This document shows, piece by piece, positions 1-64,000 of a DNA stretch of 64,000 bases; position 1 is the first letter of the stretch, and every line of letters starts with the position of its first letter. Source of the DNA: Candidatus Poribacteria bacterium (GTDB taxonomy: Bacteria; Poribacteria; WGA-4E; WGA-3G); assembly GCA_964291315.2 (NCBI GenBank), contig OZ219753.1, positions 608,001 to 672,000 on the forward strand, written 5' to 3'. The translations under genes were made by a program, and so were the position numbers. The notes beneath the pieces are model-generated. The model had not been told where the DNA came from and ran no database searches. It saw nothing but the letters and a program-made list of their open reading frames with translations.

Positions 1-252
1 TTGGGCATCTGATGGGCTTCGACCTGCCATTTGCAGATGAAGTGGCGATGCTACAAACGTGTTTGTTCCAATTACCTCAGCACCCGCGTTGATGTAATTC
101 GAATGAATGTCAATAACAGTAGCAGCGTGTAGCTCATTGGCAAGTGCACTATTTGCAAGTTCTATACTGCGCGTGAACAACTGCGAACCGAATCCGCCGT
201 CACACAAAATTGGTTTGTCAGCATTTAATCTGTCTTGAAAAGAAGTTTTCAC
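1..252 (-). CDS. Homocysteine S-methyltransferase family protein, 5' part (runs off the window edge)
   Basis: Not in the ORF track. Manual translation from GTG at 252: VKTSFQDRLNADKPILCDGGFGSQLF...IHSNYINAGAEVIGTNTF, matching the DG(G/A)xG and AGAxxIxTNTF motifs of the Hcy-binding barrel. Abuts the upstream stop at 253. Confidence 0.85.
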   Translation of the reverse strand, partial: MKTSFQDRLNADKPILCDGGFGSQLFTRSIELANSALANELHAATVIDIHSNYINAGAEVIGTNTFVASPLHLQMAGRSPSDAQ

Positions 253-2184
253 TTACGTTTCGTCTCCATGTTTCTTGTTGCGCCCGTATGTGAATCTCAC
301 CGGCATGGGTTTGAATTGACAACCTTCTACGAATACATCAAAGAAATCGGGCGTAGTCTCCAATTCAACGTGCTCAATATTCTTAACGAGTGCTTCGATA
401 TAGGTGCGTTTTTTGCCGGAAAGGAGTACCGCAGTTGCCCCAGCTGCAGCAGCGTTGCCAATTTTGACGACATTCGCCTCTGGAGCAGGTGCTAGGAATC
501 CGATATCAACAGCGTCTTGTCTGTCAACGTAATTGGCGAACCCGCCCGCTAGAAAGAGGGTGGTAATTTCTTCTGGAGCGCAACCGAAGTGCCTTAAAAC
601 AATATATTGCCCGCAATAGTTTGCAGCTTTCGCTTGTGCCAGATTACTAGCATCCTCGCGCGAGAACGTAATACCGTATTCTGGCAAGACAGATATAACA
701 CGTTGCTTTCTGTCTGAAAAAACCCCCTTCGGACTCATCAGATCATTTCGCCGGAGTTCTGCGAGAAGCGAAATCAATCCGGAACCGCATAGACCTTGCG
801 GAGTCTCTCCATCAACTGTATCACAATTAAATTGATGACCATCCCATTTTACGGACTCAATAGCACCGGGATAAGCGGGCATTCCGTATTCAATGCCGCC
901 GCCTTCAAATGCTGGGCCAGCCGGACAGGATGCTGCGACCATCCGCTTTGCGTTTCCAACGACTACCTCCGTGTTTGTCCCGACATCAACTAACATGATG
1001 ACCTCATCTACTGCCGGTATGTCAATCGAGACCAAATCAGCGGCAACATCTGCTCCAACGTGGCTTGCGATTAAGGGTAGACTAGACACCATCGCTTTCG
1101 GATTCGCGCGGATACCTAACCGACGTGTCTTTTCAGTCAGAGAAGTGGTTGAACGGATGCCGTCCCGGTACTCATGCTCAATCAGAGATTTATACGGTTT
1201 TTGTCCAATGCTCTGGACATCCTGTTTAAAGAAAATATCGCGCATTGTTGTATTACCGACAACGACGATCTCATAAATCTCCTGTCGGGCAAAATTATGA
1301 CGAGTACACATTTTCATGATTTCGCTGTTCAAGGCGGCGATCAAGGAACGGCGCAGCTCTCCATGAAATTCACCATCATAACTGATTCTATTCATAATAT
1401 CGCTGCCACCAAAACGCTGTGGATTTTCAAAGGAACTGACAGAAACGGTTTCCGCATTCTCTAAATCCACGAGATTTACCACTACGGTTGTTGTCCCAAT
1501 GTCTATGGCTAACCCATAAAGGTGTCCTCGGTAGCGATCAATAGCTTCGTTATCGTAATAGACAACGGCATCGCGATGGGTGACCCGTGGATCGAGTCCC
1601 GGCGTTTCATTGTTATTCGTAACTGCCCGGGTCAAAATCCTCGGTGTGCGCCGAAGAGGTGTAAATTCAATGTCTTTATCGACATCCAGGACAACAGCTT
1701 GGCAAGCGAGACGGTAGTTATCTCGGAGGAAATTTTCCGCTTCGCTCGGTGGCTGGATGGAGTCCATCCCACGTTTGATTTCAACAATGCATTCATGGCA
1801 TTGTCCAGTTCGAAAACAAGAGGTAGGTACCTGTACGGCTAAATCGTCTGCGTAATCAAAAATCGTTTTTCCGGGGGTGAGTTGATAAGATTTCCCGTTA
1901 CATGTAATCGTGCCGGCACTGTGTGCTCCTGCTTCTTCGCCTGGATCGTCAATCTCCCACGCGCTTCGATAATCCAATTTATCGTCGCCGGCACAGAGAA
2001 GTCCCGTTCCTTCATCAATTTTTCTCTGATTTTGACAACCAAATTTCGCTGTGCAGTGGTCAAAGCGGTTTTTGTAGGGGCATCGGTAGGTGGCTTGAGC
2101 ATCTGCGTGGACAACCAATCCCTCGAATATCTCGGTGATTTTATTCAGGCGTTTTTCGTATTCCGTTTTGTCTATCTTTTTCAT
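253..2184 (-). CDS. ASKHA/RACo reductive activator of corrinoid proteins with [2Fe-2S] domain and a Cys-rich N-terminal extension
   Basis: 2Fe-2S motif (CxxxGxCxxC...RLACQ), AIDIGTTT, NPQRFGGSDIMNRI, DVGTNTE, SCPAGPAFEG, GLCGSG, LAGGFA, GNAA. Start moved to ATG 2184 (MKKIDK); the track start is 2322. Confidence 0.9.
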   Translation of the reverse strand: MKKIDKTEYEKRLNKITEIFEGLVVHADAQATYRCPYKNRFDHCTAKFGCQNQRKIDEGTGLLCAGDDKLDYRSAWEIDDPGEEAGAHSAGTITCNGKSYQLTPGKTIFDYADDLAVQVPTSCFRTGQCHECIVEIKRGMDSIQPPSEAENFLRDNYRLACQAVVLDVDKDIEFTPLRRTPRILTRAVTNNNETPGLDPRVTHRDAVVYYDNEAIDRYRGHLYGLAIDIGTTTVVVNLVDLENAETVSVSSFENPQRFGGSDIMNRISYDGEFHGELRRSLIAALNSEIMKMCTRHNFARQEIYEIVVVGNTTMRDIFFKQDVQSIGQKPYKSLIEHEYRDGIRSTTSLTEKTRRLGIRANPKAMVSSLPLIASHVGADVAADLVSIDIPAVDEVIMLVDVGTNTEVVVGNAKRMVAASCPAGPAFEGGGIEYGMPAYPGAIESVKWDGHQFNCDTVDGETPQGLCGSGLISLLAELRRNDLMSPKGVFSDRKQRVISVLPEYGITFSREDASNLAQAKAANYCGQYIVLRHFGCAPEEITTLFLAGGFANYVDRQDAVDIGFLAPAPEANVVKIGNAAAAGATAVLLSGKKRTYIEALVKNIEHVELETTPDFFDVFVEGCQFKPMPVRFTYGRNKKHGDET

Positions 2185-2311
2185 ATTTTGACCGTTATTA
2201 GTTAAGAGACTTTTCGTTCCAATCTGCACTTGCTTGGAGTGACAGGCAATAAATTGCAACAAAGAAAACCTTTTAACCGATAACTGATAGTTGTCAAGCA
2301 ATAGCTGTCTA

Positions 2312-3067
2312 CTATCCCTCATTTTCTTCTAAAAGGAACTGTTTAGCTAAGGCGACACAGGCGAGAGCATCCTTACCGTATCCATCAGCTCCCATATCAT
2401 CAGCGAATATCTGCGTGACAGGGGCACCACCTACCATAATTTTTACGTCTTCCCGCAAGTCCTCGTCAATGAAGGCATCAATTGTTTTTCCCATATTCGG
2501 CATTGTCGTTGTCAGGAGAGCGGACATACCCAAAATAGGGGCTTTGTATGCTTCAACCGCTTCAATGAATTCATCCTCAGAGGTATCGACCCCCAAATCG
2601 TGTACGACGAAACCGGCACCGCGGAGCATCATGATACACAGATTTTTGCCGATATCATGGAGGTCCCCCTTGACAGTACCCATGATCACAGTGCTGATTG
2701 GGTCAATGCCTGAGTCGGAGAGAATGGGTTCTATATGTTCCATACCGGCTTTCATTGCGCGTGCACAAGCTAAGACCTCAGGCACAAAAATGAAGTTCTC
2801 GCGGAACTTGATGCCGACGATACCCATGCCAGCGATAAGCCCATCATCCATAATCTCTAATGCTTCCGTTCCGTCTGCCAGGGCTGCCGCCGTCAATTCA
2901 TCAACAGTATGATGGTCACCATCGATAAGCGCGGCGGCGATGTCTTGCATAGCTGCGTTCGCTTGTGCAAACCTTTCAACAGTTAATTCTATTTCATCGG
3001 GCAGTTCGATGTACTCTTCAATTTCTTCTCGGATCAATTCATTTGCGATGTCATTAATAGATGCCAC
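2312..3067 (-). CDS. Corrinoid (B12-binding) protein
   Basis: Cap domain (GLIAGMGIVG..F....IFVPEVL) plus GDLHDIGKNL (DxHxxG), SALLTTT and MVGGAPVT. Probable GTG start at 3067 after GGAGG. Confidence 0.93.
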   Translation of the reverse strand: MASINDIANELIREEIEEYIELPDEIELTVERFAQANAAMQDIAAALIDGDHHTVDELTAAALADGTEALEIMDDGLIAGMGIVGIKFRENFIFVPEVLACARAMKAGMEHIEPILSDSGIDPISTVIMGTVKGDLHDIGKNLCIMMLRGAGFVVHDLGVDTSEDEFIEAVEAYKAPILGMSALLTTTMPNMGKTIDAFIDEDLREDVKIMVGGAPVTQIFADDMGADGYGKDALACVALAKQFLLEENEG

Positions 3068-3204
3068 GTGTTTTGAATTCCTCCTCAGAAAACATAAGAT
3101 ACCACAGACAGAGAAAAATAGCAATGAATTTCGTGAACGCCAACACAGTCAGTGTGCCCCATGATTTCTAGGAATGTTCATATATTGGGTCGGATCAGTT
3201 CTTC

Positions 3205-4251
3205 CTAATTCTTCTCGCGGTACTCTTGCAAGAGAGTGTTAATTTTGTCAAGAAAGGTTTGGGAATAAATTTGACCCACCAATGCGCTGTGGGTTTCCGC
3301 GGCAATGACATCCCATGCTTTTCGAGAATCTTCATCGAATTCTACTACCTCAATCCCGGCCTTCTTCTGAAGTGCGTCAAGTGCCCTATCATTATCCTTG
3401 CGGATATTCTGAATTAAATCGCCCTGAAACGCTTTGGCGACTTCGCGCACAACCTTCTGTTGTTCTGGCGAGAGTTGATCAAATTTCTCTCTTGTCATGA
3501 CTGTAGCCCCGATCCCGACGTTAACTGGAAGATCGCTCATGTACTTAAATTTATCATACCATTGCAGCGCAACAGCGACATAGGGGGAGGCAACTATAGT
3601 GTTGATCTGGCCTGAGTAGAGGGACGGTAGGACTTGTGTAACTTCCCTTGGTACGGTTGCGATCTCCGCGTTTTCGTAAAATTCGAGGGCAATTTTGTCA
3701 CTCGTACGCGCCCACATCTTTACATCGGCGGACTGAAGATCGGCAATAGTGCGGATAGGGCGATTGCTAAAAATAAAATAATAGCCGATGTCCCCCATAC
3801 CCAGCAAAATGTATCCAGCCTCCATAAAGGCTTTTTCAAGATCCGCCTGAAGATAGTCGCGCACATAGTCAAGTTCATCGTAGGTTTTGAACATTCGAGG
3901 GAGTTGAAAAATTAGGACCTCTTCTTGTATTTCACCGAGGCCGGTAGCTGTCATAGCTCCTGCGTGGATTAGGCCCGCGCGCATCTTTCGGACAACATCG
4001 AGCTCGTCTCCCTGAACCCCATTTGGATAGATACGAAGCCGAAGCTTACCGCCCGTTTTTGCACGAATCTCTTTTCCCATCGCTTCAAAGTTGTTCATCC
4101 AGGTTGACCCCTTCGGGGCGAGGGTTGCAAACTTAATGGACTCAGCGGCGAGATATGTTAGCGGTAAACAGAGCATCCCTAAACAGATCAGAAACATTCT
4201 CAGAAACCTAGCCGCGTGTATCTTAGAGTCTATTTTCTTCTCTTGCATCAT
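3205..4251 (-). CDS. dctP: TRAP transporter substrate-binding protein DctP (TatP type)
   Basis: IKFATLAPKGSTW, YPNGVQGDE..VVRKMRAG, ALQWY motifs; signal peptide; overlaps the upstream TatT-like gene. Confidence 0.88.
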   Translation of the reverse strand: MMQEKKIDSKIHAARFLRMFLICLGMLCLPLTYLAAESIKFATLAPKGSTWMNNFEAMGKEIRAKTGGKLRLRIYPNGVQGDELDVVRKMRAGLIHAGAMTATGLGEIQEEVLIFQLPRMFKTYDELDYVRDYLQADLEKAFMEAGYILLGMGDIGYYFIFSNRPIRTIADLQSADVKMWARTSDKIALEFYENAEIATVPREVTQVLPSLYSGQINTIVASPYVAVALQWYDKFKYMSDLPVNVGIGATVMTREKFDQLSPEQQKVVREVAKAFQGDLIQNIRKDNDRALDALQKKAGIEVVEFDEDSRKAWDVIAAETHSALVGQIYSQTFLDKINTLLQEYREKN

Positions 4252-5156
4252 TCAGTTCCTCCTTCTTCCATTTCCAAATCAAAAAGCATATCAATCTGGT
4301 CAAGCCATCGTTCTGCGCGCGATTTCGCCAAGGCGGTCGCGGCTTCCTCACCAGGGAAAATGTCCGAAGGTGCGTCAAGCACTTCCTGCAAAGCCTGCCT
4401 GTAGAGTTCTGCGTCCTGCTTAGGATAGGCATAATAGCGCGCGAGGTAAAATTTGCTCATCAGGAATTTGCCATCATTAATTTCATTTACACGCTCGATG
4501 TGTTCCTTCGCCTTCTCTGGATCACCACCGATGGACGTTGATCGGTCACCGTAATAGACTGCGTAGAACAGATGCGCGCTGCCAAAATAGAAAGTTTCAT
4601 CTAACTCAAGTACGCGTTGCATCATCAGTTCGACCCGAACTAAGTCAATTACTTCCATTGGATCGTCCTTCTGGAGGCTAATGCCGCGAGCTACGGCGTA
4701 CGCTGCCCAAAACAGCGGTTCCACCTGCTTTTTCTTAAGGGTCTGAAGTGCTTTCTCGAATACAGGGATATTGACAGTTCTCGGTTCTCTGAACGCCCTA
4801 TTAGATTTCGCGAGCACTTTGAAGGCGTATCCCTCAGCCTGCTTGTAGTGGTCAATGGCCTGTGTACGCATTTCCAACGCAATTTCATAGGCTCCATTGA
4901 TCTCAGCTTCCTCCATTCTATCCTCAAGAAACCCGGCGTACGATGAATGAGCGCGGGCGGTTTTAATAATGAGTCCTGTATTCCCAAACCTAGCGAGTCG
5001 GTCAAGTGTACCGAGGTTACCTTCTAGGGTAGACTCTACAACAGTTAGATTGCCTTCACTCTGAATCCCAGACAGCTTGGCGAGCCCACACCCTCCAAGG
5101 AGTATCAAAAGAAATAGTAAAACGGGTAGACAAAAACAAGGTTTATTGCATATCAT
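4248..5156 (-). CDS. TRAP transporter TatT component (TPR-like lipoprotein)
   Basis: Lipobox LGGC; LFWAAY, LELDETFYFGSAHLFY, GGDPEKAKEH and ARYYA motifs typical of TatT; directly upstream of dctP. Confidence 0.85.
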   Translation of the reverse strand: MICNKPCFCLPVLLFLLILLGGCGLAKLSGIQSEGNLTVVESTLEGNLGTLDRLARFGNTGLIIKTARAHSSYAGFLEDRMEEAEINGAYEIALEMRTQAIDHYKQAEGYAFKVLAKSNRAFREPRTVNIPVFEKALQTLKKKQVEPLFWAAYAVARGISLQKDDPMEVIDLVRVELMMQRVLELDETFYFGSAHLFYAVYYGDRSTSIGGDPEKAKEHIERVNEINDGKFLMSKFYLARYYAYPKQDAELYRQALQEVLDAPSDIFPGEEAATALAKSRAERWLDQIDMLFDLEMEEGGTE

Positions 5157-5233
5157 AGGTTTAAATTTGCCTCCTACACGTGCTATATGTTTTTACTATA
5201 GCCACTATGAAACCACCACAATGCTCCATCCTA

Positions 5234-6073
5234 TTAATGGTAGAGAAACAGCGGGACTGTTGTCTCTTGAATCAGATGTTGTGTAACACTGCCGACGAAG
5301 AATTCGCGAACACTTTTTCTGCCGTAAGATCCCATTACCAACATGTCAATGTCATTTTCGGTGATGTAGGATTTGACGACGGTATCAGGATGTCCACTTT
5401 GTATGACAAGTTTCGGCTTAATACCGTAACTCTCAAAGAATCCCGCCAGATTTTCTAGGAGTGTCTGCCCCGCTTCAGTATCATTATTAACAGTGAGTAG
5501 CGTTATGTCACAGGCGTTCCATATACCGAGAAGGAGAAACATTTGTACTGTCTTGGAAGCGGGGGCACTGTTATCATAAGCGACAAGGACTTTCTCAATT
5601 TTCCGGACTGAATCGGGGACAGCCAAAACGGGAGCAAGACCGTTCTTCAATATCCGTTCAAGCGTTCCATACGTTTCGTTGGCTGTATGCTCAAAGAAGG
5701 TCCGTTTCCCCATCAGAATAAAATCGTGGAATTTGGACTCCTCAATAATCTCGGAGAAAGGTCTGCCGGTAGCGGCATGTAAAACAGCCCTCACTTGTCG
5801 TTCTTCACAGATACGGGCAAAATCGTCAAGAATCGATTTTGCTTTCTCTTCCGTCTCCGCTAACTTCTGGTCTTCAAGTTGTACGTCATAATGTGTGCTA
5901 CCGATTGGTACTGGACCGCTTGAAGATCTAATCCCGGGAAGGTCAATGATAACGACACCGGTAATCAATGTGTTGTAAGTACGCGCAAATTGACAGGCAT
6001 ACTCTATTGCTGCTTGCGCGTAAGGGGACCCATCTAAACCGAGTAAAATTTTGGAAAAACTTGAATGTTTCAT
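5234..6073 (-). CDS. Universal stress protein (tandem Usp domains)
   Basis: KILLGLDGSP, VLVAYDNS, DMLVMGSYG...FFVGSVTQHLI. Confidence 0.92.
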   Translation of the reverse strand: MKHSSFSKILLGLDGSPYAQAAIEYACQFARTYNTLITGVVIIDLPGIRSSSGPVPIGSTHYDVQLEDQKLAETEEKAKSILDDFARICEERQVRAVLHAATGRPFSEIIEESKFHDFILMGKRTFFEHTANETYGTLERILKNGLAPVLAVPDSVRKIEKVLVAYDNSAPASKTVQMFLLLGIWNACDITLLTVNNDTEAGQTLLENLAGFFESYGIKPKLVIQSGHPDTVVKSYITENDIDMLVMGSYGRKSVREFFVGSVTQHLIQETTVPLFLYH

Positions 6074-6205
6074 CGTAGGAATTCCTCCTTTGCGGTTTTA
6101 CTAGTGCGCCTATAGGGCAAAATTCAGAAGAAATATATTGCATAGCGCACTGATCGTAATCCCATTTTAATGCTTTAATATAGCTTGTATTCGGAAACCG
6201 GCAAG

Positions 6206-7309
6206 CTATGCCGTAAAGGGTAAAAGCGCAATCGTACCACTGACTTTGCCTTCTAATGTCTCAATTTGAACGCGGCTGCCAGCTTCGGTAACTGCCATCC
6301 GAACGTAAGCCATTGCGATCGGTTTTCCGAGCGTTGGGGCGAAGGTGGTACTGGTGATCCAACCGACTTCTTTATCGCCATCGAAAACGCTCGCCCCTTG
6401 GCGGGTCTCAGCTGATGCAGGACTGCCCTCAATTTCAATACCACGCAATAGGCGGTTGGGATGTCCTCGATATTTCATCCTCGCGATAATTTCCTGCCCA
6501 ATATAGCATCCCTTTTCGAAGTCAATAGCGTGTTCCAACTCCGCCTCAAGCGGGATGACAGTATTGGTTAACTCCGCTCCATATCTGGGGACACCTGCCT
6601 CAATCCGGAGGGATTCAAGCGCGTTCCAACCGATAGGCTGAACGTTAAACGGGGCATCTTTACACATCAGCTTTTCCCAAAGGGATTCTAATGCCTCGGC
6701 GGGGGTGTAAAGCGTGTAACCAATCTCACCAGTGGTGTCTGTTCTCACACATACAGCATCATAGTTGAACAACGTATCCGCTTCATGAAAGTAGTTGTGG
6801 TATTCAGGTAGACCAACGAGGTTACTCATACCGAATACACACTGGACGCAGTCTGATGCCTGCGGCCCGTGAACGGCAATTGCACCGGTCTCATCGGTTA
6901 AATCAGAGATTTCAACATCGTCAGCAATTAGATATTTGTTCAATTCGTCGAAGAGGCTTTCTCTAGTCTCAGCGGAGGTGTCAATACCAATCATATCTTT
7001 GAGAATATAGACATTAAAATCGGCAATAATTTTACCTCGATGTGTTAAGAACGTAGTATATGTGCCTTGCCCTGGTGAAAGGTTTTCAACATCGTTAGAG
7101 ATGATGCGGTTCAAAAATTTTGTCCGATCCTCTCCTATTAACCGGTATCTACCGCGATAGGATACATCAGCAATGCCGACACTATTCCTCACAGCCTGAT
7201 GTTCAGAAATTGCATCGGTAAACTGTATAGCTACATCCCAATTGTTGTGCCTTTTTGAAAAAGTTGCTCCTAACCGCTTATGAATGTGATAGAGTGGTGT
7301 TGTTTTCAT
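6206..7309 (-). CDS. GcvT/YgfZ-family folate-binding aminomethyltransferase-like protein
   Basis: TTPLY..H, EH.AVR..VGIADVS, LRIEAGVP, and the YgfZ-type KGCYIGQE motif. Confidence 0.88.
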   Translation of the reverse strand: MKTTPLYHIHKRLGATFSKRHNNWDVAIQFTDAISEHQAVRNSVGIADVSYRGRYRLIGEDRTKFLNRIISNDVENLSPGQGTYTTFLTHRGKIIADFNVYILKDMIGIDTSAETRESLFDELNKYLIADDVEISDLTDETGAIAVHGPQASDCVQCVFGMSNLVGLPEYHNYFHEADTLFNYDAVCVRTDTTGEIGYTLYTPAEALESLWEKLMCKDAPFNVQPIGWNALESLRIEAGVPRYGAELTNTVIPLEAELEHAIDFEKGCYIGQEIIARMKYRGHPNRLLRGIEIEGSPASAETRQGASVFDGDKEVGWITSTTFAPTLGKPIAMAYVRMAVTEAGSRVQIETLEGKVSGTIALLPFTA

Positions 7310-7412
7310 ATTTTGTCATATTATCTTTCTTGAGGCTTGCGTTCCTGCAACCTACATTTAACAACTTGTAACATCAAACTCAGGTTATATAATATACATT
7401 TTACTAAAATTA

Positions 7413-10400
7413 CTAGAAAATACGATCCAAACGTAAAACAATTGATGGATTCTGTAAAGAGAACGAGGCATCAAGCGGTTCTGCTATCTCAAGAGCAATA
7501 CTCACAGGCGCGAGATCTTCTGGAGGATCTATAAACACGGAACAACCTACGCCAACTGAGGTTCTGAATTGTGCTGTGAGTGGGGCAGAGTCGGAAAATA
7601 GGGAATCTCCATGCCACCATACCCTACCGGCATCCAAGAAGCAGCTAAGTGTCCAACCCAATGCAGCACCGGACTCCTGGGGAAGTATCTCCTTGATAAA
7701 GCGATACTCAAGGTTAAGCAGCAACCGATTATCCCCAGCAAACCTATTGAAACCATAACCGCGCAGCGTTGCATTACCTCCAAGGTGAAGGAGCTGTTGT
7801 GTTGGCAAAGGTGCATTTGAAAGGTCACCAGCGACTCGGACATGCAGGTGATGCGGGCGGAAAAATGGCGTATAGCGTATCAATTCAAATTGATAGAGGT
7901 TGAATGCATAGTCTCCGCCTGCGATTTCCATCCCGAATCGTCCGCGCCACCCATGTTGGGTTCGCTCGTTTGCAGAAGATAGGGTATGGAAATGCTGCCG
8001 GGTCGTCGATGTATGATCCCGGGTATCAAAGGCATAAATCAGTGAGAGACCTTCCAGTTGCCCGCGATCAATCCGGGCATTACCTCGCTTGATCTGATTT
8101 CGATTTAAGTAACTCCAGTCCGTTGATTTAGAGAGGTTATCATGCGCCTCTGTTGTGAGTGCCAGCCTGAGATAGTTCCATTCCGAAGGCTCGTAGGTTA
8201 TCCACCCTTGAATGCCCTGGCGTTGGTAATAATCCTGAAGCGCGAAGCCGTAGTAGGCAGCACTCAAGGTGATATTACCGGGACGCAGAGAGGCATTCGA
8301 GCTGATGTTTGTGATCTTATACACACTTGCACCCAATCTGAGATGCCGCCGCTGAAAGAAAACTTTCTCGATGCCCCCGTAATAATTCCATATTTTACTT
8401 GAAAATCCACGGCTCACTGAACCCAAAATTTGTTCTTTACCCGTGAACTGGGTTGCGATCGTTCCGCCGGCTCCAAGCATTAATCCGTGAACACGGTTGA
8501 ATTGAAGGATCGGAAAAACGGAAGTTTTCGTGAGAGGTTGCTCCTCAATTTCGACAACCAGGATATTTTTTCGTCCGTCACGCTGAACTTGCCAGCTTTG
8601 GATAGATTTAAAGTGTTCATTTTCTGCTCTGAGTCGCTTTTGCATTAGGTCTATTTTTGATTGTCCGAGGGTAGCATGGTAAATATCAGGACCCTGTGAA
8701 CCGCGTTTTCCATCGGCATTTGTCGTCTTTATATTAAGTGCAGACAAAAGTTCGGTACGAGATATCCGGGTGTTTCCAACGAAACGAACTTCGTGCAATG
8801 TCCCCTCATTAATGCTAAATGTAAGCACATCGTTAGCGAATTCATAGGTAACTGTAGCGAATTCATATCCTCGGTTCACATAGAAATCAGCAATCAGCTG
8901 TTGCTTCAAACGAACGGTATCAACTGCAAGATAGCCACTATCTAATTGAAACCACCGCTTGATAAATGTAGATGGAAAGGTTCTGTTTCCCTTAATTTTA
9001 ACATGACGGGCAAATATTACCGGAGCTTCTGTAACTTGAATAAGTACGCCTATGGCAGTAAGGGTGCCAGATTCCTCATTATCGATAGCATCAATAGTTC
9101 CTTGTTTCGTTTCCAAACGGACTTCTTGAAACCAGTCTCGGTCCCGTAATTCTGCAAGCAACCAAGATAGTTGTGTGCTTGTGATAATGTCTCCGGACCG
9201 AAGAGGGATTTGTTGCTGGACAACCGCAGTTGGAATTACCGCATTTCCCTCAACATCAACCGCTTTAACTCGGAATTGTACTTCAGTTGCAAAGGTTTGA
9301 GAAAAAGAGGGTGAGCGTTTTACAAAATGTAAGGCTCCCATTGCTGGAGCGATGTACTCAGAAAGTGGTGCCGCGTATACATGTGGAGAGTGGGGCCACC
9401 ACGGATGCTCGTTATCGTAGGTCGGTAACCAATAACTGTATTCTCTTTGTATGTTAGAGACGAGGTGTTCTGTACTCTTAACGGTAAGGTGTATCTTACG
9501 GTGGATGTTAAAAAGCGTTATATTTTTAGAGGAGCGCGACGTTTTCAAATTCATCTGCGGAGGTTTTTCCAGAATTTCGAGCGGGATCGCAACTTCGAGG
9601 CTCCAAAAAGTGGCGTTAATTTGTGTTCCAACTTTCGCGTTTGAGTTCCATGCTTTATTCGCTTCGAAGTCCGTCTGCAGCGTTTCCTTGTTTAAAGCAA
9701 GTTGGACATCCCGCGGGGCGAACGGGTAACAGGCCTTCCCGGGCTTGCTGACCTGCTGGTCAAAGAGCGCACGAATCGGGTTCACAACGAGGTGATAATA
9801 CCCATAGGTTTGAGGATTGGTGTCAATTAAGATTTCAATACATTCGTCCTCCCAAATAGGTGAATCGTGCTGCGTCTGCGAGATATGTGGGAGCTGCGCG
9901 TTTGAAATATGTGCCTTCACGCCAATATAAAAATTTTGTGCGTCCCACATTAAGAAAGTTTCAGTCAAATTGTTGGGTGCCTCAGTCCCGTCAGTATTCT
10001 GAAGGGGAGGGAGCGGGCTCGCTGCTTGCCACACAATTTCGGATAAATTGCCATCAATAATAGGTGGACTCGATGTTTCAGGCACGCGCTGGGCAGATTC
10101 CAGAAACAAACTCTGTTCTGTATCTGCTTGAGCACTTGCTTGATCATTGATAAGCATATTTTGTAGAAGCGAAATTGAGTCGGTAGACTTCAAACGAAAT
10201 AGAGGGCCGCCGTCGTTTACGATCGCTAGTGTCGTGTCATCCTCAAATTGTACAGGCAGATTAACAACAACTTGTTGCTTCTTGCTCTCAAGCACAGCAT
10301 CAATAGCATAACCCTCAGGAAGCCGTAGTATAATGTTTCCGTCTTGTGCGGTTATGTCCATCGGTGCTGCAACGGGGTCCAAAACAGTTAAATCAATTGT

Positions 10401-11120
10401 GCCGTGTTTTGTTTCTAATGTGTTCTGACCTCGCGTTAGCAAGATTTTGCCTTTGATGTCTCCATTCGTTAGGGTCACATTATAGTTTCCTGATGTTTCA
10501 TTTAAATAGACATCGCCTGACGTTGTTGCAATTTCTATCTGCCCTCGAATCCCGTGGAGGCGTACATTCCCCATTTTTGACTCGATCCTAACAGAGATAT
10601 CTGAAGGGCTTTTAATGATACACTTCAACCTGAGTTGTTCATGAAGTGTCATTGGTAGGTCTTCAACACTGGAAGATCGGTTCAGCGCCGCTGGGGAGCC
10701 GGCACCCTCGGGATGTTGTATTTTCAAGTGAAGTGTACTATCAGATCGAGTTCCTGTTACAGAGATATTATCGAGATAAGTCTGTAGGGTAGCATCGGGC
10801 TCAGTAGGTATTGCTGGCGCCTGTCCTTCAAAAATGACTTTAATGACCCCACCCTCAGTAGCGATAAATTCAATGTCCGCGGATATATCTAAATGCAAGT
10901 CTATTTCAAAAACGTCTTCAAAATTGAAGGTATGCACCGCCGTGGGCTCCGATGTCAATTCTTGTGCCGCGCCCCCTGATTTTTCTGCAGTTGGGTTGGA
11001 TATTTGTTCTTGAACTTCATAATTCGCTGCGCCGGCAGTTTGGATAGGCAAATTCAGCATGATCATAGTGATACAAAACAGATATGAATAGGATAAAACG
11101 ATGTAGGGTAGGAGTGGCAT
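7413..11120 (-). CDS. Large outer-membrane fusion: DUF4097-like beta-repeat + CBM9-like sugar-binding domain + POTRA domains + Omp85/BamA-type barrel
   Basis: Signal-like N-terminus; SGDV/NGDI/HGTI/DGNI repeats; PPIIDGNLSEIVW and WEDECIEILID (CBM9/DOMON-like); three POTRA starts (VDVEGN, VKIKGN, VRFVGN); loop-6 LGGNATLRGYG motif; C-terminal Phe (LRLDRIF). Confidence 0.75.
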   Translation of the reverse strand: MPLLPYIVLSYSYLFCITMIMLNLPIQTAGAANYEVQEQISNPTAEKSGGAAQELTSEPTAVHTFNFEDVFEIDLHLDISADIEFIATEGGVIKVIFEGQAPAIPTEPDATLQTYLDNISVTGTRSDSTLHLKIQHPEGAGSPAALNRSSSVEDLPMTLHEQLRLKCIIKSPSDISVRIESKMGNVRLHGIRGQIEIATTSGDVYLNETSGNYNVTLTNGDIKGKILLTRGQNTLETKHGTIDLTVLDPVAAPMDITAQDGNIILRLPEGYAIDAVLESKKQQVVVNLPVQFEDDTTLAIVNDGGPLFRLKSTDSISLLQNMLINDQASAQADTEQSLFLESAQRVPETSSPPIIDGNLSEIVWQAASPLPPLQNTDGTEAPNNLTETFLMWDAQNFYIGVKAHISNAQLPHISQTQHDSPIWEDECIEILIDTNPQTYGYYHLVVNPIRALFDQQVSKPGKACYPFAPRDVQLALNKETLQTDFEANKAWNSNAKVGTQINATFWSLEVAIPLEILEKPPQMNLKTSRSSKNITLFNIHRKIHLTVKSTEHLVSNIQREYSYWLPTYDNEHPWWPHSPHVYAAPLSEYIAPAMGALHFVKRSPSFSQTFATEVQFRVKAVDVEGNAVIPTAVVQQQIPLRSGDIITSTQLSWLLAELRDRDWFQEVRLETKQGTIDAIDNEESGTLTAIGVLIQVTEAPVIFARHVKIKGNRTFPSTFIKRWFQLDSGYLAVDTVRLKQQLIADFYVNRGYEFATVTYEFANDVLTFSINEGTLHEVRFVGNTRISRTELLSALNIKTTNADGKRGSQGPDIYHATLGQSKIDLMQKRLRAENEHFKSIQSWQVQRDGRKNILVVEIEEQPLTKTSVFPILQFNRVHGLMLGAGGTIATQFTGKEQILGSVSRGFSSKIWNYYGGIEKVFFQRRHLRLGASVYKITNISSNASLRPGNITLSAAYYGFALQDYYQRQGIQGWITYEPSEWNYLRLALTTEAHDNLSKSTDWSYLNRNQIKRGNARIDRGQLEGLSLIYAFDTRDHTSTTRQHFHTLSSANERTQHGWRGRFGMEIAGGDYAFNLYQFELIRYTPFFRPHHLHVRVAGDLSNAPLPTQQLLHLGGNATLRGYGFNRFAGDNRLLLNLEYRFIKEILPQESGAALGWTLSCFLDAGRVWWHGDSLFSDSAPLTAQFRTSVGVGCSVFIDPPEDLAPVSIALEIAEPLDASFSLQNPSIVLRLDRIF

Positions 11121-11195
11121 TCTGAGAAAATCCCTCTATAATCCGGGTGTGCATAGCAGCACACTATCGGTTTGAAAATTGTCCCACAGGTTTTC

Positions 11196-11224
11196 TTGAC
11201 ATATTTAAAATAATACTTTATACT
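11196..11224 (+). promoter_or_regulatory. Sigma70-type promoter upstream of xylA-like gene
   Basis: TTGACA-17 nt-TATACT. A second extended -10 (TGnTATAAT) lies at about 11304-11312. Confidence 0.65.
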
Positions 11225-11239
11225 TATTAGAAAAGTCAA
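11210..11239 (-). promoter_or_regulatory. Overlapping divergent promoter for the Omp85 fusion gene
   Basis: Minus strand TTGACT-18 nt-TATTAT. Confidence 0.45.
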
Positions 11240-11354
11240 GCAGTTTTTTCGTAGTTTTCCTAACGATTGAAACGTTTTTGATTGATTTGAGAATATGACT
11301 ATCGTGATATAATGAAGAAGCCGATCCGAAAACACTGCGGGCAGGAGAAGCAAG

Positions 11355-12407
11355 ATGAGTGAATCTTTCAAAAAGGCAACAGAATACTGTTTCTCTTTTG
11401 GACCATGGAATATACACGAGGGAGCAGATCCTTTTGGGCCGCCTGTTCGGGAATCGTTCAATTTTGACCAGAAAGTTGGTTTTTATCGGGATCTCGGTTT
11501 TGTTGGGATTCAATTTCATGATGATGACATTGTGCCCGATATTGATGAGAAGTCCCATGCACAGTTAATAGCACAAACGAAAAAGGTTAAGACACAACTT
11601 GGTAACCATGGATTGATAGCAGAGGTGGTAGCGCCGCGTCTGTGGGAATCTCCGAAGACCATTGACGGTGCTTATACATCGAATTTGCCTGAGGAACGGC
11701 GATACGCCCTCGAACGCTCAAAACGATGTGTAGATATTGCTAATGAAATCGGTTGCAAAAACTTCGTTCTGTGGCTTGCGCGCGAAGGCACTTATATTCG
11801 AGAAACTAAATCATCGACAGATGCAGTAGGGCAAATCCTTGATGCTATTAATGCGCTCCTCGAATATGATCCAGAAATCCGAATCCTAATTGAGCCGAAA
11901 CCGAATGAACCGATGGACATCGCCTACATTCCAACGATTGGGCACGCTATCGGTCTAGCATACGCGAGCGATGCCCCGGAGCGTGTCGGCGGGTTAATTG
12001 AAAGTGCACACGCTATTCTTGCGGGGTTAGAGCCGTCTGACGAAATGGGGTACGCACTCCACCACAAAAGACTCTGGAGTGTACATCTCAACGACCAGAA
12101 CGGGCTAAAATTCGACCAAGATAAAGCGTTTGGCTCAGTTAATTTGCGCCGGGCGTTCAATCAGGTCCGAGTCCTTGAAGAAAACGGATACGGCAACAAT
12201 GGTGAATTCATCGGGTTAGATGTGAAAGTGATGCGAACACAACCGCGTGATATTTCAACAAAACACCTCCTGAGTAGCCGCCGAACCTTCCTTAACTTAC
12301 TTGAAAAGGTGCGAACATTTGACAAAAATGTCGAACAAGAATTTATCGATGCCCGAGATTATGAAGGCTTAGATTTCTATATTCTTGGACACCTTCTCGG
12401 GACGTAA
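11355..12407 (+). CDS. xylA: Xylose isomerase (class I-like TIM barrel)
   Basis: FGPWN..GADPFG, FHDDD, W..REG, IEPKPNEP, ESAH, HLNDQ..KFDQD metal-binding motifs. Confidence 0.8.
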   Translation: MSESFKKATEYCFSFGPWNIHEGADPFGPPVRESFNFDQKVGFYRDLGFVGIQFHDDDIVPDIDEKSHAQLIAQTKKVKTQLGNHGLIAEVVAPRLWESPKTIDGAYTSNLPEERRYALERSKRCVDIANEIGCKNFVLWLAREGTYIRETKSSTDAVGQILDAINALLEYDPEIRILIEPKPNEPMDIAYIPTIGHAIGLAYASDAPERVGGLIESAHAILAGLEPSDEMGYALHHKRLWSVHLNDQNGLKFDQDKAFGSVNLRRAFNQVRVLEENGYGNNGEFIGLDVKVMRTQPRDISTKHLLSSRRTFLNLLEKVRTFDKNVEQEFIDARDYEGLDFYILGHLLGT

Positions 12408-12488
12408 GTTTGTTGAGCGAGTCTGAATTGTTCATGTGAGAACACTCATTTAATATAAAAATAAAGGTGTCAGAGGACAAAAACAGAA

Positions 12489-13139
12489 ATGAGAATGGAT
12501 AAAAGCCTTCTACATGAGGCGGACGGGCCTTGTTATCAAGCAGTGCTACTTGTTGGGCCCCCGGGCGTTGGTAAGGGAACACAAGGGAAAATGCTGGCAC
12601 AAATCCCAGGTATTTTTCATATCTCTAGTGGGGACATGTTTCGCGCGCTTGACAGTAATTCAAAATTTGGACGAATTTTCCAAGAATATGCAGCCGTTGG
12701 TAAGTTAGTTCCAGATGAGGTCACAATCAAGATCTGGAAAGACTACATGGCAACGAAAGTCCGGGAGACGGTATACAAGCCAAAAACGGACTTGCTGATT
12801 CTTGATGGTATCCCACGTAACATCACTCAAGCAAATCTAATCGCCCCTTTTGTAAATCTTTTCAGAGTTATTTACATGGTCTGTGAAAATCGGGAAGTGA
12901 TGTTCAAACGGATCCGGGGCCGCTCACTGAAAGAGCATCGCATTGACGATGCCGAAGAATTGGTGGTCCGCTACCGGTGGGATGTTTACAAGCGGGAAAC
13001 CGAACCTTTGATAAACTACTATCCACAGGAACGGATCCGGATTGTAGACGCAAATACGATCGCGTCTGATGTGCTTCACCAAATTTTATCAACAATCGTA
13101 CCCATTCAAAAAAAGTATTTCGAACCACCCCTGATGTAA
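12489..13139 (+). CDS. adk: Adenylate kinase family (short-LID type)
   Basis: GPPGVGKGTQ, HISSGDMFR, GKLVPDE, LDGIPR, R.DD. Confidence 0.85.
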   Translation: MRMDKSLLHEADGPCYQAVLLVGPPGVGKGTQGKMLAQIPGIFHISSGDMFRALDSNSKFGRIFQEYAAVGKLVPDEVTIKIWKDYMATKVRETVYKPKTDLLILDGIPRNITQANLIAPFVNLFRVIYMVCENREVMFKRIRGRSLKEHRIDDAEELVVRYRWDVYKRETEPLINYYPQERIRIVDANTIASDVLHQILSTIVPIQKKYFEPPLM

Positions 13140-13199
13140 CAACAACTTCCAGAAGATACGAGACGCGGCTTGTATAAACCTCATGTTTTATAGGGCTGA

Positions 13200-14936
13200 T
13201 CAGTTGTAGCGGCGATAAATCCGGATTTCGGGATGTGAGAGGGCACGCATCGGAAATGGGGCTCCACTATCAGATATCTGAATGCCCCAAAATTGCGGTT
13301 TACATTGGAATGTCTTGTGCAATACATACGGACTTCCCTCCGCCAAAATCCGCTCATAAAACGCCGACGTTTCTTCTACTTCCACTTCATTGAGAGGGTA
13401 CCAGTCTTGTTTTTGATAATGCTCCGGATATGTCTGATATTTTTGGAATACCTCCAGGTCCGGCACGAGAACAAGTACCCATTCTGCTTCTTCTTCTGCC
13501 ACCTCTAAAGCTATTTCGGGAAGGAGCCAGTCAAATAAAACTTCTGGTGCTCTGGAGATAATTTCTTCTTCTGGAATGTGTTCTGCTATCCACTCAGATG
13601 CAGCAATTACGGTGGGTTGTTTCGTTAAGACAAGCGCGAAAGCGACCGTATAGATCGATGTCCAAAGTACTACAACACTCCCAATAACTCCGCCGATCCA
13701 TTTTCCAAATAGGCAGGCCAGGGCTTTCGATGTTTTGCTGAGGCACTTCTCGACAAAGAAGAAGCGTTTTTGCAAAATGCCAGTCACTAAAGGTTGACCA
13801 CTGAAGGATTTTCCAAATAGATACGTGAAAAGTGCCCCTATGGCGTAAGGGAAACGAGCAAGGGCCGCCGCGGCAAGCACCATGAGCGCTGGATAGAGTA
13901 TGAGTAGATGGCGTGCGAACTTAACCTTATGTGCCCCGATAAATAGTAGATAAAAGATAACAAAGGCAAGTAAAGTGACTTCGAGTGTTAGAAACTTGCC
14001 AGTTCTCGGTGTCAGCGAAAGGACACTTCGTAAAATACCGAAACCGGCAAGAAGTGCAAGAGGCATCCCCATACCCCACTTCAGGAGGGGCCATAAGTAG
14101 ATAAACCGATCCAACCAACCCGCCTCCGCAGTTGTAATGAGACCGAAGTGCCCCCGGTGATAGTGAGTAGCTTCATACCAGAAATCGTCAAAGAAAAGAT
14201 TCCATTCGGGTGAAATCAGATCGATGAGCCAATACGGACAAAGAACTGTGAAGGTTAGGACAGAAACACAAATGACAGTCGAGATCCCCCTATAAAATTT
14301 GTTGCTATCGATGAAACATAATAAGGAAAATCCGACGAAAACAGTTGTAAATTTGACAGCAAGGCCCAACCCCATAATTCCTCCAAGCCAGACTGCAGTT
14401 TGAAACGTAAGCGTATCTGAAGAAGAACGTGAACGGACTACAACCAAAAGAAAAAGCACCACGGAGAAGGTCGCTGGGATGTCAACAAGCGCGAAGCGCG
14501 ATTCGTTGGTAGCGTGTAACATTGCGATGGCGAGGAGTCCTGCTGCTATTTGTCCAACACGTCTGTTGTAACACCGCAGCCCAATGCAATAGGTAAACCA
14601 AAGGGTTGCTGTAGAGAGTAGAGTATTGATGCATCGCGCCAATAAAATTACATGTGTTTCCGTTAGATATAAGCCTCCAAGTGACAGCAATTTACCTATC
14701 GCAGCAATTAAGTAAAACCATGCTGTTCCGGGCCAGTTATATGTATCAGGGACTGCGGTAAGGTGAATGAGGTTCAGGACATCGTGGGCAATGATTATTT
14801 CACGTGGGTCTGGGGAATCAGGCAAACCGACGTTTATACCGATAAGACGGATAACGAGACCAATAATAAGGATGGCGAAAATAATATAGTTACCGGGGAA
14901 ATTGAAACTAGTTTTGAGTGCTCGAAGTAATCTCAT
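13200..14936 (-). CDS. GT-C/ArnT-PMT (GT39-like) membrane glycosyltransferase
   Basis: Multi-TM; GLPDSPDPRE, YNWPG, ESRFALVD, LAVKF, ARHLLILYP. Confidence 0.8.
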   Translation of the reverse strand: MRLLRALKTSFNFPGNYIIFAILIIGLVIRLIGINVGLPDSPDPREIIIAHDVLNLIHLTAVPDTYNWPGTAWFYLIAAIGKLLSLGGLYLTETHVILLARCINTLLSTATLWFTYCIGLRCYNRRVGQIAAGLLAIAMLHATNESRFALVDIPATFSVVLFLLVVVRSRSSSDTLTFQTAVWLGGIMGLGLAVKFTTVFVGFSLLCFIDSNKFYRGISTVICVSVLTFTVLCPYWLIDLISPEWNLFFDDFWYEATHYHRGHFGLITTAEAGWLDRFIYLWPLLKWGMGMPLALLAGFGILRSVLSLTPRTGKFLTLEVTLLAFVIFYLLFIGAHKVKFARHLLILYPALMVLAAAALARFPYAIGALFTYLFGKSFSGQPLVTGILQKRFFFVEKCLSKTSKALACLFGKWIGGVIGSVVVLWTSIYTVAFALVLTKQPTVIAASEWIAEHIPEEEIISRAPEVLFDWLLPEIALEVAEEEAEWVLVLVPDLEVFQKYQTYPEHYQKQDWYPLNEVEVEETSAFYERILAEGSPYVLHKTFQCKPQFWGIQISDSGAPFPMRALSHPEIRIYRRYN

Positions 14937-15087
14937 TTTTTGAGATGCCTTGTCAAAAACACGTCGCCAACGCTGTTTATGGCATTCATACCTGATAAGC
15001 TCGGATACGATAGCTGTCAGGAAATCAGAGCGTCAGTAAATTTTCCAAATCGCGCTGAATCGTTATGAGCTGATCTTCCATTTACCT

Positions 15088-15684
15088 TTAAGATGAAACT
15101 TTTGTCCAGAGATTATCAGGGAGCATGCTTCGGAGGTTTTCGATCTGTGCGGACATCAACGGGAGTTTTAGTTTCTCAAAAACGTTTTGCCACCGTTCTC
15201 TATGTACTTCCTCCACATAAACGGGTATGAATCCTAAATTTAGATAGGTTTTAATAGCCGGGATACGAAAAACGTCGGTGTCCAGCATAGCACATTTGAA
15301 TCCATGGTCCCGGAGATAGTAGAGGACAGCGAGTGAAACCCATTTTCCGAGTTTATGTCCAGTATGTTCGGCGAGGACACCAACCATATGGACGTACCCA
15401 ATCTCCTTTTCATCAGTAGATTGCCTCCACGCGCAAGCAGTGCCGACCGGGATACCGCTATGCGTTGCGAAGTAGAAACCCTCGGGAAGAAACGCCGTTC
15501 TGCTGGTAACCTGTTCCCGCGTATCTTCTGCAGTGCGTTCCTTACCACCAAACGAATCACTAATGATGCGTGCCCAATGCATTTCATCCCCTTCAAGGTA
15601 AGTGCGCAGACTGTAGCCTGCTGGAAGTTCGAGTTCAGGTAAATGTTTTAAATCAGGGCGTACCATTCTGAGTTGTCGTGACAT
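15088..15684 (-). CDS. GNAT family N-acetyltransferase
   Basis: GYVHMVGVLAEHTGHKLGK (motif A), AIKTYLNLGF (motif B). Confidence 0.88.
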   Translation of the reverse strand: MSRQLRMVRPDLKHLPELELPAGYSLRTYLEGDEMHWARIISDSFGGKERTAEDTREQVTSRTAFLPEGFYFATHSGIPVGTACAWRQSTDEKEIGYVHMVGVLAEHTGHKLGKWVSLAVLYYLRDHGFKCAMLDTDVFRIPAIKTYLNLGFIPVYVEEVHRERWQNVFEKLKLPLMSAQIENLRSMLPDNLWTKVSS

Positions 15685-15930
15685 TTGCTGCTCCTCTTCT
15701 CTCAGGATTCCTGCGTTTGCGATAGGCTCGCCAGTTATGCCATAATTGTATCATACCTTAAGAATTCTTGCAAAAACCTTTACAATATTTCTCAAAAGTG
15801 CTATTATAATAAAAATTTTTTATATAAAGCAATATCTCTGTCAACCATTTGAGGGGCGTTGGATAAATATGGATCCAATCTGGATTGGAGCTCTACTATA
15901 GCGTGTTGCTTAGCCTAGAGAGTAAGAAGC

Positions 15931-16023
15931 TACTATCCGTAATCGTTCAATCCACAGATGGGAATACCGTATCAGTTAGCGGAGGCTGCGAATGTCCACA
16001 TTTCTAACTACAGCAGTGAATGG
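15931..16023 (+). pseudogene. Relic of a FlgD-Ig/T9SS-like C-terminal domain gene
   Basis: Translates YYP*SFNPQMGIPYQLAEAANVHISNYSS, resembling NYPNPFNPETWIPYQLA.....I.IY with an internal stop. It accounts for the spurious N-terminal extension of the aroK ORF. Confidence 0.7.
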
Positions 16024-16074
16024 TCCATTAGTATTGACAAAGAAACATTCACTCACAGTAAAGGCGGGAAACAG

Positions 16075-16620
16075 GTGAAACGATCGTTCGTAAGAAAGCC
16101 TAACATTGTGCTTGTCGGTTTTATGGGAACCGGGAAGACCACTGTTGGCAGACAGCTTGCCTCACAGTTATGGATGTGCTACATAGATACAGACGACATC
16201 ATTGAGCGGGATAGCGGATGTTGCATCAGCAACATCTTTGAGGAAAATGGTGAACCAGCTTTCCGAGATATTGAAAGTGAAGCGGTTCGCAAAACGTCAA
16301 GGCTGTATAATCATGTTATCTCTACAGGTGGCGGTGTCGTCTTGAGAGAAAACAACATAGCAACGCTAAAACACAATGGAATTGTTTTCTGTCTAACGGC
16401 AACACCAGAAGAGATATATCGGCGGGTTCGACATCAGATGCATCGTCCGCTGCTCCAAACGCCCGATGCACTCGCCAAAATTCGGATGATGTTGGCAGAA
16501 CGACAGCGATACTATGCAGAAGCTGATTATAGGGTAGAGACGACGGGGCGTTCGTTTGGAGAAATCACCGGATACATAAGACAAGTCTATGCGAAAAAGA
16601 GTAGGTGGGGAAAACGGTGA
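16075..16620 (+). CDS. aroK: Shikimate kinase
   Basis: LVGFMGTGKTTVG, GEPAFRDIE, STGGGVV, RPLL. Probable GTG start at 16075. Confidence 0.95.
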   Translation: MKRSFVRKPNIVLVGFMGTGKTTVGRQLASQLWMCYIDTDDIIERDSGCCISNIFEENGEPAFRDIESEAVRKTSRLYNHVISTGGGVVLRENNIATLKHNGIVFCLTATPEEIYRRVRHQMHRPLLQTPDALAKIRMMLAERQRYYAEADYRVETTGRSFGEITGYIRQVYAKKSRWGKR

Positions 16621-17702
16621 AAACTTTACGTGTGGAACTCGAGGATAATAGTTATCCGATCATTGTCGGAGCAGATTTCCTCGAACGAGTCGGCGAGCTG
16701 CTGTTGCCCTATATCAAGTCGCATAAGGTGTTTATTGCTTCGGACACCTACGTTCAAAGGCATTATGCACCTATCGTTCAGCGGAGCCTTGAAGCTACTG
16801 GACTTGATGTTTGCACGATTGAAGTGCCCGCTGGAGAAGAGAGCAAATCGTTGGAGCAGTTTTCGCATATATTGGACAGTTTGGTAGATCATCAATTCGA
16901 CCGAGCTTCAACTCTAATTGCCCTCGGGGGCGGTGTCATCGGGGATTTAGCGGGGTTTGCAGCGGCGGTGTACATGCGCGGTATACCTTATATTCAGATT
17001 CCGACCACACTACAAGCACAGGTTGATGCCAGCGTCGGTGGCAAGACAGCAATTAATCATTCAAAAGGCAAAAATCTTATTGGGGCATTCCACCAACCGA
17101 AGTTGGTGCTTATTGATGTGCGGACGCTCGAAAGTCTACCGCAGCGGGACATCCGAGCGGGGCTTATTGAAGTTATTAAAATGGGCGTTATCCGAGACGA
17201 ACCCTTATTTGAGAAGATCGAGGAAAATCTTGATGCCATCTTGAATCTGGAGAGTGCTATACTCAGTGAGATGATTGCCTGCGCGTGCATTAACAAGGCG
17301 GAGATCGTCGCGAAAGATGAGAAAGAGAGTGGGGTGCGGATGGTGCTCAACTATGGTCATACCTTTGGCCACGCGCTTGAAGCACTGACACATTACAACA
17401 GATATCGGCACGGTGAAGCGATCTCTATCGGTATGAACTGCGCGGCACAATTAGCTGTTCATTTGGGGATGTTCTCTGATACCGATTTTCAGCGGCAACA
17501 AGCCCTTCTGAAACGGGCGAACTTGCCAATTGCTTTCCCGCTGGATATCGCTTCTGAGGTACTGTGTAAGGCTCTGTATTTGGACAAGAAAACATTAGGC
17601 GGCAAACTCCGTCTCGTTTTACCAACCCGTATTGGAGAAGTTGTTATACGAAATGATGTTGATGATCAGGACATTATGGAAGCGGTTTCACAATGTTTCT
17701 GA
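16605..17702 (+). CDS. aroB: 3-dehydroquinate synthase
   Basis: GEESKS, GGGVIGDLAGF, PTTL.AQVDASVGGKT, LNYGHTFGHA, HGEA. An alternative start is 16617 (GTGA overlap with aroK). Confidence 0.96.
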   Translation: MGKTVKTLRVELEDNSYPIIVGADFLERVGELLLPYIKSHKVFIASDTYVQRHYAPIVQRSLEATGLDVCTIEVPAGEESKSLEQFSHILDSLVDHQFDRASTLIALGGGVIGDLAGFAAAVYMRGIPYIQIPTTLQAQVDASVGGKTAINHSKGKNLIGAFHQPKLVLIDVRTLESLPQRDIRAGLIEVIKMGVIRDEPLFEKIEENLDAILNLESAILSEMIACACINKAEIVAKDEKESGVRMVLNYGHTFGHALEALTHYNRYRHGEAISIGMNCAAQLAVHLGMFSDTDFQRQQALLKRANLPIAFPLDIASEVLCKALYLDKKTLGGKLRLVLPTRIGEVVIRNDVDDQDIMEAVSQCF

Positions 17703-17758
17703 GCGGCTGCTAGACATTATGAGTTGCCGGCTATCAGATAAACAAGGAAACATAATTT

Positions 17759-18904
17759 ATGAAAAAAAAGATTCAGTCCTTAGTTTTCTGCTGGGTTTTG
17801 TGTCTAAGCGTTAGCATAGGGTTTAGCCAGGTGCTTACGTCTCCTTCAAACGTGACAGCAGTGGATACTCCGAACGATGATGGAAGCAGTATCACTATTA
17901 AGTGGGATGCAGCCCCGGAGGATAGCAGTATCAGCGAATACCAAATTCTGCGCCGGGTTGCGGGAGGCGGTCTCGAAGAGGTTGGGGAGCTGTTGCCTTT
18001 TGAGACAACAACTTATGTTGATTCCACGATCGAGAAAGGAAGGGCGTATGCCTATATTGTGCGAGCAATTAGCGAAACAGAAGCAACAGTAGAATCCGAA
18101 GAGACTGCACCTGTGAAAGGGTCAGGTGAGTGGTTTCACACGGGTAAAATTCCGCTGTTCATTGCGATGTTGGCCTTTTCGGTTGCGATTGTTGTGAGTA
18201 TTTATCAGGCGCGCAGTGGCGCAGATGTTTTCATTCGACGAATTCCAGGGCTGGAAGCCGTAAATGAAGCCATTGGCCGCGCTACGGAAATGGGACGCTC
18301 AATTCTCTATATCCTTGGGCTCGGTGGCGTGAGTGAGGCGGCTACGATCGCGAGTATGAACATTTTAGGACAGGTCGCTCGTCGAACTGCAGATTATGAA
18401 ACTCCTTTGCATGTGCCCTGCCGGGATCCGATTGTGATGAATGTTGTGCGCGAGATGGTAAAAACGGCATATCTCAACGAAGGGCGTCCGGATTCTTATA
18501 ACGAAGACAATATTTTCTTCCTCACTGATAGCCAGTTTGCTTATGCCGCGGGTGTGGACGGCATAATGTTACGCGAGAAACCAGCAGCGATATTTCTACA
18601 AGGGACTTTTTATGCCGAATCACTTATCCTCGCGGAAACTGGGAATTCTATTGGTGCAATCCAGATTGCGGGGACAGATTCCGAGCATCAACTCCCGTTC
18701 TTGATCACAGCGTGTGATTATACTCTGATTGGGGAAGAACTCTATACTGCAAGCGCTTATCTTTCTAGAGAACCCATGCTTCTCGGCAGTATAAGAGGGC
18801 AAGATTGGGGGAAAGCGATTATTTTCGCTGTCATTGTTTCAGGTGTGTTTCTTGAATTAGCGGGTTTTAACTGGATCACAACACTTCTACAGCGGGTAAG
18901 TTAG
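17759..18904 (+). CDS. Fibronectin type III + DUF6754-like membrane protein (subunit A of uncharacterised four-gene module)
   Basis: Signal peptide; FN3 (PSNVTA..ITIKW..EYQILR..YVD..Y.Y.VRA); TM; IRRIPGLEAVNEAIGRATEMG, FYAESLILAE and DYTLIGEELYTASAYLS (DUF6754, from recall); C-terminal TM. Confidence 0.8.
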   Translation: MKKKIQSLVFCWVLCLSVSIGFSQVLTSPSNVTAVDTPNDDGSSITIKWDAAPEDSSISEYQILRRVAGGGLEEVGELLPFETTTYVDSTIEKGRAYAYIVRAISETEATVESEETAPVKGSGEWFHTGKIPLFIAMLAFSVAIVVSIYQARSGADVFIRRIPGLEAVNEAIGRATEMGRSILYILGLGGVSEAATIASMNILGQVARRTADYETPLHVPCRDPIVMNVVREMVKTAYLNEGRPDSYNEDNIFFLTDSQFAYAAGVDGIMLREKPAAIFLQGTFYAESLILAETGNSIGAIQIAGTDSEHQLPFLITACDYTLIGEELYTASAYLSREPMLLGSIRGQDWGKAIIFAVIVSGVFLELAGFNWITTLLQRVS

Positions 18905-18912
18905 GAGGTCTT

Positions 18913-19563
18913 ATGCGCCGACAAGTTCCTTTAATTTTTTGTTTCGTTTTTGGGATTACGATGATCTTCACACACTTCATACCACATTCGGCCGCTCAAA
19001 ACCTTTACCGAGAAGTCACTGAGTGGGCATTGATTATCACTTCTTTCGCACTTATCTTAAGTTCACTCACACTCATCCGAACACACCTCACGCGGATTCA
19101 CCGTCGCGTAGAACATTGGCAATATAGTATTTTTATATTTGTCGGGATTCTGGCGATGGTGGTGATAGGTATCCCCTTTGGACCGCAAAATCCTATCTTT
19201 GAGTGGTTATTCAACAACATTCAAGTTCCTATGGAAGCGACGATGTTCTCACTCCTCGCTTTCTTCGTTGCCTCAGCGGCATACCGTGCTTTTCGAGCGA
19301 GAACGATTGAGGCGAGTTTGCTGTTGATCACGGCTCTCATTGTAATGCTGGGTAACGTTCCAGTAGGGGACCTAATTTGGAACTCACTGTTCTCTTGGTT
19401 GCCCTGGGATAATGGTGCCTCAATCATGCAACAGTGGATTTTGGATAACCCGAATCTATCCGCAAGACGTGGAATTATCCTTGGTATCAGCTTAGGGGTT
19501 ATCTCACAATCCATCCGGATCATCTTGGGAATTGAACGCTCGTATCTTGGTGGAGGAGACTAG
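18913..19563 (+). CDS. Conserved hypothetical polytopic membrane protein (subunit B)
   Basis: About 6 hydrophobic segments; ATMFSLLAFFVASAAYRAFRAR, RGIILG, IRIILGIERSYLGG; AGGAGG RBS, 8-nt gap. Confidence 0.85.
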   Translation: MRRQVPLIFCFVFGITMIFTHFIPHSAAQNLYREVTEWALIITSFALILSSLTLIRTHLTRIHRRVEHWQYSIFIFVGILAMVVIGIPFGPQNPIFEWLFNNIQVPMEATMFSLLAFFVASAAYRAFRARTIEASLLLITALIVMLGNVPVGDLIWNSLFSWLPWDNGASIMQQWILDNPNLSARRGIILGISLGVISQSIRIILGIERSYLGGGD

Positions 19564-19566
19564 CGA

Positions 19567-20382
19567 ATGTTTGAAAGATTGACGAATATAGACCGTCGGA
19601 TCATCTTCATTCTCGTGACTCTGTCGGTTATCGTACCGACACTGGTTCCAGTGAGCATGCCGATCCCGGTATCAGAACCTACACAACAACTCTACGATTA
19701 TATTGAAGCTATACCGGCCGGCGGAACGATCATGCTCGCCTTTGACTATGGCCCCTCTTCCTTAGCAGAGCTGAATCCGATGGCAAGGTCGATCATGAAG
19801 CAGTGTTTTGCTAAAGATATAAGGGTGATTGCTCTCACACTTTATCCGGAGGGCACGACTATGGGTAGCGCATTGATTCAAGAAGTTGTATCGGAAACAG
19901 GTGCGGTTGATGGTGAGGACTATGTTTTCTTGGGTTATCGTTCTGGAAATCAATTAGTTATTCTCGGCATGGGAACGGAAATTGCTAGTATTTTTGACAC
20001 AGATTACAACGGAAAACCGATCTCGGAAATCCCGTTGATGCAAAATGTTATCAACTATGATCAAATTGATCTCCTTGTCGATTTGTCTTCTGGGCAGCTC
20101 ACGGAAACTTGGATTACCTATGCAAACGGACAATTCAATCTACAGATCGCAGCAGGTGTCACCGGCGTTATTATCTCACAGATGTATCCGTATTTGCAAA
20201 CTGGACAATTAATTGGTCTGATTCGAGGGATTGCTGGGGCTGCGGAGTATGAATGCTTAATAGATGCACCGGCAAAAGGGACATTATGGATCAACATTGA
20301 ATCGTTTGTTCACTTACTCATTATAGGTTTAGTCGCTATTGGAAATATTGCGTTCTTCATTCAGCGAGGGCGAGAGGAGTAA
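19567..20382 (+). CDS. Conserved hypothetical protein, TM-soluble domain-TM (subunit C)
   Basis: IDRRIIF N-terminal TM; DYGPSSLAELNPM, DYVFLGYRSG, YPYLQTGQLIGL..GIAGAAEYE; C-terminal TM; 3-nt gap, GGAGG RBS. Confidence 0.85.
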   Translation: MFERLTNIDRRIIFILVTLSVIVPTLVPVSMPIPVSEPTQQLYDYIEAIPAGGTIMLAFDYGPSSLAELNPMARSIMKQCFAKDIRVIALTLYPEGTTMGSALIQEVVSETGAVDGEDYVFLGYRSGNQLVILGMGTEIASIFDTDYNGKPISEIPLMQNVINYDQIDLLVDLSSGQLTETWITYANGQFNLQIAAGVTGVIISQMYPYLQTGQLIGLIRGIAGAAEYECLIDAPAKGTLWINIESFVHLLIIGLVAIGNIAFFIQRGREE

Positions 20383-20386
20383 ATTG

Positions 20387-21037
20387 ATGGAACTTTTTGG
20401 CATCTGGATTGCCGCATTTTTGACCTTCTGCATTTACAGTTTTCTGTACCGAGAGAATCCATTTTACCGGTTTGCGGAACATCTCTTGGTAGGTATATCC
20501 CTCGGATACAGTATTGTGATCTCGATTCATCAAGCATTTATTCCGTTCGCGTGGCAGCCTTTTTATGAAGCGGTAAGAGGCGATTCTCTAGCTGGTCTCA
20601 TAAAATTGATTCCTATATGGATCGGTTTGCTGTATTTTTCAGGGTTGTCGCCGCGGCATACCTGGTTAATTCGGTGGCCTAGTGCGATCCTTATAGGTAT
20701 TGGGTCGGGGCTGGCCATTCCGAATGTGCTGCGTGCTAACATTTTTGAGCAGACCCGGGGAACAGTTGAGCCTTTCGGTGCTATTCATGCTGGAACCCTC
20801 TCTGGCTGGGATATTTTCGACGCTGTTCTGATGGTGATCGGGGTGATTTGTACACTCACTTATTTCTTTTTCTCTGTAGAACACCGGGGTCCTATTAAAT
20901 GGCTTTCAAAGGTAGGTATCGCCTTTCTTATGATAGGGTTCGGTTCAGCATTCGGTAACACGGTCATGGGACGTGTTGCACTTCTCATTCAACGCATCGA
21001 TTTTCTGCTAAACGATTGGCTCGCTACAATTTTTTGA
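20387..21037 (+). CDS. Conserved hypothetical polytopic membrane protein (subunit D)
   Basis: SFLYRENPFYRFAEHLLVG, YFFFSVEH, FLMIGFGSAFGNTVMGR; 5-6 TMs. ATG 20387 follows GAGGAG. Confidence 0.85.
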   Translation: MELFGIWIAAFLTFCIYSFLYRENPFYRFAEHLLVGISLGYSIVISIHQAFIPFAWQPFYEAVRGDSLAGLIKLIPIWIGLLYFSGLSPRHTWLIRWPSAILIGIGSGLAIPNVLRANIFEQTRGTVEPFGAIHAGTLSGWDIFDAVLMVIGVICTLTYFFFSVEHRGPIKWLSKVGIAFLMIGFGSAFGNTVMGRVALLIQRIDFLLNDWLATIF

Positions 21038-21101
21038 TACTGTTATAGGGCAGTCAGGTAGTTCGGGCCCTTTTCCTCATTAGACCTTGGGAGAAAACTG
21101 T

Positions 21102-21944
21102 ATGAAACTTGGATATAGCACTTGGGGTATGCCTACTGTGCCTATAGATACTGCTGTTTCTCATATAGCGGGGCTCGGATACGATGGACTTGAACTCACT
21201 ATTATCCCTCGCTTTACGACCGAACTCAGCACACTTGACGCTGCGCAGAGGAAACGGATCGCGTCTCTTCTGAAAGAGCATGATTTGGCGTTACCCGCAA
21301 TCGCTGCACACTCAAGTCTGTTGGAAACTGATCCAGACAGGCATGCCCAAAATATGTGGAGGCTGAAAGGTGGCGTTGATTTAGCAATAGAACTCGCTCA
21401 AGGTGATGAACCTCCCGCGGTAAATACAACGCCAGGTGGCAAGCCAGAGGAGTGGAACACCCGAAAAGAGCTCCTCGTCGAACGGGTCGGAAAACTCATA
21501 GATTATAGTGCCTCGCGCGGTATCATCATTGCTATGGAACCACACGTCGGCGCAATCATCGATACGCCTACGAAGATACTAGAACTTCTGGCAATCATCA
21601 ATTCTCCATACCTTAAAGTTAACTTCGATATTAGCCATTTTGATATTGTTGGTATGTCCACGGAGGAGACGGTAGCAGCGTTAGCTGCGGTATCGATACA
21701 TACACATGTCAAGGACCAACACGGCACTGCACCTAACTACGAGTTTCTCATACCTGGTGAAGGCCAGTTCGACTATGTAGAATATCTCAAACAGATGCAG
21801 GCACACGGATATGATGGGTTCATCACTGCCGAAATAAGTTTTATGGTGCAAGCGCGTGAAGATTACGATCCGCTCGCTGCTGCGTCTCTTTCTTACGAAA
21901 CATTATCGCGTGCCTTTACGGTGGCTGGAATTGAAAGGGGATAA
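21102..21944 (+). CDS. Sugar phosphate isomerase/epimerase (xylose-isomerase-like TIM barrel)
   Basis: GYDGLEL, MEPH, NFDISHF, HTHVKD, PGEG.FDY, GYDGFITAE. Confidence 0.9.
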   Translation: MKLGYSTWGMPTVPIDTAVSHIAGLGYDGLELTIIPRFTTELSTLDAAQRKRIASLLKEHDLALPAIAAHSSLLETDPDRHAQNMWRLKGGVDLAIELAQGDEPPAVNTTPGGKPEEWNTRKELLVERVGKLIDYSASRGIIIAMEPHVGAIIDTPTKILELLAIINSPYLKVNFDISHFDIVGMSTEETVAALAAVSIHTHVKDQHGTAPNYEFLIPGEGQFDYVEYLKQMQAHGYDGFITAEISFMVQAREDYDPLAAASLSYETLSRAFTVAGIERG

Positions 21945-21946
21945 CT

Positions 21947-23329
21947 ATGCAAACCCCGAATATTCTTCTTCTGATGACCGATCAGCAGCGATGGGACGCG
22001 ATGGGCTGCAGCGGTGACTGGGTGCGAACCCCGAATTTGGATCGTATCGCGAGTGAAGGAATTAGGTTCACCAACTGTGTCACGACATCCCCGGTCTGTA
22101 TTCCGACGCGTCTTAGCTTGGCAACAGGTTTATATCCACATAATACCGGTGTTTGGGATAATATGAATCATCAGATGCCTGCTACAACACCGACCTGGAT
22201 GCAAGCAGTGCGGGCCGCGGGTTACCGGACGAGCCTATTCGGCAAAACGCATCTTCACCCACACAACGGCGATCTGCGAGAACGTGAAGGGTTAATGAAC
22301 GCTTATGGATTGGACGACGTGAACGAGATCGGTGGCCCCCGGGCAAGTGCTACTGTTCTGTCACACATGACATCGGAGTGGGAAGCAAAAGGGGTATGGA
22401 ATGCCTATCGTACCGATTATCGCGAACGGTTCAGAACGAAACCGCACCTTGTGCGTCCGTCTGTCCTCGGACTTGAGGACTATGCTGATGTCTATGTAGG
22501 ACAACAAGCGAAACAATATCTACAGAACTACGGCCGATCAGAACCTTGGTTCTGCTGGGTGAGTTTTGGAGGACCACACGAACCATGGGATACCCCGGAA
22601 CCCTATGCTAATATGTACGATCCGGAAGAGATGCCATCTGCTATTCTACGCCCACCTACAGAAGAACGTCCACATGGACACTTAGATAGACTGATGGATC
22701 GGGTGAAACCGACGTTTGAACCCGGCGAGGTTGGGAAACTGCGTGCCAATTATGCGGGGAATGTGACGCTCATTGATGCACAGGTTGGCGACATTCTCGA
22801 TGCAATTGAGGCTCGCGGTGAACTTGAGAACACAATCATCGTTCATACCTCCGACCACGGTGAAATGAACGGAGATTATGGACTTATCTACAAAAGTAAC
22901 TTCCTCAACGGCGCAGTCAGGATACCGTTACTTGTTCGAACACCGGATAAATCGAATGCTGGAGCGGTCTGTGAGAATCTAGTCGAATGGATAGACATTG
23001 GTCCAACACTCGTTGAAATGGCAGATGGTGAATTGCAACACCCTCAGTTTGGCAAGTCGTTGTGCCCGGTGTTAGCAGAACCGCAATCTGTGCACCGAGA
23101 TTTCGCAATATCTGAAATACATGGAGAGATTATGTTGTTAAATCGAGAATGGAAGGCTGCTATCAACTCGGATGGCACGGTTTACCTTCTCTTTAATGTA
23201 CAAAACGACTCGAACGAAACAGATAACCTCGCCGGTAGACAGGAAGTTGCAGATGTAGAAACAGCCTTGCGCCTGCAGATTTTAGAGAGAATCGTGCAGA
23301 CGCAACTGCAAAAGCCGTTTCGCGAATGA
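21947..23329 (+). CDS. Formylglycine-dependent sulfatase (choline-sulfatase-like)
   Basis: PNILLLMTDQQR, CIPTR.S..TG (CxPxR), GKTH, PHEP, SDHGE. Confidence 0.93.
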   Translation: MQTPNILLLMTDQQRWDAMGCSGDWVRTPNLDRIASEGIRFTNCVTTSPVCIPTRLSLATGLYPHNTGVWDNMNHQMPATTPTWMQAVRAAGYRTSLFGKTHLHPHNGDLREREGLMNAYGLDDVNEIGGPRASATVLSHMTSEWEAKGVWNAYRTDYRERFRTKPHLVRPSVLGLEDYADVYVGQQAKQYLQNYGRSEPWFCWVSFGGPHEPWDTPEPYANMYDPEEMPSAILRPPTEERPHGHLDRLMDRVKPTFEPGEVGKLRANYAGNVTLIDAQVGDILDAIEARGELENTIIVHTSDHGEMNGDYGLIYKSNFLNGAVRIPLLVRTPDKSNAGAVCENLVEWIDIGPTLVEMADGELQHPQFGKSLCPVLAEPQSVHRDFAISEIHGEIMLLNREWKAAINSDGTVYLLFNVQNDSNETDNLAGRQEVADVETALRLQILERIVQTQLQKPFRE

Positions 23330-23479
23330 TTAGGTTATGGCCATCCGCCATCCCTTTATTCCTTGCAGATGAGTGAATACTCGTTCTGTACCTCGAAAGT
23401 GGAAATCACCATTCATGCCGCTTTTGTATGCTTTCTTCCAACCGGCAGCAAAATACGATTATACAACGTAATTACGGCT

Positions 23480-24690
23480 CTATAGATCGATGAAAGCGGA
23501 TATTTTCGTCCATAATGGTGTTGATAACAGCACCTTTGATTGCATGCCGGTTTTCATCAAAATATAACAGTGTTGTTGCCCTCTGTAGTTTTGTGTCACC
23601 TGAATTTGGTCGCAAATTGACACGGGGGTCAGTTGAGATGTGCGTTTCATCGCTGCAATGAGAATGTTAACGGCATCATATCCTAGTGCTGCTGGGCCAT
23701 CCGGGGGCATACCAAACCGATCAGTATAGGCATTGATAAATAGCCGTGCTCTTTCATCTAACTGTTCCGCTGTTCCATCTGGTGAGAAATGATTCACAAA
23801 TAAGCTCCCGTTAACCGCCTCTCCAGCGATGTCAGCAAGATCGGGTCTGTCCCATCCATCACCCCGAGGAATGTTGCGGTGATGCCGATATGAGTGTCTT
23901 TCGCTTGCTTGACAGTAAGTGGAAATTCAGGACCCAAGCCGGGTAAAAATATAACATCCACAGGCGGATCCACGGCAGCAATCCCGGTGAGTTGCTCGGT
24001 ATAGTCTGTCGTTCCTGCTTCGTAAAGTTGGCGAATTGCAACTGTACCGCTGCAGTAAAGGCTTCCACAAAAACCTCTGTCAATCCTTGGGAATAGCTAC
24101 TATTTATTTCTGTTAGCGTAGCGGCAGTTGCTGCGTTCAACTCCTGAATAGCGAAATTTGCCATTATGTTTGCCTGATAAGGGTCAGTATATGCCGTCAT
24201 GAACACGAAATCGCTGTTTTCTGGGACCCGCGGATTTGTCGGGTAGGTCGTTAGCAGGGGTATTTCATGCTCGCGGATGACTTTACTAACTTCCATTGCG
24301 ATTGTAGAATAGTCTGGACCAACAATTGCTGATACCCCAAGATCGATTAATTCTTCTGCATGTTGAACGCTGTAGGCGGATATTTTTTGTCGTCTCGGAC
24401 GAGAAGGTATATTGGTGCCCTTTTAATTCCTCCACCCTCATTTGCGAGAGCAACTGCTAATTCCGCACCATTCCGGGTCGTGCCAGGGTCAGGCGGGCTA
24501 TAAATGAACCCGATTCTGATACATGGCATACTGGCAGGTTTTTCTAAATCGGTGGAGGTAACACCTGGTTGAAGGCGATCACGTCCGACTAAACAAAAAA
24601 GGGCTATGGTGAAAAACAGGGTAAGCTTCTGCCAATAAAGATAGGTTTGAGAGTCGTTCCATTCTGTTTAAACACAAAAAATCACCCTCC
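23480..24690 (-). pseudogene. Frameshifted LivJ-type (branched-chain amino acid) ABC substrate-binding lipoprotein
   Basis: Three or more consecutive fragments in different frames (IRIGFIY..NGAELAV..AN; TNPRV..FVF..D..QA; NHFSPD..ALGYDAV). The lipobox reads LVGR rather than LVGC, and there is an early TAA. Confidence 0.8.
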
Positions 24691-24892
24691 TATTGTTCAA
24701 TCTTGTATTGTAACTTTCATATGACAGGAACCGTCACCTTCACTGTCACGCGAGCAGCACTAGCTGGTATCCGTAGACGAGAGCATAGAGGACCGCACCT
24801 ATTCAAGGTATTAGATTTTTGGATAGGTTTAAACAGGCTACTTTTCTATAAGTTTTATGAAAAGGCCAGTCATTATGGGGCCATTCACGCGC

Positions 24893-25621
24893 CTAGGCTC
24901 TGCCGTAAACAGGAATGGCGGCACCGTTAATGATAGTTGCATCATCAGAAGTAAGGAAGCAAATAACCTTGGCAACATCGGCAGGCGCAACCCACCGGTC
25001 GTGGTCTTCGCCCGGCATAGTCTCTCGATTGGCGGGAGTATCCATAATACTTGGCATAATGGCGTTGATATTGACCCCTGAATCCATCACCTCGGCAGCT
25101 AGTGCCTCCGTTAAGGTGCGAACCCCGCCTTTGGAAACACAATATGCACTTAAACCGGCTTCACCTTTTAAGCCAGCGCGCGCAGAGACATTAATGATTT
25201 TACCATACGCTTGTGCGGTCATATGTGGAATAGCTGCCTTGCAGCAGAGGAAAACAGATTTGAGGTTAAGGTTCATCATGAAATCCCACTTATCTACATC
25301 AAGTTCTGCGGTCGGGATTCCTCCAACAAACCCTCCGACGATATTTACCAAGATGTGCAATCGGTCAAATTGGAAAAGAAATTCTTGAATGCTTTGTTGG
25401 ACATCCGTTTCCTCGGTAACGTTTGCCGGCAAGAAGGCCACTTCTTCGCTGAGCTCAAGGTTGAATTTTTTGAAGCGTTCAACTTCATTTTCAAACAGAT
25501 ACGTGACAGCAACGCTGTCTCCTTGAGCGAGGTAGGCTTTAGTGACAGCGCTGCCTAATATACCGGTGCCGCCGGTGATGAGGACGTTGCGTTTGCGTTT
25601 TGTCATTGTTAGTTTCTCCAT
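24893..25621 (-). CDS. Short-chain dehydrogenase/reductase
   Basis: ITGGTGILG (TGxxxGxG variant), NVSA, YCVSKGG (YxxxK). Confidence 0.93.
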   Translation of the reverse strand: MEKLTMTKRKRNVLITGGTGILGSAVTKAYLAQGDSVAVTYLFENEVERFKKFNLELSEEVAFLPANVTEETDVQQSIQEFLFQFDRLHILVNIVGGFVGGIPTAELDVDKWDFMMNLNLKSVFLCCKAAIPHMTAQAYGKIINVSARAGLKGEAGLSAYCVSKGGVRTLTEALAAEVMDSGVNINAIMPSIMDTPANRETMPGEDHDRWVAPADVAKVICFLTSDDATIINGAAIPVYGRA

Positions 25622-25631
25622 TTTGTTTGAG

Positions 25632-26669
25632 TCATTGTTTGGCCGACGTCGAAACCTCTTTTGAGTTAACGCCGATGCCGGGGTGTTCTGGTAGTATCAG
25701 TTTCCCTTTGTCAAGTGTTACACCGGTGTATGGATCGTTTACAACGAGCAGATTCCCGTCCAAATCGGCATAATCTACGAGTGGGGTTAGGTGTGCCGCT
25801 GCGGTGATAGCGAGGGAGGTCTCTATCATACACCCGAGCATAACACTCAAACCGTGAGTACGTGCGACGTTTATCATTCTGTGTGCTTCAAGTAAGCCGC
25901 CACATTTAGTAAGTTTAATATTGATTCCGTCAACACATTCGGCCAGTGCTGGGATATCAATTGCGCGCTTGACGCTTTCATCGGCAATAATTGGTAACTC
26001 TGAATGTTGGCAGACGAACTTGAGTCCCGACAGATTTTCGGGTTTTGTCGGTTGTTCCACCAATTCAACGCCATATCGGGCAAGTGCACGAATCTTATGA
26101 ATGGCTTCTTTGGGTGTCCAAGCTGTATTTGCGTCAACATAGAGAGGTTTGTCCGTTACTTCGCGGAGTGCTTGAATTATTTCAATATCACGAGATGTAC
26201 CGAGTTTGACTTTGAGGATAGGATAGTCCTCAGCTTTTCTGACTTTCTCTGCCATCACCTCCGGTTCATCAAGTCCAATTGTAAAGGATGTGTAAGGGGT
26301 CTTATGTGGGTTAAGGCCCCAGAGTTGATAGAGCGGCACTCCAAGTTTCTTAGCAAGTCGATCGTGGAGTGCCATATCAATAGCAGATTTTGCGGCATAA
26401 TTACCACCGAGCTTTGCCTCAATAGTCACCATTACATCCTGGATTGCGTCGAGATTTTCGGGGAGTTCTGATCCAATAACCTTCAATGCCACACAAACCG
26501 TTTGGACAGTCTCACCGTAAAAACGTGCTGGTGCTGTTTCGCCGATTCCACCGTCAATTTCTACAGAGATGACTTGCCGATATGTGTCCGTTGTACGACG
26601 AGCAATTTTGAAAGGGTACTGGAGCTGTAAATCTATGATATTGGAGACAATATGCATATTACTTTCCAT
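25632..26669 (-). CDS. Dipeptide epimerase (L-Ala-D/L-Glu epimerase, enolase superfamily)
   Basis: KVK, VDANTAW, VEQP, ADES, NIKLTKCGG, GCMIET, DLDG. Confidence 0.9.
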   Translation of the reverse strand: MESNMHIVSNIIDLQLQYPFKIARRTTDTYRQVISVEIDGGIGETAPARFYGETVQTVCVALKVIGSELPENLDAIQDVMVTIEAKLGGNYAAKSAIDMALHDRLAKKLGVPLYQLWGLNPHKTPYTSFTIGLDEPEVMAEKVRKAEDYPILKVKLGTSRDIEIIQALREVTDKPLYVDANTAWTPKEAIHKIRALARYGVELVEQPTKPENLSGLKFVCQHSELPIIADESVKRAIDIPALAECVDGINIKLTKCGGLLEAHRMINVARTHGLSVMLGCMIETSLAITAAAHLTPLVDYADLDGNLLVVNDPYTGVTLDKGKLILPEHPGIGVNSKEVSTSAKQ

Positions 26670-26692
26670 GCTCCTGTTCTAAGCACGCGATA

Positions 26693-26747
26693 AAACAGGG
26701 GTATTAATCGCATTATCGTGAAGCGATACAAAATTAACACCCGTTTC
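26693..26747. repeat. Imperfect intergenic inverted repeat (REP-like or terminator)
   Basis: AAACAGGGGTATTAAT...ATTAACACCCGTTT with inner TATCG-TGAAG-CGATA. Confidence 0.45.
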
Positions 26748-26934
26748 ATCGGCGCTCTGATTCTGCCTTGGTAGACTTACATAGGAATTATCGACCCGTG
26801 TCATGATAGAGGCAATTCGGCGCAGAAAAGAAGCGGTTGTTCGGTAACTTCTTGATGGCAGAAAGAGTCGGTGAACGACAGAAAGACCAAGGAGATCAGA
26901 AAAACTTTACAAAAGAGACGAATCAGCAGAAAGC

Positions 26935-27378
26935 TTATATTTCTCTATTTTGGAAAGGTGCACCGCGTTGGCGTGATCTGGGGCGCCCAAGGATCTCTCG
27001 AAGGATGACTCCTTGGCGAAACGTTTGTGGTGACAAATCTAGCAGCGCCGTAGCAGGAACTGAGCGTATTCCTGAAGAAGATTCAACAGGCACAGGAGGC
27101 GGTTGCGGTTTTGGAGGCTCAACGGGTTCTTGGACAGCAACAACCACTGGTTCCTCGGTGATCGGAGGTTTGCCAGCTTCTTCCTGTTGCGGTATCATGT
27201 CCTCGAGCTGTGTCTCGAACGGAAAGTTTTCCATGAAAGGTGGTGGCGTGACTTCGCCTTCTGGCACAGTATTTTCCCCCTTTTCAGTGTCCTCTTCTTG
27301 TCCGCGCCGACGCGAACTACGTAAGGCAAACGTTAAAAATATAGCAAGTGCTACCAGTATCTGAGTGATCTCTTCCAT
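26935..27378 (-). CDS. YqfB-like membrane-anchored hypothetical protein
   Basis: N-terminal TM, Pro/Glu-rich linker, C-terminal RQGVILREILGRPRS; last gene of the nfeD-floA operon. Confidence 0.7.
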   Translation of the reverse strand: MEEITQILVALAIFLTFALRSSRRRGQEEDTEKGENTVPEGEVTPPPFMENFPFETQLEDMIPQQEEAGKPPITEEPVVVAVQEPVEPPKPQPPPVPVESSSGIRSVPATALLDLSPQTFRQGVILREILGRPRSRQRGAPFQNREI

Positions 27379-27414
27379 CGACATTCCTCCTTTGAAGCAT
27401 TGTAAGCGTACAAA

Positions 27415-28446
27415 CTATGACAATCCGAGCGAATGTGCGGATCGGGTTGTGTCCACTTCTTGTGTGCCGCCTGGTGAAGCGATAGATTGACGCATTTCCG
27501 TATCCGCAAGGATATTGCGGAGGGTATAATAGTCCATAACACTCATTCTCTGCGAATCAAACGAGTCCGCAATAGATCGCGGGATTTCTGCTTCTGCTTC
27601 AATCAGTCCAACGGTCTTTTCTTCTACAAGTGCCTTATTTTCTTCTTCTTCGGCTTCGGCGCGAGCCCTCCGCTCTTCTGCTTTTGCGCGCGCTATCTTG
27701 AGTTCAGCCTGTGCTTGGTCTGTCTGTAATTTAGCCCCGACGTTTTCACCTACGTTTATATCGGCAATATCAATAGAGAGGATTTCGAAGGCAGTGCCTG
27801 CCGATAACCCTTTTGATAGGACTGTTTCCGAGATGAGAACCGGGTTCTCCAAAACCTGTTTGTGGCTTGCAGCCGAACCGATGGTTGTAATAATTCCCTC
27901 TCCGACTCTGGCGCGGATAGTGTCTTCAGTCGCACCGCCGACCAACCGGTCGATGTCAGCTCTTACTGTAACACGAGCTTTAACAATCAACTGAATGCCG
28001 TCGCGAGCAACTGCAGTGATGCCGTTGTTGGCCTCGCTTTTTTCAGGGATGTCAATAATCTCTGGTGTAACACTGACTTGAACAGCTTGCAAGACATCAC
28101 GTCCTGCAAGGTCAATTGCGGCAGCCTGTGCAAATCCGAGGTCAATGTTAGCTTTATCTGCAGCGATTAGTGCTGCTACAACGCTACCTACGCGTCCTCC
28201 AGCGAGATAATGTGCTTCGAGGTCATCAAGTGACAAAGTCAAGCCTGCTTTTGTTGCGTTAATCTGCGGTTCGACGATTGCAGCCGGCGGTACTCGCCGC
28301 AAGCGCATCGCAACGAGGTCGAAAATACCTACCTTCACGCCCGCTGCAATAGCAGTGATCCACAGACCAACTGGAACAAGCCAAGTGATAATAATTATGA
28401 ACAAAACCACCAGAACGGCAATAATTGCGATCATTATTGGTGCCAT
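27415..28446 (-). CDS. floA: Flotillin-like protein FloA (YqfA)
   Basis: [59 protein letters not shown]. Confidence 0.93.
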
Positions 28447-28503
28447 GTGTACGATTCTCCATTAATCCAGCGCCACCATCTGACAGCGCTTAGGTAAGTT
28501 GCG

Positions 28504-29400
28504 TTATTGTTCCGTCATGTTTAAATTGCCTTCCCGGAAAGCACTAGCAAGTGCTCGGGGGACCAATGCTTCCGCTTCAACGACTTGGGCACGCTTCTTT
28601 TGTACATTAGCGGTCATTTCCTGTTTTTGGGCTACTGCCATTGCTCTCCGTTCTTCCGCTTTTGCCTGTGCTACAACTAAATCAGCTTCGGCTTGTTCTG
28701 CTTGGAGTTCCGCCCCGATATTTTTGCCGACGTTGACATCAGCGATATCAATAGAAAGGATTTCAAAAGCAGTACCAGCATCAAGTCCGCGATCAAGGAC
28801 CGTTTTTGAGATAATATCTGGGTTTTCTAGAACATCTTCATAGGTCTCAGAGGCGCCAATAGCACTGATAATGCCTTCGCCAACGCGTGCAATGATAGTT
28901 TCCTCGCCCGCCCCTCCAACGAGCCGATTGATGTTGGTCCGTACTGTGATACGCACAGTCGTGATCAATTCCACACCATCCAGAGCTAGTGCACTGATAC
29001 GGGGGGTAGTGATTACGCGAGGGTTAACACTGACTTGAACCGCTTCAAACACATCACGGCCCGCCAAGTCGATAGCGGAGGAGCGTTGAAAAGTGAGTTC
29101 AATTCTAGCTTTATCTGCCGCAATGAGCGCACTAACGACATTAAGGACATTACCTCCAGCGAGATAGTGGGCTTCTAAGGCTGCAGTTGCTAACTTCAAC
29201 CCAGCCTTGTGGGCACTGATCAACCCTTTGACAATGATATTAGGATTGACTCGCCTTAAGCGCATCCCAATCAGATCAATAATCCGAAGTGGAACCCCTG
29301 CGGCGACAGCGGCTATCCAGAGCCCAACAGGGACAAACCAAAAAAACGCAATAATAACAATCAGAACAACAAGGGCAATTCCCCCTGTAAAAACATCCAT
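28504..29400 (-). CDS. floA: Second FloA paralog, C-terminally shortened
   Basis: Same motifs as the adjacent floA but ends at [12 protein letters not shown], lacking the DYY...ADT.MR tail. Confidence 0.9.
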
Positions 29401-29513
29401 TATTTTTCTCCTACGAATAGTTGTCAGTTTTCCGTTATCGATTTCGAGAACTTTATTGTGGGTTTTGGTATTTAGTACGAGGTTGTTAGTCCTTAATTAA
29501 TTTGATCTACAAC

Positions 29514-29860
29514 TTATAACCTACAACCAATACCCATTCTGTTGTAAACTGTGAACAGCACTACTGCTTTTGACAAAATCACCGCAATCTCAGTTTTAGC
29601 GCGGACAAATTCACCTTGTGTGACAATATCAACGCGGTGTTCACCAATCAGGGGATCACCGGCCAGTTGTAAAGAGGTGATTACCGTACCAGGTTTTCCT
29701 ACCAAATCTACCAATGATGAGAAAAAATTAGAAACCACATGGTTTACTCTATATCGAGCACATGGACGCTATGTAGCAGTCGGATCTGTCACACGGTACC
29801 GAATGAACCGGAATATCCATCTAGTAAACACGATTTCGTATACTAAGGCTCCGAACCGTT
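29514..29860 (-). pseudogene. Decayed short NfeD (OB-fold C-terminal domain)
   Basis: LVGKPGTVITSL.LAG...IGEHRVDIVTQGEFV parallels the C-terminus of the neighbouring NfeD (LGKPGTALTPLRPSG...RVDVVTVGDFI). The upstream part is broken by stops. Confidence 0.7.
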
Positions 29861-29880
29861 ACTGGCAGAGCACGATAGAA

Positions 29881-31392
29881 TTAAGTGTCTTCAACTGCTT
29901 CCACAAAGACCTTGGAGCCCTCCACTTCTATGACTCTAATAGCACTGTTTTGCGGAATGAAATCACCAACCGTGACAACGTCCACCCTTTTATTTTCGAT
30001 CCTTGCTGTTCCAGAGGGGCGCAAGGGAGTCAGAGCAGTACCGGGTTTCCCGAGGTAGTCTTGAAAATCCTCAGGACTAGACGAATGGTACCCCATTTGA
30101 GCGTCCATGACCGTCGATAGTGCAAATTTTCGGAAAAGCTGCGTTTCAGGGAGTAAAACTACAGCAAGGATGCTCAATGCAGCGCTTAAGATTACAGAGA
30201 CTGAAAGCCATAGGATTGCATTTCGAAAATCGTAAGCCTTATCGAAAACGAAAAAGGCACTTGCTAACATGAACGTAATTCCGAAAATGCCTGCGATACC
30301 GAAACCGGGAACAACAAAAATCTCCAAAGCGATTAGCGCGATTCCAAGGAGAAAGAGCAAGAAGGCCCATTCTGCCCCGATTTTTGTTAGCATGTGTCCT
30401 CCGAAGAAGAGGCCGACGCAAAGCAGTCCAAGGAACCCAGGGATCCCGAAACCGGGAGTGCGAATTTCTATGAAAATACCGAGAAGTCCCAAGGAAAGTA
30501 GCAGCGAGCTGATGAGCGGGTTTGTGAGAAAGAAAACAATTTTATCCGCTAACGTCGCCTCAACTGCGACGACCCGGGCATCTGTGAGAGTTTTCAGGGG
30601 TGTTACTTCTGAAAAACCGTAGGTGCGCTGTTGTTTCTTAATACCTTCTTCTGTGAGAGGTAGTTTAGTGCCGGCAACCTCAACAATTTGGTATTGTGCC
30701 AACAGTTCCGTGACAGTTTCGGCTTGTGCATCCGCAAAATTGTATTGGAGGGCTTGTTTGGTAGAGAGCGTGAGCAGTTTCCCTTGTGCGCAGAGGATTT
30801 CCATTTGCTCCCCGTCTCCCTCACGCGTGGCGTATTCTTCAGGGCGGAGCTTGACAATCTGTCCGTCTGAGAGTTTGACAAGAACGAGCTCTTTGTCTAC
30901 CATTGCTTCAGCGATATCAGGGTTCCGATTCTCCCGTTCAGCGGTTGAGCGGATGGTTCCTTGGATATACGATATTGCCTTTTCACCGGCTTCCTGTCCT
31001 TGGATATCAACAGGCGCGGAATCACCGATGGTTCCACCCGAGGTCATCACAATCTGATTACAAGCGATAGAAATCATTGCCCCTGCCGAAATAGCCTGTC
31101 TATTGACAAAAGCGATCGTGGGCAGCTGCGTATCTTGAATGGAGCGGATGATATTGACAGCAGAATCCACCCGACCCCCTGGTGTGTCTACATCGAAGAC
31201 AATAGCATCAGCACCGGCTTCTTCAGCCAACTGAATACTATCGCTAATGTAGGTGCCAAGACCGCTTCCGATCTCGTTTCGGATATCAATCACGTAAACC
31301 AACGCGTTGTCTTGTGCAGACAGATCTCCTCTCATGACGAGGCATACGATTAAAAGGATCACACAGCCTACAAGCATCGTTTCGCGTCTCAT
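29881..31392 (-). CDS. nfeD: NfeD/YqeZ long form (ClpP-like protease domain + TM + OB-fold)
   Basis: DTPGGRVDSA, AISAGAMI, IAEAMVD, GKLLTL, EIRTPGFGIPG, LRPSG. Confidence 0.92.
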   Translation of the reverse strand: MRRETMLVGCVILLIVCLVMRGDLSAQDNALVYVIDIRNEIGSGLGTYISDSIQLAEEAGADAIVFDVDTPGGRVDSAVNIIRSIQDTQLPTIAFVNRQAISAGAMISIACNQIVMTSGGTIGDSAPVDIQGQEAGEKAISYIQGTIRSTAERENRNPDIAEAMVDKELVLVKLSDGQIVKLRPEEYATREGDGEQMEILCAQGKLLTLSTKQALQYNFADAQAETVTELLAQYQIVEVAGTKLPLTEEGIKKQQRTYGFSEVTPLKTLTDARVVAVEATLADKIVFFLTNPLISSLLLSLGLLGIFIEIRTPGFGIPGFLGLLCVGLFFGGHMLTKIGAEWAFLLFLLGIALIALEIFVVPGFGIAGIFGITFMLASAFFVFDKAYDFRNAILWLSVSVILSAALSILAVVLLPETQLFRKFALSTVMDAQMGYHSSSPEDFQDYLGKPGTALTPLRPSGTARIENKRVDVVTVGDFIPQNSAIRVIEVEGSKVFVEAVEDT

Positions 31393-31621
31393 GATACACT
31401 CCTTATCCTACATTTGTTGGAATTGCCAATTCTATATCTTTTGACTCTGGCATGTTTTTAGCACAAATCGTTTAAAAGAGAAGATTGGTTGTCAATTTAT
31501 TATATCTTAAGATAATTCTATGCGTCAAGGTGTATTGTCATTTAGCTGTCATTTGTCTAGCTAACAGCATTCGGAACTTGGAAATCCCTTCTGAAACAAC
31601 AGGATGGAACGCCCTCTCGCC

Positions 31622-32185
31622 TTAGTTGGAGGCGAGTTCTTCTTGGATCCACGCGTGGAGAACATGATTCAGAATCAGATGGACATCTTCTATGGGTCCA
31701 TAACGATCGCTCTCTACAACAACATTGACATCACAAATAGATGCTAACTTGCCACCGCCAAATCCGCTCCATCCGATCGTTTTGCAGCCGATGTTTCTGG
31801 CGTGCTGCATCGCACGAAGGACGTTTTCGGAATTTCCACTTGCACTGATAGCAATAATGACATCTTCAGGATTCACAAGGTTTTTCAGCTGCTCCATGAA
31901 AACATCCTCGTAGGCGATATCATTGGACCAGGCAGTCATTGTTGCAACGTTGTCGGTTAGACTGATGACTCGAAAACGAGGCTTACCGCGGACACTCGTA
32001 CCTTTCCCCAAGTCACAGGCGAGATGTGATGCCGTAGAGGCGCTGCCACCGTTACCAATCACGAAAATCTGTTTTTCAGCGTAATATGCTTCCATAATAA
32101 CATCTATGGAACGTTGGACATCTGCTAATGTGAGTCGTGCCAAAACTTCTTGAACATGTGAAATATAAGTTTGTATTCTTTCCAT
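31622..32185 (-). CDS. SIS-domain phosphoheptose isomerase-like protein
   Basis: GNGGSASTASHLACD, ISASGNSENV, GGGKL, IEDVHL (GmhA-like). Start moved to MERIQ at 32185. Confidence 0.88.
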   Translation of the reverse strand: MERIQTYISHVQEVLARLTLADVQRSIDVIMEAYYAEKQIFVIGNGGSASTASHLACDLGKGTSVRGKPRFRVISLTDNVATMTAWSNDIAYEDVFMEQLKNLVNPEDVIIAISASGNSENVLRAMQHARNIGCKTIGWSGFGGGKLASICDVNVVVESDRYGPIEDVHLILNHVLHAWIQEELASN

Positions 32186-32349
32186 TTTGAATTTTTGTTT
32201 TCCTTTATTTGGTCTGATGCTACAAAACTTGAACATTTGAAAAATTGCCGTGTAAATGATTAACACATAGTGTTTGCTATCAGGACTAAAATTTATGCTA
32301 CAAATAAGACCTCGTAAATGCTAAATTGGTTGCTGACATGCAGTAGAAT

Positions 32350-33309
32350 TTAGATAACCAGTGCGATAGCAGCGAGATCGCCCAATGCTTCACCTAACTG
32401 TGCGCTGGTAATTTCAACCGCTTCGGCGGGGCGCGTCATGGCAAATTCTGAAACCGTCTTCCGGATCGGGTCGAGTAAAAGATCACCGGCAGCAATCGCA
32501 ATTGTTCCCAGTAAAACGATATCGGGGTTCAAAATGTTGACCAAATTGGCGATCCCCCAGCCCATGTAATATGCAGTCTCTTCGACGATCCGCAATGCTA
32601 AGCCATCGCCTCGACGTGCGGCTTCAAGTACGTGTTCCGATCTAACATCTTCGATACATCCATCGGTAAGGTCTAAAAGTGCAGTTATTGATGGGTCTTC
32701 ATTTCGGATTGCCGCTTGGGCTCGGCCTGCAATAGCTGGACCTGAGCAGAGGGCTTCAAGGCATCCACGCTTGCCGCATCCGCAGGGCGGTCCGTCTGGC
32801 AGAAGTATCTGATGTCCGACTTCTCCCGCACTGTCGTTAGCTCCATGATAGACTTGTCCATTAAGGACTATACCGCCGCCGATGCCTGTGCTCATCGTCA
32901 TATAGAGAACAGCATTGTGACCGCGGCCGCCGCCGAATCTGTATTCTGCAAGTGCACTTGCATTGGCATCGTTCTCAATGGTCACAGGAATCTGGGACTT
33001 AGATTCTATGAGCGCTTTCAGAGGTAGGGCATTCCACCCGGGCAAATTGGGCGGTGAATAAACTACTCCAGTTTTTGTATCTAATGGCCCGCCGCAACTC
33101 ACGCCTATCGCCGAAATTGCCTTCCGTTTTAGTCTTGCCCATTCGAGGGTCTCGTGAATCATATCAAACAGCAATTGGAGTGTGTATTCCGGCCCTCTTT
33201 CGGCAAAGGTTAGTCTACGTACTTTGTTGAGAATATGTCCGGTACTATCAGCAACAACAGTAGCAAGTTTTGTTCCTCCGATGTCAATGCCGACAACGTG
33301 TCTCTTCAT
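32350..33309 (-). CDS. ROK family sugar kinase (glucokinase-like)
   Basis: GIDIGGTK, ENDANASALAE, STGIGGG, AGEVGH, CGCGKRGCLE. Confidence 0.93.
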   Translation of the reverse strand: MKRHVVGIDIGGTKLATVVADSTGHILNKVRRLTFAERGPEYTLQLLFDMIHETLEWARLKRKAISAIGVSCGGPLDTKTGVVYSPPNLPGWNALPLKALIESKSQIPVTIENDANASALAEYRFGGGRGHNAVLYMTMSTGIGGGIVLNGQVYHGANDSAGEVGHQILLPDGPPCGCGKRGCLEALCSGPAIAGRAQAAIRNEDPSITALLDLTDGCIEDVRSEHVLEAARRGDGLALRIVEETAYYMGWGIANLVNILNPDIVLLGTIAIAAGDLLLDPIRKTVSEFAMTRPAEAVEITSAQLGEALGDLAAIALVI

Positions 33310-33442
33310 TTGTGTGGATCCGTCCAGAGCGATGTGCCGGGTTTCGTCTTTCCGGCGGGCTTAAATCTCCTGAAAAACTGTGGGCCTCCGGCGTAAATAC
33401 ACCTAGAATTATGGCCTGTTTAACCCAAACTACGTACTGGTA

Positions 33443-34948
33443 TTATACCTTGCAATTGAGGGCATGTAGCGCCGGATAAATCTGTTCATAGGTTTTTAAT
33501 TTTTCGTTGTAACGCTGTGCGACTGCCTCACGCGGATAGTATAGATCACGCGGCGTAACTAACTGCTGAACAGCCGTTTCAATAGAATCATACTTTCCGA
33601 TTGCTGTCCCAGCTAGGATAGCAGTACCGAGACATACCCCCTCGGATATATCAAGCGCTGTTACTTTTTTCCCAAACATGTCGGCTTTAAGCTGGAGCCA
33701 CTTCTCGGACTTCGCGCCGCCACCGATGGCACGCACCTCGTTGATTACGACACCTGCGTCCTGCAACATAGCAAGATTCTGTTTAATTTCATAACTAATG
33801 CCTTCCAAAATTGCTTTGATGAGCTCGCCCTTTGTTGTTGAAAGTGTTAGTCCAACAATTGCCCCTTTCGATTCTAGATCGAGATGTGGGGTTCCTGAAC
33901 CCGTGAAGTGAGGAAGCACCATTGCTGTTCCCGGATCATCGGGTAACTTTTCCATCAATATATCGTAAACATCACGTCCTTCTGACTCCGCTTGGACGAT
34001 CTCTGCTTGTGCAAGCGTGTCTCTGAACCATCGCAGTACAACACCACCGCTGGATACAAAACCTAGTGTCACGTACAACCCATCCACGACATGTGGATAG
34101 CAAGCAAAATTACCGTCTATCATTTGTTGGTTGATAATAGGTTCCGTAAAAGTTGGTGCAATACATTCAACGGTACCGGTTGCATCCATAACCTGACCAC
34201 TCCGGATGCTCCCCGATCCTAGAGCACCACACGGTTGGTCGTGTCCGCCTGTAACGCATACAACACCTTGCGGTAGACCGAGGCTTGTAGCCACCTTGGG
34301 GTCTACTCCACCGATGACTGTTCCTGAGGGGGCGGTATCCGGAAAAAGGGATACATCTATACCCGCGAGGCCGAGCATTTTTTCCGACCATGATTTGTTG
34401 ATAATATCAAACGCCATTGTGCGAGCAGCGAGGGAGTAGTCCACAACTGGCGCAGCACCGAGTTTGAAATAAACGAAATCCTCGAAACCGAGGAATTTCC
34501 ATACCTGTCGATAGATGTCCGGTTGATTCCTCCGCATCCAGACGAGTTTCGCTAAGGTATGAATATCGCTTATCGGCATCCCGGTGATTTGCATCACTTC
34601 AAGCGGTGTTATGCATTCTCTAAGTTCAGCGCAGATGCCGGACGTGCGTGCATCGAAAGTGGTAATAGCGTTTGCTAAAACCTGTCTATCAGCGGATACC
34701 GGGGTTACAGCTTCGCCCTGTGAAGCAACACAGATTGCCTCAATCGGATCAGATTTTGCTTGTGTTGCAACCTGCTGGATGCCGGTTGCTATGTTCTCCC
34801 AGACGACATTCGCGTCAAGTTCGGACCAGCCGGGTTGCGGGTGGATCAACGGATACTCACCATACGCTTGTTCGAGAACAGTGCCATCTTCGCGAAAGGC
34901 GATAACTTTACATCCTGTTGTTCCTACGTCAATACCCAAAAGACTCAT
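33443..34948 (-). CDS. FGGY family carbohydrate kinase (xylulokinase-like)
   Basis: GIDVGTTGCK, GGHDQ, LPHFTGSG, AILEG, GGGAKS..WLQ.KAD. Confidence 0.92.
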   Translation of the reverse strand: MSLLGIDVGTTGCKVIAFREDGTVLEQAYGEYPLIHPQPGWSELDANVVWENIATGIQQVATQAKSDPIEAICVASQGEAVTPVSADRQVLANAITTFDARTSGICAELRECITPLEVMQITGMPISDIHTLAKLVWMRRNQPDIYRQVWKFLGFEDFVYFKLGAAPVVDYSLAARTMAFDIINKSWSEKMLGLAGIDVSLFPDTAPSGTVIGGVDPKVATSLGLPQGVVCVTGGHDQPCGALGSGSIRSGQVMDATGTVECIAPTFTEPIINQQMIDGNFACYPHVVDGLYVTLGFVSSGGVVLRWFRDTLAQAEIVQAESEGRDVYDILMEKLPDDPGTAMVLPHFTGSGTPHLDLESKGAIVGLTLSTTKGELIKAILEGISYEIKQNLAMLQDAGVVINEVRAIGGGAKSEKWLQLKADMFGKKVTALDISEGVCLGTAILAGTAIGKYDSIETAVQQLVTPRDLYYPREAVAQRYNEKLKTYEQIYPALHALNCKV

Positions 34949-35254
34949 TGATTTTTTTCCTTTTCTGCTTGATAGGGAATACAAACATGATATAACAGAT
35001 TGTAAATTAATGCAAGTATTTGTTTTTATCTTAGTTGTCGGTGGGCAAAAAGGAGAACTAATTGAAGCATGTTCCTAAAAGGAGGAGTTGAGATATGGGT
35101 ACAAGCCGGAGCTCGCTTTTACAAAGAGGAAGTGAATCGAAATACAACGTCCGGATGAGGCATCCTCGGCTATTTTATAGATCGGCAATCCCGTAAATCC
35201 TGATTTTGACAACCTCTTGGCAAAATATACCTGCATCCGCAAACACAAAGTAGG

Positions 35255-35284
35255 TTGACAAATGAAGGATTTTGAAGTTAGAAT
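35255..35284 (+). promoter_or_regulatory. Sigma70-type promoter of the phyH-family gene
   Basis: TTGACA-18 nt-TAGAAT. Confidence 0.5.
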
Positions 35285-35346
35285 GGAGAGCAAGTAAAAT
35301 TTTCGGTAAGCAGTGAACACGTTCAATAGCAACAAGGAGGCTGAAC

Positions 35347-36129
35347 ATGCTAATGCAAGAACAAGTCGAATTTTACCATGAGAACGGTTATCTTAAGGTA
35401 GATCAACTTTTTACACCTGGAGAGACAAAAGAGCTGGCATCTGAAATGGTAAAAATTATCAACAATTGGGGGCAGGAGACGATCGGCTGGCCAGGCCCTT
35501 GGCGTACACGCTACCTCAAGGAAGAAGACCAGCAAACGACGAAGGCTGTCTTTATGCACAATCCACATTTCTACTCGGCAACATGGGGTCGAGTGATTTT
35601 CCATGAACGCTTGACAGGTGCGGTGCAATCCCTCATCGGTGATACTATTCAGTGGCATCATACAGTGCTACACGCAAAACCACCAGAAAGAGGTACGCCC
35701 TTTCCGATGCATCAAGACTATCCATTCTACCCACACGATGGTCTTGATTTCGTCGATTGTCTTGTCCATCTTGACGACGCTCCGTTTGAGAGTGGGGCTC
35801 TGCGGGTCGTCCCTGGTAGTCATAAGGAGGGACCGCGGGAACACATCACCGGTGAAGGTACAGCTCCACACCTACCTACCGACAAATTCCATCCGGATTT
35901 TGTCGACTCGATCCCGATCCCGGCGAAAGCAGGGGATGTCATCTTCTTTAGTTATTGCCTTATCCATTGGTCGGAAGTCAATCGGACAGATCAGTGGCGG
36001 AAAGCGGTTCGCTTCGGGTACCACACGCCTGAAATGCGCCCGGTTGGGCGCCCGGCAGAAGAACCTTATAATAATATTATGGCGGGCGGGTTCAAAATGA
36101 ATCCAGCTTCTGATGGAATAATGGCTTAG
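35347..36129 (+). CDS. Phytanoyl-CoA dioxygenase (PhyH) family Fe/2OG enzyme
   Basis: QVEFYHENGYL, HQD (HxD), GALRVVPGSH, AGDVIFF...IHWS..N. Confidence 0.92.
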   Translation: MLMQEQVEFYHENGYLKVDQLFTPGETKELASEMVKIINNWGQETIGWPGPWRTRYLKEEDQQTTKAVFMHNPHFYSATWGRVIFHERLTGAVQSLIGDTIQWHHTVLHAKPPERGTPFPMHQDYPFYPHDGLDFVDCLVHLDDAPFESGALRVVPGSHKEGPREHITGEGTAPHLPTDKFHPDFVDSIPIPAKAGDVIFFSYCLIHWSEVNRTDQWRKAVRFGYHTPEMRPVGRPAEEPYNNIMAGGFKMNPASDGIMA

Positions 36130-36285
36130 TGGACGCGGATGGTGTCTTTCGCTGTCAGTATTGGCGATTAGGGAGAGGAGACCTGTGACATCGGGTTTAA
36201 GCAGCCTGTGTGGTGATGCCTCGGATTTAACACAGATTGCGTCTCCTTTGTAAATAGGCGTGGAATATTTTAACGAAACTATAAG

Positions 36286-36312
36286 GGGCGGGCATGTTCT
36301 TTGTCCGCCCCC
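36286..36312. terminator. Hairpin between convergent genes (probable intrinsic terminator)
   Basis: GGGGCGGGCA-TGTTCTT-TGTCCGCCCC flanked by AT-rich sequence. Confidence 0.65.
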
Positions 36313-36325
36313 GTTAAAAAAATTA

Positions 36326-37153
36326 TTATCGACGTTTTATATTCCCCCAAGTGGTCGTTAGTTTCCCATCTGGCTGAACAGCCAACCCTCCAATTGTATT
36401 CATAGCAAGGTTCATCTCATCGATGTCAATTACTCTTTCCCACATATAGACCTCGGCGATCACAGCGTTTAACCATTGTCCATCCTCGCGGTGTGCGATG
36501 AATACAGGACGGTTGCCGGTTTCACAAGGCCCCTGGCCGTTATCGGGTGCTTCGGCGACTGGGTCCTTCTCTCCGTCCACATAAACCCGGACCCCTTCTT
36601 CCAATTGAAAGGTACCGCATTGATGGATCCATTTCCCTTGTGGTGCTGTGCCCGGCCCGTTGGGTTCAGAAACACCAGTGCCCGGACACGTCCAGACCGA
36701 CATTCCTGCCCCGAAATCGTCGTAAACATAGAGCGAGAATTCCCACTGTCCGCCAGAACCTTTCATGACGATCGGCTGCCGGGTTTGTGCATGGGGATCG
36801 GTTCCAACTTTTAGCACCTTCACCCATGCACAGATAGTGATGCCTTTGCTTTTATCAAAGTGAGAATCGAGGTCTTTGTTTTGACCAGCCATATCAATTT
36901 TGATGTAGGTTGATTTGCCGTCAAACTCCATCGCTTGCCCAAGGTCGTCTTGTTTGGCATCGACCCATTTGGGGGCAGTTTTACTGAGTTCCGTGTCAAA
37001 ATTGTGGGGCCCGTGGTCGACGACCTTGTTTCCTGCTCCTTCGTTCATAGGTAGATACATCCAAAGCCCCTCTTCTATATCAGCAGCAGAGGCAAGGAGT
37101 GTCGCTGCGGAAAGTGCAGCTATCAGCAGCGTGAAAAATATAACGTGACGCAT
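36326..37153 (-). CDS. Secreted LamG/concanavalin-A-like jellyroll protein with conserved C-terminal tail
   Basis: Signal peptide, GLWMYLPMNEG.G, AMEFDG, ITICAWVK, W.H..GTF, VYVDG; ends AVQPDGKLTTTWGNIKRR. ATG 37153 follows AGGAGG. Confidence 0.88.
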   Translation of the reverse strand: MRHVIFFTLLIAALSAATLLASAADIEEGLWMYLPMNEGAGNKVVDHGPHNFDTELSKTAPKWVDAKQDDLGQAMEFDGKSTYIKIDMAGQNKDLDSHFDKSKGITICAWVKVLKVGTDPHAQTRQPIVMKGSGGQWEFSLYVYDDFGAGMSVWTCPGTGVSEPNGPGTAPQGKWIHQCGTFQLEEGVRVYVDGEKDPVAEAPDNGQGPCETGNRPVFIAHREDGQWLNAVIAEVYMWERVIDIDEMNLAMNTIGGLAVQPDGKLTTTWGNIKRR

Positions 37154-37329
37154 TTTCATCCTCCTAAGTGATCGAGATTTCCACAAGCTCCATGAAGCTG
37201 TCTTGTTCAAAGCAAAACTTTTGGGAATTGTGGTTTATAAGTTTTAACATAACAATACAAAATTGGACCAGCTAATTAGCAGACTTAATTATTAATTTGG
37301 ACAAATTGTTGAGAAATTGGTTTGGATTC

Positions 37330-37655
37330 TCTAACGGGTGAATCGGCCGTTCCCTATGTTTCGGTAGGGCTGTGCGGTATTGCCTGCTGCCTCTGCGGAT
37401 TTTCAAGTTATTTCGTTTCCGATCAGAATGTCCGAATTCCTGTTAGAATCGTAATCCAAAAAGCACATCCGCATTGTTCCAAATATGTACGTACCCTTCA
37501 CCCGTTGCACCAATGAAGTGCCGAAATTCGATACTGGACGGATGAGAAGCGTTTGTAAATGTAACATCTGCTTTGACAAAGACATAAAGACAAACCAAGA
37601 CGTAGGCGATAGTAAAGGTCGACATGAAGTATCTTTTGTATGAGTTTTCCACCAC
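37330..37655 (-). pseudogene. Relic of a CRTAC1/ASPIC FG-GAP repeat protein (N-terminal part)
   Basis: Across frameshifts: signal-like N-terminus, VTFTNAS..SIEFRHFIGATG, CFLDYDSNRNSDILIGN, YRNIGNGRFT. Confidence 0.7.
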
Positions 37656-37667
37656 TATAAGACAACA

Positions 37668-38660
37668 TCAGGCTTTGTAAAACTCGACCGTTGTTCCAGC
37701 CATATCCTCAACCTTTTCTATGAGTGCTTGGCGTTCAGTATCTTCCATGCCCGTGAAATTTTTGGCGATGTCTATTTTCTCTTGCATCTGCGCTGCATTG
37801 TCTGGTCCGGTAACAAGTGTACTTACTGGTAAGGACCAGACGAACCGAACTGCTTCTGGAATGCTGACTCTATCAGGGACAACCTTTGGATGTGATCCAT
37901 GTTTACCGTGCTGCGTGCCACCGAAAAAACCCCCATTTGCAAGAGCCTTCATTCCAATCACCCCTATATTACGTTCGACGAGGGTCGGGACGACTTTTTC
38001 AATGAAACTCTCGTAAGCTACATCAACAAGGTTCGTTGATAATTGACACGCATCGAAAATATCGGTCCGTTCAAGCATCCGTTCATGAGCTGCAGGACTC
38101 GAATGCCCTGTGAATCCGATATAGCGCGTTTTTCCTGTTTCCTTTGCTTCTATCATTATATCAAGGATGCTATTATCAATCCGTTCATCTACATCCGCGG
38201 GGTTCCTGATCGCATGCACTTGCCAGAGATCAAGCCAATCGGTATTCAAACGGGCAAGCGAGCCCTCGAGGTGTCTCCAAGCTTCCTCAGCAGTGACAGC
38301 TGTCGTTTTCGTCATAAGAAATACATCGTCACGGTATTTGGGGACCAGTAATTTTCCTAAGCGGCTCTCGCTCCCTCCGGCTTGATAAGATTCTGCACTA
38401 TCAAAGAATCTGACCCCGCCTTCCAACGCCGTCTCAATTGTTTTTTGAGCTTCGGCTTCTGGCATTTCTCCTATATGCCATCCGCCAACTGCAAGCATAG
38501 TTACCGCTTCTCCTGTGCGCCCAAGTTTCCGTGTCGGTAGGAGCGTGCCTAAACGATCAGTAGCTGTATTTGCTTCGTCACCTTCTGCACAAGCCGAGGA
38601 TAAAAGGATACCCGTCGTTAGACTTGCCATCGATTTTAAAAATCCGCGTCGATCAATCAT
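37668..38660 (-). CDS. Aldo/keto reductase with Tat signal
   Basis: MIDRRGFLK (Tat), LPTRKLGRTG, FFDSAESY, FLMTK, SL.RL.TD.LDLWQVH, IGFTGH. Confidence 0.92.
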   Translation of the reverse strand: MIDRRGFLKSMASLTTGILLSSACAEGDEANTATDRLGTLLPTRKLGRTGEAVTMLAVGGWHIGEMPEAEAQKTIETALEGGVRFFDSAESYQAGGSESRLGKLLVPKYRDDVFLMTKTTAVTAEEAWRHLEGSLARLNTDWLDLWQVHAIRNPADVDERIDNSILDIMIEAKETGKTRYIGFTGHSSPAAHERMLERTDIFDACQLSTNLVDVAYESFIEKVVPTLVERNIGVIGMKALANGGFFGGTQHGKHGSHPKVVPDRVSIPEAVRFVWSLPVSTLVTGPDNAAQMQEKIDIAKNFTGMEDTERQALIEKVEDMAGTTVEFYKA

Positions 38661-38978
38661 GGTTTTTACCTCCGTTTTTAATACCTTAAAATATTTCAGA
38701 ATTTTTGTCAACACTTTTCTTTTGTAGCTGTCAATAGTCAAACCTCATTTTAAGGTGACACAAATGTTGTTACAAAACATGCTTATTTATTGGCAGTTAG
38801 CTAACTCTACAACTTTTTCTTGATTTAAACTGGGGTTGGCTATTATAATAATCTAACAAACGGGATATAATACGTTACGTTTTCCGCAGGTGAGTTCACT
38901 GCTATGCGGAAAATGTTGATACGCAAGTAAGACTTTGGACAGGCTAGCCTGAGACTTTTTAAAACGTCACAGGCTTAA

Positions 38979-39202
38979 CAGGAAGAAATTCTTGACAAAC
39001 CCGTTGTGCTTACCTTTGGCGACGAGGAACGGAAATGTAGCAATTCTGACGTTCCCCGGTGTACCGGACCTTGAACATCCATGGGTTCATACGCGATATT
39101 GGAATTTGAGACATATATAGCGTACCTCTCCACGAGTCCACGTGGAAAACGATTACCGTGTCATCGCGCTCCGGGACCTTAGGTGATTATGTGAAACTTT
39201 AG
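38979..39202 (+). pseudogene. Internally deleted, frameshifted polysaccharide deacetylase relic
   Basis: EILDKPVVLTFGD (NodB VLTFDD motif) joined almost directly to C-terminal pieces VAILTFPGVPDLEHPWVHT / EFETYIAYL / ENDYRVIALRDL in shifting frames. Confidence 0.65.
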
Positions 39203-39221
39203 TGAAATACATTCGGACAGC

Positions 39222-39818
39222 ATGCACGGAGCTGAAAGATACAATAGGTTTGCACCGTTAGAGTACCTACTAACTTTGTACGTTATGCTTAGAGAATTTA
39301 CAAATAGTCTAACCCGATGGGATACTTTGCTGTTTCATCGTATCTTTGGTTGGGGCGATAAAAGAGTCCTGAACCGCTCATTTCGTAGCATTTCTTGGAG
39401 CGCAAATGGGTGTTTATACCCGTTTATCGGACTTTATGTACACCTGACGTTCGGAGGGGCTACCAGCAAGCCATTTCTGCTATCAGCAGCACTTGCATTT
39501 CCGCTTGAGAGACTCCTCTACCACCTTATCAAACAATCAATGAAACGTGACCGACCCTACGAGCGGATTGTAGATGTTCACTTTCGCGTGCGTCCGCCCG
39601 ATCGATTTAGTTTTCCATCAGGACACACTGCCTCTGCTTTTCTGATGATGACATTGTTGGCGAATACCTTTCCGACCTTACAGCTCCCGACGTTTAGCTG
39701 GGCAATTTCGGTCGGCGTTGCACGCGTATATCTCGGTGTCCACTATCCGACCGATGTGCTCGCGGGTGCACTACTAGGTATACTTGCAGGACAAATAGGG
39801 ATGTGGTTTATGATGTAG
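39222..39818 (+). CDS. PAP2 family phosphatase
   Basis: K...KRDRP, SFPSGH, ARVYLGVHYPTDVLAG. Confidence 0.92.
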   Translation: MHGAERYNRFAPLEYLLTLYVMLREFTNSLTRWDTLLFHRIFGWGDKRVLNRSFRSISWSANGCLYPFIGLYVHLTFGGATSKPFLLSAALAFPLERLLYHLIKQSMKRDRPYERIVDVHFRVRPPDRFSFPSGHTASAFLMMTLLANTFPTLQLPTFSWAISVGVARVYLGVHYPTDVLAGALLGILAGQIGMWFMM

Positions 39819-39831
39819 GAGGAGCTATTCA

Positions 39832-39995
39832 ATGAAAAAATATCTTGTTTATTTGTGGTTCGATGAATATCACAACCCAAATGCGGCAAATCGCAACCAA
39901 CATCCAGAATAGGACAAATGTTTCACACTGTTTTATGCGGAGGGCTTCATCAAACTCCTAAACAAGCTCAACCTCTCGAGTTCACACCGCTCTTT
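39832..39995 (+). pseudogene. Truncated, frameshifted relic of a conserved hypothetical (possibly glycosyltransferase-like) gene
   Basis: Strong RBS (GGAGGAG) and ATG; across frameshifts reads MKK-ILFICGSMNITTQMRQIA...FTLFYAEGFIKLL, a Rossmann-like start. The family assignment is from memory. Confidence 0.5.
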
Positions 39996-40008
39996 AAAGA
40001 GATGCGTT

Positions 40009-41247
40009 TTACTTCTTCACTGCGCCAAATGTGACACCCCGGAGTAAATGGTTACGCATCAAGAAGGTAAAAACAGCAACCGGCAGCAGAAAGACAAAGG
40101 TGCCAGCAGCGATTTTGCCCCAATCCATCCCTGTAACCCCGGTCGCGCTAGTAATTGAGGGCGGCGCGGTTACGGCTTTGCCGCCGACCTCGGTGAGTAC
40201 CAATGCAAAGACAAACTCGTTCCACGCCGTAATGAGACAAAATACAGCTGTTGCAGCAATGCCTGTAACAGATTGCGGTAAAATCACCTTCAGGAAAGTT
40301 TGGAACCGAGAGTAACCATCAACGAGTGCGGCATCCTCATATTCCTTTGGAATCTCATCAATGAACCCTTTCATGAGCCACACAGCGAACGAAATATTAA
40401 AGGTAGTATAGAGTAAAATCAACCCAAAGTGTGTGTCTCGTAGTCCGAGCGCGCTATACATTAGATAGATTGGAATGACAACGACCACAGGCGGGAGCAT
40501 TCGTGTACTGAGGATAAAAAAGAGCAGATCGTCTTTTCCAGCGACATTGAATCGGGAGAACGCATAAGCCGCAAGCGTTCCAAGTCCTACGGCAAGAATT
40601 GTACTGCCGCCACCGATGATAATACTATTAAGCAGTTGGTAAAAATATTTGGATCCACCACTCGCTAACGCAACGCAAACCGCTATGGTACCAAAAACGC
40701 TCGGCAGGACAAATGTAAGCCTATGTTTTTTTGAAACTTGGGTGGTAACACCTTTTGTTTTCTTGAACGGTGCCACCAAGAAATAGGCTATAACTGTACC
40801 AACAATCAAGAAAAGAAAATTGAAACGGGGGTCCGTTTGGAGACGGCTCTGCAATGGCGGTAGGCTCAGAAAACTATAAAGACAGGTGAAAATGAAAGTC
40901 CCGTTCCAAACCAAGCCGAGACTTCGGAGGGACAGGCCACCAAATGAGGTTGCCTTAACAAGAGAAAAGAGGCCGAAGAGAAGTAAACTGAAAAGCACTT
41001 CTGCTAAGAAGAGATATGTTACGCCCGGTACTCCCTCTGAAGGCATTAACTTCTGATAGTTCTCCAGGGATATACGGAAGATAAACCTCGGAAGTTTTGT
41101 GGTGATATCTGCTAACCCCTTCAGTGACGTTGCCAAGATCCAATAAATCGGAGCGATATAGATAATAACAACTACAGCAACAAATGCTAATATGAGGTAA
41201 TGGCCAAGTTTTTTTCTGTTCCGCATCGTGTTTCCAATTGAAGTCAT
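40009..41247 (-). CDS. Carbohydrate ABC transporter permease (MalG-like) with extra TM insertion
   Basis: LLNSIII, AAYAFSRF, EAA loop EIPKEYEDAALVDG, AWNEF; about 130-aa hydrophobic insert. Confidence 0.9.
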   Translation of the reverse strand: MTSIGNTMRNRKKLGHYLILAFVAVVVIIYIAPIYWILATSLKGLADITTKLPRFIFRISLENYQKLMPSEGVPGVTYLFLAEVLFSLLLFGLFSLVKATSFGGLSLRSLGLVWNGTFIFTCLYSFLSLPPLQSRLQTDPRFNFLFLIVGTVIAYFLVAPFKKTKGVTTQVSKKHRLTFVLPSVFGTIAVCVALASGGSKYFYQLLNSIIIGGGSTILAVGLGTLAAYAFSRFNVAGKDDLLFFILSTRMLPPVVVVIPIYLMYSALGLRDTHFGLILLYTTFNISFAVWLMKGFIDEIPKEYEDAALVDGYSRFQTFLKVILPQSVTGIAATAVFCLITAWNEFVFALVLTEVGGKAVTAPPSITSATGVTGMDWGKIAAGTFVFLLPVAVFTFLMRNHLLRGVTFGAVKK

Positions 41248-41326
41248 TTTGCTTTAGTTTTTTGAGGATAGGTCAGAATTTGCGGATCCCGCCCACAGAA
41301 GAACTCGCTAAAAGACCTTGTATCTC

Positions 41327-42238
41327 CTATGTCTCTCCTTTAACACGGTTAAGGTACTTTACGTAGATATTACTCAATGCAACGATAATAATGAGTAAGA
41401 TATATGCCATCGCGCAGGCTTTACCTGTGTTATAGTTGCGAAAGGCGAGTTTGTAGAGGTTCATTGACACAGTTTCCGTGGAGGTGCCAGGGCCGCCTTC
41501 TCGCGTAAGGACATAGACGATGTCGAACATTTTGAAGGCGTCCATCGTTCGGAAAAGGAGGGCGATGAGAAGAAGCGGCGCTACCAACGGTAGTGTTATC
41601 CACCGAAACTTGAACCATGCAGAGGCTCTATCGACATCAGCAGCTTCATAGAGGTATTTAGGAACTGCACTCAGCCCCGCCAAAGCGATTAGCATCATGA
41701 ACGGAGCCCACATCCACGTATCTACAATTACAACTGCTAACATTGCCACTTTCGGATTAGTCGTCCAACCGATAGGTGCCTGCAGGAACGGGGTGAGAAA
41801 AAAGTTTAGTAATCCGGAATTATCCGAGTAAAGGATAAACCGCCAGAAGAGCCCAACCACAACGGGCGATAGCATCATTGGAAGTAAGAGTAGTGTTGTG
41901 ACAAACCCTTTGTATCGAAAATCTCGGTTGAGGAGCAATGCCAATCCGAATCCAATAAAGAATTGTGCAGCGACTGCAAGTAGCACGAAGTAGGCGGTCG
42001 TTTGAAAGTACCCCCAGATATCTGGATCCTGGAGGAGACGTGTATAATTACGCACGCCGATAAATTTCGGAGCTGCAGGCATTGAGGCTTTGTAGCGGTG
42101 AAAACTCAGGTATAGGGACCAAAGCAGTGGGAAGATGTTCATCAAGACGAGCAAGATCATGGTAGGCATGATAAATGCCATCTTCAATTGGTAATCGCTC
42201 ATTCCACGCGAGGTTGTGTAGTGCGGGTTAGTTTGCAT
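41327..42238 (-). CDS. Carbohydrate ABC transporter permease (MalF-like)
   Basis: FIGVRNY, LPMMLSPVVVGLFW, LYEAADVD.AS, DAFKMFD, GGPGTSTET. Confidence 0.93.
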   Translation of the reverse strand: MQTNPHYTTSRGMSDYQLKMAFIMPTMILLVLMNIFPLLWSLYLSFHRYKASMPAAPKFIGVRNYTRLLQDPDIWGYFQTTAYFVLLAVAAQFFIGFGLALLLNRDFRYKGFVTTLLLLPMMLSPVVVGLFWRFILYSDNSGLLNFFLTPFLQAPIGWTTNPKVAMLAVVIVDTWMWAPFMMLIALAGLSAVPKYLYEAADVDRASAWFKFRWITLPLVAPLLLIALLFRTMDAFKMFDIVYVLTREGGPGTSTETVSMNLYKLAFRNYNTGKACAMAYILLIIIVALSNIYVKYLNRVKGET

Positions 42239-42336
42239 ATTCTTTACGAAGTCGGGGTAATCATCTAAAAGCGCTCTGCTGGAATGGAAGGGGAAGGGTA
42301 GAAAGAATGGGATTCAATTTTCCACCCTTGTGAGCT

Positions 42337-43656
42337 TTATTGGTCGTAGTAACCAGCCTCCTCAAAGATATATTCATGCTTTCTTGCGATAGCGTTGAGG
42401 GCCTCCTTTGCAGATTTGATTTTGGAGATGGCTTCACTCCAATTCGTCTGGCAGACCTCAAGGAGTTCCGCGTATTCCGGGACCGCCCAAAAATCGCGAA
42501 GGTACGGGAAACTCGCAGCGAAGGCTCCGTTAAATGGGGTTGCTGTCGTAAAGACCGCGGACTGCAAAACCTCTTTGTGTGGTGTGAACCCCCCGAGTGC
42601 AGCCCATTTCTCTTGGACAGGTTTCTGCATAAACCATTTCATATACTGCTTGGCAATATCCTTATTTTTAGAATAGGAAGAAACGGACATCCCTTGTCCA
42701 CCAATACTGACATAGTGCCCCTTCGGGCCAGCAGGGGCGACAAAGAAACCACTCTTGTCGTGCGAAATAGGATTTGTTTCAGCATTCACGACCCCCGGGA
42801 AAAAGGCGAAATAATTCATTGCCATAGCAACTTTGCCTGCAGTGTAAGCGTTCAAGGTCTCCGCCCAATAGTAATTCGGGGCATCAGGCGGGGCGAATTG
42901 GAGCAGGTCGGTGTAGAATTCAAGGGCTTTGACGACATCTTCTGTGTTGATATATCCCTCGACTTCGTAGGTATCTACGTTCCCATATGCACCCCCAAAA
43001 CTCCACATTACTTGTTGGAAACCCATGGTGATACCGTCGTATTCCTTGCTATACCATGTTGCGATGCCGTAGAGGTCTTGGGCTGGGCGCGTAAAGAATT
43101 CCGCAATATCACGGAGTTGGTCATAAGTTTTTGGGGGGGCGAGCGCGTAGCCATATCTTTCTTCGAACGCCCCCATCTCTTTTGGATCCTCAAACAGGTC
43201 TTTCCGGTAGACATACCCGGCAGCATCAACTTGCGCGGGCAGCGCCCAATATGTGCTGCTACCTTTTGGATATTCTGCAAATGCTGTCATCGCGGGTCCG
43301 TAGATAGAACTCACATCAATATTCTCATTAATCCAATTGGTTAGATCGATGTAATTGCCGCCTTGGGAGTTCCTACCAAGCCATTGGCTATCGCCGATGA
43401 CAATGTCGTAAAGGTCGCTTTTCCCAACAAAAGCTGTGAATACCTTATCTTGGAAATTGGGCCACGGGATTTGAATGACATCGACAGCGATCCCTGTTTC
43501 ATCTGTGAAGTCTTTTGAAAGCTCCTGCAAAAAGTTAGCAGGATCCCATTCTGCCCAGACGATGGTTAGGGAGCGGTGGTTATCCGCTCTCGGAGCACTA
43601 ACAAATGCAAGTGCAAATATTAGCGCTAACATAAGACTGATACGAACGCTTTTCAT
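42337..43656 (-). CDS. Sugar ABC transporter substrate-binding protein
   Basis: Signal peptide, DFTDETGIAVDV, YRKDLF, PPKTYDQL...AEFF, GKVAM. ATG 43656 follows GGAGGAG. Confidence 0.92.
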   Translation of the reverse strand: MKSVRISLMLALIFALAFVSAPRADNHRSLTIVWAEWDPANFLQELSKDFTDETGIAVDVIQIPWPNFQDKVFTAFVGKSDLYDIVIGDSQWLGRNSQGGNYIDLTNWINENIDVSSIYGPAMTAFAEYPKGSSTYWALPAQVDAAGYVYRKDLFEDPKEMGAFEERYGYALAPPKTYDQLRDIAEFFTRPAQDLYGIATWYSKEYDGITMGFQQVMWSFGGAYGNVDTYEVEGYINTEDVVKALEFYTDLLQFAPPDAPNYYWAETLNAYTAGKVAMAMNYFAFFPGVVNAETNPISHDKSGFFVAPAGPKGHYVSIGGQGMSVSSYSKNKDIAKQYMKWFMQKPVQEKWAALGGFTPHKEVLQSAVFTTATPFNGAFAASFPYLRDFWAVPEYAELLEVCQTNWSEAISKIKSAKEALNAIARKHEYIFEEAGYYDQ

Positions 43657-43723
43657 GTTTCTTCTCCTCCGTATAGAAATCATGGAAGTTGTTATAGGCA
43701 TCGAATTAATACCTGATATGCGA

Positions 43724-43765
43724 TTCGGTATTTCATCGCAATATTTCGGTATTTCATCGCAATAT
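43724..43765 (+). repeat. Perfect 21-bp tandem duplication upstream of the ABC operon
   Basis: TTCGGTATTTCATCGCAATAT x2 (43724-43744, 43745-43765). Confidence 0.95.
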
Positions 43766-43896
43766 TATAAATGGATCCTATAATTTTTGCAAGAAAAATT
43801 ATACTTGTGTTTGTCAACAGTAGCACTCGCCCCTATAAGAAAAACAAAACGGAATGGATGTCCCGTAAAGTTAAATATATAGGATAAAGCGGGAAC

Positions 43897-43958
43897 TTGC
43901 ACAACCTAATAGGTTAGGCTACAACAGCGTTGCACAGACTGACAGTTTATACTACAAC
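43897..43958 (+). repeat. Two tandem REP-like palindromic units (33-bp period)
   Basis: TTGCACAACCTAATAGGTTAGGCTACAAC and TTGCACAGACTGACAGTTTATACTACAAC; inner stems AACCT/AGGTT and AGACT/AGTTT. Confidence 0.7.
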
Positions 43959-43975
43959 GACGGTTATTTCGGAGG

Positions 43976-46900
43976 TTACGTGTGAGGTCCGGGTATCCGC
44001 GAGTCTAAAGACAATTGCGGCAACCTCTTAACAATCTCCACCGTTTTTAGAGTGACACTGATAACGCGCGCCACCAAATCCACAATATACCGCGGTGCCT
44101 CTGAACTATTCGGATCGTTGACCAGTCCGCTCCGATTGTGTGTCTTCACACAATACTGATCTATCACCCACTCCAACGCTGAACGAGTGCCTAACCGATA
44201 TTCAAACGCCTCGGCAGGAATGCCTTCCAACGTCAAGAAGTCGTTATATTTCAACTGTGTTTTGTCTTTGGACAGCTTCATCTTCTCCACGCACCAGTTG
44301 AGCGGCGTGTCGGGCGTTTCTCTGTATTTCAGCTCGAACTTCCGTGCGGCTTCGTAGTTGATGTGAAGGTCTGCGAGTTGTGCGCCTGCGGTAGCGAATG
44401 CCCAGAAGTCTGTCGCGAACGGGATATGTGGCAGATCGCGCTTCAGGTTTGCCTCGTATCTCTCTCGATAGTCCGGATGATGTAGGAGAGCATAGGTGTA
44501 GTGGAAGACATCCCACTTGCCAATGGTGTTGTCTGCATAGCGGGTTCGGAATTCTGCCAATGCCCAGTCGGTGATATTTTCGCGGCGGTTTGTGCCGTCT
44601 TCGTCATAGGTGTAGAAGGGTAAGCATTGGGTTGGTGATCCAAACCCGCCTGTTACTACAAGGTCAGGAATACAAGCAGTCATCAAACAAGTAAAGGGTT
44701 TTTCTAGCGTCACGTTGACACAGATCACCCGATTTTCTGCCTCTGTCTCTAGTGTCGGGAAAATAGATGGAAATAGGGATACCCTATCGCTCATAGTTCG
44801 GTCGAAGTAAAGATGTGATTTTGTAAAGGGGCGATAAAGAGAGGTCCTCAGCTTGTGATCCTCATATTTGGCAACTGTTCCTCGTTTCAATTTCGCTTTT
44901 AAATCCCGACTCCACTTGATTTTTGTATCATCATAGACCACAAAATTATCAACGGTCGCCTCTCTATTTGTTCGTTGTGTCCAACGCGCCACCTCTGCGT
45001 TGTAATTTTCTATCATCCGACTTATATTTTCAGTGAGCGCGTCTCGGTTGAAATTGTAGACCCACGCATCACGATTGGTCTTCGCACCGTTACTATAGGT
45101 TTTAAAAATCGTGGCCAATCCCGTTCCTCGTGCCGCCTTCGCTGCCTTAGTTCCCATCGGAATAAAGGTCTCAAACTCAGGTGCCAGCCCTTCGGTGAGC
45201 CACGCATGCCGCGCATCGGGTTCAATGGGCTGCCACGCAACACCGCCCACATGCTGACATTTATTTAGAAACTCAAACTTCTGATCTCTATTCCACAACT
45301 CATCCGTGCGATAGTAAAATATCCGCGGCTGCTCTGATGACCTGTCTCTGTTTTTCACGAGCAGATTGATACTCACCCCTATCCGAATGTTGAATACATT
45401 CGCATGAGAGACCTTTAATCCGCGCTGCACATTTCCGCCTAAGTCGAGAACGTAGATTGCATCGAAGTCTGTCGCAAGGTGTTTTCGCACCCCATCAAAC
45501 GCGATGCCGTCCAGAAAACTATTGTTCGTCACAAGTGCCACGATGCCCTCTGCTCCAATCCTATCAGATGCCCAGCGGATCGCTTTCACATACGGATCCG
45601 AGAGAGCGTTTTTGTTCGAGGCTTCTGAATCTTGTGAATAGGTGTCCCGAACTCGTGCGTCCATGAGCGGATACTTCCGGTTCTTGTTATTGTCGTTCTC
45701 GTCGTCCTGCCCGGCATTGTAGGGGGGATTGCCGATCACTACGAACATATCCGCAGTCTTCTGCTCCTGCACCCGCTCCGTGTTCTCACGCGTGAAGAGC
45801 TGTCCCTGCTCCTGCTCAAGCAGCTCGAACGTATCCGCCAGCACGATCCCCTCAAACGGCAGATACGTACCCGTCCGACGGAAATACTCCTGCTCAATGT
45901 TCAGGCTTGCAATGTAATACGGCAAAAGCATCACCTCGTTGCAGTGCAGCTCCTTCCGGTATTTCGCCTCTAACGCTGTTCCTTGAATATCGCGCATCAA
46001 CCGCACGATAAAGTTGCCCGTGCCGACAAACGGGTCTATGATATGCACACCGCTATCCGACAGCGAACGATCAAACTCTGTCTCTAATAGATGTTGCACA
46101 CTATTGACCATGAAATCCACGATCGGCTGCGGCGTATAGACGATGCCGTGTGTATCGGCTGTATCTTCGGAAAACCCTTGAAAGAACTTCTCATAGAACG
46201 TATTGAGAAAACTCTGCTTCTGTGAGAAATCTTTGCAGAGCAGTGCCGCCTGCTCAATGGCGGTGTAGAAACGATCTAGGGGTGCAAGAAAATCTTCCCT
46301 GCTGAAGGCTTGCCGGATCAGTTTATCCACCACGTTTTCAATCTCGCGGGCGATGATGTTCCGACGAGTGAAGGCGGAGTTATTAAACACCGTGCGGAAG
46401 ATCCGTTCGGTGAGGAGATGTTGGATCAGCATCTCCTCCACGGCATCTTGTGAGAGTTCGGGGTTAATCGTCGCGCGGCAGGTCTCATAGAAGTTGGCGA
46501 ATGCTGCTTGGAATGCCGTATCCACCGCGTGTCGCTGGTTAATGAGCTCTTTCAACTTGCCTGCGAGAGCCGGCACATGTTCTTTGAAGTCGTTGACAGC
46601 CGATTGCCAATTTTCCAATGCCGGCGGCAGATAAGCGAACAGACCTTCAAGAGCAGCGATCAGAGAGACCGGCGCAGTAATGTCTACATCGAGCACCTCT
46701 GCTCCGTTCTGATACAAAATCGCGCGCTGTGGGTTCTGGAACAGGATGTTGTCGAGCGGATACCCCGCCGCGCGTTTCTCCTCAACGGCCTTAGGGAGAT
46801 CGTCATCAATATCTTTTGCCTCCCAATAGGCGAGTGGCAGGCTGTATTCGTCCAAGATTGCGCCGTCAATCACGATGCGGTTTCCGTTGGGTGTGTGCAT

Positions 46901-47080
46901 CTGATATTGCGGGATGAGCGTCGCTTCCACCTGCTTCGCGCAGGTGTGCAGGAGTGTCTCGAATGGAGAACTCACCGCGCCTTCATGTCTGATGTCGTGC
47001 TGGTTGTATGCCTGCAGCGTGGCATAATAGTCGCGGATCGGTTTGTGGGTGGGTTTGAGTTTGAGTTGTGACATACGCAT
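43976..47080 (-). CDS. Type ISP-like restriction-modification enzyme (nuclease + N6-adenine MTase + LlaBIII-type TRD, no helicase)
   Basis: N-terminal IDG...WEAKD (PD-D/ExK), GIVYTP, IIDPFVGTG, IGNPPYN, YVKAIRWASDRI, TNRD.WVYNF, SLYRPF, YRERY..NL..DLP.IP, SALEWVIDQY. Confidence 0.88.
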   Translation of the reverse strand: MRMSQLKLKPTHKPIRDYYATLQAYNQHDIRHEGAVSSPFETLLHTCAKQVEATLIPQYQMHTPNGNRIVIDGAILDEYSLPLAYWEAKDIDDDLPKAVEEKRAAGYPLDNILFQNPQRAILYQNGAEVLDVDITAPVSLIAALEGLFAYLPPALENWQSAVNDFKEHVPALAGKLKELINQRHAVDTAFQAAFANFYETCRATINPELSQDAVEEMLIQHLLTERIFRTVFNNSAFTRRNIIAREIENVVDKLIRQAFSREDFLAPLDRFYTAIEQAALLCKDFSQKQSFLNTFYEKFFQGFSEDTADTHGIVYTPQPIVDFMVNSVQHLLETEFDRSLSDSGVHIIDPFVGTGNFIVRLMRDIQGTALEAKYRKELHCNEVMLLPYYIASLNIEQEYFRRTGTYLPFEGIVLADTFELLEQEQGQLFTRENTERVQEQKTADMFVVIGNPPYNAGQDDENDNNKNRKYPLMDARVRDTYSQDSEASNKNALSDPYVKAIRWASDRIGAEGIVALVTNNSFLDGIAFDGVRKHLATDFDAIYVLDLGGNVQRGLKVSHANVFNIRIGVSINLLVKNRDRSSEQPRIFYYRTDELWNRDQKFEFLNKCQHVGGVAWQPIEPDARHAWLTEGLAPEFETFIPMGTKAAKAARGTGLATIFKTYSNGAKTNRDAWVYNFNRDALTENISRMIENYNAEVARWTQRTNREATVDNFVVYDDTKIKWSRDLKAKLKRGTVAKYEDHKLRTSLYRPFTKSHLYFDRTMSDRVSLFPSIFPTLETEAENRVICVNVTLEKPFTCLMTACIPDLVVTGGFGSPTQCLPFYTYDEDGTNRRENITDWALAEFRTRYADNTIGKWDVFHYTYALLHHPDYRERYEANLKRDLPHIPFATDFWAFATAGAQLADLHINYEAARKFELKYRETPDTPLNWCVEKMKLSKDKTQLKYNDFLTLEGIPAEAFEYRLGTRSALEWVIDQYCVKTHNRSGLVNDPNSSEAPRYIVDLVARVISVTLKTVEIVKRLPQLSLDSRIPGPHT

Positions 47081-47267
47081 ATAATAGCAGAACTCCGAAT
47101 AGAAGACAAGAGAAAAATCTCTGCTGTTAGGATCATTTTAGATCTGATAGGCATTTTTTTTCAACTCAGCTCTCCGTTCTCATAATACTTCATCCGCAAT
47201 GTCAGGCGCGCCCTTTATCAATTTTGATTATTCCCACCATGCCCGGTGAACAGATGTCTTTTTTAAG

Positions 47268-47295
47268 TTGACAAATTGATCTTTTTATTTACAAT
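47268..47295 (+). promoter_or_regulatory. Sigma70-type promoter upstream of the MITE and LamG gene
   Basis: TTGACA-16 nt-TACAAT. Confidence 0.5.
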
Positions 47296-47305
47296 TAACT
47301 ATAGT

Positions 47306-47452
47306 TAACGCGAGTTTGATAAATATATGGTGGTTCATTTTTGAATAAAGAGAGACCTGTTGGGATAAGGAATCTCAACCTTTTCATTTCTTTCACCTAA
47401 CGGAGTTACCGATGCTTTTTGGAACCCTTAAATCTTTTTCAAACTCACGTTA
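47306..47452. mobile_element. 147-bp MITE with terminal inverted repeats (IS982-like ends)
   Basis: Left TAACGCGAGTTTGA, right TCAAACTCACGTTA (13/14 match, imperfectly extending to GGTTC/GAACC). TATAGT occurs on both flanks; no transposase. Confidence 0.75.
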
Positions 47453-47550
47453 TAGTATAGTTAGAGTATTTGCTCTATCTATTTGATTTTAATAGTAGCT
47501 AGCGAATGATTTGTTGGCTTTCGCGGAGATAATGAAGGAGACAATAAAAG

Positions 47551-48348
47551 ATGAAAACAACGGTAATTTCAAGGTTAAAACGAGTATGTGTCAGTTCAAT
47601 AGTTATGAGTCTCATACTGGGAGGTATCAGCTCTGCTGAAATTGACTTTGGGAATTGTGTCGCGATGTGGCTCTTCGACGAAGGGCGCGGTGACACCGCA
47701 GAGGATTCCTCCGGGATGGGCAATAACGCTACAATTGAGGGGGGAGCAAATTGGGTTGATGGTAAATTTGGTAAGGCAGTGAGTCTTGATGGTTCGGATG
47801 ATTATGTGGAAGTTGCTCACGATGATTCTTTAAACGTTGGTGCTGAACACACCATTGCCCTTTGGTTTAAATTAGATGCCCCGCCCGCGGAGGGCATGGC
47901 AGTTGTAGCTAAGGACGACTGGGCTCCTGGATTCTGGTGGGATAGTGGAAATATCCGACACCACACCCACGATCCAGCCGGAACGCTTCACTTTATAGAT
48001 GCCCCGTGGGACCCTGATACCGATTGGCATCATATCGCCGTTACTTGGGATGGGGAAGAGTTTGGCGTATATCTAGACGCTGACGAACTCGCTTCTGGGG
48101 TAACCACACCTAACTTAGGAAGAAATCCGTTAAGCGACAAGCCGCTGGTAATCGGAATTTATTTACCCACCGGACAGCATGGGCAATGGGGCCAGTTTTT
48201 CTCCGGAATAATTGACGATTTCGTCATTTTCAGCGAGGCCTTGGACGAGGCTGATATCAACACCCTTATGACCCAAGGATTAAAAGGAGCAGCTGACATT
48301 GAACCTTTGAATAAGCTCGCAACGACTTGGGCTTCTATTAAAGGTTGA
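47551..48348 (+). CDS. Secreted LamG-like jellyroll protein with conserved C-terminal tail
   Basis: VAMWLFDEGRG..AEDSSG, WVDGKFGKAVSLDG, WHHIAVTWDG, FSGIIDDFVIF; ends DIEPLNKLATTWASIKG. Confidence 0.92.
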   Translation: MKTTVISRLKRVCVSSIVMSLILGGISSAEIDFGNCVAMWLFDEGRGDTAEDSSGMGNNATIEGGANWVDGKFGKAVSLDGSDDYVEVAHDDSLNVGAEHTIALWFKLDAPPAEGMAVVAKDDWAPGFWWDSGNIRHHTHDPAGTLHFIDAPWDPDTDWHHIAVTWDGEEFGVYLDADELASGVTTPNLGRNPLSDKPLVIGIYLPTGQHGQWGQFFSGIIDDFVIFSEALDEADINTLMTQGLKGAADIEPLNKLATTWASIKG

Positions 48349-48561
48349 TTAACCTACTCCGTAACCCGCGAATTAAGTTGATCAATGATTTTCCGATGTT
48401 TGCGGGCGAGATTGTGTCTTGCCTGCACTCGGATAAGCACCCCGGCACAACCGAGTCAAGGTCGGTTTTGCATCGAAGGTTGAACCTAGATTGAAAACAT
48501 AAGCACTGATAAGCGATCACCTCCTGCAAAAAATATATCACCGAAAAATAGGGGGCCAACC

Positions 48562-49704
48562 ATAGCTAGAAAGCCTTTTATACCGTTTAGTCGTCCTTGG
48601 ATTGACGACACCGAAATCGAAGCTGTTAGCCAAGTGCTCACCTCCAAATGGATTAGCATGGGTACTAGAGTGCGTGAGTTTGAACGTGCTTTCGCGGGAT
48701 ACCTCGGGGTGAAGCATGCGATTGCTGTGAGTTCCTGTACAGCGGCACTACATCTGAGTCTGGTTGTAGCCGGTGTCAGTAGTGGCGACGAGGTCATCAC
48801 AACACCTTACACCTTCACTGCGACAGCTGAAGCAATTGGATATGTCGGGGCGAAGCCTGTTTTTGTTGACATCCGGCCCGATACATTAAATATTGATGTG
48901 ACCCAGATTGAAGAGGCGATAACTCCGCGCACGAAGGCGATACTACCCGTACATTTTGCTGGTTTTTCTTGCGATATGGAGACCTTACAGAACATCTGTC
49001 AAGCTCATGACCTCACGCTCATCGACGACGCAGCTCACGCCATTCCGGCCGAATATAAAGGTCAATACATTGGTAGTATCGGTGATTTATCCGCTTTTAG
49101 TTTCTACGCCAATAAAAATCTCACGACAGGAGAAGGAGGTATGATTACGACTCACAATGACGTATTCGCTAAACGTCTCCGAACGATGCGGCTTCACGGC
49201 ATCGACAAAGATGCGTGGGTGCGCCAATCACAGCGGAGCATTTGGCGGTACGACATCGCGACTGAAGGGTATAAGTACAACATGACAGATATTCAAGCGG
49301 CGATGGGATTGTGCCAACTCAGGAAACTCAACAAACAGCATAAACGCCGCCGAGATTTTGCCCATATCTATCAAAAGGAACTATCGAATTTCCCACAAAT
49401 CAGTACTCCTGCGATACCTAATAATCCGAACACACATTCTTGGCACCTCTACATTATCCAACTCCACACTGGTAACAGGGATGCCTTTGTCGAAGCCCTA
49501 CACGCCGCAAACATTGAATGCAGTGTCCACTATATCCCTTTACACCTCTTCGAGTTTTATCAGAAAAAATACGGGTATCGTACAGGCGACTTTCCGTGTG
49601 CCGAGGCGGCGTTTGAACGCGTTGTCAGTCTTCCGCTTCACCCCGGGTTAACCGAGGCGGAGATTTATATCGTAATTGATGAGATAAGGAAAATTGTTGC
49701 TTAA
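48562..49704 (+). CDS. DegT/DnrJ/EryC1/StrS PLP-dependent sugar aminotransferase
   Basis: SSCTAALHL, PVHFAG, DAAHA, FSFYANKNLTTGEGG, GYKYNMTDIQAAMG. Homology extends upstream of the track start (48634) to an ATA codon at 48562 (IPFSRPWI). Confidence 0.92.
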   Translation: MARKPFIPFSRPWIDDTEIEAVSQVLTSKWISMGTRVREFERAFAGYLGVKHAIAVSSCTAALHLSLVVAGVSSGDEVITTPYTFTATAEAIGYVGAKPVFVDIRPDTLNIDVTQIEEAITPRTKAILPVHFAGFSCDMETLQNICQAHDLTLIDDAAHAIPAEYKGQYIGSIGDLSAFSFYANKNLTTGEGGMITTHNDVFAKRLRTMRLHGIDKDAWVRQSQRSIWRYDIATEGYKYNMTDIQAAMGLCQLRKLNKQHKRRRDFAHIYQKELSNFPQISTPAIPNNPNTHSWHLYIIQLHTGNRDAFVEALHAANIECSVHYIPLHLFEFYQKKYGYRTGDFPCAEAAFERVVSLPLHPGLTEAEIYIVIDEIRKIVA

Positions 49705-49772
49705 TGCGCTAATAGTAAATATTTTTGCTTGTATCCTTATAAAATAGCTCCGCAAATTTGCCACAACAAAAA

Positions 49773-50348
49773 ATGAAGATGCAAACACTTAACTCGCCAA
49801 AAGCTGCGTTCTATCAAATCATCCCCACCGAGGTCTGCTTTTCGTGTGATGTATGCTGTCGATTTTTAGAGGCAGACAGTCCGCTTGCTCCTATCTTCAC
49901 GGAAGTAGAAAGAGAGAAGGTAGTAACACACGGGGCGGATCCCTCCGTGTTCCGTTCACAAACCGACGGAAAGAGCGCGCAGATTCAACTAAAACCGCAC
50001 GAGAATTTCTACATCTGCCCCTTTTTCGACTCAGAAACCGGATGCTGTACCATCTATCCGATGCGCCCGCTTGATTGTCAACTTTATCCGTTTGCCTTGA
50101 TGTTCAGTGAAGACGGAAGCGAAGTTGTGCTCGGTGTAGACACCCTCTGCCCATTCGCAGAGGAACGCTTCGAGACAGAAATTTTTCAGCGGCACATCCG
50201 CGATGTCGTCAATTATGTTGAATCCGAAGAGATTAACGAGCAGATCATCTCGAACTGGAGTCTCATCGGCGAATACCAAGATGCTGTGAGGATTGTCCAC
50301 ACGCTTAGACGTAGTGATCTTCTGATTGCTATGCTTCGGACGAGTTGA
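49773..50348 (+). CDS. YkgJ/CxxCxxCC family Zn/Fe-S cluster protein
   Basis: CFSCDVCC, CPFF....CCTIYPMRPLDCQLYPF. Confidence 0.85.
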   Translation: MKMQTLNSPKAAFYQIIPTEVCFSCDVCCRFLEADSPLAPIFTEVEREKVVTHGADPSVFRSQTDGKSAQIQLKPHENFYICPFFDSETGCCTIYPMRPLDCQLYPFALMFSEDGSEVVLGVDTLCPFAEERFETEIFQRHIRDVVNYVESEEINEQIISNWSLIGEYQDAVRIVHTLRRSDLLIAMLRTS

Positions 50349-50351
50349 ACG

Positions 50352-51272
50352 ATGAGACTGCAACCGTTAACACGCAATGACAAACCAATTTTTGATGGAT
50401 ACATGTGTCAAGCGTCCCCGTGTTTGTCAAGTTATGCGTTCGCTCCGATCTATATATGGCGAGATCATTTCATGTTTTATTGGGGAGAGATAGCAAAATA
50501 TCTGTGTGTTTACGCAAAACAGGGCGAGGACTATTTCATGCCAATTTTGCCTATTCCCTATGAGCTCGGCAGCTGTAATTATCTGAATGCGGTGTGTGAG
50601 GCGTATCGGTTTATGTTGAAATCCAGTCGAAATCTGCACATTGCACGCATCGAAAATGTGCCACAGGAAATGTTCTGTCTCTTTGAGAAAAACGGGTTTT
50701 GTGGTACTCTGAAGGAGCCGGAATATCTTTATGAAACGGAGGCCCTTAGCAGTTTAAGGGGCAATCGCTACAAGAGTAAGCGGAGCTCGTATAACGCTTT
50801 TGTCAGACGTTACCCGTCGTTAAAGCTCATCCGGTATTATCCGACTGACCGCGAGGCATGTTTCGCGCTTTATGAGGCATGGTACACTGAACGTGCTTCA
50901 CAAATCAACAGTGAAGTCTATCGCGCGATGCTTGACGATTCTCGGGCCGCGCACCGAACCGCTATTACACATGCAGATGTACTTGGATTGGTCGGTAGGG
51001 TCGTCCGTATTAACGGTGAGATCAGAGGTTATACTTTCGGCTATCCGCTAAACGCTGATACATTCTGTGTATTGCTTGAAGTCACGGACCTTGATATAAG
51101 GGGGCTGGCACAATTTATTTTTCGGGAATTCTGTCGTGAGTTCGTGGGGACTTACAAATGGATTAATGCTATGGACGATTCAGGATTAGAGAACCTAAGG
51201 CGTGTCAAACTTTCCTATTACCCGACTCACCTGATTCCCTCTTATAATGTGATGATTCGGCAAGCCTTATAG
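50352..51272 (+). CDS. Stand-alone DUF2156 (aminoacyl-tRNA transferase-like GNAT) protein
   Basis: EYLY....L..LRGNRY.SKR..YN.F, GYTFG, RGLAQFIF, WINAMDDSGLENLRRVKLSY.P. Confidence 0.82.
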   Translation: MRLQPLTRNDKPIFDGYMCQASPCLSSYAFAPIYIWRDHFMFYWGEIAKYLCVYAKQGEDYFMPILPIPYELGSCNYLNAVCEAYRFMLKSSRNLHIARIENVPQEMFCLFEKNGFCGTLKEPEYLYETEALSSLRGNRYKSKRSSYNAFVRRYPSLKLIRYYPTDREACFALYEAWYTERASQINSEVYRAMLDDSRAAHRTAITHADVLGLVGRVVRINGEIRGYTFGYPLNADTFCVLLEVTDLDIRGLAQFIFREFCREFVGTYKWINAMDDSGLENLRRVKLSYYPTHLIPSYNVMIRQAL

Positions 51273-51289
51273 GGCAGAGAGCTAGGAAC

Positions 51290-52003
51290 ATGAGAGCAGC
51301 ACTGATTTTTCTCAACGGTTATTACGACCTACGCTATTGTGCCTTCTATTTTCACGAGATTAAAAACGCAGTAGAAAATCGGTTTCCGCTTATCTGTGCG
51401 GATGGTGGTATTCGTATCTTTGATGAGTTAAACCGGCGCGCAGCACTACCCATTGTTCCTGACGTACACATTGGGGATATGGACTCGGTTTCGGGCAACG
51501 CCACAAAAGCGAAACAGACGGTTCAGGAGTGGATTGGGCAGACGGACAAAGATTGGACAGATGGGCAGCTCGCTGTGGATTATGCCTTAGAGCAGTACGG
51601 GTGCCGACAGATCATCATTTACGGAGGTTTGCCGCGCCCAAACAGATATGAGACGGATCAATTTCTTGGGAATTTAAAACTGATGTGTTTTGGACGTTAC
51701 CGGCTTTCTACAAGTGAAAACTACAGAGCCGAGATGCGGGATCCGAGACAAACCATCCACTATGTTTTATCGACAATCCGACTGTTCCGAAAAAGCAGTG
51801 GGTTGCAACGCGTTTCACTGATTGCCGATGTTCCAAACGCGGTCGTCGAAAAGAGCGAAAATTTGCGTTGGGAGTTAGCATCGTTTCACATTCATCCAGA
51901 TTTAACAAATGCCCTTCGCAACGAATTTAGAGAAGGTGCGGACTCGGTGAGCCTTCGGTTGATTGAAACGTCCGCCCCTGTTTACGTAATTCACAATTGG
52001 TAG
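51290..52003 (+). CDS. Divergent thiamine pyrophosphokinase-like protein
   Basis: IFLNG, ICADGG, IGDMDSV, DKDWTDGQLAV; the usual GGRxDH region is altered. Confidence 0.65.
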   Translation: MRAALIFLNGYYDLRYCAFYFHEIKNAVENRFPLICADGGIRIFDELNRRAALPIVPDVHIGDMDSVSGNATKAKQTVQEWIGQTDKDWTDGQLAVDYALEQYGCRQIIIYGGLPRPNRYETDQFLGNLKLMCFGRYRLSTSENYRAEMRDPRQTIHYVLSTIRLFRKSSGLQRVSLIADVPNAVVEKSENLRWELASFHIHPDLTNALRNEFREGADSVSLRLIETSAPVYVIHNW

Positions 52004-52956
52004 GTGAGTACGGATTTAAGCGTTTCTGTGTCCAAGTTCCCGCCGCTCATCACCATCACTACGCGTTTGCCTGCGAGTCTATCCGTGAGTTTATATGCTG
52101 CTGCGATGGGTGCCGCGCCCGCGCCTTCTGCCAGATTGTGCGTCCAGCGCACTGCTGAGCGAATACCGTCCTGCAGCTCGGCTTCACTGACGAGAACGAT
52201 ATCGTGAATGCCCTCTTGGATAATGGAGAGTGGCAACGGAAATGCGGAACGTGTTGCAAGGCCATCGGCAATTGTATCACATGAATCGGTTTCCACAGGT
52301 TCTCCGGCTTTCCAAGATCGGTAGATAGCTGGTGCGTTTTCTGCTTGCACGCCAATGACTTTAGTGCTCGGTTTAATCGCTTTCGAGACAGTAATAGCAC
52401 CGCAACACCCGCTCCCGCCTCCAATAGGTACGATAATTGCATCTACATCCGGAACACTTTCGAAGATCTCAATCGAATAGGTGCCGACCCCGTGAAACAG
52501 CGCTGGTTCCATACATGGATGAACGTAGTAAAGATCTCGCGCTGCTTGGAGTTTTTCGCACAATTCAAGGGCCTCGTCAAAATCCGATCCGTGTTCAATC
52601 AGCTCAGCCCCTAAGGCTTTCATCGCACAGTTCTTCTCGGGGTTGTTTCCATGGGGTACAACAACCGTTGCCTTGACATCGAACGCTGCTGCAGCGTAAG
52701 CAATAGATTGACCGTGGTTTCCACGGGTTGCTGTAATCACGCCTTTTTTGCGGTGGGCTTTCGGTAGATGACGCATGAAGTTCAGTCCACCTCGCACCTT
52801 AAAGCTCCCAGTCGGCAGATGATTTTCGTGTTTGATGTATGCTTGGAATCCAAGCCGTTTGGATAACTCAGGATAATGGATTACAGGTGTCTCTTTTAAA
52901 AAGCGCTCCATAACCTGTCTTGCGCTAACAATATTTTCAAATGTAACAGCTTTCAC
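51991..52956 (-). CDS. Threonine/serine dehydratase-like PLP enzyme
   Basis: KHEN..PTGSFKVRGG, TRGNHGQS, VPIGGGSG, TIADGLA, AEGAGAA, SGGN. Confidence 0.92.
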   Translation of the reverse strand: MKAVTFENIVSARQVMERFLKETPVIHYPELSKRLGFQAYIKHENHLPTGSFKVRGGLNFMRHLPKAHRKKGVITATRGNHGQSIAYAAAAFDVKATVVVPHGNNPEKNCAMKALGAELIEHGSDFDEALELCEKLQAARDLYYVHPCMEPALFHGVGTYSIEIFESVPDVDAIIVPIGGGSGCCGAITVSKAIKPSTKVIGVQAENAPAIYRSWKAGEPVETDSCDTIADGLATRSAFPLPLSIIQEGIHDIVLVSEAELQDGIRSAVRWTHNLAEGAGAAPIAAAYKLTDRLAGKRVVMVMSGGNLDTETLKSVLTYQL

Positions 52957-53345
52957 ATGTTACTCCTTCGCCTTCCCCTGTAGGCGGTATTTCCAAAGTT
53001 TATAGGTGTCGGAAATCGGGGGGCACCTGCAGAAGAAATGCACACCGTAGAAAGTACAACACCAAAGAATAAACGTTTTTGAAATGATAGCTTGTCGACC
53101 TAGAAAGTCTTAATATAGTAGCATGCTTAAACGAGCATCTCAAAGTTAATCGCGGAGGAGCGAAGATCTATGACACAAGAGTGGCAGTCTATGCAATTAG
53201 AATCTGTGTTGGGAGATGCTCAGGAATATACCTGCAGCGTCGCCGAAATAAAAGAGAAAAGCTCTTTAAGGGAGCCACCTTTTGCTTTTGGTTCTGGTGA
53301 ACGAACGCTGACCTTCACTCCTTCATCGCCGCCGCGAGAATGTAC

Positions 53346-53374
53346 TTGCAAGTTGGCAAGAAATGTGGTATCCT
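53346..53374 (+). promoter_or_regulatory. Promoter for the CBS-CBS-korAB operon
   Basis: TTGCAA-17 nt-TATCCT with TG at the extended -10 position. Confidence 0.45.
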
Positions 53375-53452
53375 TTATTAACACGAGGTAATATAGAAAA
53401 GTAAGAAACTAAAATCCGTTTTCTGACGTTATAATTTAAAGGAATATACGCG

Positions 53453-53881
53453 ATGGACGCAAGAACGCTGTCTTTACCAATTAGTACGCTCGATTACAAA
53501 CAACCTGTTACCGTGCAAATCGGTTCTCCGGTTTCCGTTGCCATTGATATGATGCAGGAAGAAAGGAAAGGGTGTGTTCTCGTTGTTGATGCGGATGAAC
53601 AATTAGTTGGAATCATCACCGAACGTGACTTAATCCGTCACGTTAGCGGGCAGCGTGCTGCGCCCTCAGCATTTAAGGTTGAGCAGGTGATGACAGCGGA
53701 ACCGGAAACGCTCCGCGCTAGTGATCCGATTGCTTTTGCCCTAAACTTGATGCACCTAGGACATTTTCGACACTTACCTCTCTGCGTCTGGGACGACCAA
53801 GGTGAAGCGTATCCGATCGGTATAGTTTCAACCCGCGATATTCTCGAACATATCGCTATATTCATAGAAAATCAAGCGTGA
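53453..53881 (+). CDS. CBS domain protein
   Basis: GCVLVVD..LVGIITERDL, VMT..P, FRHLP, GIVSTRDI. Confidence 0.92.
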   Translation: MDARTLSLPISTLDYKQPVTVQIGSPVSVAIDMMQEERKGCVLVVDADEQLVGIITERDLIRHVSGQRAAPSAFKVEQVMTAEPETLRASDPIAFALNLMHLGHFRHLPLCVWDDQGEAYPIGIVSTRDILEHIAIFIENQA

Positions 53882-53890
53882 GGGGCAACT

Positions 53891-54424
53891 ATGCTTTATG
53901 ATTTAGCTATTAATGAAGAATTGGAGCAGATGGACCAAGAGGCTGCACTAAGGGCATGGGACGCGCGAGAAATTCAGGTGTCGCTCAAAAATCTGATGCG
54001 CCCTATTGTCACTGTCGACATCAATAGCAGTGTGAACGAGGCGATTGACTTACTCTTAGCAAAGAATGTCGGCGCAGCGCCTGTCGTAGAAGACGGTTAT
54101 CTATGTGGAATTTTCAGTGAGAGAGATGTCCTAAATAAAATTCTTAACAAACAGGTTGGAGATCTGGACCACGTGGGTGTTAGACACTTCATGATAGCGA
54201 ACCCCCAGACAGCGAAACCGGAAGATTCCTTGAACGCTGCGATTCTCTATATGGCGCGCGGCCACTACCGACATGTTCCTATTGTTGATGCAGCGAACCG
54301 GCCGATAGGCATGGTTTCGATTCGTGATGTTATCTCATATCTCGTCGAGGAATTTCCGCAAGAAGTTTTAGCACTTCCTCCGAGGCCCGTTCGAGATGCT
54401 ATGAAAGCCCGAGAAGGGGCCTAA
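53891..54424 (+). CDS. CBS domain protein
   Basis: VGAAPVV, GIFSERDV, YRHVPIVD, GMVSIRDV. Confidence 0.92.
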   Translation: MLYDLAINEELEQMDQEAALRAWDAREIQVSLKNLMRPIVTVDINSSVNEAIDLLLAKNVGAAPVVEDGYLCGIFSERDVLNKILNKQVGDLDHVGVRHFMIANPQTAKPEDSLNAAILYMARGHYRHVPIVDAANRPIGMVSIRDVISYLVEEFPQEVLALPPRPVRDAMKAREGA

Positions 54425-54495
54425 ATGTTTTAGTATCATATTGTGTAGAGGCGCTCACTTTTTAGAGATGTCTCTATCAGAAAAAGGAAGCTATT

Positions 54496-56355
54496 GTGAT
54501 GCGCAAGCCAGTAGAACAAATTGAGGAGGCGATTATCCTATTTGCTGGCGACTCGGGGGATGGGTCGCAGACCATTGGCACACAAATGACAGAAACGACT
54601 GCCCTCATAGGTAATGATGTCGCTACGCTACCGGATTATCCTGCTGAGATTCGCGCTCCCGCCGGGTCGCTAGCTGGGATCTCCGGGTTCCAACTCCGTT
54701 TCTCAAGTGAACAGATTCATACACCAGGAGATCTCTGTGATGTGCTTGTAGCGATGAACCCTGCAGCGTTAAAAGTCCATCTTCATAAACTTAAACCAAA
54801 CGGTATTCTTATTCTTAATCTTGATAACTTTGCAAGGCGCTCGCTGCGTCTCGCCGGATACGAGAACAATCCGCTTGAAGATGGCACACTCGCCAAGTAC
54901 CAGGTTTTCCGGGTCGAGCTCACACGTCTCACTCGCAAAGCTCTGGAAACAACAGACCTTTCCACACGAGAGATTGACCGGTGTAAAAACTTTTTCGCGC
55001 TCGGTATGATCTTATGGCTCTACAACCGTTCCCTGGAATATACAATGAAGTGGGTGAAGGCGAAGTTCGCCAATAGGCCTCAGTATATAGAAGGTAACGT
55101 TCTAGCTCTCCGCGCCGGCAATGCCTACTGTGAGGCCACTGAACAGTTTGCTGTTTCCTATGAGGTGAAACCCGCGCCCTTTGAACCTGGAACTTACCGG
55201 AACATCGAAGGGAACATGGCAACTGTGCTTGGCCTCATCGCAGCTTCACATCAATCGGGGCTTCCTCTCGTCTACGGAAGCTATCCTATAACCCCGGCGA
55301 GTGATATTCTACATGGACTCGCCCAATATCGGAATTTCGGGGTTGTAACGATGCAAATGGAAGATGAGATCGCTGCCGTTGGGGTCGCAATTGGTGCTGC
55401 GTTTAGTGGTTCACTCGGTGTAACCGGGAGTAGCGGTCCCGGGCTTGCCCTTAAGTCTGAAGCCATCAATCTTGCTATGATTGCAGAGTTGCCGCTTGTG
55501 GTGTGCAACATCCAGCGTGCAGGCCCCTCAACCGGAATGCCCACGAAGACAGAACAGTCCGATCTGTTGCAAATGTTTTACGGTAGGAATGGAGAATCGC
55601 CTATTCCGATCGTTGCGCCCTCTCGCCCGTCCGACTGTTTTGAGACTGTTTACGAAGCTTGCCGTATCGCGGTGAAGTATAGGACCCCGGTGATCTTCCT
55701 TTCAGATCTCTATATCGGTATGGGGGCTGAACCGTGGAAAATTCCGGATCTCTCTGAATTACCTGAAATTAAAGCGGATTTTGCACGACGCGAGCATGCC
55801 CATGGGAATGGATTTGAACCCTATCAGCGCGATCCGGAGACCTTAGCGCGGCCGTGGGCGAAACCTGGTACTCCCGGCTTAGAACACCGTATCGGCGGCT
55901 TAGAAAAGTCCGATATAACAGGTCATGTCAGTTATGATTCTGAGAACCACCAAAGGATGGTAGAAATCCGGGCAGAAAAAGTTGCGCGCATCGCTAGGGA
56001 TATGCCGTCGACAGAGATATTTGGTGCGCAGGAGGGCGACCTTCTACTTCTCGGATGGGGCGGTACTTACGGTACAATCCGAACCGCAGTAGAAGATTGC
56101 ATTGAAGACGGTCTCCCGGTTGCACACGTTCATCTTCGACACCTTAATCCTTTTCCCAAAGATTTAGCTGACATCCTAAATAGATTTACAAAAGTTCTAA
56201 TTCCCGAACTCAACAGTGGTCAGCTCCTCCAACTTATCCGTGCCACCTATCTTATCGATGCAATTGGGTTTAACAAGGTGCAGGGGCAACCTTTCCATGT
56301 TTTTGAGTTGCAGTCCAAAATTGCCGCGATATTTAAAGAATTAGGGCGCTTTTAG
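54496..56355 (+). CDS. korA: 2-oxoacid:acceptor oxidoreductase alpha subunit (gamma-alpha fusion)
   Basis: AGDSGDG, PAEIRAPAG, YPITPAS, EDEIAA, SGPG, QRAGPSTGMPTK, HRIGGLEK. Confidence 0.95.
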   Translation: MMRKPVEQIEEAIILFAGDSGDGSQTIGTQMTETTALIGNDVATLPDYPAEIRAPAGSLAGISGFQLRFSSEQIHTPGDLCDVLVAMNPAALKVHLHKLKPNGILILNLDNFARRSLRLAGYENNPLEDGTLAKYQVFRVELTRLTRKALETTDLSTREIDRCKNFFALGMILWLYNRSLEYTMKWVKAKFANRPQYIEGNVLALRAGNAYCEATEQFAVSYEVKPAPFEPGTYRNIEGNMATVLGLIAASHQSGLPLVYGSYPITPASDILHGLAQYRNFGVVTMQMEDEIAAVGVAIGAAFSGSLGVTGSSGPGLALKSEAINLAMIAELPLVVCNIQRAGPSTGMPTKTEQSDLLQMFYGRNGESPIPIVAPSRPSDCFETVYEACRIAVKYRTPVIFLSDLYIGMGAEPWKIPDLSELPEIKADFARREHAHGNGFEPYQRDPETLARPWAKPGTPGLEHRIGGLEKSDITGHVSYDSENHQRMVEIRAEKVARIARDMPSTEIFGAQEGDLLLLGWGGTYGTIRTAVEDCIEDGLPVAHVHLRHLNPFPKDLADILNRFTKVLIPELNSGQLLQLIRATYLIDAIGFNKVQGQPFHVFELQSKIAAIFKELGRF

Positions 56356-56486
56356 CCTTGTGTATCTAAAATGTTTCTTGCTGGCGCAGCATGCATGTGT
56401 TTGGAATTTCGAAACGATTTCCAATGTCGTCAGCTACGATAATATACCTTCTATTATCGGCTTTACTGTAAAAGGTGGTAAACATC

Positions 56487-57557
56487 ATGAAAAAAGAAAG
56501 AACCCTGCGCGCTAAAAGGAAAGGAACATCACACATTCCGGCTGGCATCCGCACCCTCTCAAAAAAGGATTTTGAATCCGACCAAGACACCCGCTGGTGC
56601 CCTGGTTGTGGTGACTATTCTATTCTTGCCCAGACACAACGGATTATGCCTGAACTCGGCGTTCCGCGTGAGAACATTGTATTTATCTCCGGTATTGGGT
56701 GTTCAAGTCGGTTCCCGTACTACATGAACACCTACGGTTTCCATACGATCCACGGTAGAGCGCCAACGATTGCCTCGGGTGTCAAGATGGCAAACCCGGC
56801 CCTATCTGTCTGGGTGATCACAGGGGATGGCGATGCCCTCTCAATAGGAGGTAACCACTTTATCCATTTGATGCGCCGTAATTTCGACATCAACATGTTG
56901 CTTTTCAACAACCGCATCTACGGACTTACCAAGGGCCAATATTCTCCGACTTCAGAGCAAGGAAAGCAGACGTACTCAACTCCGCTCGGCTCTCTGGAGG
57001 CCCCCTTCAATCCGATCAGTCTCGCCCTAGCTTCGGGTGCGACTTTTGTTGCCCGTTCGCTTGACCGAGATCCGGATCACTTGCGGACGGTTATTAAGTC
57101 AGCCTTTGAACATAAGGGCACTTCCTTCATTGAAATTTACCAGAATTGTAACATCTTTAACGATGGTACTTTCTTTCAATACACAGAAAAAGAGACGAAG
57201 GCTGACAATACGGTGTTCTTGGAGCACGGTGAACCGCTCGTTTTCGGGGCAGAGCGAAACAAAGGTATCCGATTGAACGGGTTCCAACCTGAAGTTGTGG
57301 AAACCACAAGAGGGCAGTATACCACGGATGACCTTATCGTTCACGACCGATATGCTGAAGACACCACCTTAGCAAACTTTCTTGCGGGTATGAGTGACAC
57401 ACCTAATATGCCGCATCCGATCGGCATTTTCCGCAGTGTCCGCCATCCCTGTTATGAAGATGAGATGGTCAACCAGGTTCACAGCACAAAGGAACGGATG
57501 GGTGAGGGAGATCTTGAGGCACTACTCAACGCTGGTGAAACTTGGACAGTGTCATAG
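56487..57557 (+). CDS. korB: 2-oxoacid:ferredoxin oxidoreductase beta subunit
   Basis: WCPGCGD, SGIGCSSRFP, IHGRA, TGDGD..SIGGNH, NNRIYGLTKGQYSPT. Confidence 0.95.
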   Translation: MKKERTLRAKRKGTSHIPAGIRTLSKKDFESDQDTRWCPGCGDYSILAQTQRIMPELGVPRENIVFISGIGCSSRFPYYMNTYGFHTIHGRAPTIASGVKMANPALSVWVITGDGDALSIGGNHFIHLMRRNFDINMLLFNNRIYGLTKGQYSPTSEQGKQTYSTPLGSLEAPFNPISLALASGATFVARSLDRDPDHLRTVIKSAFEHKGTSFIEIYQNCNIFNDGTFFQYTEKETKADNTVFLEHGEPLVFGAERNKGIRLNGFQPEVVETTRGQYTTDDLIVHDRYAEDTTLANFLAGMSDTPNMPHPIGIFRSVRHPCYEDEMVNQVHSTKERMGEGDLEALLNAGETWTVS

Positions 57558-57684
57558 CAAAAGTTGCGATTCAGCAGCCCCTCTGTAAGAGTCCTTGCTG
57601 ATTTTCGACTACAAATGATTGTGTCCATTTGTTTTGCTATCTGCCCCTTCGAAGCGCTTCTAAGACCTTTGAAACAAATAGAGG

Positions 57685-57860
57685 GATTCCGCTTTCTGCC
57701 GCGATGGGGTCCTGAACTAGCACATCCATTGGGATCCCGGCCGTACATTCAACTTTTAGTAGGACTAATTGAATCGGGAGCTGTAATACCTCAATAACAA
57801 TAGTCAGTTGTTGGTCCACCAAGGACAGGGAGGTTCATCGTTGTCTACAGAGCGGTGTAG
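57685..57860 (+). ncRNA. Probable 6S RNA-like structured ncRNA
   Basis: Rod-like pairing CCGCTTTCTG/CAGAGCGG and TGAACT/GGTTCA enclosing a large internal loop. TGAAC..TGGGATCCC, GTACATTC..GGACTA and CCACC...GGTTCA segments resemble recalled Bacillus-type 6S motifs. Lies in an ORF-poor 380-nt gap. Confidence 0.45.
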
Positions 57861-57936
57861 GATGGCGGGTGTCACTTGGTGATTCAGAATCTGCGGCTGA
57901 GAAAGCGAGCTTACTTTATATCAAAGGTTACATTAT

Positions 57937-59265
57937 ATGAACAAACCCAATATAGTCTACATTCATTCACACGACACAGGGCGCTATGTTCAACCTTATG
58001 GACATGCGATTCCAACGTCGAACATACAAAAGCTGGCAGAAGAGGGGGTTGTCTTCCGAAGCGCCTTTTGTGCAAACCCTACTTGTTCGCCATCTCGCGC
58101 TGCTCTTCTCACCGGGCAATATGCGCATAGCTGCGGTATGGGGGGCTTAGCAAACCGCGGATGGAGCCTGCCTATTCCTGAGCATCTCATAACCTACACT
58201 TTGAATCGAGCAGGATACACCACAGCTTTGGCAGGATTCCAGCATGTCGTTCGGGATCTGAAAGAAACCGGGTATCAACGGCTTTTATCTGAAGGAACTG
58301 TTCGGGTAGGTGCGGAAGAACGCGCACGGAACTTCATCGCTGAGCAACACGATGCTCCCTTTTTTTTGGATGTGGGATTTAGTGAAACACATCGCCGCAG
58401 AAAAGGCTTCGATCCGCCTCCGGATGATGAACCGAAAACCGATCCTCGCTATGTGAAGCCGCCCGCTCCGTTCCCGGACACACTCGTCACACGGCAAGAT
58501 ATGGCGGAATACATAGACGCAGCCCGGACGCTGGATAGAAAAATGGCGGTGGTTTTTGATGCCCTTGAAGAAAACGGCCTCACCGAGAATACCGTAGTGA
58601 TATGTACAACGGATCATGGTCTCGCCTTCCCGCGTATGAAGTGTCACCTCAGCGATCACGGGATCGGTGTGATGTTGATTGTTCGCGGCCCCGGAGGTTT
58701 TAACGGTGGGCAAGTAGTGGATGGATTAGTCAGTCATGTTGACCTCTTCCCGACGATATGCGAATTGGCAGGGATTGAAGCACCCTCGAGACTCCAAGGC
58801 AACTCTCTGCTTCCACTAGTACGTGGAGAGGCGGACGACATTCGAGATGCTGTCTTTGCTGAAGTTAACTACCACTGCTGTTATGAACCGCAACGGGCTG
58901 TCCGCACCAAACGGTGGAAATATATCAAGCGGTATGATACCGCTGAAAAATGGGCACTACCGAATTGTGACGACAGTATCAGTAAAACATTTATGATGGA
59001 ACACGGTTGGGGTGATAAACCTGTTGAATTAGAAAGGTTGTACGATGTCGTGTTCGACCCATCAGAAGCACACAATCTTGCTGAGCACCCGGATTATGCA
59101 AACGTTTTAACGGAGATGCGTGAGCGTTTGGAACAGTGGCGTACTGAAACCGACGATCCGGTGAGTGAAGATCAGATTATGGTACCTCCGGAAACGGCTG
59201 TCCTAAACGATCCGACAGATATATCACCGAACGATAAGCACTATCCTGCACGCGAAATGGTATAG
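57937..59265 (+). CDS. Sulfatase (N-sulfoglucosamine sulfohydrolase-like)
   Basis: PNIVYIHSHDTG, CSPSRAALLTG, TDHG.AFPR.K, AVRTKRWKYI. Confidence 0.93.
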   Translation: MNKPNIVYIHSHDTGRYVQPYGHAIPTSNIQKLAEEGVVFRSAFCANPTCSPSRAALLTGQYAHSCGMGGLANRGWSLPIPEHLITYTLNRAGYTTALAGFQHVVRDLKETGYQRLLSEGTVRVGAEERARNFIAEQHDAPFFLDVGFSETHRRRKGFDPPPDDEPKTDPRYVKPPAPFPDTLVTRQDMAEYIDAARTLDRKMAVVFDALEENGLTENTVVICTTDHGLAFPRMKCHLSDHGIGVMLIVRGPGGFNGGQVVDGLVSHVDLFPTICELAGIEAPSRLQGNSLLPLVRGEADDIRDAVFAEVNYHCCYEPQRAVRTKRWKYIKRYDTAEKWALPNCDDSISKTFMMEHGWGDKPVELERLYDVVFDPSEAHNLAEHPDYANVLTEMRERLEQWRTETDDPVSEDQIMVPPETAVLNDPTDISPNDKHYPAREMV

Positions 59266-59288
59266 CACTATGAGTCCCTATGTATGGT

Positions 59289-59316
59289 TTTGGCGAGGTT
59301 AGGAAACCTCGCCAAA
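59289..59316. terminator. Perfect 12-bp hairpin between convergent genes (terminator or REP-like)
   Basis: TTTGGCGAGGTT-AGGA-AACCTCGCCAAA. Confidence 0.7.
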
Positions 59317-59414
59317 GCTAATGCGCATAAGTAATTCTTGGGCTTCCTATAATAAAATAGTTATAGGTTGGATTGAACTGTAGATGAATTCAATCAATTT
59401 GGGTATGACATGCA

Positions 59415-60050
59415 TCAAAGTTTATTTCCAGTCCACAGCACGCCTCGACGGATAACCGTCTGGAAATTCGGATTCTCAAGCACAGCCATGTCGTGACCTA
59501 ATGCGAAATAGAAAACCTTACCCTTGCCACACATATGGTGGAACGCCATAACATGCTTCTCATCCTTCGTCTCATCGTAGGCGTGCATCAAATAGTGAGA
59601 TGCAGTGGGGTCGTGCTTTAGATAGTACAGTTCGTCTCTGACCTTAAAATCAGTTAGTCCCTCCGTAATTGGATGGTTTGCATCACTCACAGTAACCGTG
59701 AAATCCATGTACGGGCTATGCCCGTTGAAGAACCCGTTGAGCATCCCGTGGTAGCCGTTGGATTCCCTAAACGAAGCAGCTGCAGTGTGCAACCCGAAGA
59801 ATCCGCCTCCTGTTTGGATATAGTCAAGTAGTCCTTTCTCTTGTGCTGCCGTGAGTTCCCCGATATCTGTGTAAAAAAGCACTGTGTTATATCCGATAAG
59901 TCGATTAACTAGCACGCTATAATCTTGTGAGAAATCGGCTTCAATATTGTCAGTATCGTTGAGCATTGATGTCAGGAACTGTCCGTTTCCGGTGTGATCA
60001 TGGTAAACACCTTCTGTCCCTACAAATATGAGCACTTTAAGTTTTTCCAT
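59415..60050 (-). CDS. ThuA (trehalose utilisation)-domain protein
   Basis: GGGFFGLH.A, GFFNGH, HPIT.GL..F...DELY, GKGKVFY.ALGHD. Confidence 0.88.
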   Translation of the reverse strand: MEKLKVLIFVGTEGVYHDHTGNGQFLTSMLNDTDNIEADFSQDYSVLVNRLIGYNTVLFYTDIGELTAAQEKGLLDYIQTGGGFFGLHTAAASFRESNGYHGMLNGFFNGHSPYMDFTVTVSDANHPITEGLTDFKVRDELYYLKHDPTASHYLMHAYDETKDEKHVMAFHHMCGKGKVFYFALGHDMAVLENPNFQTVIRRGVLWTGNKL

Positions 60051-60060
60051 TCTACCTCCA

Positions 60061-61092
60061 CTAATAGTTAGGCATCACGAGAACTTTAACAGATCCGTAT
60101 TGATCACGTCCGGCAGCGACAGCAAAAGCTTCATTAATATCATCTAAGTTGAATCTGTGTGTAATTAGCAAATTCGGATCGAGTTTACCAGCTGCAAGCA
60201 GATCAATGGCAACTTGGAACTCCGTTTTCCCACCACGCCTCCCGTAACAGAAAGACCAGATCACCGTGAGTTCTCGACTTCGAGCAAATTGTTCTGTGAA
60301 GGTGAGGGGGGTACGGTGTCCGCCTACCATACAGATCTTACCACGTTTCGCGGAGATCTCCGTCGCTTGTTCTAGTGTATTTGCCGTGCCACCGACTGCC
60401 TCAAAGACAATATCTGCTCCTCTACCATCGCTCCAGCTCTGGATAGCTTCTGTAGCGTCTATTTTATCCACATTAATAGGCACAGCTCCGACGGCTTCAT
60501 GAGCAATTTGTAGCGGTCCATCTGGCTTTCCGATCATAGCGATAGAGGTTGCCCCTGCGACATCCGCCACTTGTGCGATTGTTAACCCGACCGGGCCACT
60601 ACCGATAATAGCGACGCGATCGCCCGGCGACACCCTTGCTCTGTTAACTGCGTGGACTGCCACAGCGTAGACTTCTACCAACGCGCCTCCAGCAACGGAA
60701 ATGCTCTCTGGCAAGAGATAGATATTTGGGGCTTGTGCTACCATAAACTCTGCGAAACCGCCACCGCCATGCCGCAAATTTCCACAGATGTTATAGTTGC
60801 CGTTGTAGCATTCTGGACAGTCGTTACATGGACTAATCGGTTCAACTGCTACATGCATCCCTTTTCTATAGCCAGTAACTCCCTTACCGCTATCAATAAT
60901 TTCTCCCATTAACTCATGCCCGCCAATGTGGGGCGATACGGATTGCTTGGGTTGGTGATGGTAGCCGTGGAGATCGCTGCCGCAGATCCCTGCGGCTTCT
61001 ACTTGGATGAGTACCTGTCCTTCTTCAGGGGTCGGATCTGGTACCGTTTCTACCCTTATATCTTTTCCACCATAAAATTGTGCAGCTTTCAC
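60061..61092 (-). CDS. Zn-dependent alcohol/polyol dehydrogenase
   Basis: GICGSDLH, GHE, CNDCPEC...NIC, IGSGPVGL. Confidence 0.93.
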   Translation of the reverse strand: MKAAQFYGGKDIRVETVPDPTPEEGQVLIQVEAAGICGSDLHGYHHQPKQSVSPHIGGHELMGEIIDSGKGVTGYRKGMHVAVEPISPCNDCPECYNGNYNICGNLRHGGGGFAEFMVAQAPNIYLLPESISVAGGALVEVYAVAVHAVNRARVSPGDRVAIIGSGPVGLTIAQVADVAGATSIAMIGKPDGPLQIAHEAVGAVPINVDKIDATEAIQSWSDGRGADIVFEAVGGTANTLEQATEISAKRGKICMVGGHRTPLTFTEQFARSRELTVIWSFCYGRRGGKTEFQVAIDLLAAGKLDPNLLITHRFNLDDINEAFAVAAGRDQYGSVKVLVMPNY

Positions 61093-61249
61093 AATGCCCT
61101 CCTCAAAAGCCAGTCATCTGGTTGAAATATAACATAGTGCGTGAGTTGTGTCAATCGGTTTCTTTTTTAGGAGTCAATCACTCAATCTAAACCTCCGTCT
61201 TGCTTCCTTCATTTAATAGACGAGCGAAAATAACTACAATAGTTTTCGC

Positions 61250-61278
61250 TTGACTTTCAAAGGACAATGGGATAAAAT
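61250..61278 (+). promoter_or_regulatory. Sigma70-type promoter of the Gfo/Idh/MocA gene
   Basis: TTGACT-17 nt-TAAAAT. Confidence 0.55.
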
Positions 61279-61312
61279 TAAGAGGGAATATGGATATAAT
61301 AAGGAGCTAAAA

Positions 61313-62371
61313 ATGAGAACAGTTAAATTAGGCTTGATTGGAGCAGGTGGTATTGCCCAGGCACACTGCGGTGCCATCGCTGAAATTGATGGTGGAGAAA
61401 TAATTGCCGCCGCGGACCTTGTGCCAGCTAACCTTGAGCGTGCAAGTGAACGTTGGGGCATCAAACATACATTTTCTGACTACAACACAATGCTCAAAAT
61501 GGACGAGATTGAGGCGGTCTACGTCTGTACCCCAACGGGTGTACATGCACCCCCTACGGTTGCTGCACTCAATGCAGGTAAACATGTTTTCTGTGAGAAA
61601 CCGATGGAGGCAACCTTGGACGCTGCTGCTTCAATGTGGCGTGCAGCAATAGAAAACGATAAAATCCTGATGATCGGGCTTAAACTCCGATACTCACCAG
61701 AGGTCACTAAAGCAAAAAACATTGTTGATGCAGGCACCTTAGGTGACATATACTACGTTGAAACCGTTGCTGACCGCCGCCGCGGAAACCCCGGTGGGAG
61801 TTTTATCCGGAAATCAACAGCCGGTTTGGGGGCATCTGCCGACATAGGTGTTTATGCCTTAGATACTGCCCTCTATCTAATGGGACACCCGAAACCTGTC
61901 GCAGTATCCGGAATCACCTCTAATTATCTCAGCCTACATAACACATGGAACCCTGCCTTAAAAGAAACCGAAGTTGAAGATTTTGGTGTCGGTTGGGTTG
62001 TGTTTGAAAACGGAGCCCGCATGGTATTCAAAACATGCTGGTGCATGAACATGGATTCGCTTGGTGGAACGATTTTCCTCGGTAAAAAAGCAGGACTCCG
62101 TCTCGGCATCGGTGAAGTCCGAGGCCCAGAAGAAGGGGTCCGTGTCTACGGCGACAAGGACGGGGAGATATTCGACGAGGCGTTCACCGAGTTTGAATCA
62201 GTTGACGTATTCCGGGCGGAAGATACTGCGTTTGTAGATGCTGTTCGTGAAGGCAAATCTTCACCGATTGACCCGTACGGTGTGATGCTCACGAACGTTA
62301 TCATTCAAGGTGTCATCGATTCCTCAAATGCCGGCGGGCGCGAAGTCTCTGTCACTGTACCAAGTTTGTAA
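61313..62371 (+). CDS. Gfo/Idh/MocA family oxidoreductase
   Basis: GLIGAGGIA, AGKHVFCEKPM. ATG 61313 follows AAGGAG. Confidence 0.93.
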   Translation: MRTVKLGLIGAGGIAQAHCGAIAEIDGGEIIAAADLVPANLERASERWGIKHTFSDYNTMLKMDEIEAVYVCTPTGVHAPPTVAALNAGKHVFCEKPMEATLDAAASMWRAAIENDKILMIGLKLRYSPEVTKAKNIVDAGTLGDIYYVETVADRRRGNPGGSFIRKSTAGLGASADIGVYALDTALYLMGHPKPVAVSGITSNYLSLHNTWNPALKETEVEDFGVGWVVFENGARMVFKTCWCMNMDSLGGTIFLGKKAGLRLGIGEVRGPEEGVRVYGDKDGEIFDEAFTEFESVDVFRAEDTAFVDAVREGKSSPIDPYGVMLTNVIIQGVIDSSNAGGREVSVTVPSL

Positions 62372-62501
62372 TATTGATGGGTAGGGTTCTGGTGCTTTGT
62401 ACCTTACTTCCGAAAATGCCGGCGGGCGCGAAGTCTCTGTCACTGTACCAAGTTTGTAATATTGATGGGTAGGGTTCTGGTGCTTTGTACCTTACTTCCG
62501 A
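62326..62501 (+). repeat. Perfect 88-bp tandem duplication spanning the gene end and downstream hairpin
   Basis: AAATGCCGGCGGGCGCGAAG...CCTTACTTCCGA at 62326-62413 and 62414-62501. Confidence 0.95.
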
Positions 62502-62914
62502 TCTCGATTTTACTATCCTTTTTCACTCCTGCAGAATCTATATATAGCAGGATTGTATTAAATTGGTTTACGGAGATCGTGTTTCAGCAGATTTTGACGT
62601 TTCTATTTTATCCTGCCAAAACTGCCGATCAGACGATGACAGGTGTAGGCACTCTGGCATGTTTTTCTTGTTTTTCATCTGAAATGTGTTAATATATACG
62701 GGTAAGAAACTATCCTCGCGATGTTGCCGGATCGATAACTATCTATAGAATGTCCCTAGGAGGGATGCTCTCAGTAGTCGGACCCATGGCAGTCTCCAGA
62801 AGTTACCGACTATAGTTGCCTCGTCTGTTTTTGCACAAGCAAAGCAATGTTAGCACGACTCATAGAGGAATCTGCACAGCTTTTGCTAGCGGAAGATGTC
62901 AAAGGAGTTGCAAA

Positions 62915-63976
62915 GTGAAATCTATTAAGATTGGAAAGAAAAAATTTAAGTTAGCATCTCGAATGAAACGTTTATACGCATTCTTTATAGACCTCATGCT
63001 TTTAGGTACCACAGTATCAGGTTCTTTGCTGTTTCTGATCATGTTAGATACTTTTCGTGTTGTGCAGATAGGGTATCCTGTGGACATGTTATGGCTTCTT
63101 TGCAGCATTGCCTTGTGCGGATTCGGTCTGTTTTTTATCGACGGCTTCAGAAGCGGTCAGGGGATCGGAAAGAAACTGTTGTCTTTACAAGTTATCCGAC
63201 TCAAAGACGGTAAACCTTGTACTTTCAAAGATGCTTTTCTTCGGCGATTTGCAGGGGTTTTTCAGCCCTTGGACTTCTTCTGGTTATTTGGAAGTAAACG
63301 CCAACGCCTTGGAGATGCGTTTGCTGAGACAGTTGTTGTGGAATTTGAACCGGTTCCCGAATTGACAGAAACCGAAGAGGCGGAAGGGGTTTTGGAAACT
63401 GTCATCGATGAGCTGAAAAGTAAACTTTCGGAAGCTCGCAGGAAAGTTGATGCCTCTATCGGCGTTGAAAAGCAGTTTCAGGACGCTTATGAGAGTGCCG
63501 TCATGCAGGTGGAAAGATGGCAAGAACGGGCTGTTGTCAATCTCAAGGTGGGACGTGAAGACCTAGCTCGCGAGGCTCTCGAAAAACGGAACGAATGTAA
63601 ACGATTAGCGGAAAAATATAGGACACAATCGGAAGAACAGAAACGGATCGTTCGTACACTTAGGGACCTCTTTGAACATCTTCAGCGACAGTTGATGGAG
63701 ATGGAGACAAAGAAAACCGTTGTCGTGGCACAACACAGAAATGTTGATGCTGAAGCACACCTCCGTGAGATACTAAAAGAGGTACAGGACAATAAGGCGT
63801 TCGAAACTCTTACGAAGATGGAGCAAGAGGCAACTGAGGCGACTACATTAGCAAAAGCTGCCGCTGAGATAGATGTCGCATATCAAGATACAGAATTAGA
63901 GCGCGAATTTGTAAGTTATGCGGAAGAATCTTCAATTGACAAGGACATCGCCGAATTAAAGGCGAAGCTATTGTAA
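62915..63976 (+). CDS. RDD-domain / PspA-IM30 fusion protein
   Basis: RDD: LASRMKRLYAFFID, GQGIGKKLL.LQV, QRLGD..A.TVVV. PspA: W..RA...L..GREDLAREALEKR, AFE....ME, IDKDIAELKAKL. GTG 62915 follows AAGGAG. Confidence 0.85.
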   Translation: MKSIKIGKKKFKLASRMKRLYAFFIDLMLLGTTVSGSLLFLIMLDTFRVVQIGYPVDMLWLLCSIALCGFGLFFIDGFRSGQGIGKKLLSLQVIRLKDGKPCTFKDAFLRRFAGVFQPLDFFWLFGSKRQRLGDAFAETVVVEFEPVPELTETEEAEGVLETVIDELKSKLSEARRKVDASIGVEKQFQDAYESAVMQVERWQERAVVNLKVGREDLAREALEKRNECKRLAEKYRTQSEEQKRIVRTLRDLFEHLQRQLMEMETKKTVVVAQHRNVDAEAHLREILKEVQDNKAFETLTKMEQEATEATTLAKAAAEIDVAYQDTELEREFVSYAEESSIDKDIAELKAKLL

Positions 63977-64000
63977 CTCGGGACACGATGCCTTAACTTT

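Follow-up and report, generated by a model that had tools for sequence, protein, structure and literature searches.

Several described systems bear on the membrane-protein unit analyzed here. In ECF transporters and some ABC importers, one ATPase is common to several membrane modules. The core of Rnf and Na+-NQR comprises two small subunits with six transmembrane (TM) segments, one periplasmic subunit held by a TM anchor and, on the cytoplasmic side, a subunit that has a barrel-sandwich hybrid domain. GlmL/MutL proteins are known from glutamate mutase operons, DdrAB and EutA being related reactivase ATPases. Lastly, the sequence family of one subunit of the present unit, DUF6754 (PF20539), is already catalogued, without an assigned function; the entry covers that subunit alone. 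Full-text searches of the literature found nothing on DUF6754, PF20539 or PF13941, and searches on ASKHA, glutamate mutase, MutL or reactivase likewise found nothing; those on Poribacteria, fibronectin type III and membrane returned nothing on the unit in the titles or the opening parts of the abstracts.

The window, meaning the whole stretch of 64,000 nucleotides that was analyzed, comes from the genome of a sponge-associated bacterium, Candidatus Poribacteria, and carries one copy of a very widespread set of membrane-protein genes, here called A, B, C, and D:

17759..18904, forward strand: subunit A, an ORF of 381 aa, described from its PF20539 match, hydropathy, an AF2 model and counts of flanking Lys and Arg (K+R)
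18125..18886, forward strand: the DUF6754 domain of A (residues 123-376), the best-conserved part of the unit
18913..19563, forward strand: subunit B, an ORF of 216 aa without a family, described from homolog alignments, hydropathy and loop charges
19567..20382, forward strand: subunit C, an ORF of 271 aa without a family, described from an AF2 model and K+R counts
20387..21037, forward strand: subunit D, 216 aa from its ATG, without a family, described from hydropathy and homolog starts

The ORF list and a reading of the DNA bore out the first-pass annotation in its description of four co-oriented, tightly packed genes with ribosome-binding sites. The gaps are 8 nt between A and B, 3 nt between B and C, and 4 nt between C and D, and GGAGG-like sites precede all starts, with AGGAGG (B), GGAGGAG (C), and GAGGAG (D) just upstream and AAGGAA lying 9 nt before the start of A. 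In the ORF list D begins at a TTG at 20339, giving 232 aa and an overlap with C; its homologs begin at the ATG at 20387 (216 aa). A scan of positions 15600-23600 for promoters and terminators gave counts within the shuffled expectation, with no clear signal between aroB and A.

Hydropathy and domain matches lay A out as a signal-like segment (residues 8-26), an FN3-like region (28-115), a first TM segment (131-149), a Rossmann-like DUF6754 domain (150-352) and a second TM segment (353-371). A is a full-length, high-scoring member of PF20539, residues 123-376 matching profile positions 3-256 of 257 with E 1.7e-119 and 398.1 bits (cut-off 27). The fn3 match (PF00041, residues 28-115) reaches 20.8 bits and E 4.7e-4, under its cut-off of 25; the N-terminal columns of the profile of A homologs hit FN3 structures of titin and fibronectin with E down to 9e-29, these columns deriving from other rows of the alignment. 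An AF2 model of residues 121-381 (pLDDT 92.8) has a six-stranded Rossmann-like domain. Among 78 sequences from many phyla, with between-phyla identity of 50-60%, the domain has 20 invariant columns; its invariant positions include Arg, Glu, Asp, and Gly, a Cys-Asp pair is nearly invariant, and its conservation is far above that of B, C, and D. The exported part of A varies among homologs and may be missing, a single FN3 domain, FN3 repeats or a PQQ-like propeller (805 long forms), a pattern that would be expected of a cargo- or partner-specific part. NCBI records name members of the family either “DUF6754 domain-containing protein” or “fibronectin type III domain-containing protein”.

C consists of a TM segment (residues 12-30), a domain of 216 aa (31-246) and a second TM segment (247-265), with basic tails at both ends; its AF2 model (pLDDT 94.4) again has a six-stranded Rossmann-like domain. 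A profile of C collected 5360 cluster representatives at E ≤ 0.001, and fused forms were limited to 2 weak long proteins. The earlier description of B and D as proteins of 216 aa with five to six TM segments agrees with hydropathy, which gives B six hydrophobic segments, with a conserved basic motif after TM4 and an N-terminus predicted inside, and gives D five above threshold plus a weaker one at about residues 96-114, with loop charges that differ too little to assign an orientation.

No characterized complex matched the unit, as the annotation had supposed. B, C, and D had no family match in Pfam or NCBIfam, and B fell in ESM Atlas clusters that are unnamed or weakly named only. Sequence searches of solved structures returned FN3 domains only for the A profile and a best E of 0.72 for the C profile, and Foldseek searches of the PDB gave nothing at E ≤ 0.001 for the A model and three weak GT-B matches (TM-scores 0.2-0.4) for the C model. 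Comparison with RCK/KTN (TrkA-N) domains, which regulate K+ channels and transporters, gives no clear answer either way. The match lists are flat, and SDRs, sirtuins and GT-B halves are scattered through them. The glycine-rich loop expected after strand 1 of such domains is represented here by only one invariant glycine, and nucleotide sensing is unlikely for the domain of C, whose predicted place is outside the cell.

The first-pass annotation had placed the soluble domains of A and C on opposite faces of the membrane and had read the unit as a pseudo-symmetric A/B + C/D duplicate. Judged by the positive-inside rule, K+R counts in 78 homologs of A and 67 of C point in opposite directions, with the domain of A predicted inside and that of C outside; the two domains thus probably do face opposite sides of the membrane. 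The same charges favor an opposite orientation of the halves as far as A and C are concerned and predict an N-in orientation for B, and those of D are too even to decide. Relatedness of A to C and of B to D was undetectable, both by BLASTP (E 4.6 and 0.19, respectively) and by profile-profile comparison with hhalign (probability 0.4-0.7% and 0.35-1.3%, respectively), and the pseudo-symmetric duplicate is therefore unproven. The AF2 models of A and C have an identical order of secondary-structure elements, and 10 entries are common to their top-50 structural matches. The short motif echoes between A and C to which the annotation had pointed are present in the sequence and, in the models as read by eye, map to corresponding elements (strand 3, strand 5, helix 5, and strand 6), but they carry no statistical weight. 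Because the Rossmann-like fold is among the commonest, its occurrence in both subunits is weak evidence of kinship; very old duplicates could also escape tests of this kind. The likeness of A and C in layout, element order and structural matches, their predicted opposite sidedness, the echoes, and an N-in B beside a D whose weakly patterned charges would allow the reverse sense are all consistent with a self-contained secondary transporter or channel that would work without an ATPase and would have arisen from ancient, oppositely inserted duplicates.

A survey of other genomes showed the four genes to be conserved as a unit. Within the bacterium's own phylum, 19 of 21 loci have A, B, C, and D together, the two misses being one contig end and one lone A, and DUF6754 is present in 172 of the 176 genomes of that phylum. 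In a sample drawn from all GTDB species, they occur together in 63 of 79 loci, which span Poribacteria, WOR-3, Zixibacteria, Ignavibacteria, Eisenbacteria, Latescibacteria, Stahlbacteria and others; of the remaining 16 loci, 13 stop at the last unit gene found or shortly beyond it, and the other 3 consist of a lone A. The phyla of loci L054 and L094 are one phylum, with DUF6754 carriers numbering 101/101 and 61/61, and in the 12 genomes of the phylum of L102 a DUF6754 match was found at E ≤ 0.001 in 11 and above cut-off in 10. Carriers include very small genomes of 1.4-2 Mb. Taken together, these results indicate that A, B, C, and D very probably form a real, conserved complex. A joint structure prediction of A(121-381), B, C, and D, with C as the partner, scored 0.77, 0.80, and 0.80, against 0.00 for both partner-replaced controls and 0.77 for a control in which chain 1 was replaced, and thus counts neither for nor against binding.

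Three further genes accompany the unit across genomes, and in the genome of the window (G000) they lie on the same contig (C4):

1934233-1936053: M, a MutL/GlmL-type actin-fold ATPase of 606 aa (PF13941)
340521-341651: X, 375-376 aa, with barrel-sandwich-like parts, without a family
2242483-2242776: S, about 100 aa, without a family

The PF13941 match of M (C4:1934263-1935693) covers profile positions 1-450 of 450 with E 2.1e-128 and 428.9 bits against a cut-off of 27, and its translation keeps DCGSTTTK, DIGGATTD, and GSGG, which we take to be the three ASKHA nucleotide (phosphate/adenosine) motifs. Stand-alone X gives weak RnfC_N and NQRA_N barrel-sandwich matches of 19.9-21.2 bits, under the cut-off, and a fused form reaches 28.3 bits; two other genomes encode M and X-like parts within one continuous ORF, of 854 and 940 aa. 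Sequence searches with X and M among solved structures gave no match, and X fell in unnamed or weakly named ESM Atlas clusters only.

The annotation had seen no ATPase motif and had named a secondary transporter, channel or signal relay as possible roles; the reading as a secondary transporter without an ATPase is undercut by the distribution of M, which is often adjacent to the unit. In L017, from the same class as the window's genome, the genes stand in the row S-M-X-A-B-C-D, and the trio is found in line with A-B-C-D in other lineages too. Among 45 carrier genomes of other phyla, M was found in 43, X in 43, and S in 41, X and S mostly directly beside M; M was also found in 31/31 relatives of the window's genome and in 61/61 genomes of the Ignavibacteria-like phylum, although these counts come from kindred carrier genomes and overstate independence. 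The last 61 genomes have 2-6 DUF6754 matches each and, in 58 of them, exactly one M. In at least 31 of the 61 (a hand count of the rows listed), no more than 5 kb separates M from a DUF6754 match. In Poribacteria, too, genomes that carry two units have a single M. Among 100 loci, M (9 loci), X (7), and S (6) are the sole neighbors that recur outside one lineage. In the sampled lineages nearly every genome has both the unit and M, and the comparison with non-carriers comprises 14 control genomes, in which neither PF20539 nor PF13941 scored above cut-off; this limits the weight of the co-occurrence counts. In the window's genome S, M, and X are scattered and single-copy, M lying 1.3 Mb from the unit, and co-regulation is not arguable there since the four loci are dispersed. 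On balance we consider a working partnership between A-B-C-D and the M trio to be likely.

As in ECF transporters and ATPase-sharing ABC importers, one energizer per genome would serve one to several diverged membrane modules; the linked ATPase, however, is of the actin fold (PF13941) rather than a P-loop ABC protein, the module is built of four subunits and has a Rossmann-like domain on either face of the membrane, and no EcfT, S-component, ABC permease or P-loop ABC ATPase family was matched by A-D in Pfam or NCBIfam. M resembles GlmL/MutL over the whole PF13941 profile and in being paired with a second protein, X, to which it is fused in some genomes, but it is about 150 aa longer than the profile and tied to membrane-protein genes, with no mutase gene beside it at the loci seen. 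The parts list resembles Rnf and Na+-NQR in outline, down to the weak RnfC_N/NQRA_N matches of X; A-B-C-D differ in having no conserved cysteine pairs or cofactor motifs, and Rnf-Nqr and FMN_bind families were found in none of 67 B, 61 D, and 67 C homologs, even at E ≤ 1.

The explanation that we favor, tentatively, is that A-B-C-D and S-M-X constitute an ATP-driven transmembrane machine that would carry cargo, most likely inward, across the cytoplasmic membrane. A, B, C, and D would bind one another in one inner-membrane complex, the membrane half of a larger machine whose single-copy cytoplasmic half would be S, M, and X. M would dock on A, and ATP turnover by M, with X and S, would be passed to the cytoplasmic Rossmann-like domain of A; B and D would provide the path or the moving part within the membrane, and the outward domain of C together with the variable exported domain of A would handle cargo outside. 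Each copy of A-B-C-D could then be a specificity module and the S-M-X trio a shared energizer. That transport is the job of A-B-C-D is itself a tentative assignment: B and D resemble no known transporter family, and small-molecule importers do not usually have large FN3 or propeller ectodomains, which suit envelope or signaling machines equally. Moreover, the few named members of PF13941 are linked to coenzyme-B12 mutases rather than to transport. It is more doubtful still whether this would be a new class of primary-active machine, in which one to several interchangeable A-B-C-D modules with Rossmann-like domains on both faces are powered by one actin-fold, non-P-loop ATPase (M) with X and S, in many mostly uncultured bacterial phyla. 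If the machine is real, seven proteins, five of them (B, C, D, X, and S) without a protein family, would make up an overlooked membrane machine in nearly every genome of several phyla. An actin-fold ATPase as motor of a membrane complex would be a new energizing principle beside the ABC, P-type, V/F-type and AAA+ ones, and a universally kept, strongly conserved gene set of Poribacteria and other uncultured groups would gain a role. For practical purposes, the set of parts, namely A, B, C, D, S, M, and X, is now defined.

A different use of the same parts, which we regard as unlikely, is a force-transmitting or envelope machine, comparable to FtsEX or to PilM-PilN-PilO scaffolds. ATP-driven movements of M-X-S would be relayed through A, B, and D to the domains that face outward, and these would switch partners outside the cytoplasm or bring them into place, for instance hydrolases, surface polymers or wall enzymes. 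The FN3 and PQQ-like propeller ectodomains of A fit protein- or glycan-binding scaffolds, and the lone A at L096 has a C-terminal Peptidase_S49 domain after its second TM segment (E 9.1e-44) that would lie outside. Nearly all Poribacteria also have the unit, in single copy, as would suit a housekeeping function of the envelope, and its lineage-variable neighbors argue that no metabolic pathway is attached. The source labels of carrier lineages, however, span very different envelope types, a conserved extracytoplasmic enzyme accompanies the unit in none of the 100 loci, and 2-6 diverged copies per genome beside one M look more like the specificity modules of the transport machine.

It is improbable that the unit is instead a membrane-bound enzyme served by a chaperone-like ATPase, the cytoplasmic domain of A being catalytic or cofactor-binding and M, with X, maintaining or reloading it in the manner of GlmL/MutL, DdrAB, and EutA, reactivases of the same ATPase superfamily that act on B12 enzymes. 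The far better conservation of the A domain, including its invariant and near-invariant polar residues, and the full-length PF13941 membership of M are what would be expected of such a pair; against it, no cofactor or active-site motif is recognizable, the fold matches of A are generic, several membrane copies occur per single M, and an outward partner C with two polytopic subunits in strict order is not obviously needed by an enzyme. The inverted-topology duplicate without an ATPase is very improbable, given the missing homology signal between its halves, a register shift after strand 3 in the domain-only hhalign alignment of A and C, the commonness of their fold, and the strong genomic link to the ATPase trio.

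The downstream TIM-barrel (isomerase) and sulfatase genes, taken in the annotation as a hint of a sugar or sulfated substrate, were rejected as a clue, since such neighbors are limited to Poribacteria loci and occur in 0 of 63 among loci L048-L110; neighboring genes otherwise vary by lineage over the 100 loci. M in the window's genome is flanked by genes for a TIM-barrel protein and a secreted protein. The window itself contributes an ordinary single copy of the unit, with its partner genes dispersed.

The genes that frame the discussion, as they lie in the window (G000:C4:608001-672000, from a genome of 4.4 Mb), are:

15958-16620, + strand: aroK-like (shikimate-kinase-like) gene upstream of A, identity read from the translation
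16605-17702, + strand: aroB-like (3-dehydroquinate-synthase-like) gene upstream of A, identity read from the translation
17759-18904, + strand: A, ORF of 381 aa
18913-19563, + strand: B, ORF of 216 aa
19567-20382, + strand: C, ORF of 271 aa
20387 onward, + strand: D, 216 aa from this Met (the ORF listing starts at TTG 20339)
21087-21944, downstream of D: xylose-isomerase-like TIM barrel, from family search
21947-23329, downstream of the TIM-barrel gene: sulfatase, from family search

The start of D was set at 20387 because its homologs begin at the Met encoded there. Reading of the DNA put 8, 3 and 4 nt between successive genes of the unit, with a purine-rich GGAGG-like site before each of the four starts, in agreement with the first-pass annotation, which had described four co-oriented genes with 3-8 nt gaps and good RBSs. 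The aroK-like and aroB-like genes overlap by 16 nt and the latter ends 56 nt upstream of A; a consensus scan of the aroB-A interval revealed no clear promoter or terminator. On the - strand at 23480-24296, two short neighbouring ORFs (105 and 145 aa) resemble, from translation reading only, fragments of one periplasmic protein of solute-binding type, and the gene may be broken.

The unit belongs by score to DUF6754, which matches residues 123-376 of A (Pfam, E 1.7e-119) and was found in 30 of 31 relatives of the window's genome and in 172 of the 176 genomes of the phylum (132 of 133 among the high-quality ones). The proposal that the four genes are kept together in other genomes was borne out: tblastn placed A-B-C-D in order at 19 of 21 phylum loci, second copies included, the exceptions being L019, where the contig ends, and L027, which is a lone A. 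A wider scan, in which each GTDB species was represented by a single genome, yielded at least 614 confirmed stretches, and an HMM survey of the 79 loci kept showed 63 with all four genes, 3 with A-B-C, 9 with A-B and 4 with only A; 13 of the 16 incomplete loci break off at or just past the last unit gene present, and the other three (L051, L065 and L096) are lone A genes. The 100 loci include at least three duplicates (L041 = L011, L047 = L015, L051 = L027) and carry the labels Poribacteria, WOR-3, Stahlbacteria, Edwardsbacteria, Coatesbacteria, Zixibacteria, Eisenbacteria, Latescibacterota, Ignavibacteria and others, several of them at odds with the genome grouping used. No lineage with patchy presence of the unit appeared among those sampled. 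At E <= 0.001 the family of A comprises at least 8000 proteins and that of C 5360 representatives at 50% identity (4151 at E <= 1e-10). Two lone A paralogs, L027:2942-4105 (= L051) and L065:5962-7038, are followed by unrelated genes; the genome of the former (G031) also holds a complete unit at L026.

Clustering of every ORF of the 100 loci showed that the neighbours visible in the window are local. TIM-barrel (11 loci), sulfatase (10), aroK-like (13), PMT-like (10) and GNAT (8) genes are confined to Poribacteria and none occurs in L048-L110, so the isomerase and sulfatase genes, earlier offered as a hint of substrate, lose that role. Three clusters recur across lineages: M (~600 aa, 9 loci), X (~375 aa, 7 loci) and S (106-140 aa, 6 loci). 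M matches Pfam MutL (PF13941, E 1e-129), X has only sub-threshold RnfC_N and Biotin_lipoyl matches, and S gave no family match. At L017, from the same class as the window's genome, the row reads S-M-X-A-B-C-D. The window's genome has the whole trio dispersed on the unit's own contig, and this scattering of partner genes is the only peculiarity of an otherwise ordinary single copy:

C4:1934233-1936053: M, 606 aa, 76% identity to M of L017, nucleotide motifs intact on reading of the translation
C4:340521-341651: X, 376 aa, 63% identity to X of L017
C4:2242483-2242776: S

Among 45 carrier genomes of other phyla, M was detected in 43 and X in 43 (E <= 1e-10) and S in 41 (E <= 1e-5), usually with one match each, and by the listed coordinates S lies directly upstream and X directly downstream of M in most of them; this association of unit and trio rests on carriers and gene adjacency, with no balanced table and with kin genomes that are not independent. 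M was also present in 31 of 31 relatives of the window's genome, and X is 55-63% identical between phyla (mean column identity 69%). Neither DUF6754 nor PF13941 exceeded its cut-off in 14 control genomes. In an Ignavibacteria-like phylum, 61 genomes have 2-6 DUF6754 matches each, often in tandem arrays, and 58 of them have exactly one M match (of the remaining three, one has an additional long paralog, one a hit below threshold and one a gene split across two contigs); counted by hand from the rows listed, at least 31 of the 61 have M no farther than 5 kb from a DUF6754 match. All 101 genomes sampled from the Ignavibacteria-like G232-G325 have 2-6 DUF6754 matches, often in tandem arrays of the whole unit, spaced ~3.5 kb apart beside the single MutL-like gene, e.g., at G268:C6:54438-65947. 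Two other genomes encode MutL and an X-like region in single ORFs, with MutL domains at E 1.8e-102 and 3.3e-106 and X-like regions matching X of G000 by BLASTP at E 9e-17 and 8e-31:

L113:740-3304, - strand: MutL-X-like fusion, 854 aa
L114:916-3738, - strand: MutL-X-like fusion, 940 aa

Both fusions are paralogs next to normal, separate M and X genes. Taken together, A-B-C-D most likely forms the membrane part of a system of seven proteins, the other part being cytoplasmic and containing an actin-fold ATPase; that the proteins touch one another is suggested by genetics only.

Beyond A, family assignments are scarce. B, C and D gave no Pfam or NCBIfam match, and scans of their homologs at E <= 1 (n = 67, 67 and 61) gave no consistent family, while residues 28-115 of A match fn3 weakly (20.8 bits, under the cut-off of 25). 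Searches with A, C, X and M found no solved structure related by sequence, and no mention of DUF6754, PF20539 or PF13941 was found in the literature searched. Tested by sequence, the unit groups neither with the ABC/ECF or Rnf/Nqr families nor with the duplicate-topology ones. The system is outside every described class that was testable; the sequence family of A already has a catalogue entry.

Transmembrane segments were taken from a Kyte-Doolittle hydropathy scan and sidedness from K+R counts in aligned flanks. In A the scan showed a signal-like segment (8-26) and two TMs (131-149, 353-371); C has TMs at 12-30 and 247-265, B has six hydrophobic segments, and D has five with a weaker one at about 96-114. 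Across 78 sequences of A, K+R averages 4.3 after versus 1.6 before TM1, and 2.2 before versus 0.9 after TM2, predicting an inside domain. Across 67 sequences of C, the 11-residue N-tail (3.1) and short C-tail (3.3-3.9) are richer than the 15-residue domain-side flanks (1.4 and 2.1), which would put the tails inside and the domain outside. The opposite sidedness proposed from single sequences is therefore predicted from the alignments as well. Loops 2 and 4 of B are basic (4.6, 3.2; loops 1 and 3, 1.0 and 0.9), and B reads as N-in by charge; differences among D loops are small.

AF2 models of A residues 121-381 (pLDDT 92.8, alignment n = 78) and of C (pLDDT 94.4, n = 67) are alike: two long TM helices flank a six-stranded alpha/beta domain, whose elements follow the same order in both, a helix and then six strand-helix units. 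Foldseek matched A to no structure at E <= 0.001 and C weakly to three, all GT-B halves, and structural matches of both domains are generic Rossmann-like only. Ten entries (1kjn_B, 4gx0_A, 3llv_A, 1id1_B, 5but_A, 4i5i_A, 4o9u_B, 6ij7_A, 1psw_A and 4xso_B) are common to the two top-50 lists; the two domains therefore share a broad fold class, one of the commonest. Of the earlier proposal of a pseudo-symmetric A/B + C/D complex, the likeness of A and C in architecture and fold class stands, and no homology signal was found for A/C or B/D: BLASTP gave none (A/C E 4.6, B/D E 0.19), and the profile-profile comparison that had been suggested returned probabilities of 0.43% (A/C) and 0.35% (B/D) with 19-21 sequences and 0.65% and 1.30% with 61-78. 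For the soluble domains only, hhalign gave a 155-column alignment (0.68%) that pairs strands 1-3 and then slips by one strand. In both models the motif echoes fall on strand 3, on strand 5, and on helix 5 together with strand 6; this placement on equivalent elements may hint at relatedness, and common descent of A and C is possible.

What the seven-protein system does can be answered tentatively. The best fit may be a primary-active transport machine, because there is one energiser per 1-6 diverged membrane modules, with two polytopic subunits, an alpha/beta domain predicted to face outward, and an exported domain that varies; we take the unit to resemble ECF and shared-ATPase ABC systems in modular logic, and Rnf/Nqr in the outline of parts. 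The exported part of A is absent in L016 and L024 (292-293 aa), is one FN3, or is extended in long forms (805 proteins, 668-2000 aa), many with FN3 or PQQ-like propeller families and with the extra length mostly unannotated. Somewhat less probable is a force-transmitting or envelope machine; presumably the unit resembles PilM- or GspL-type scaffolds, in which an actin-fold protein is used at the membrane. A membrane enzyme maintained by an ATPase of reactivase type is unlikely. The ATPase-free inverted duplicate first proposed, for which the likeness of A and C speaks and the profile comparisons do not, is the least probable of these.

The subunits show further variation. L096:5902-8199 (Zixibacteria-labelled) is a lone DUF6754 gene, B, C and D not being adjacent, that bears a C-terminal Peptidase_S49 (SppA/NfeD-like, E 9.1e-44) after the second TM helix, and its genome also holds a complete A-B-C-D locus (L074). 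Inserts of 100-150 aa occur in B and D of some Poribacteria lineages, those of B in the TM3-TM4 loop (L020, L021, L029 and L030) and those of D in the central loop (L021 and L023), where the L023 insert resembles additional TM segments. The B gene of a related genome, at L022:8886-9536, has one internal stop codon at the chosen coordinates, which may reflect an error in sequencing, a disrupted gene or a misplaced start.
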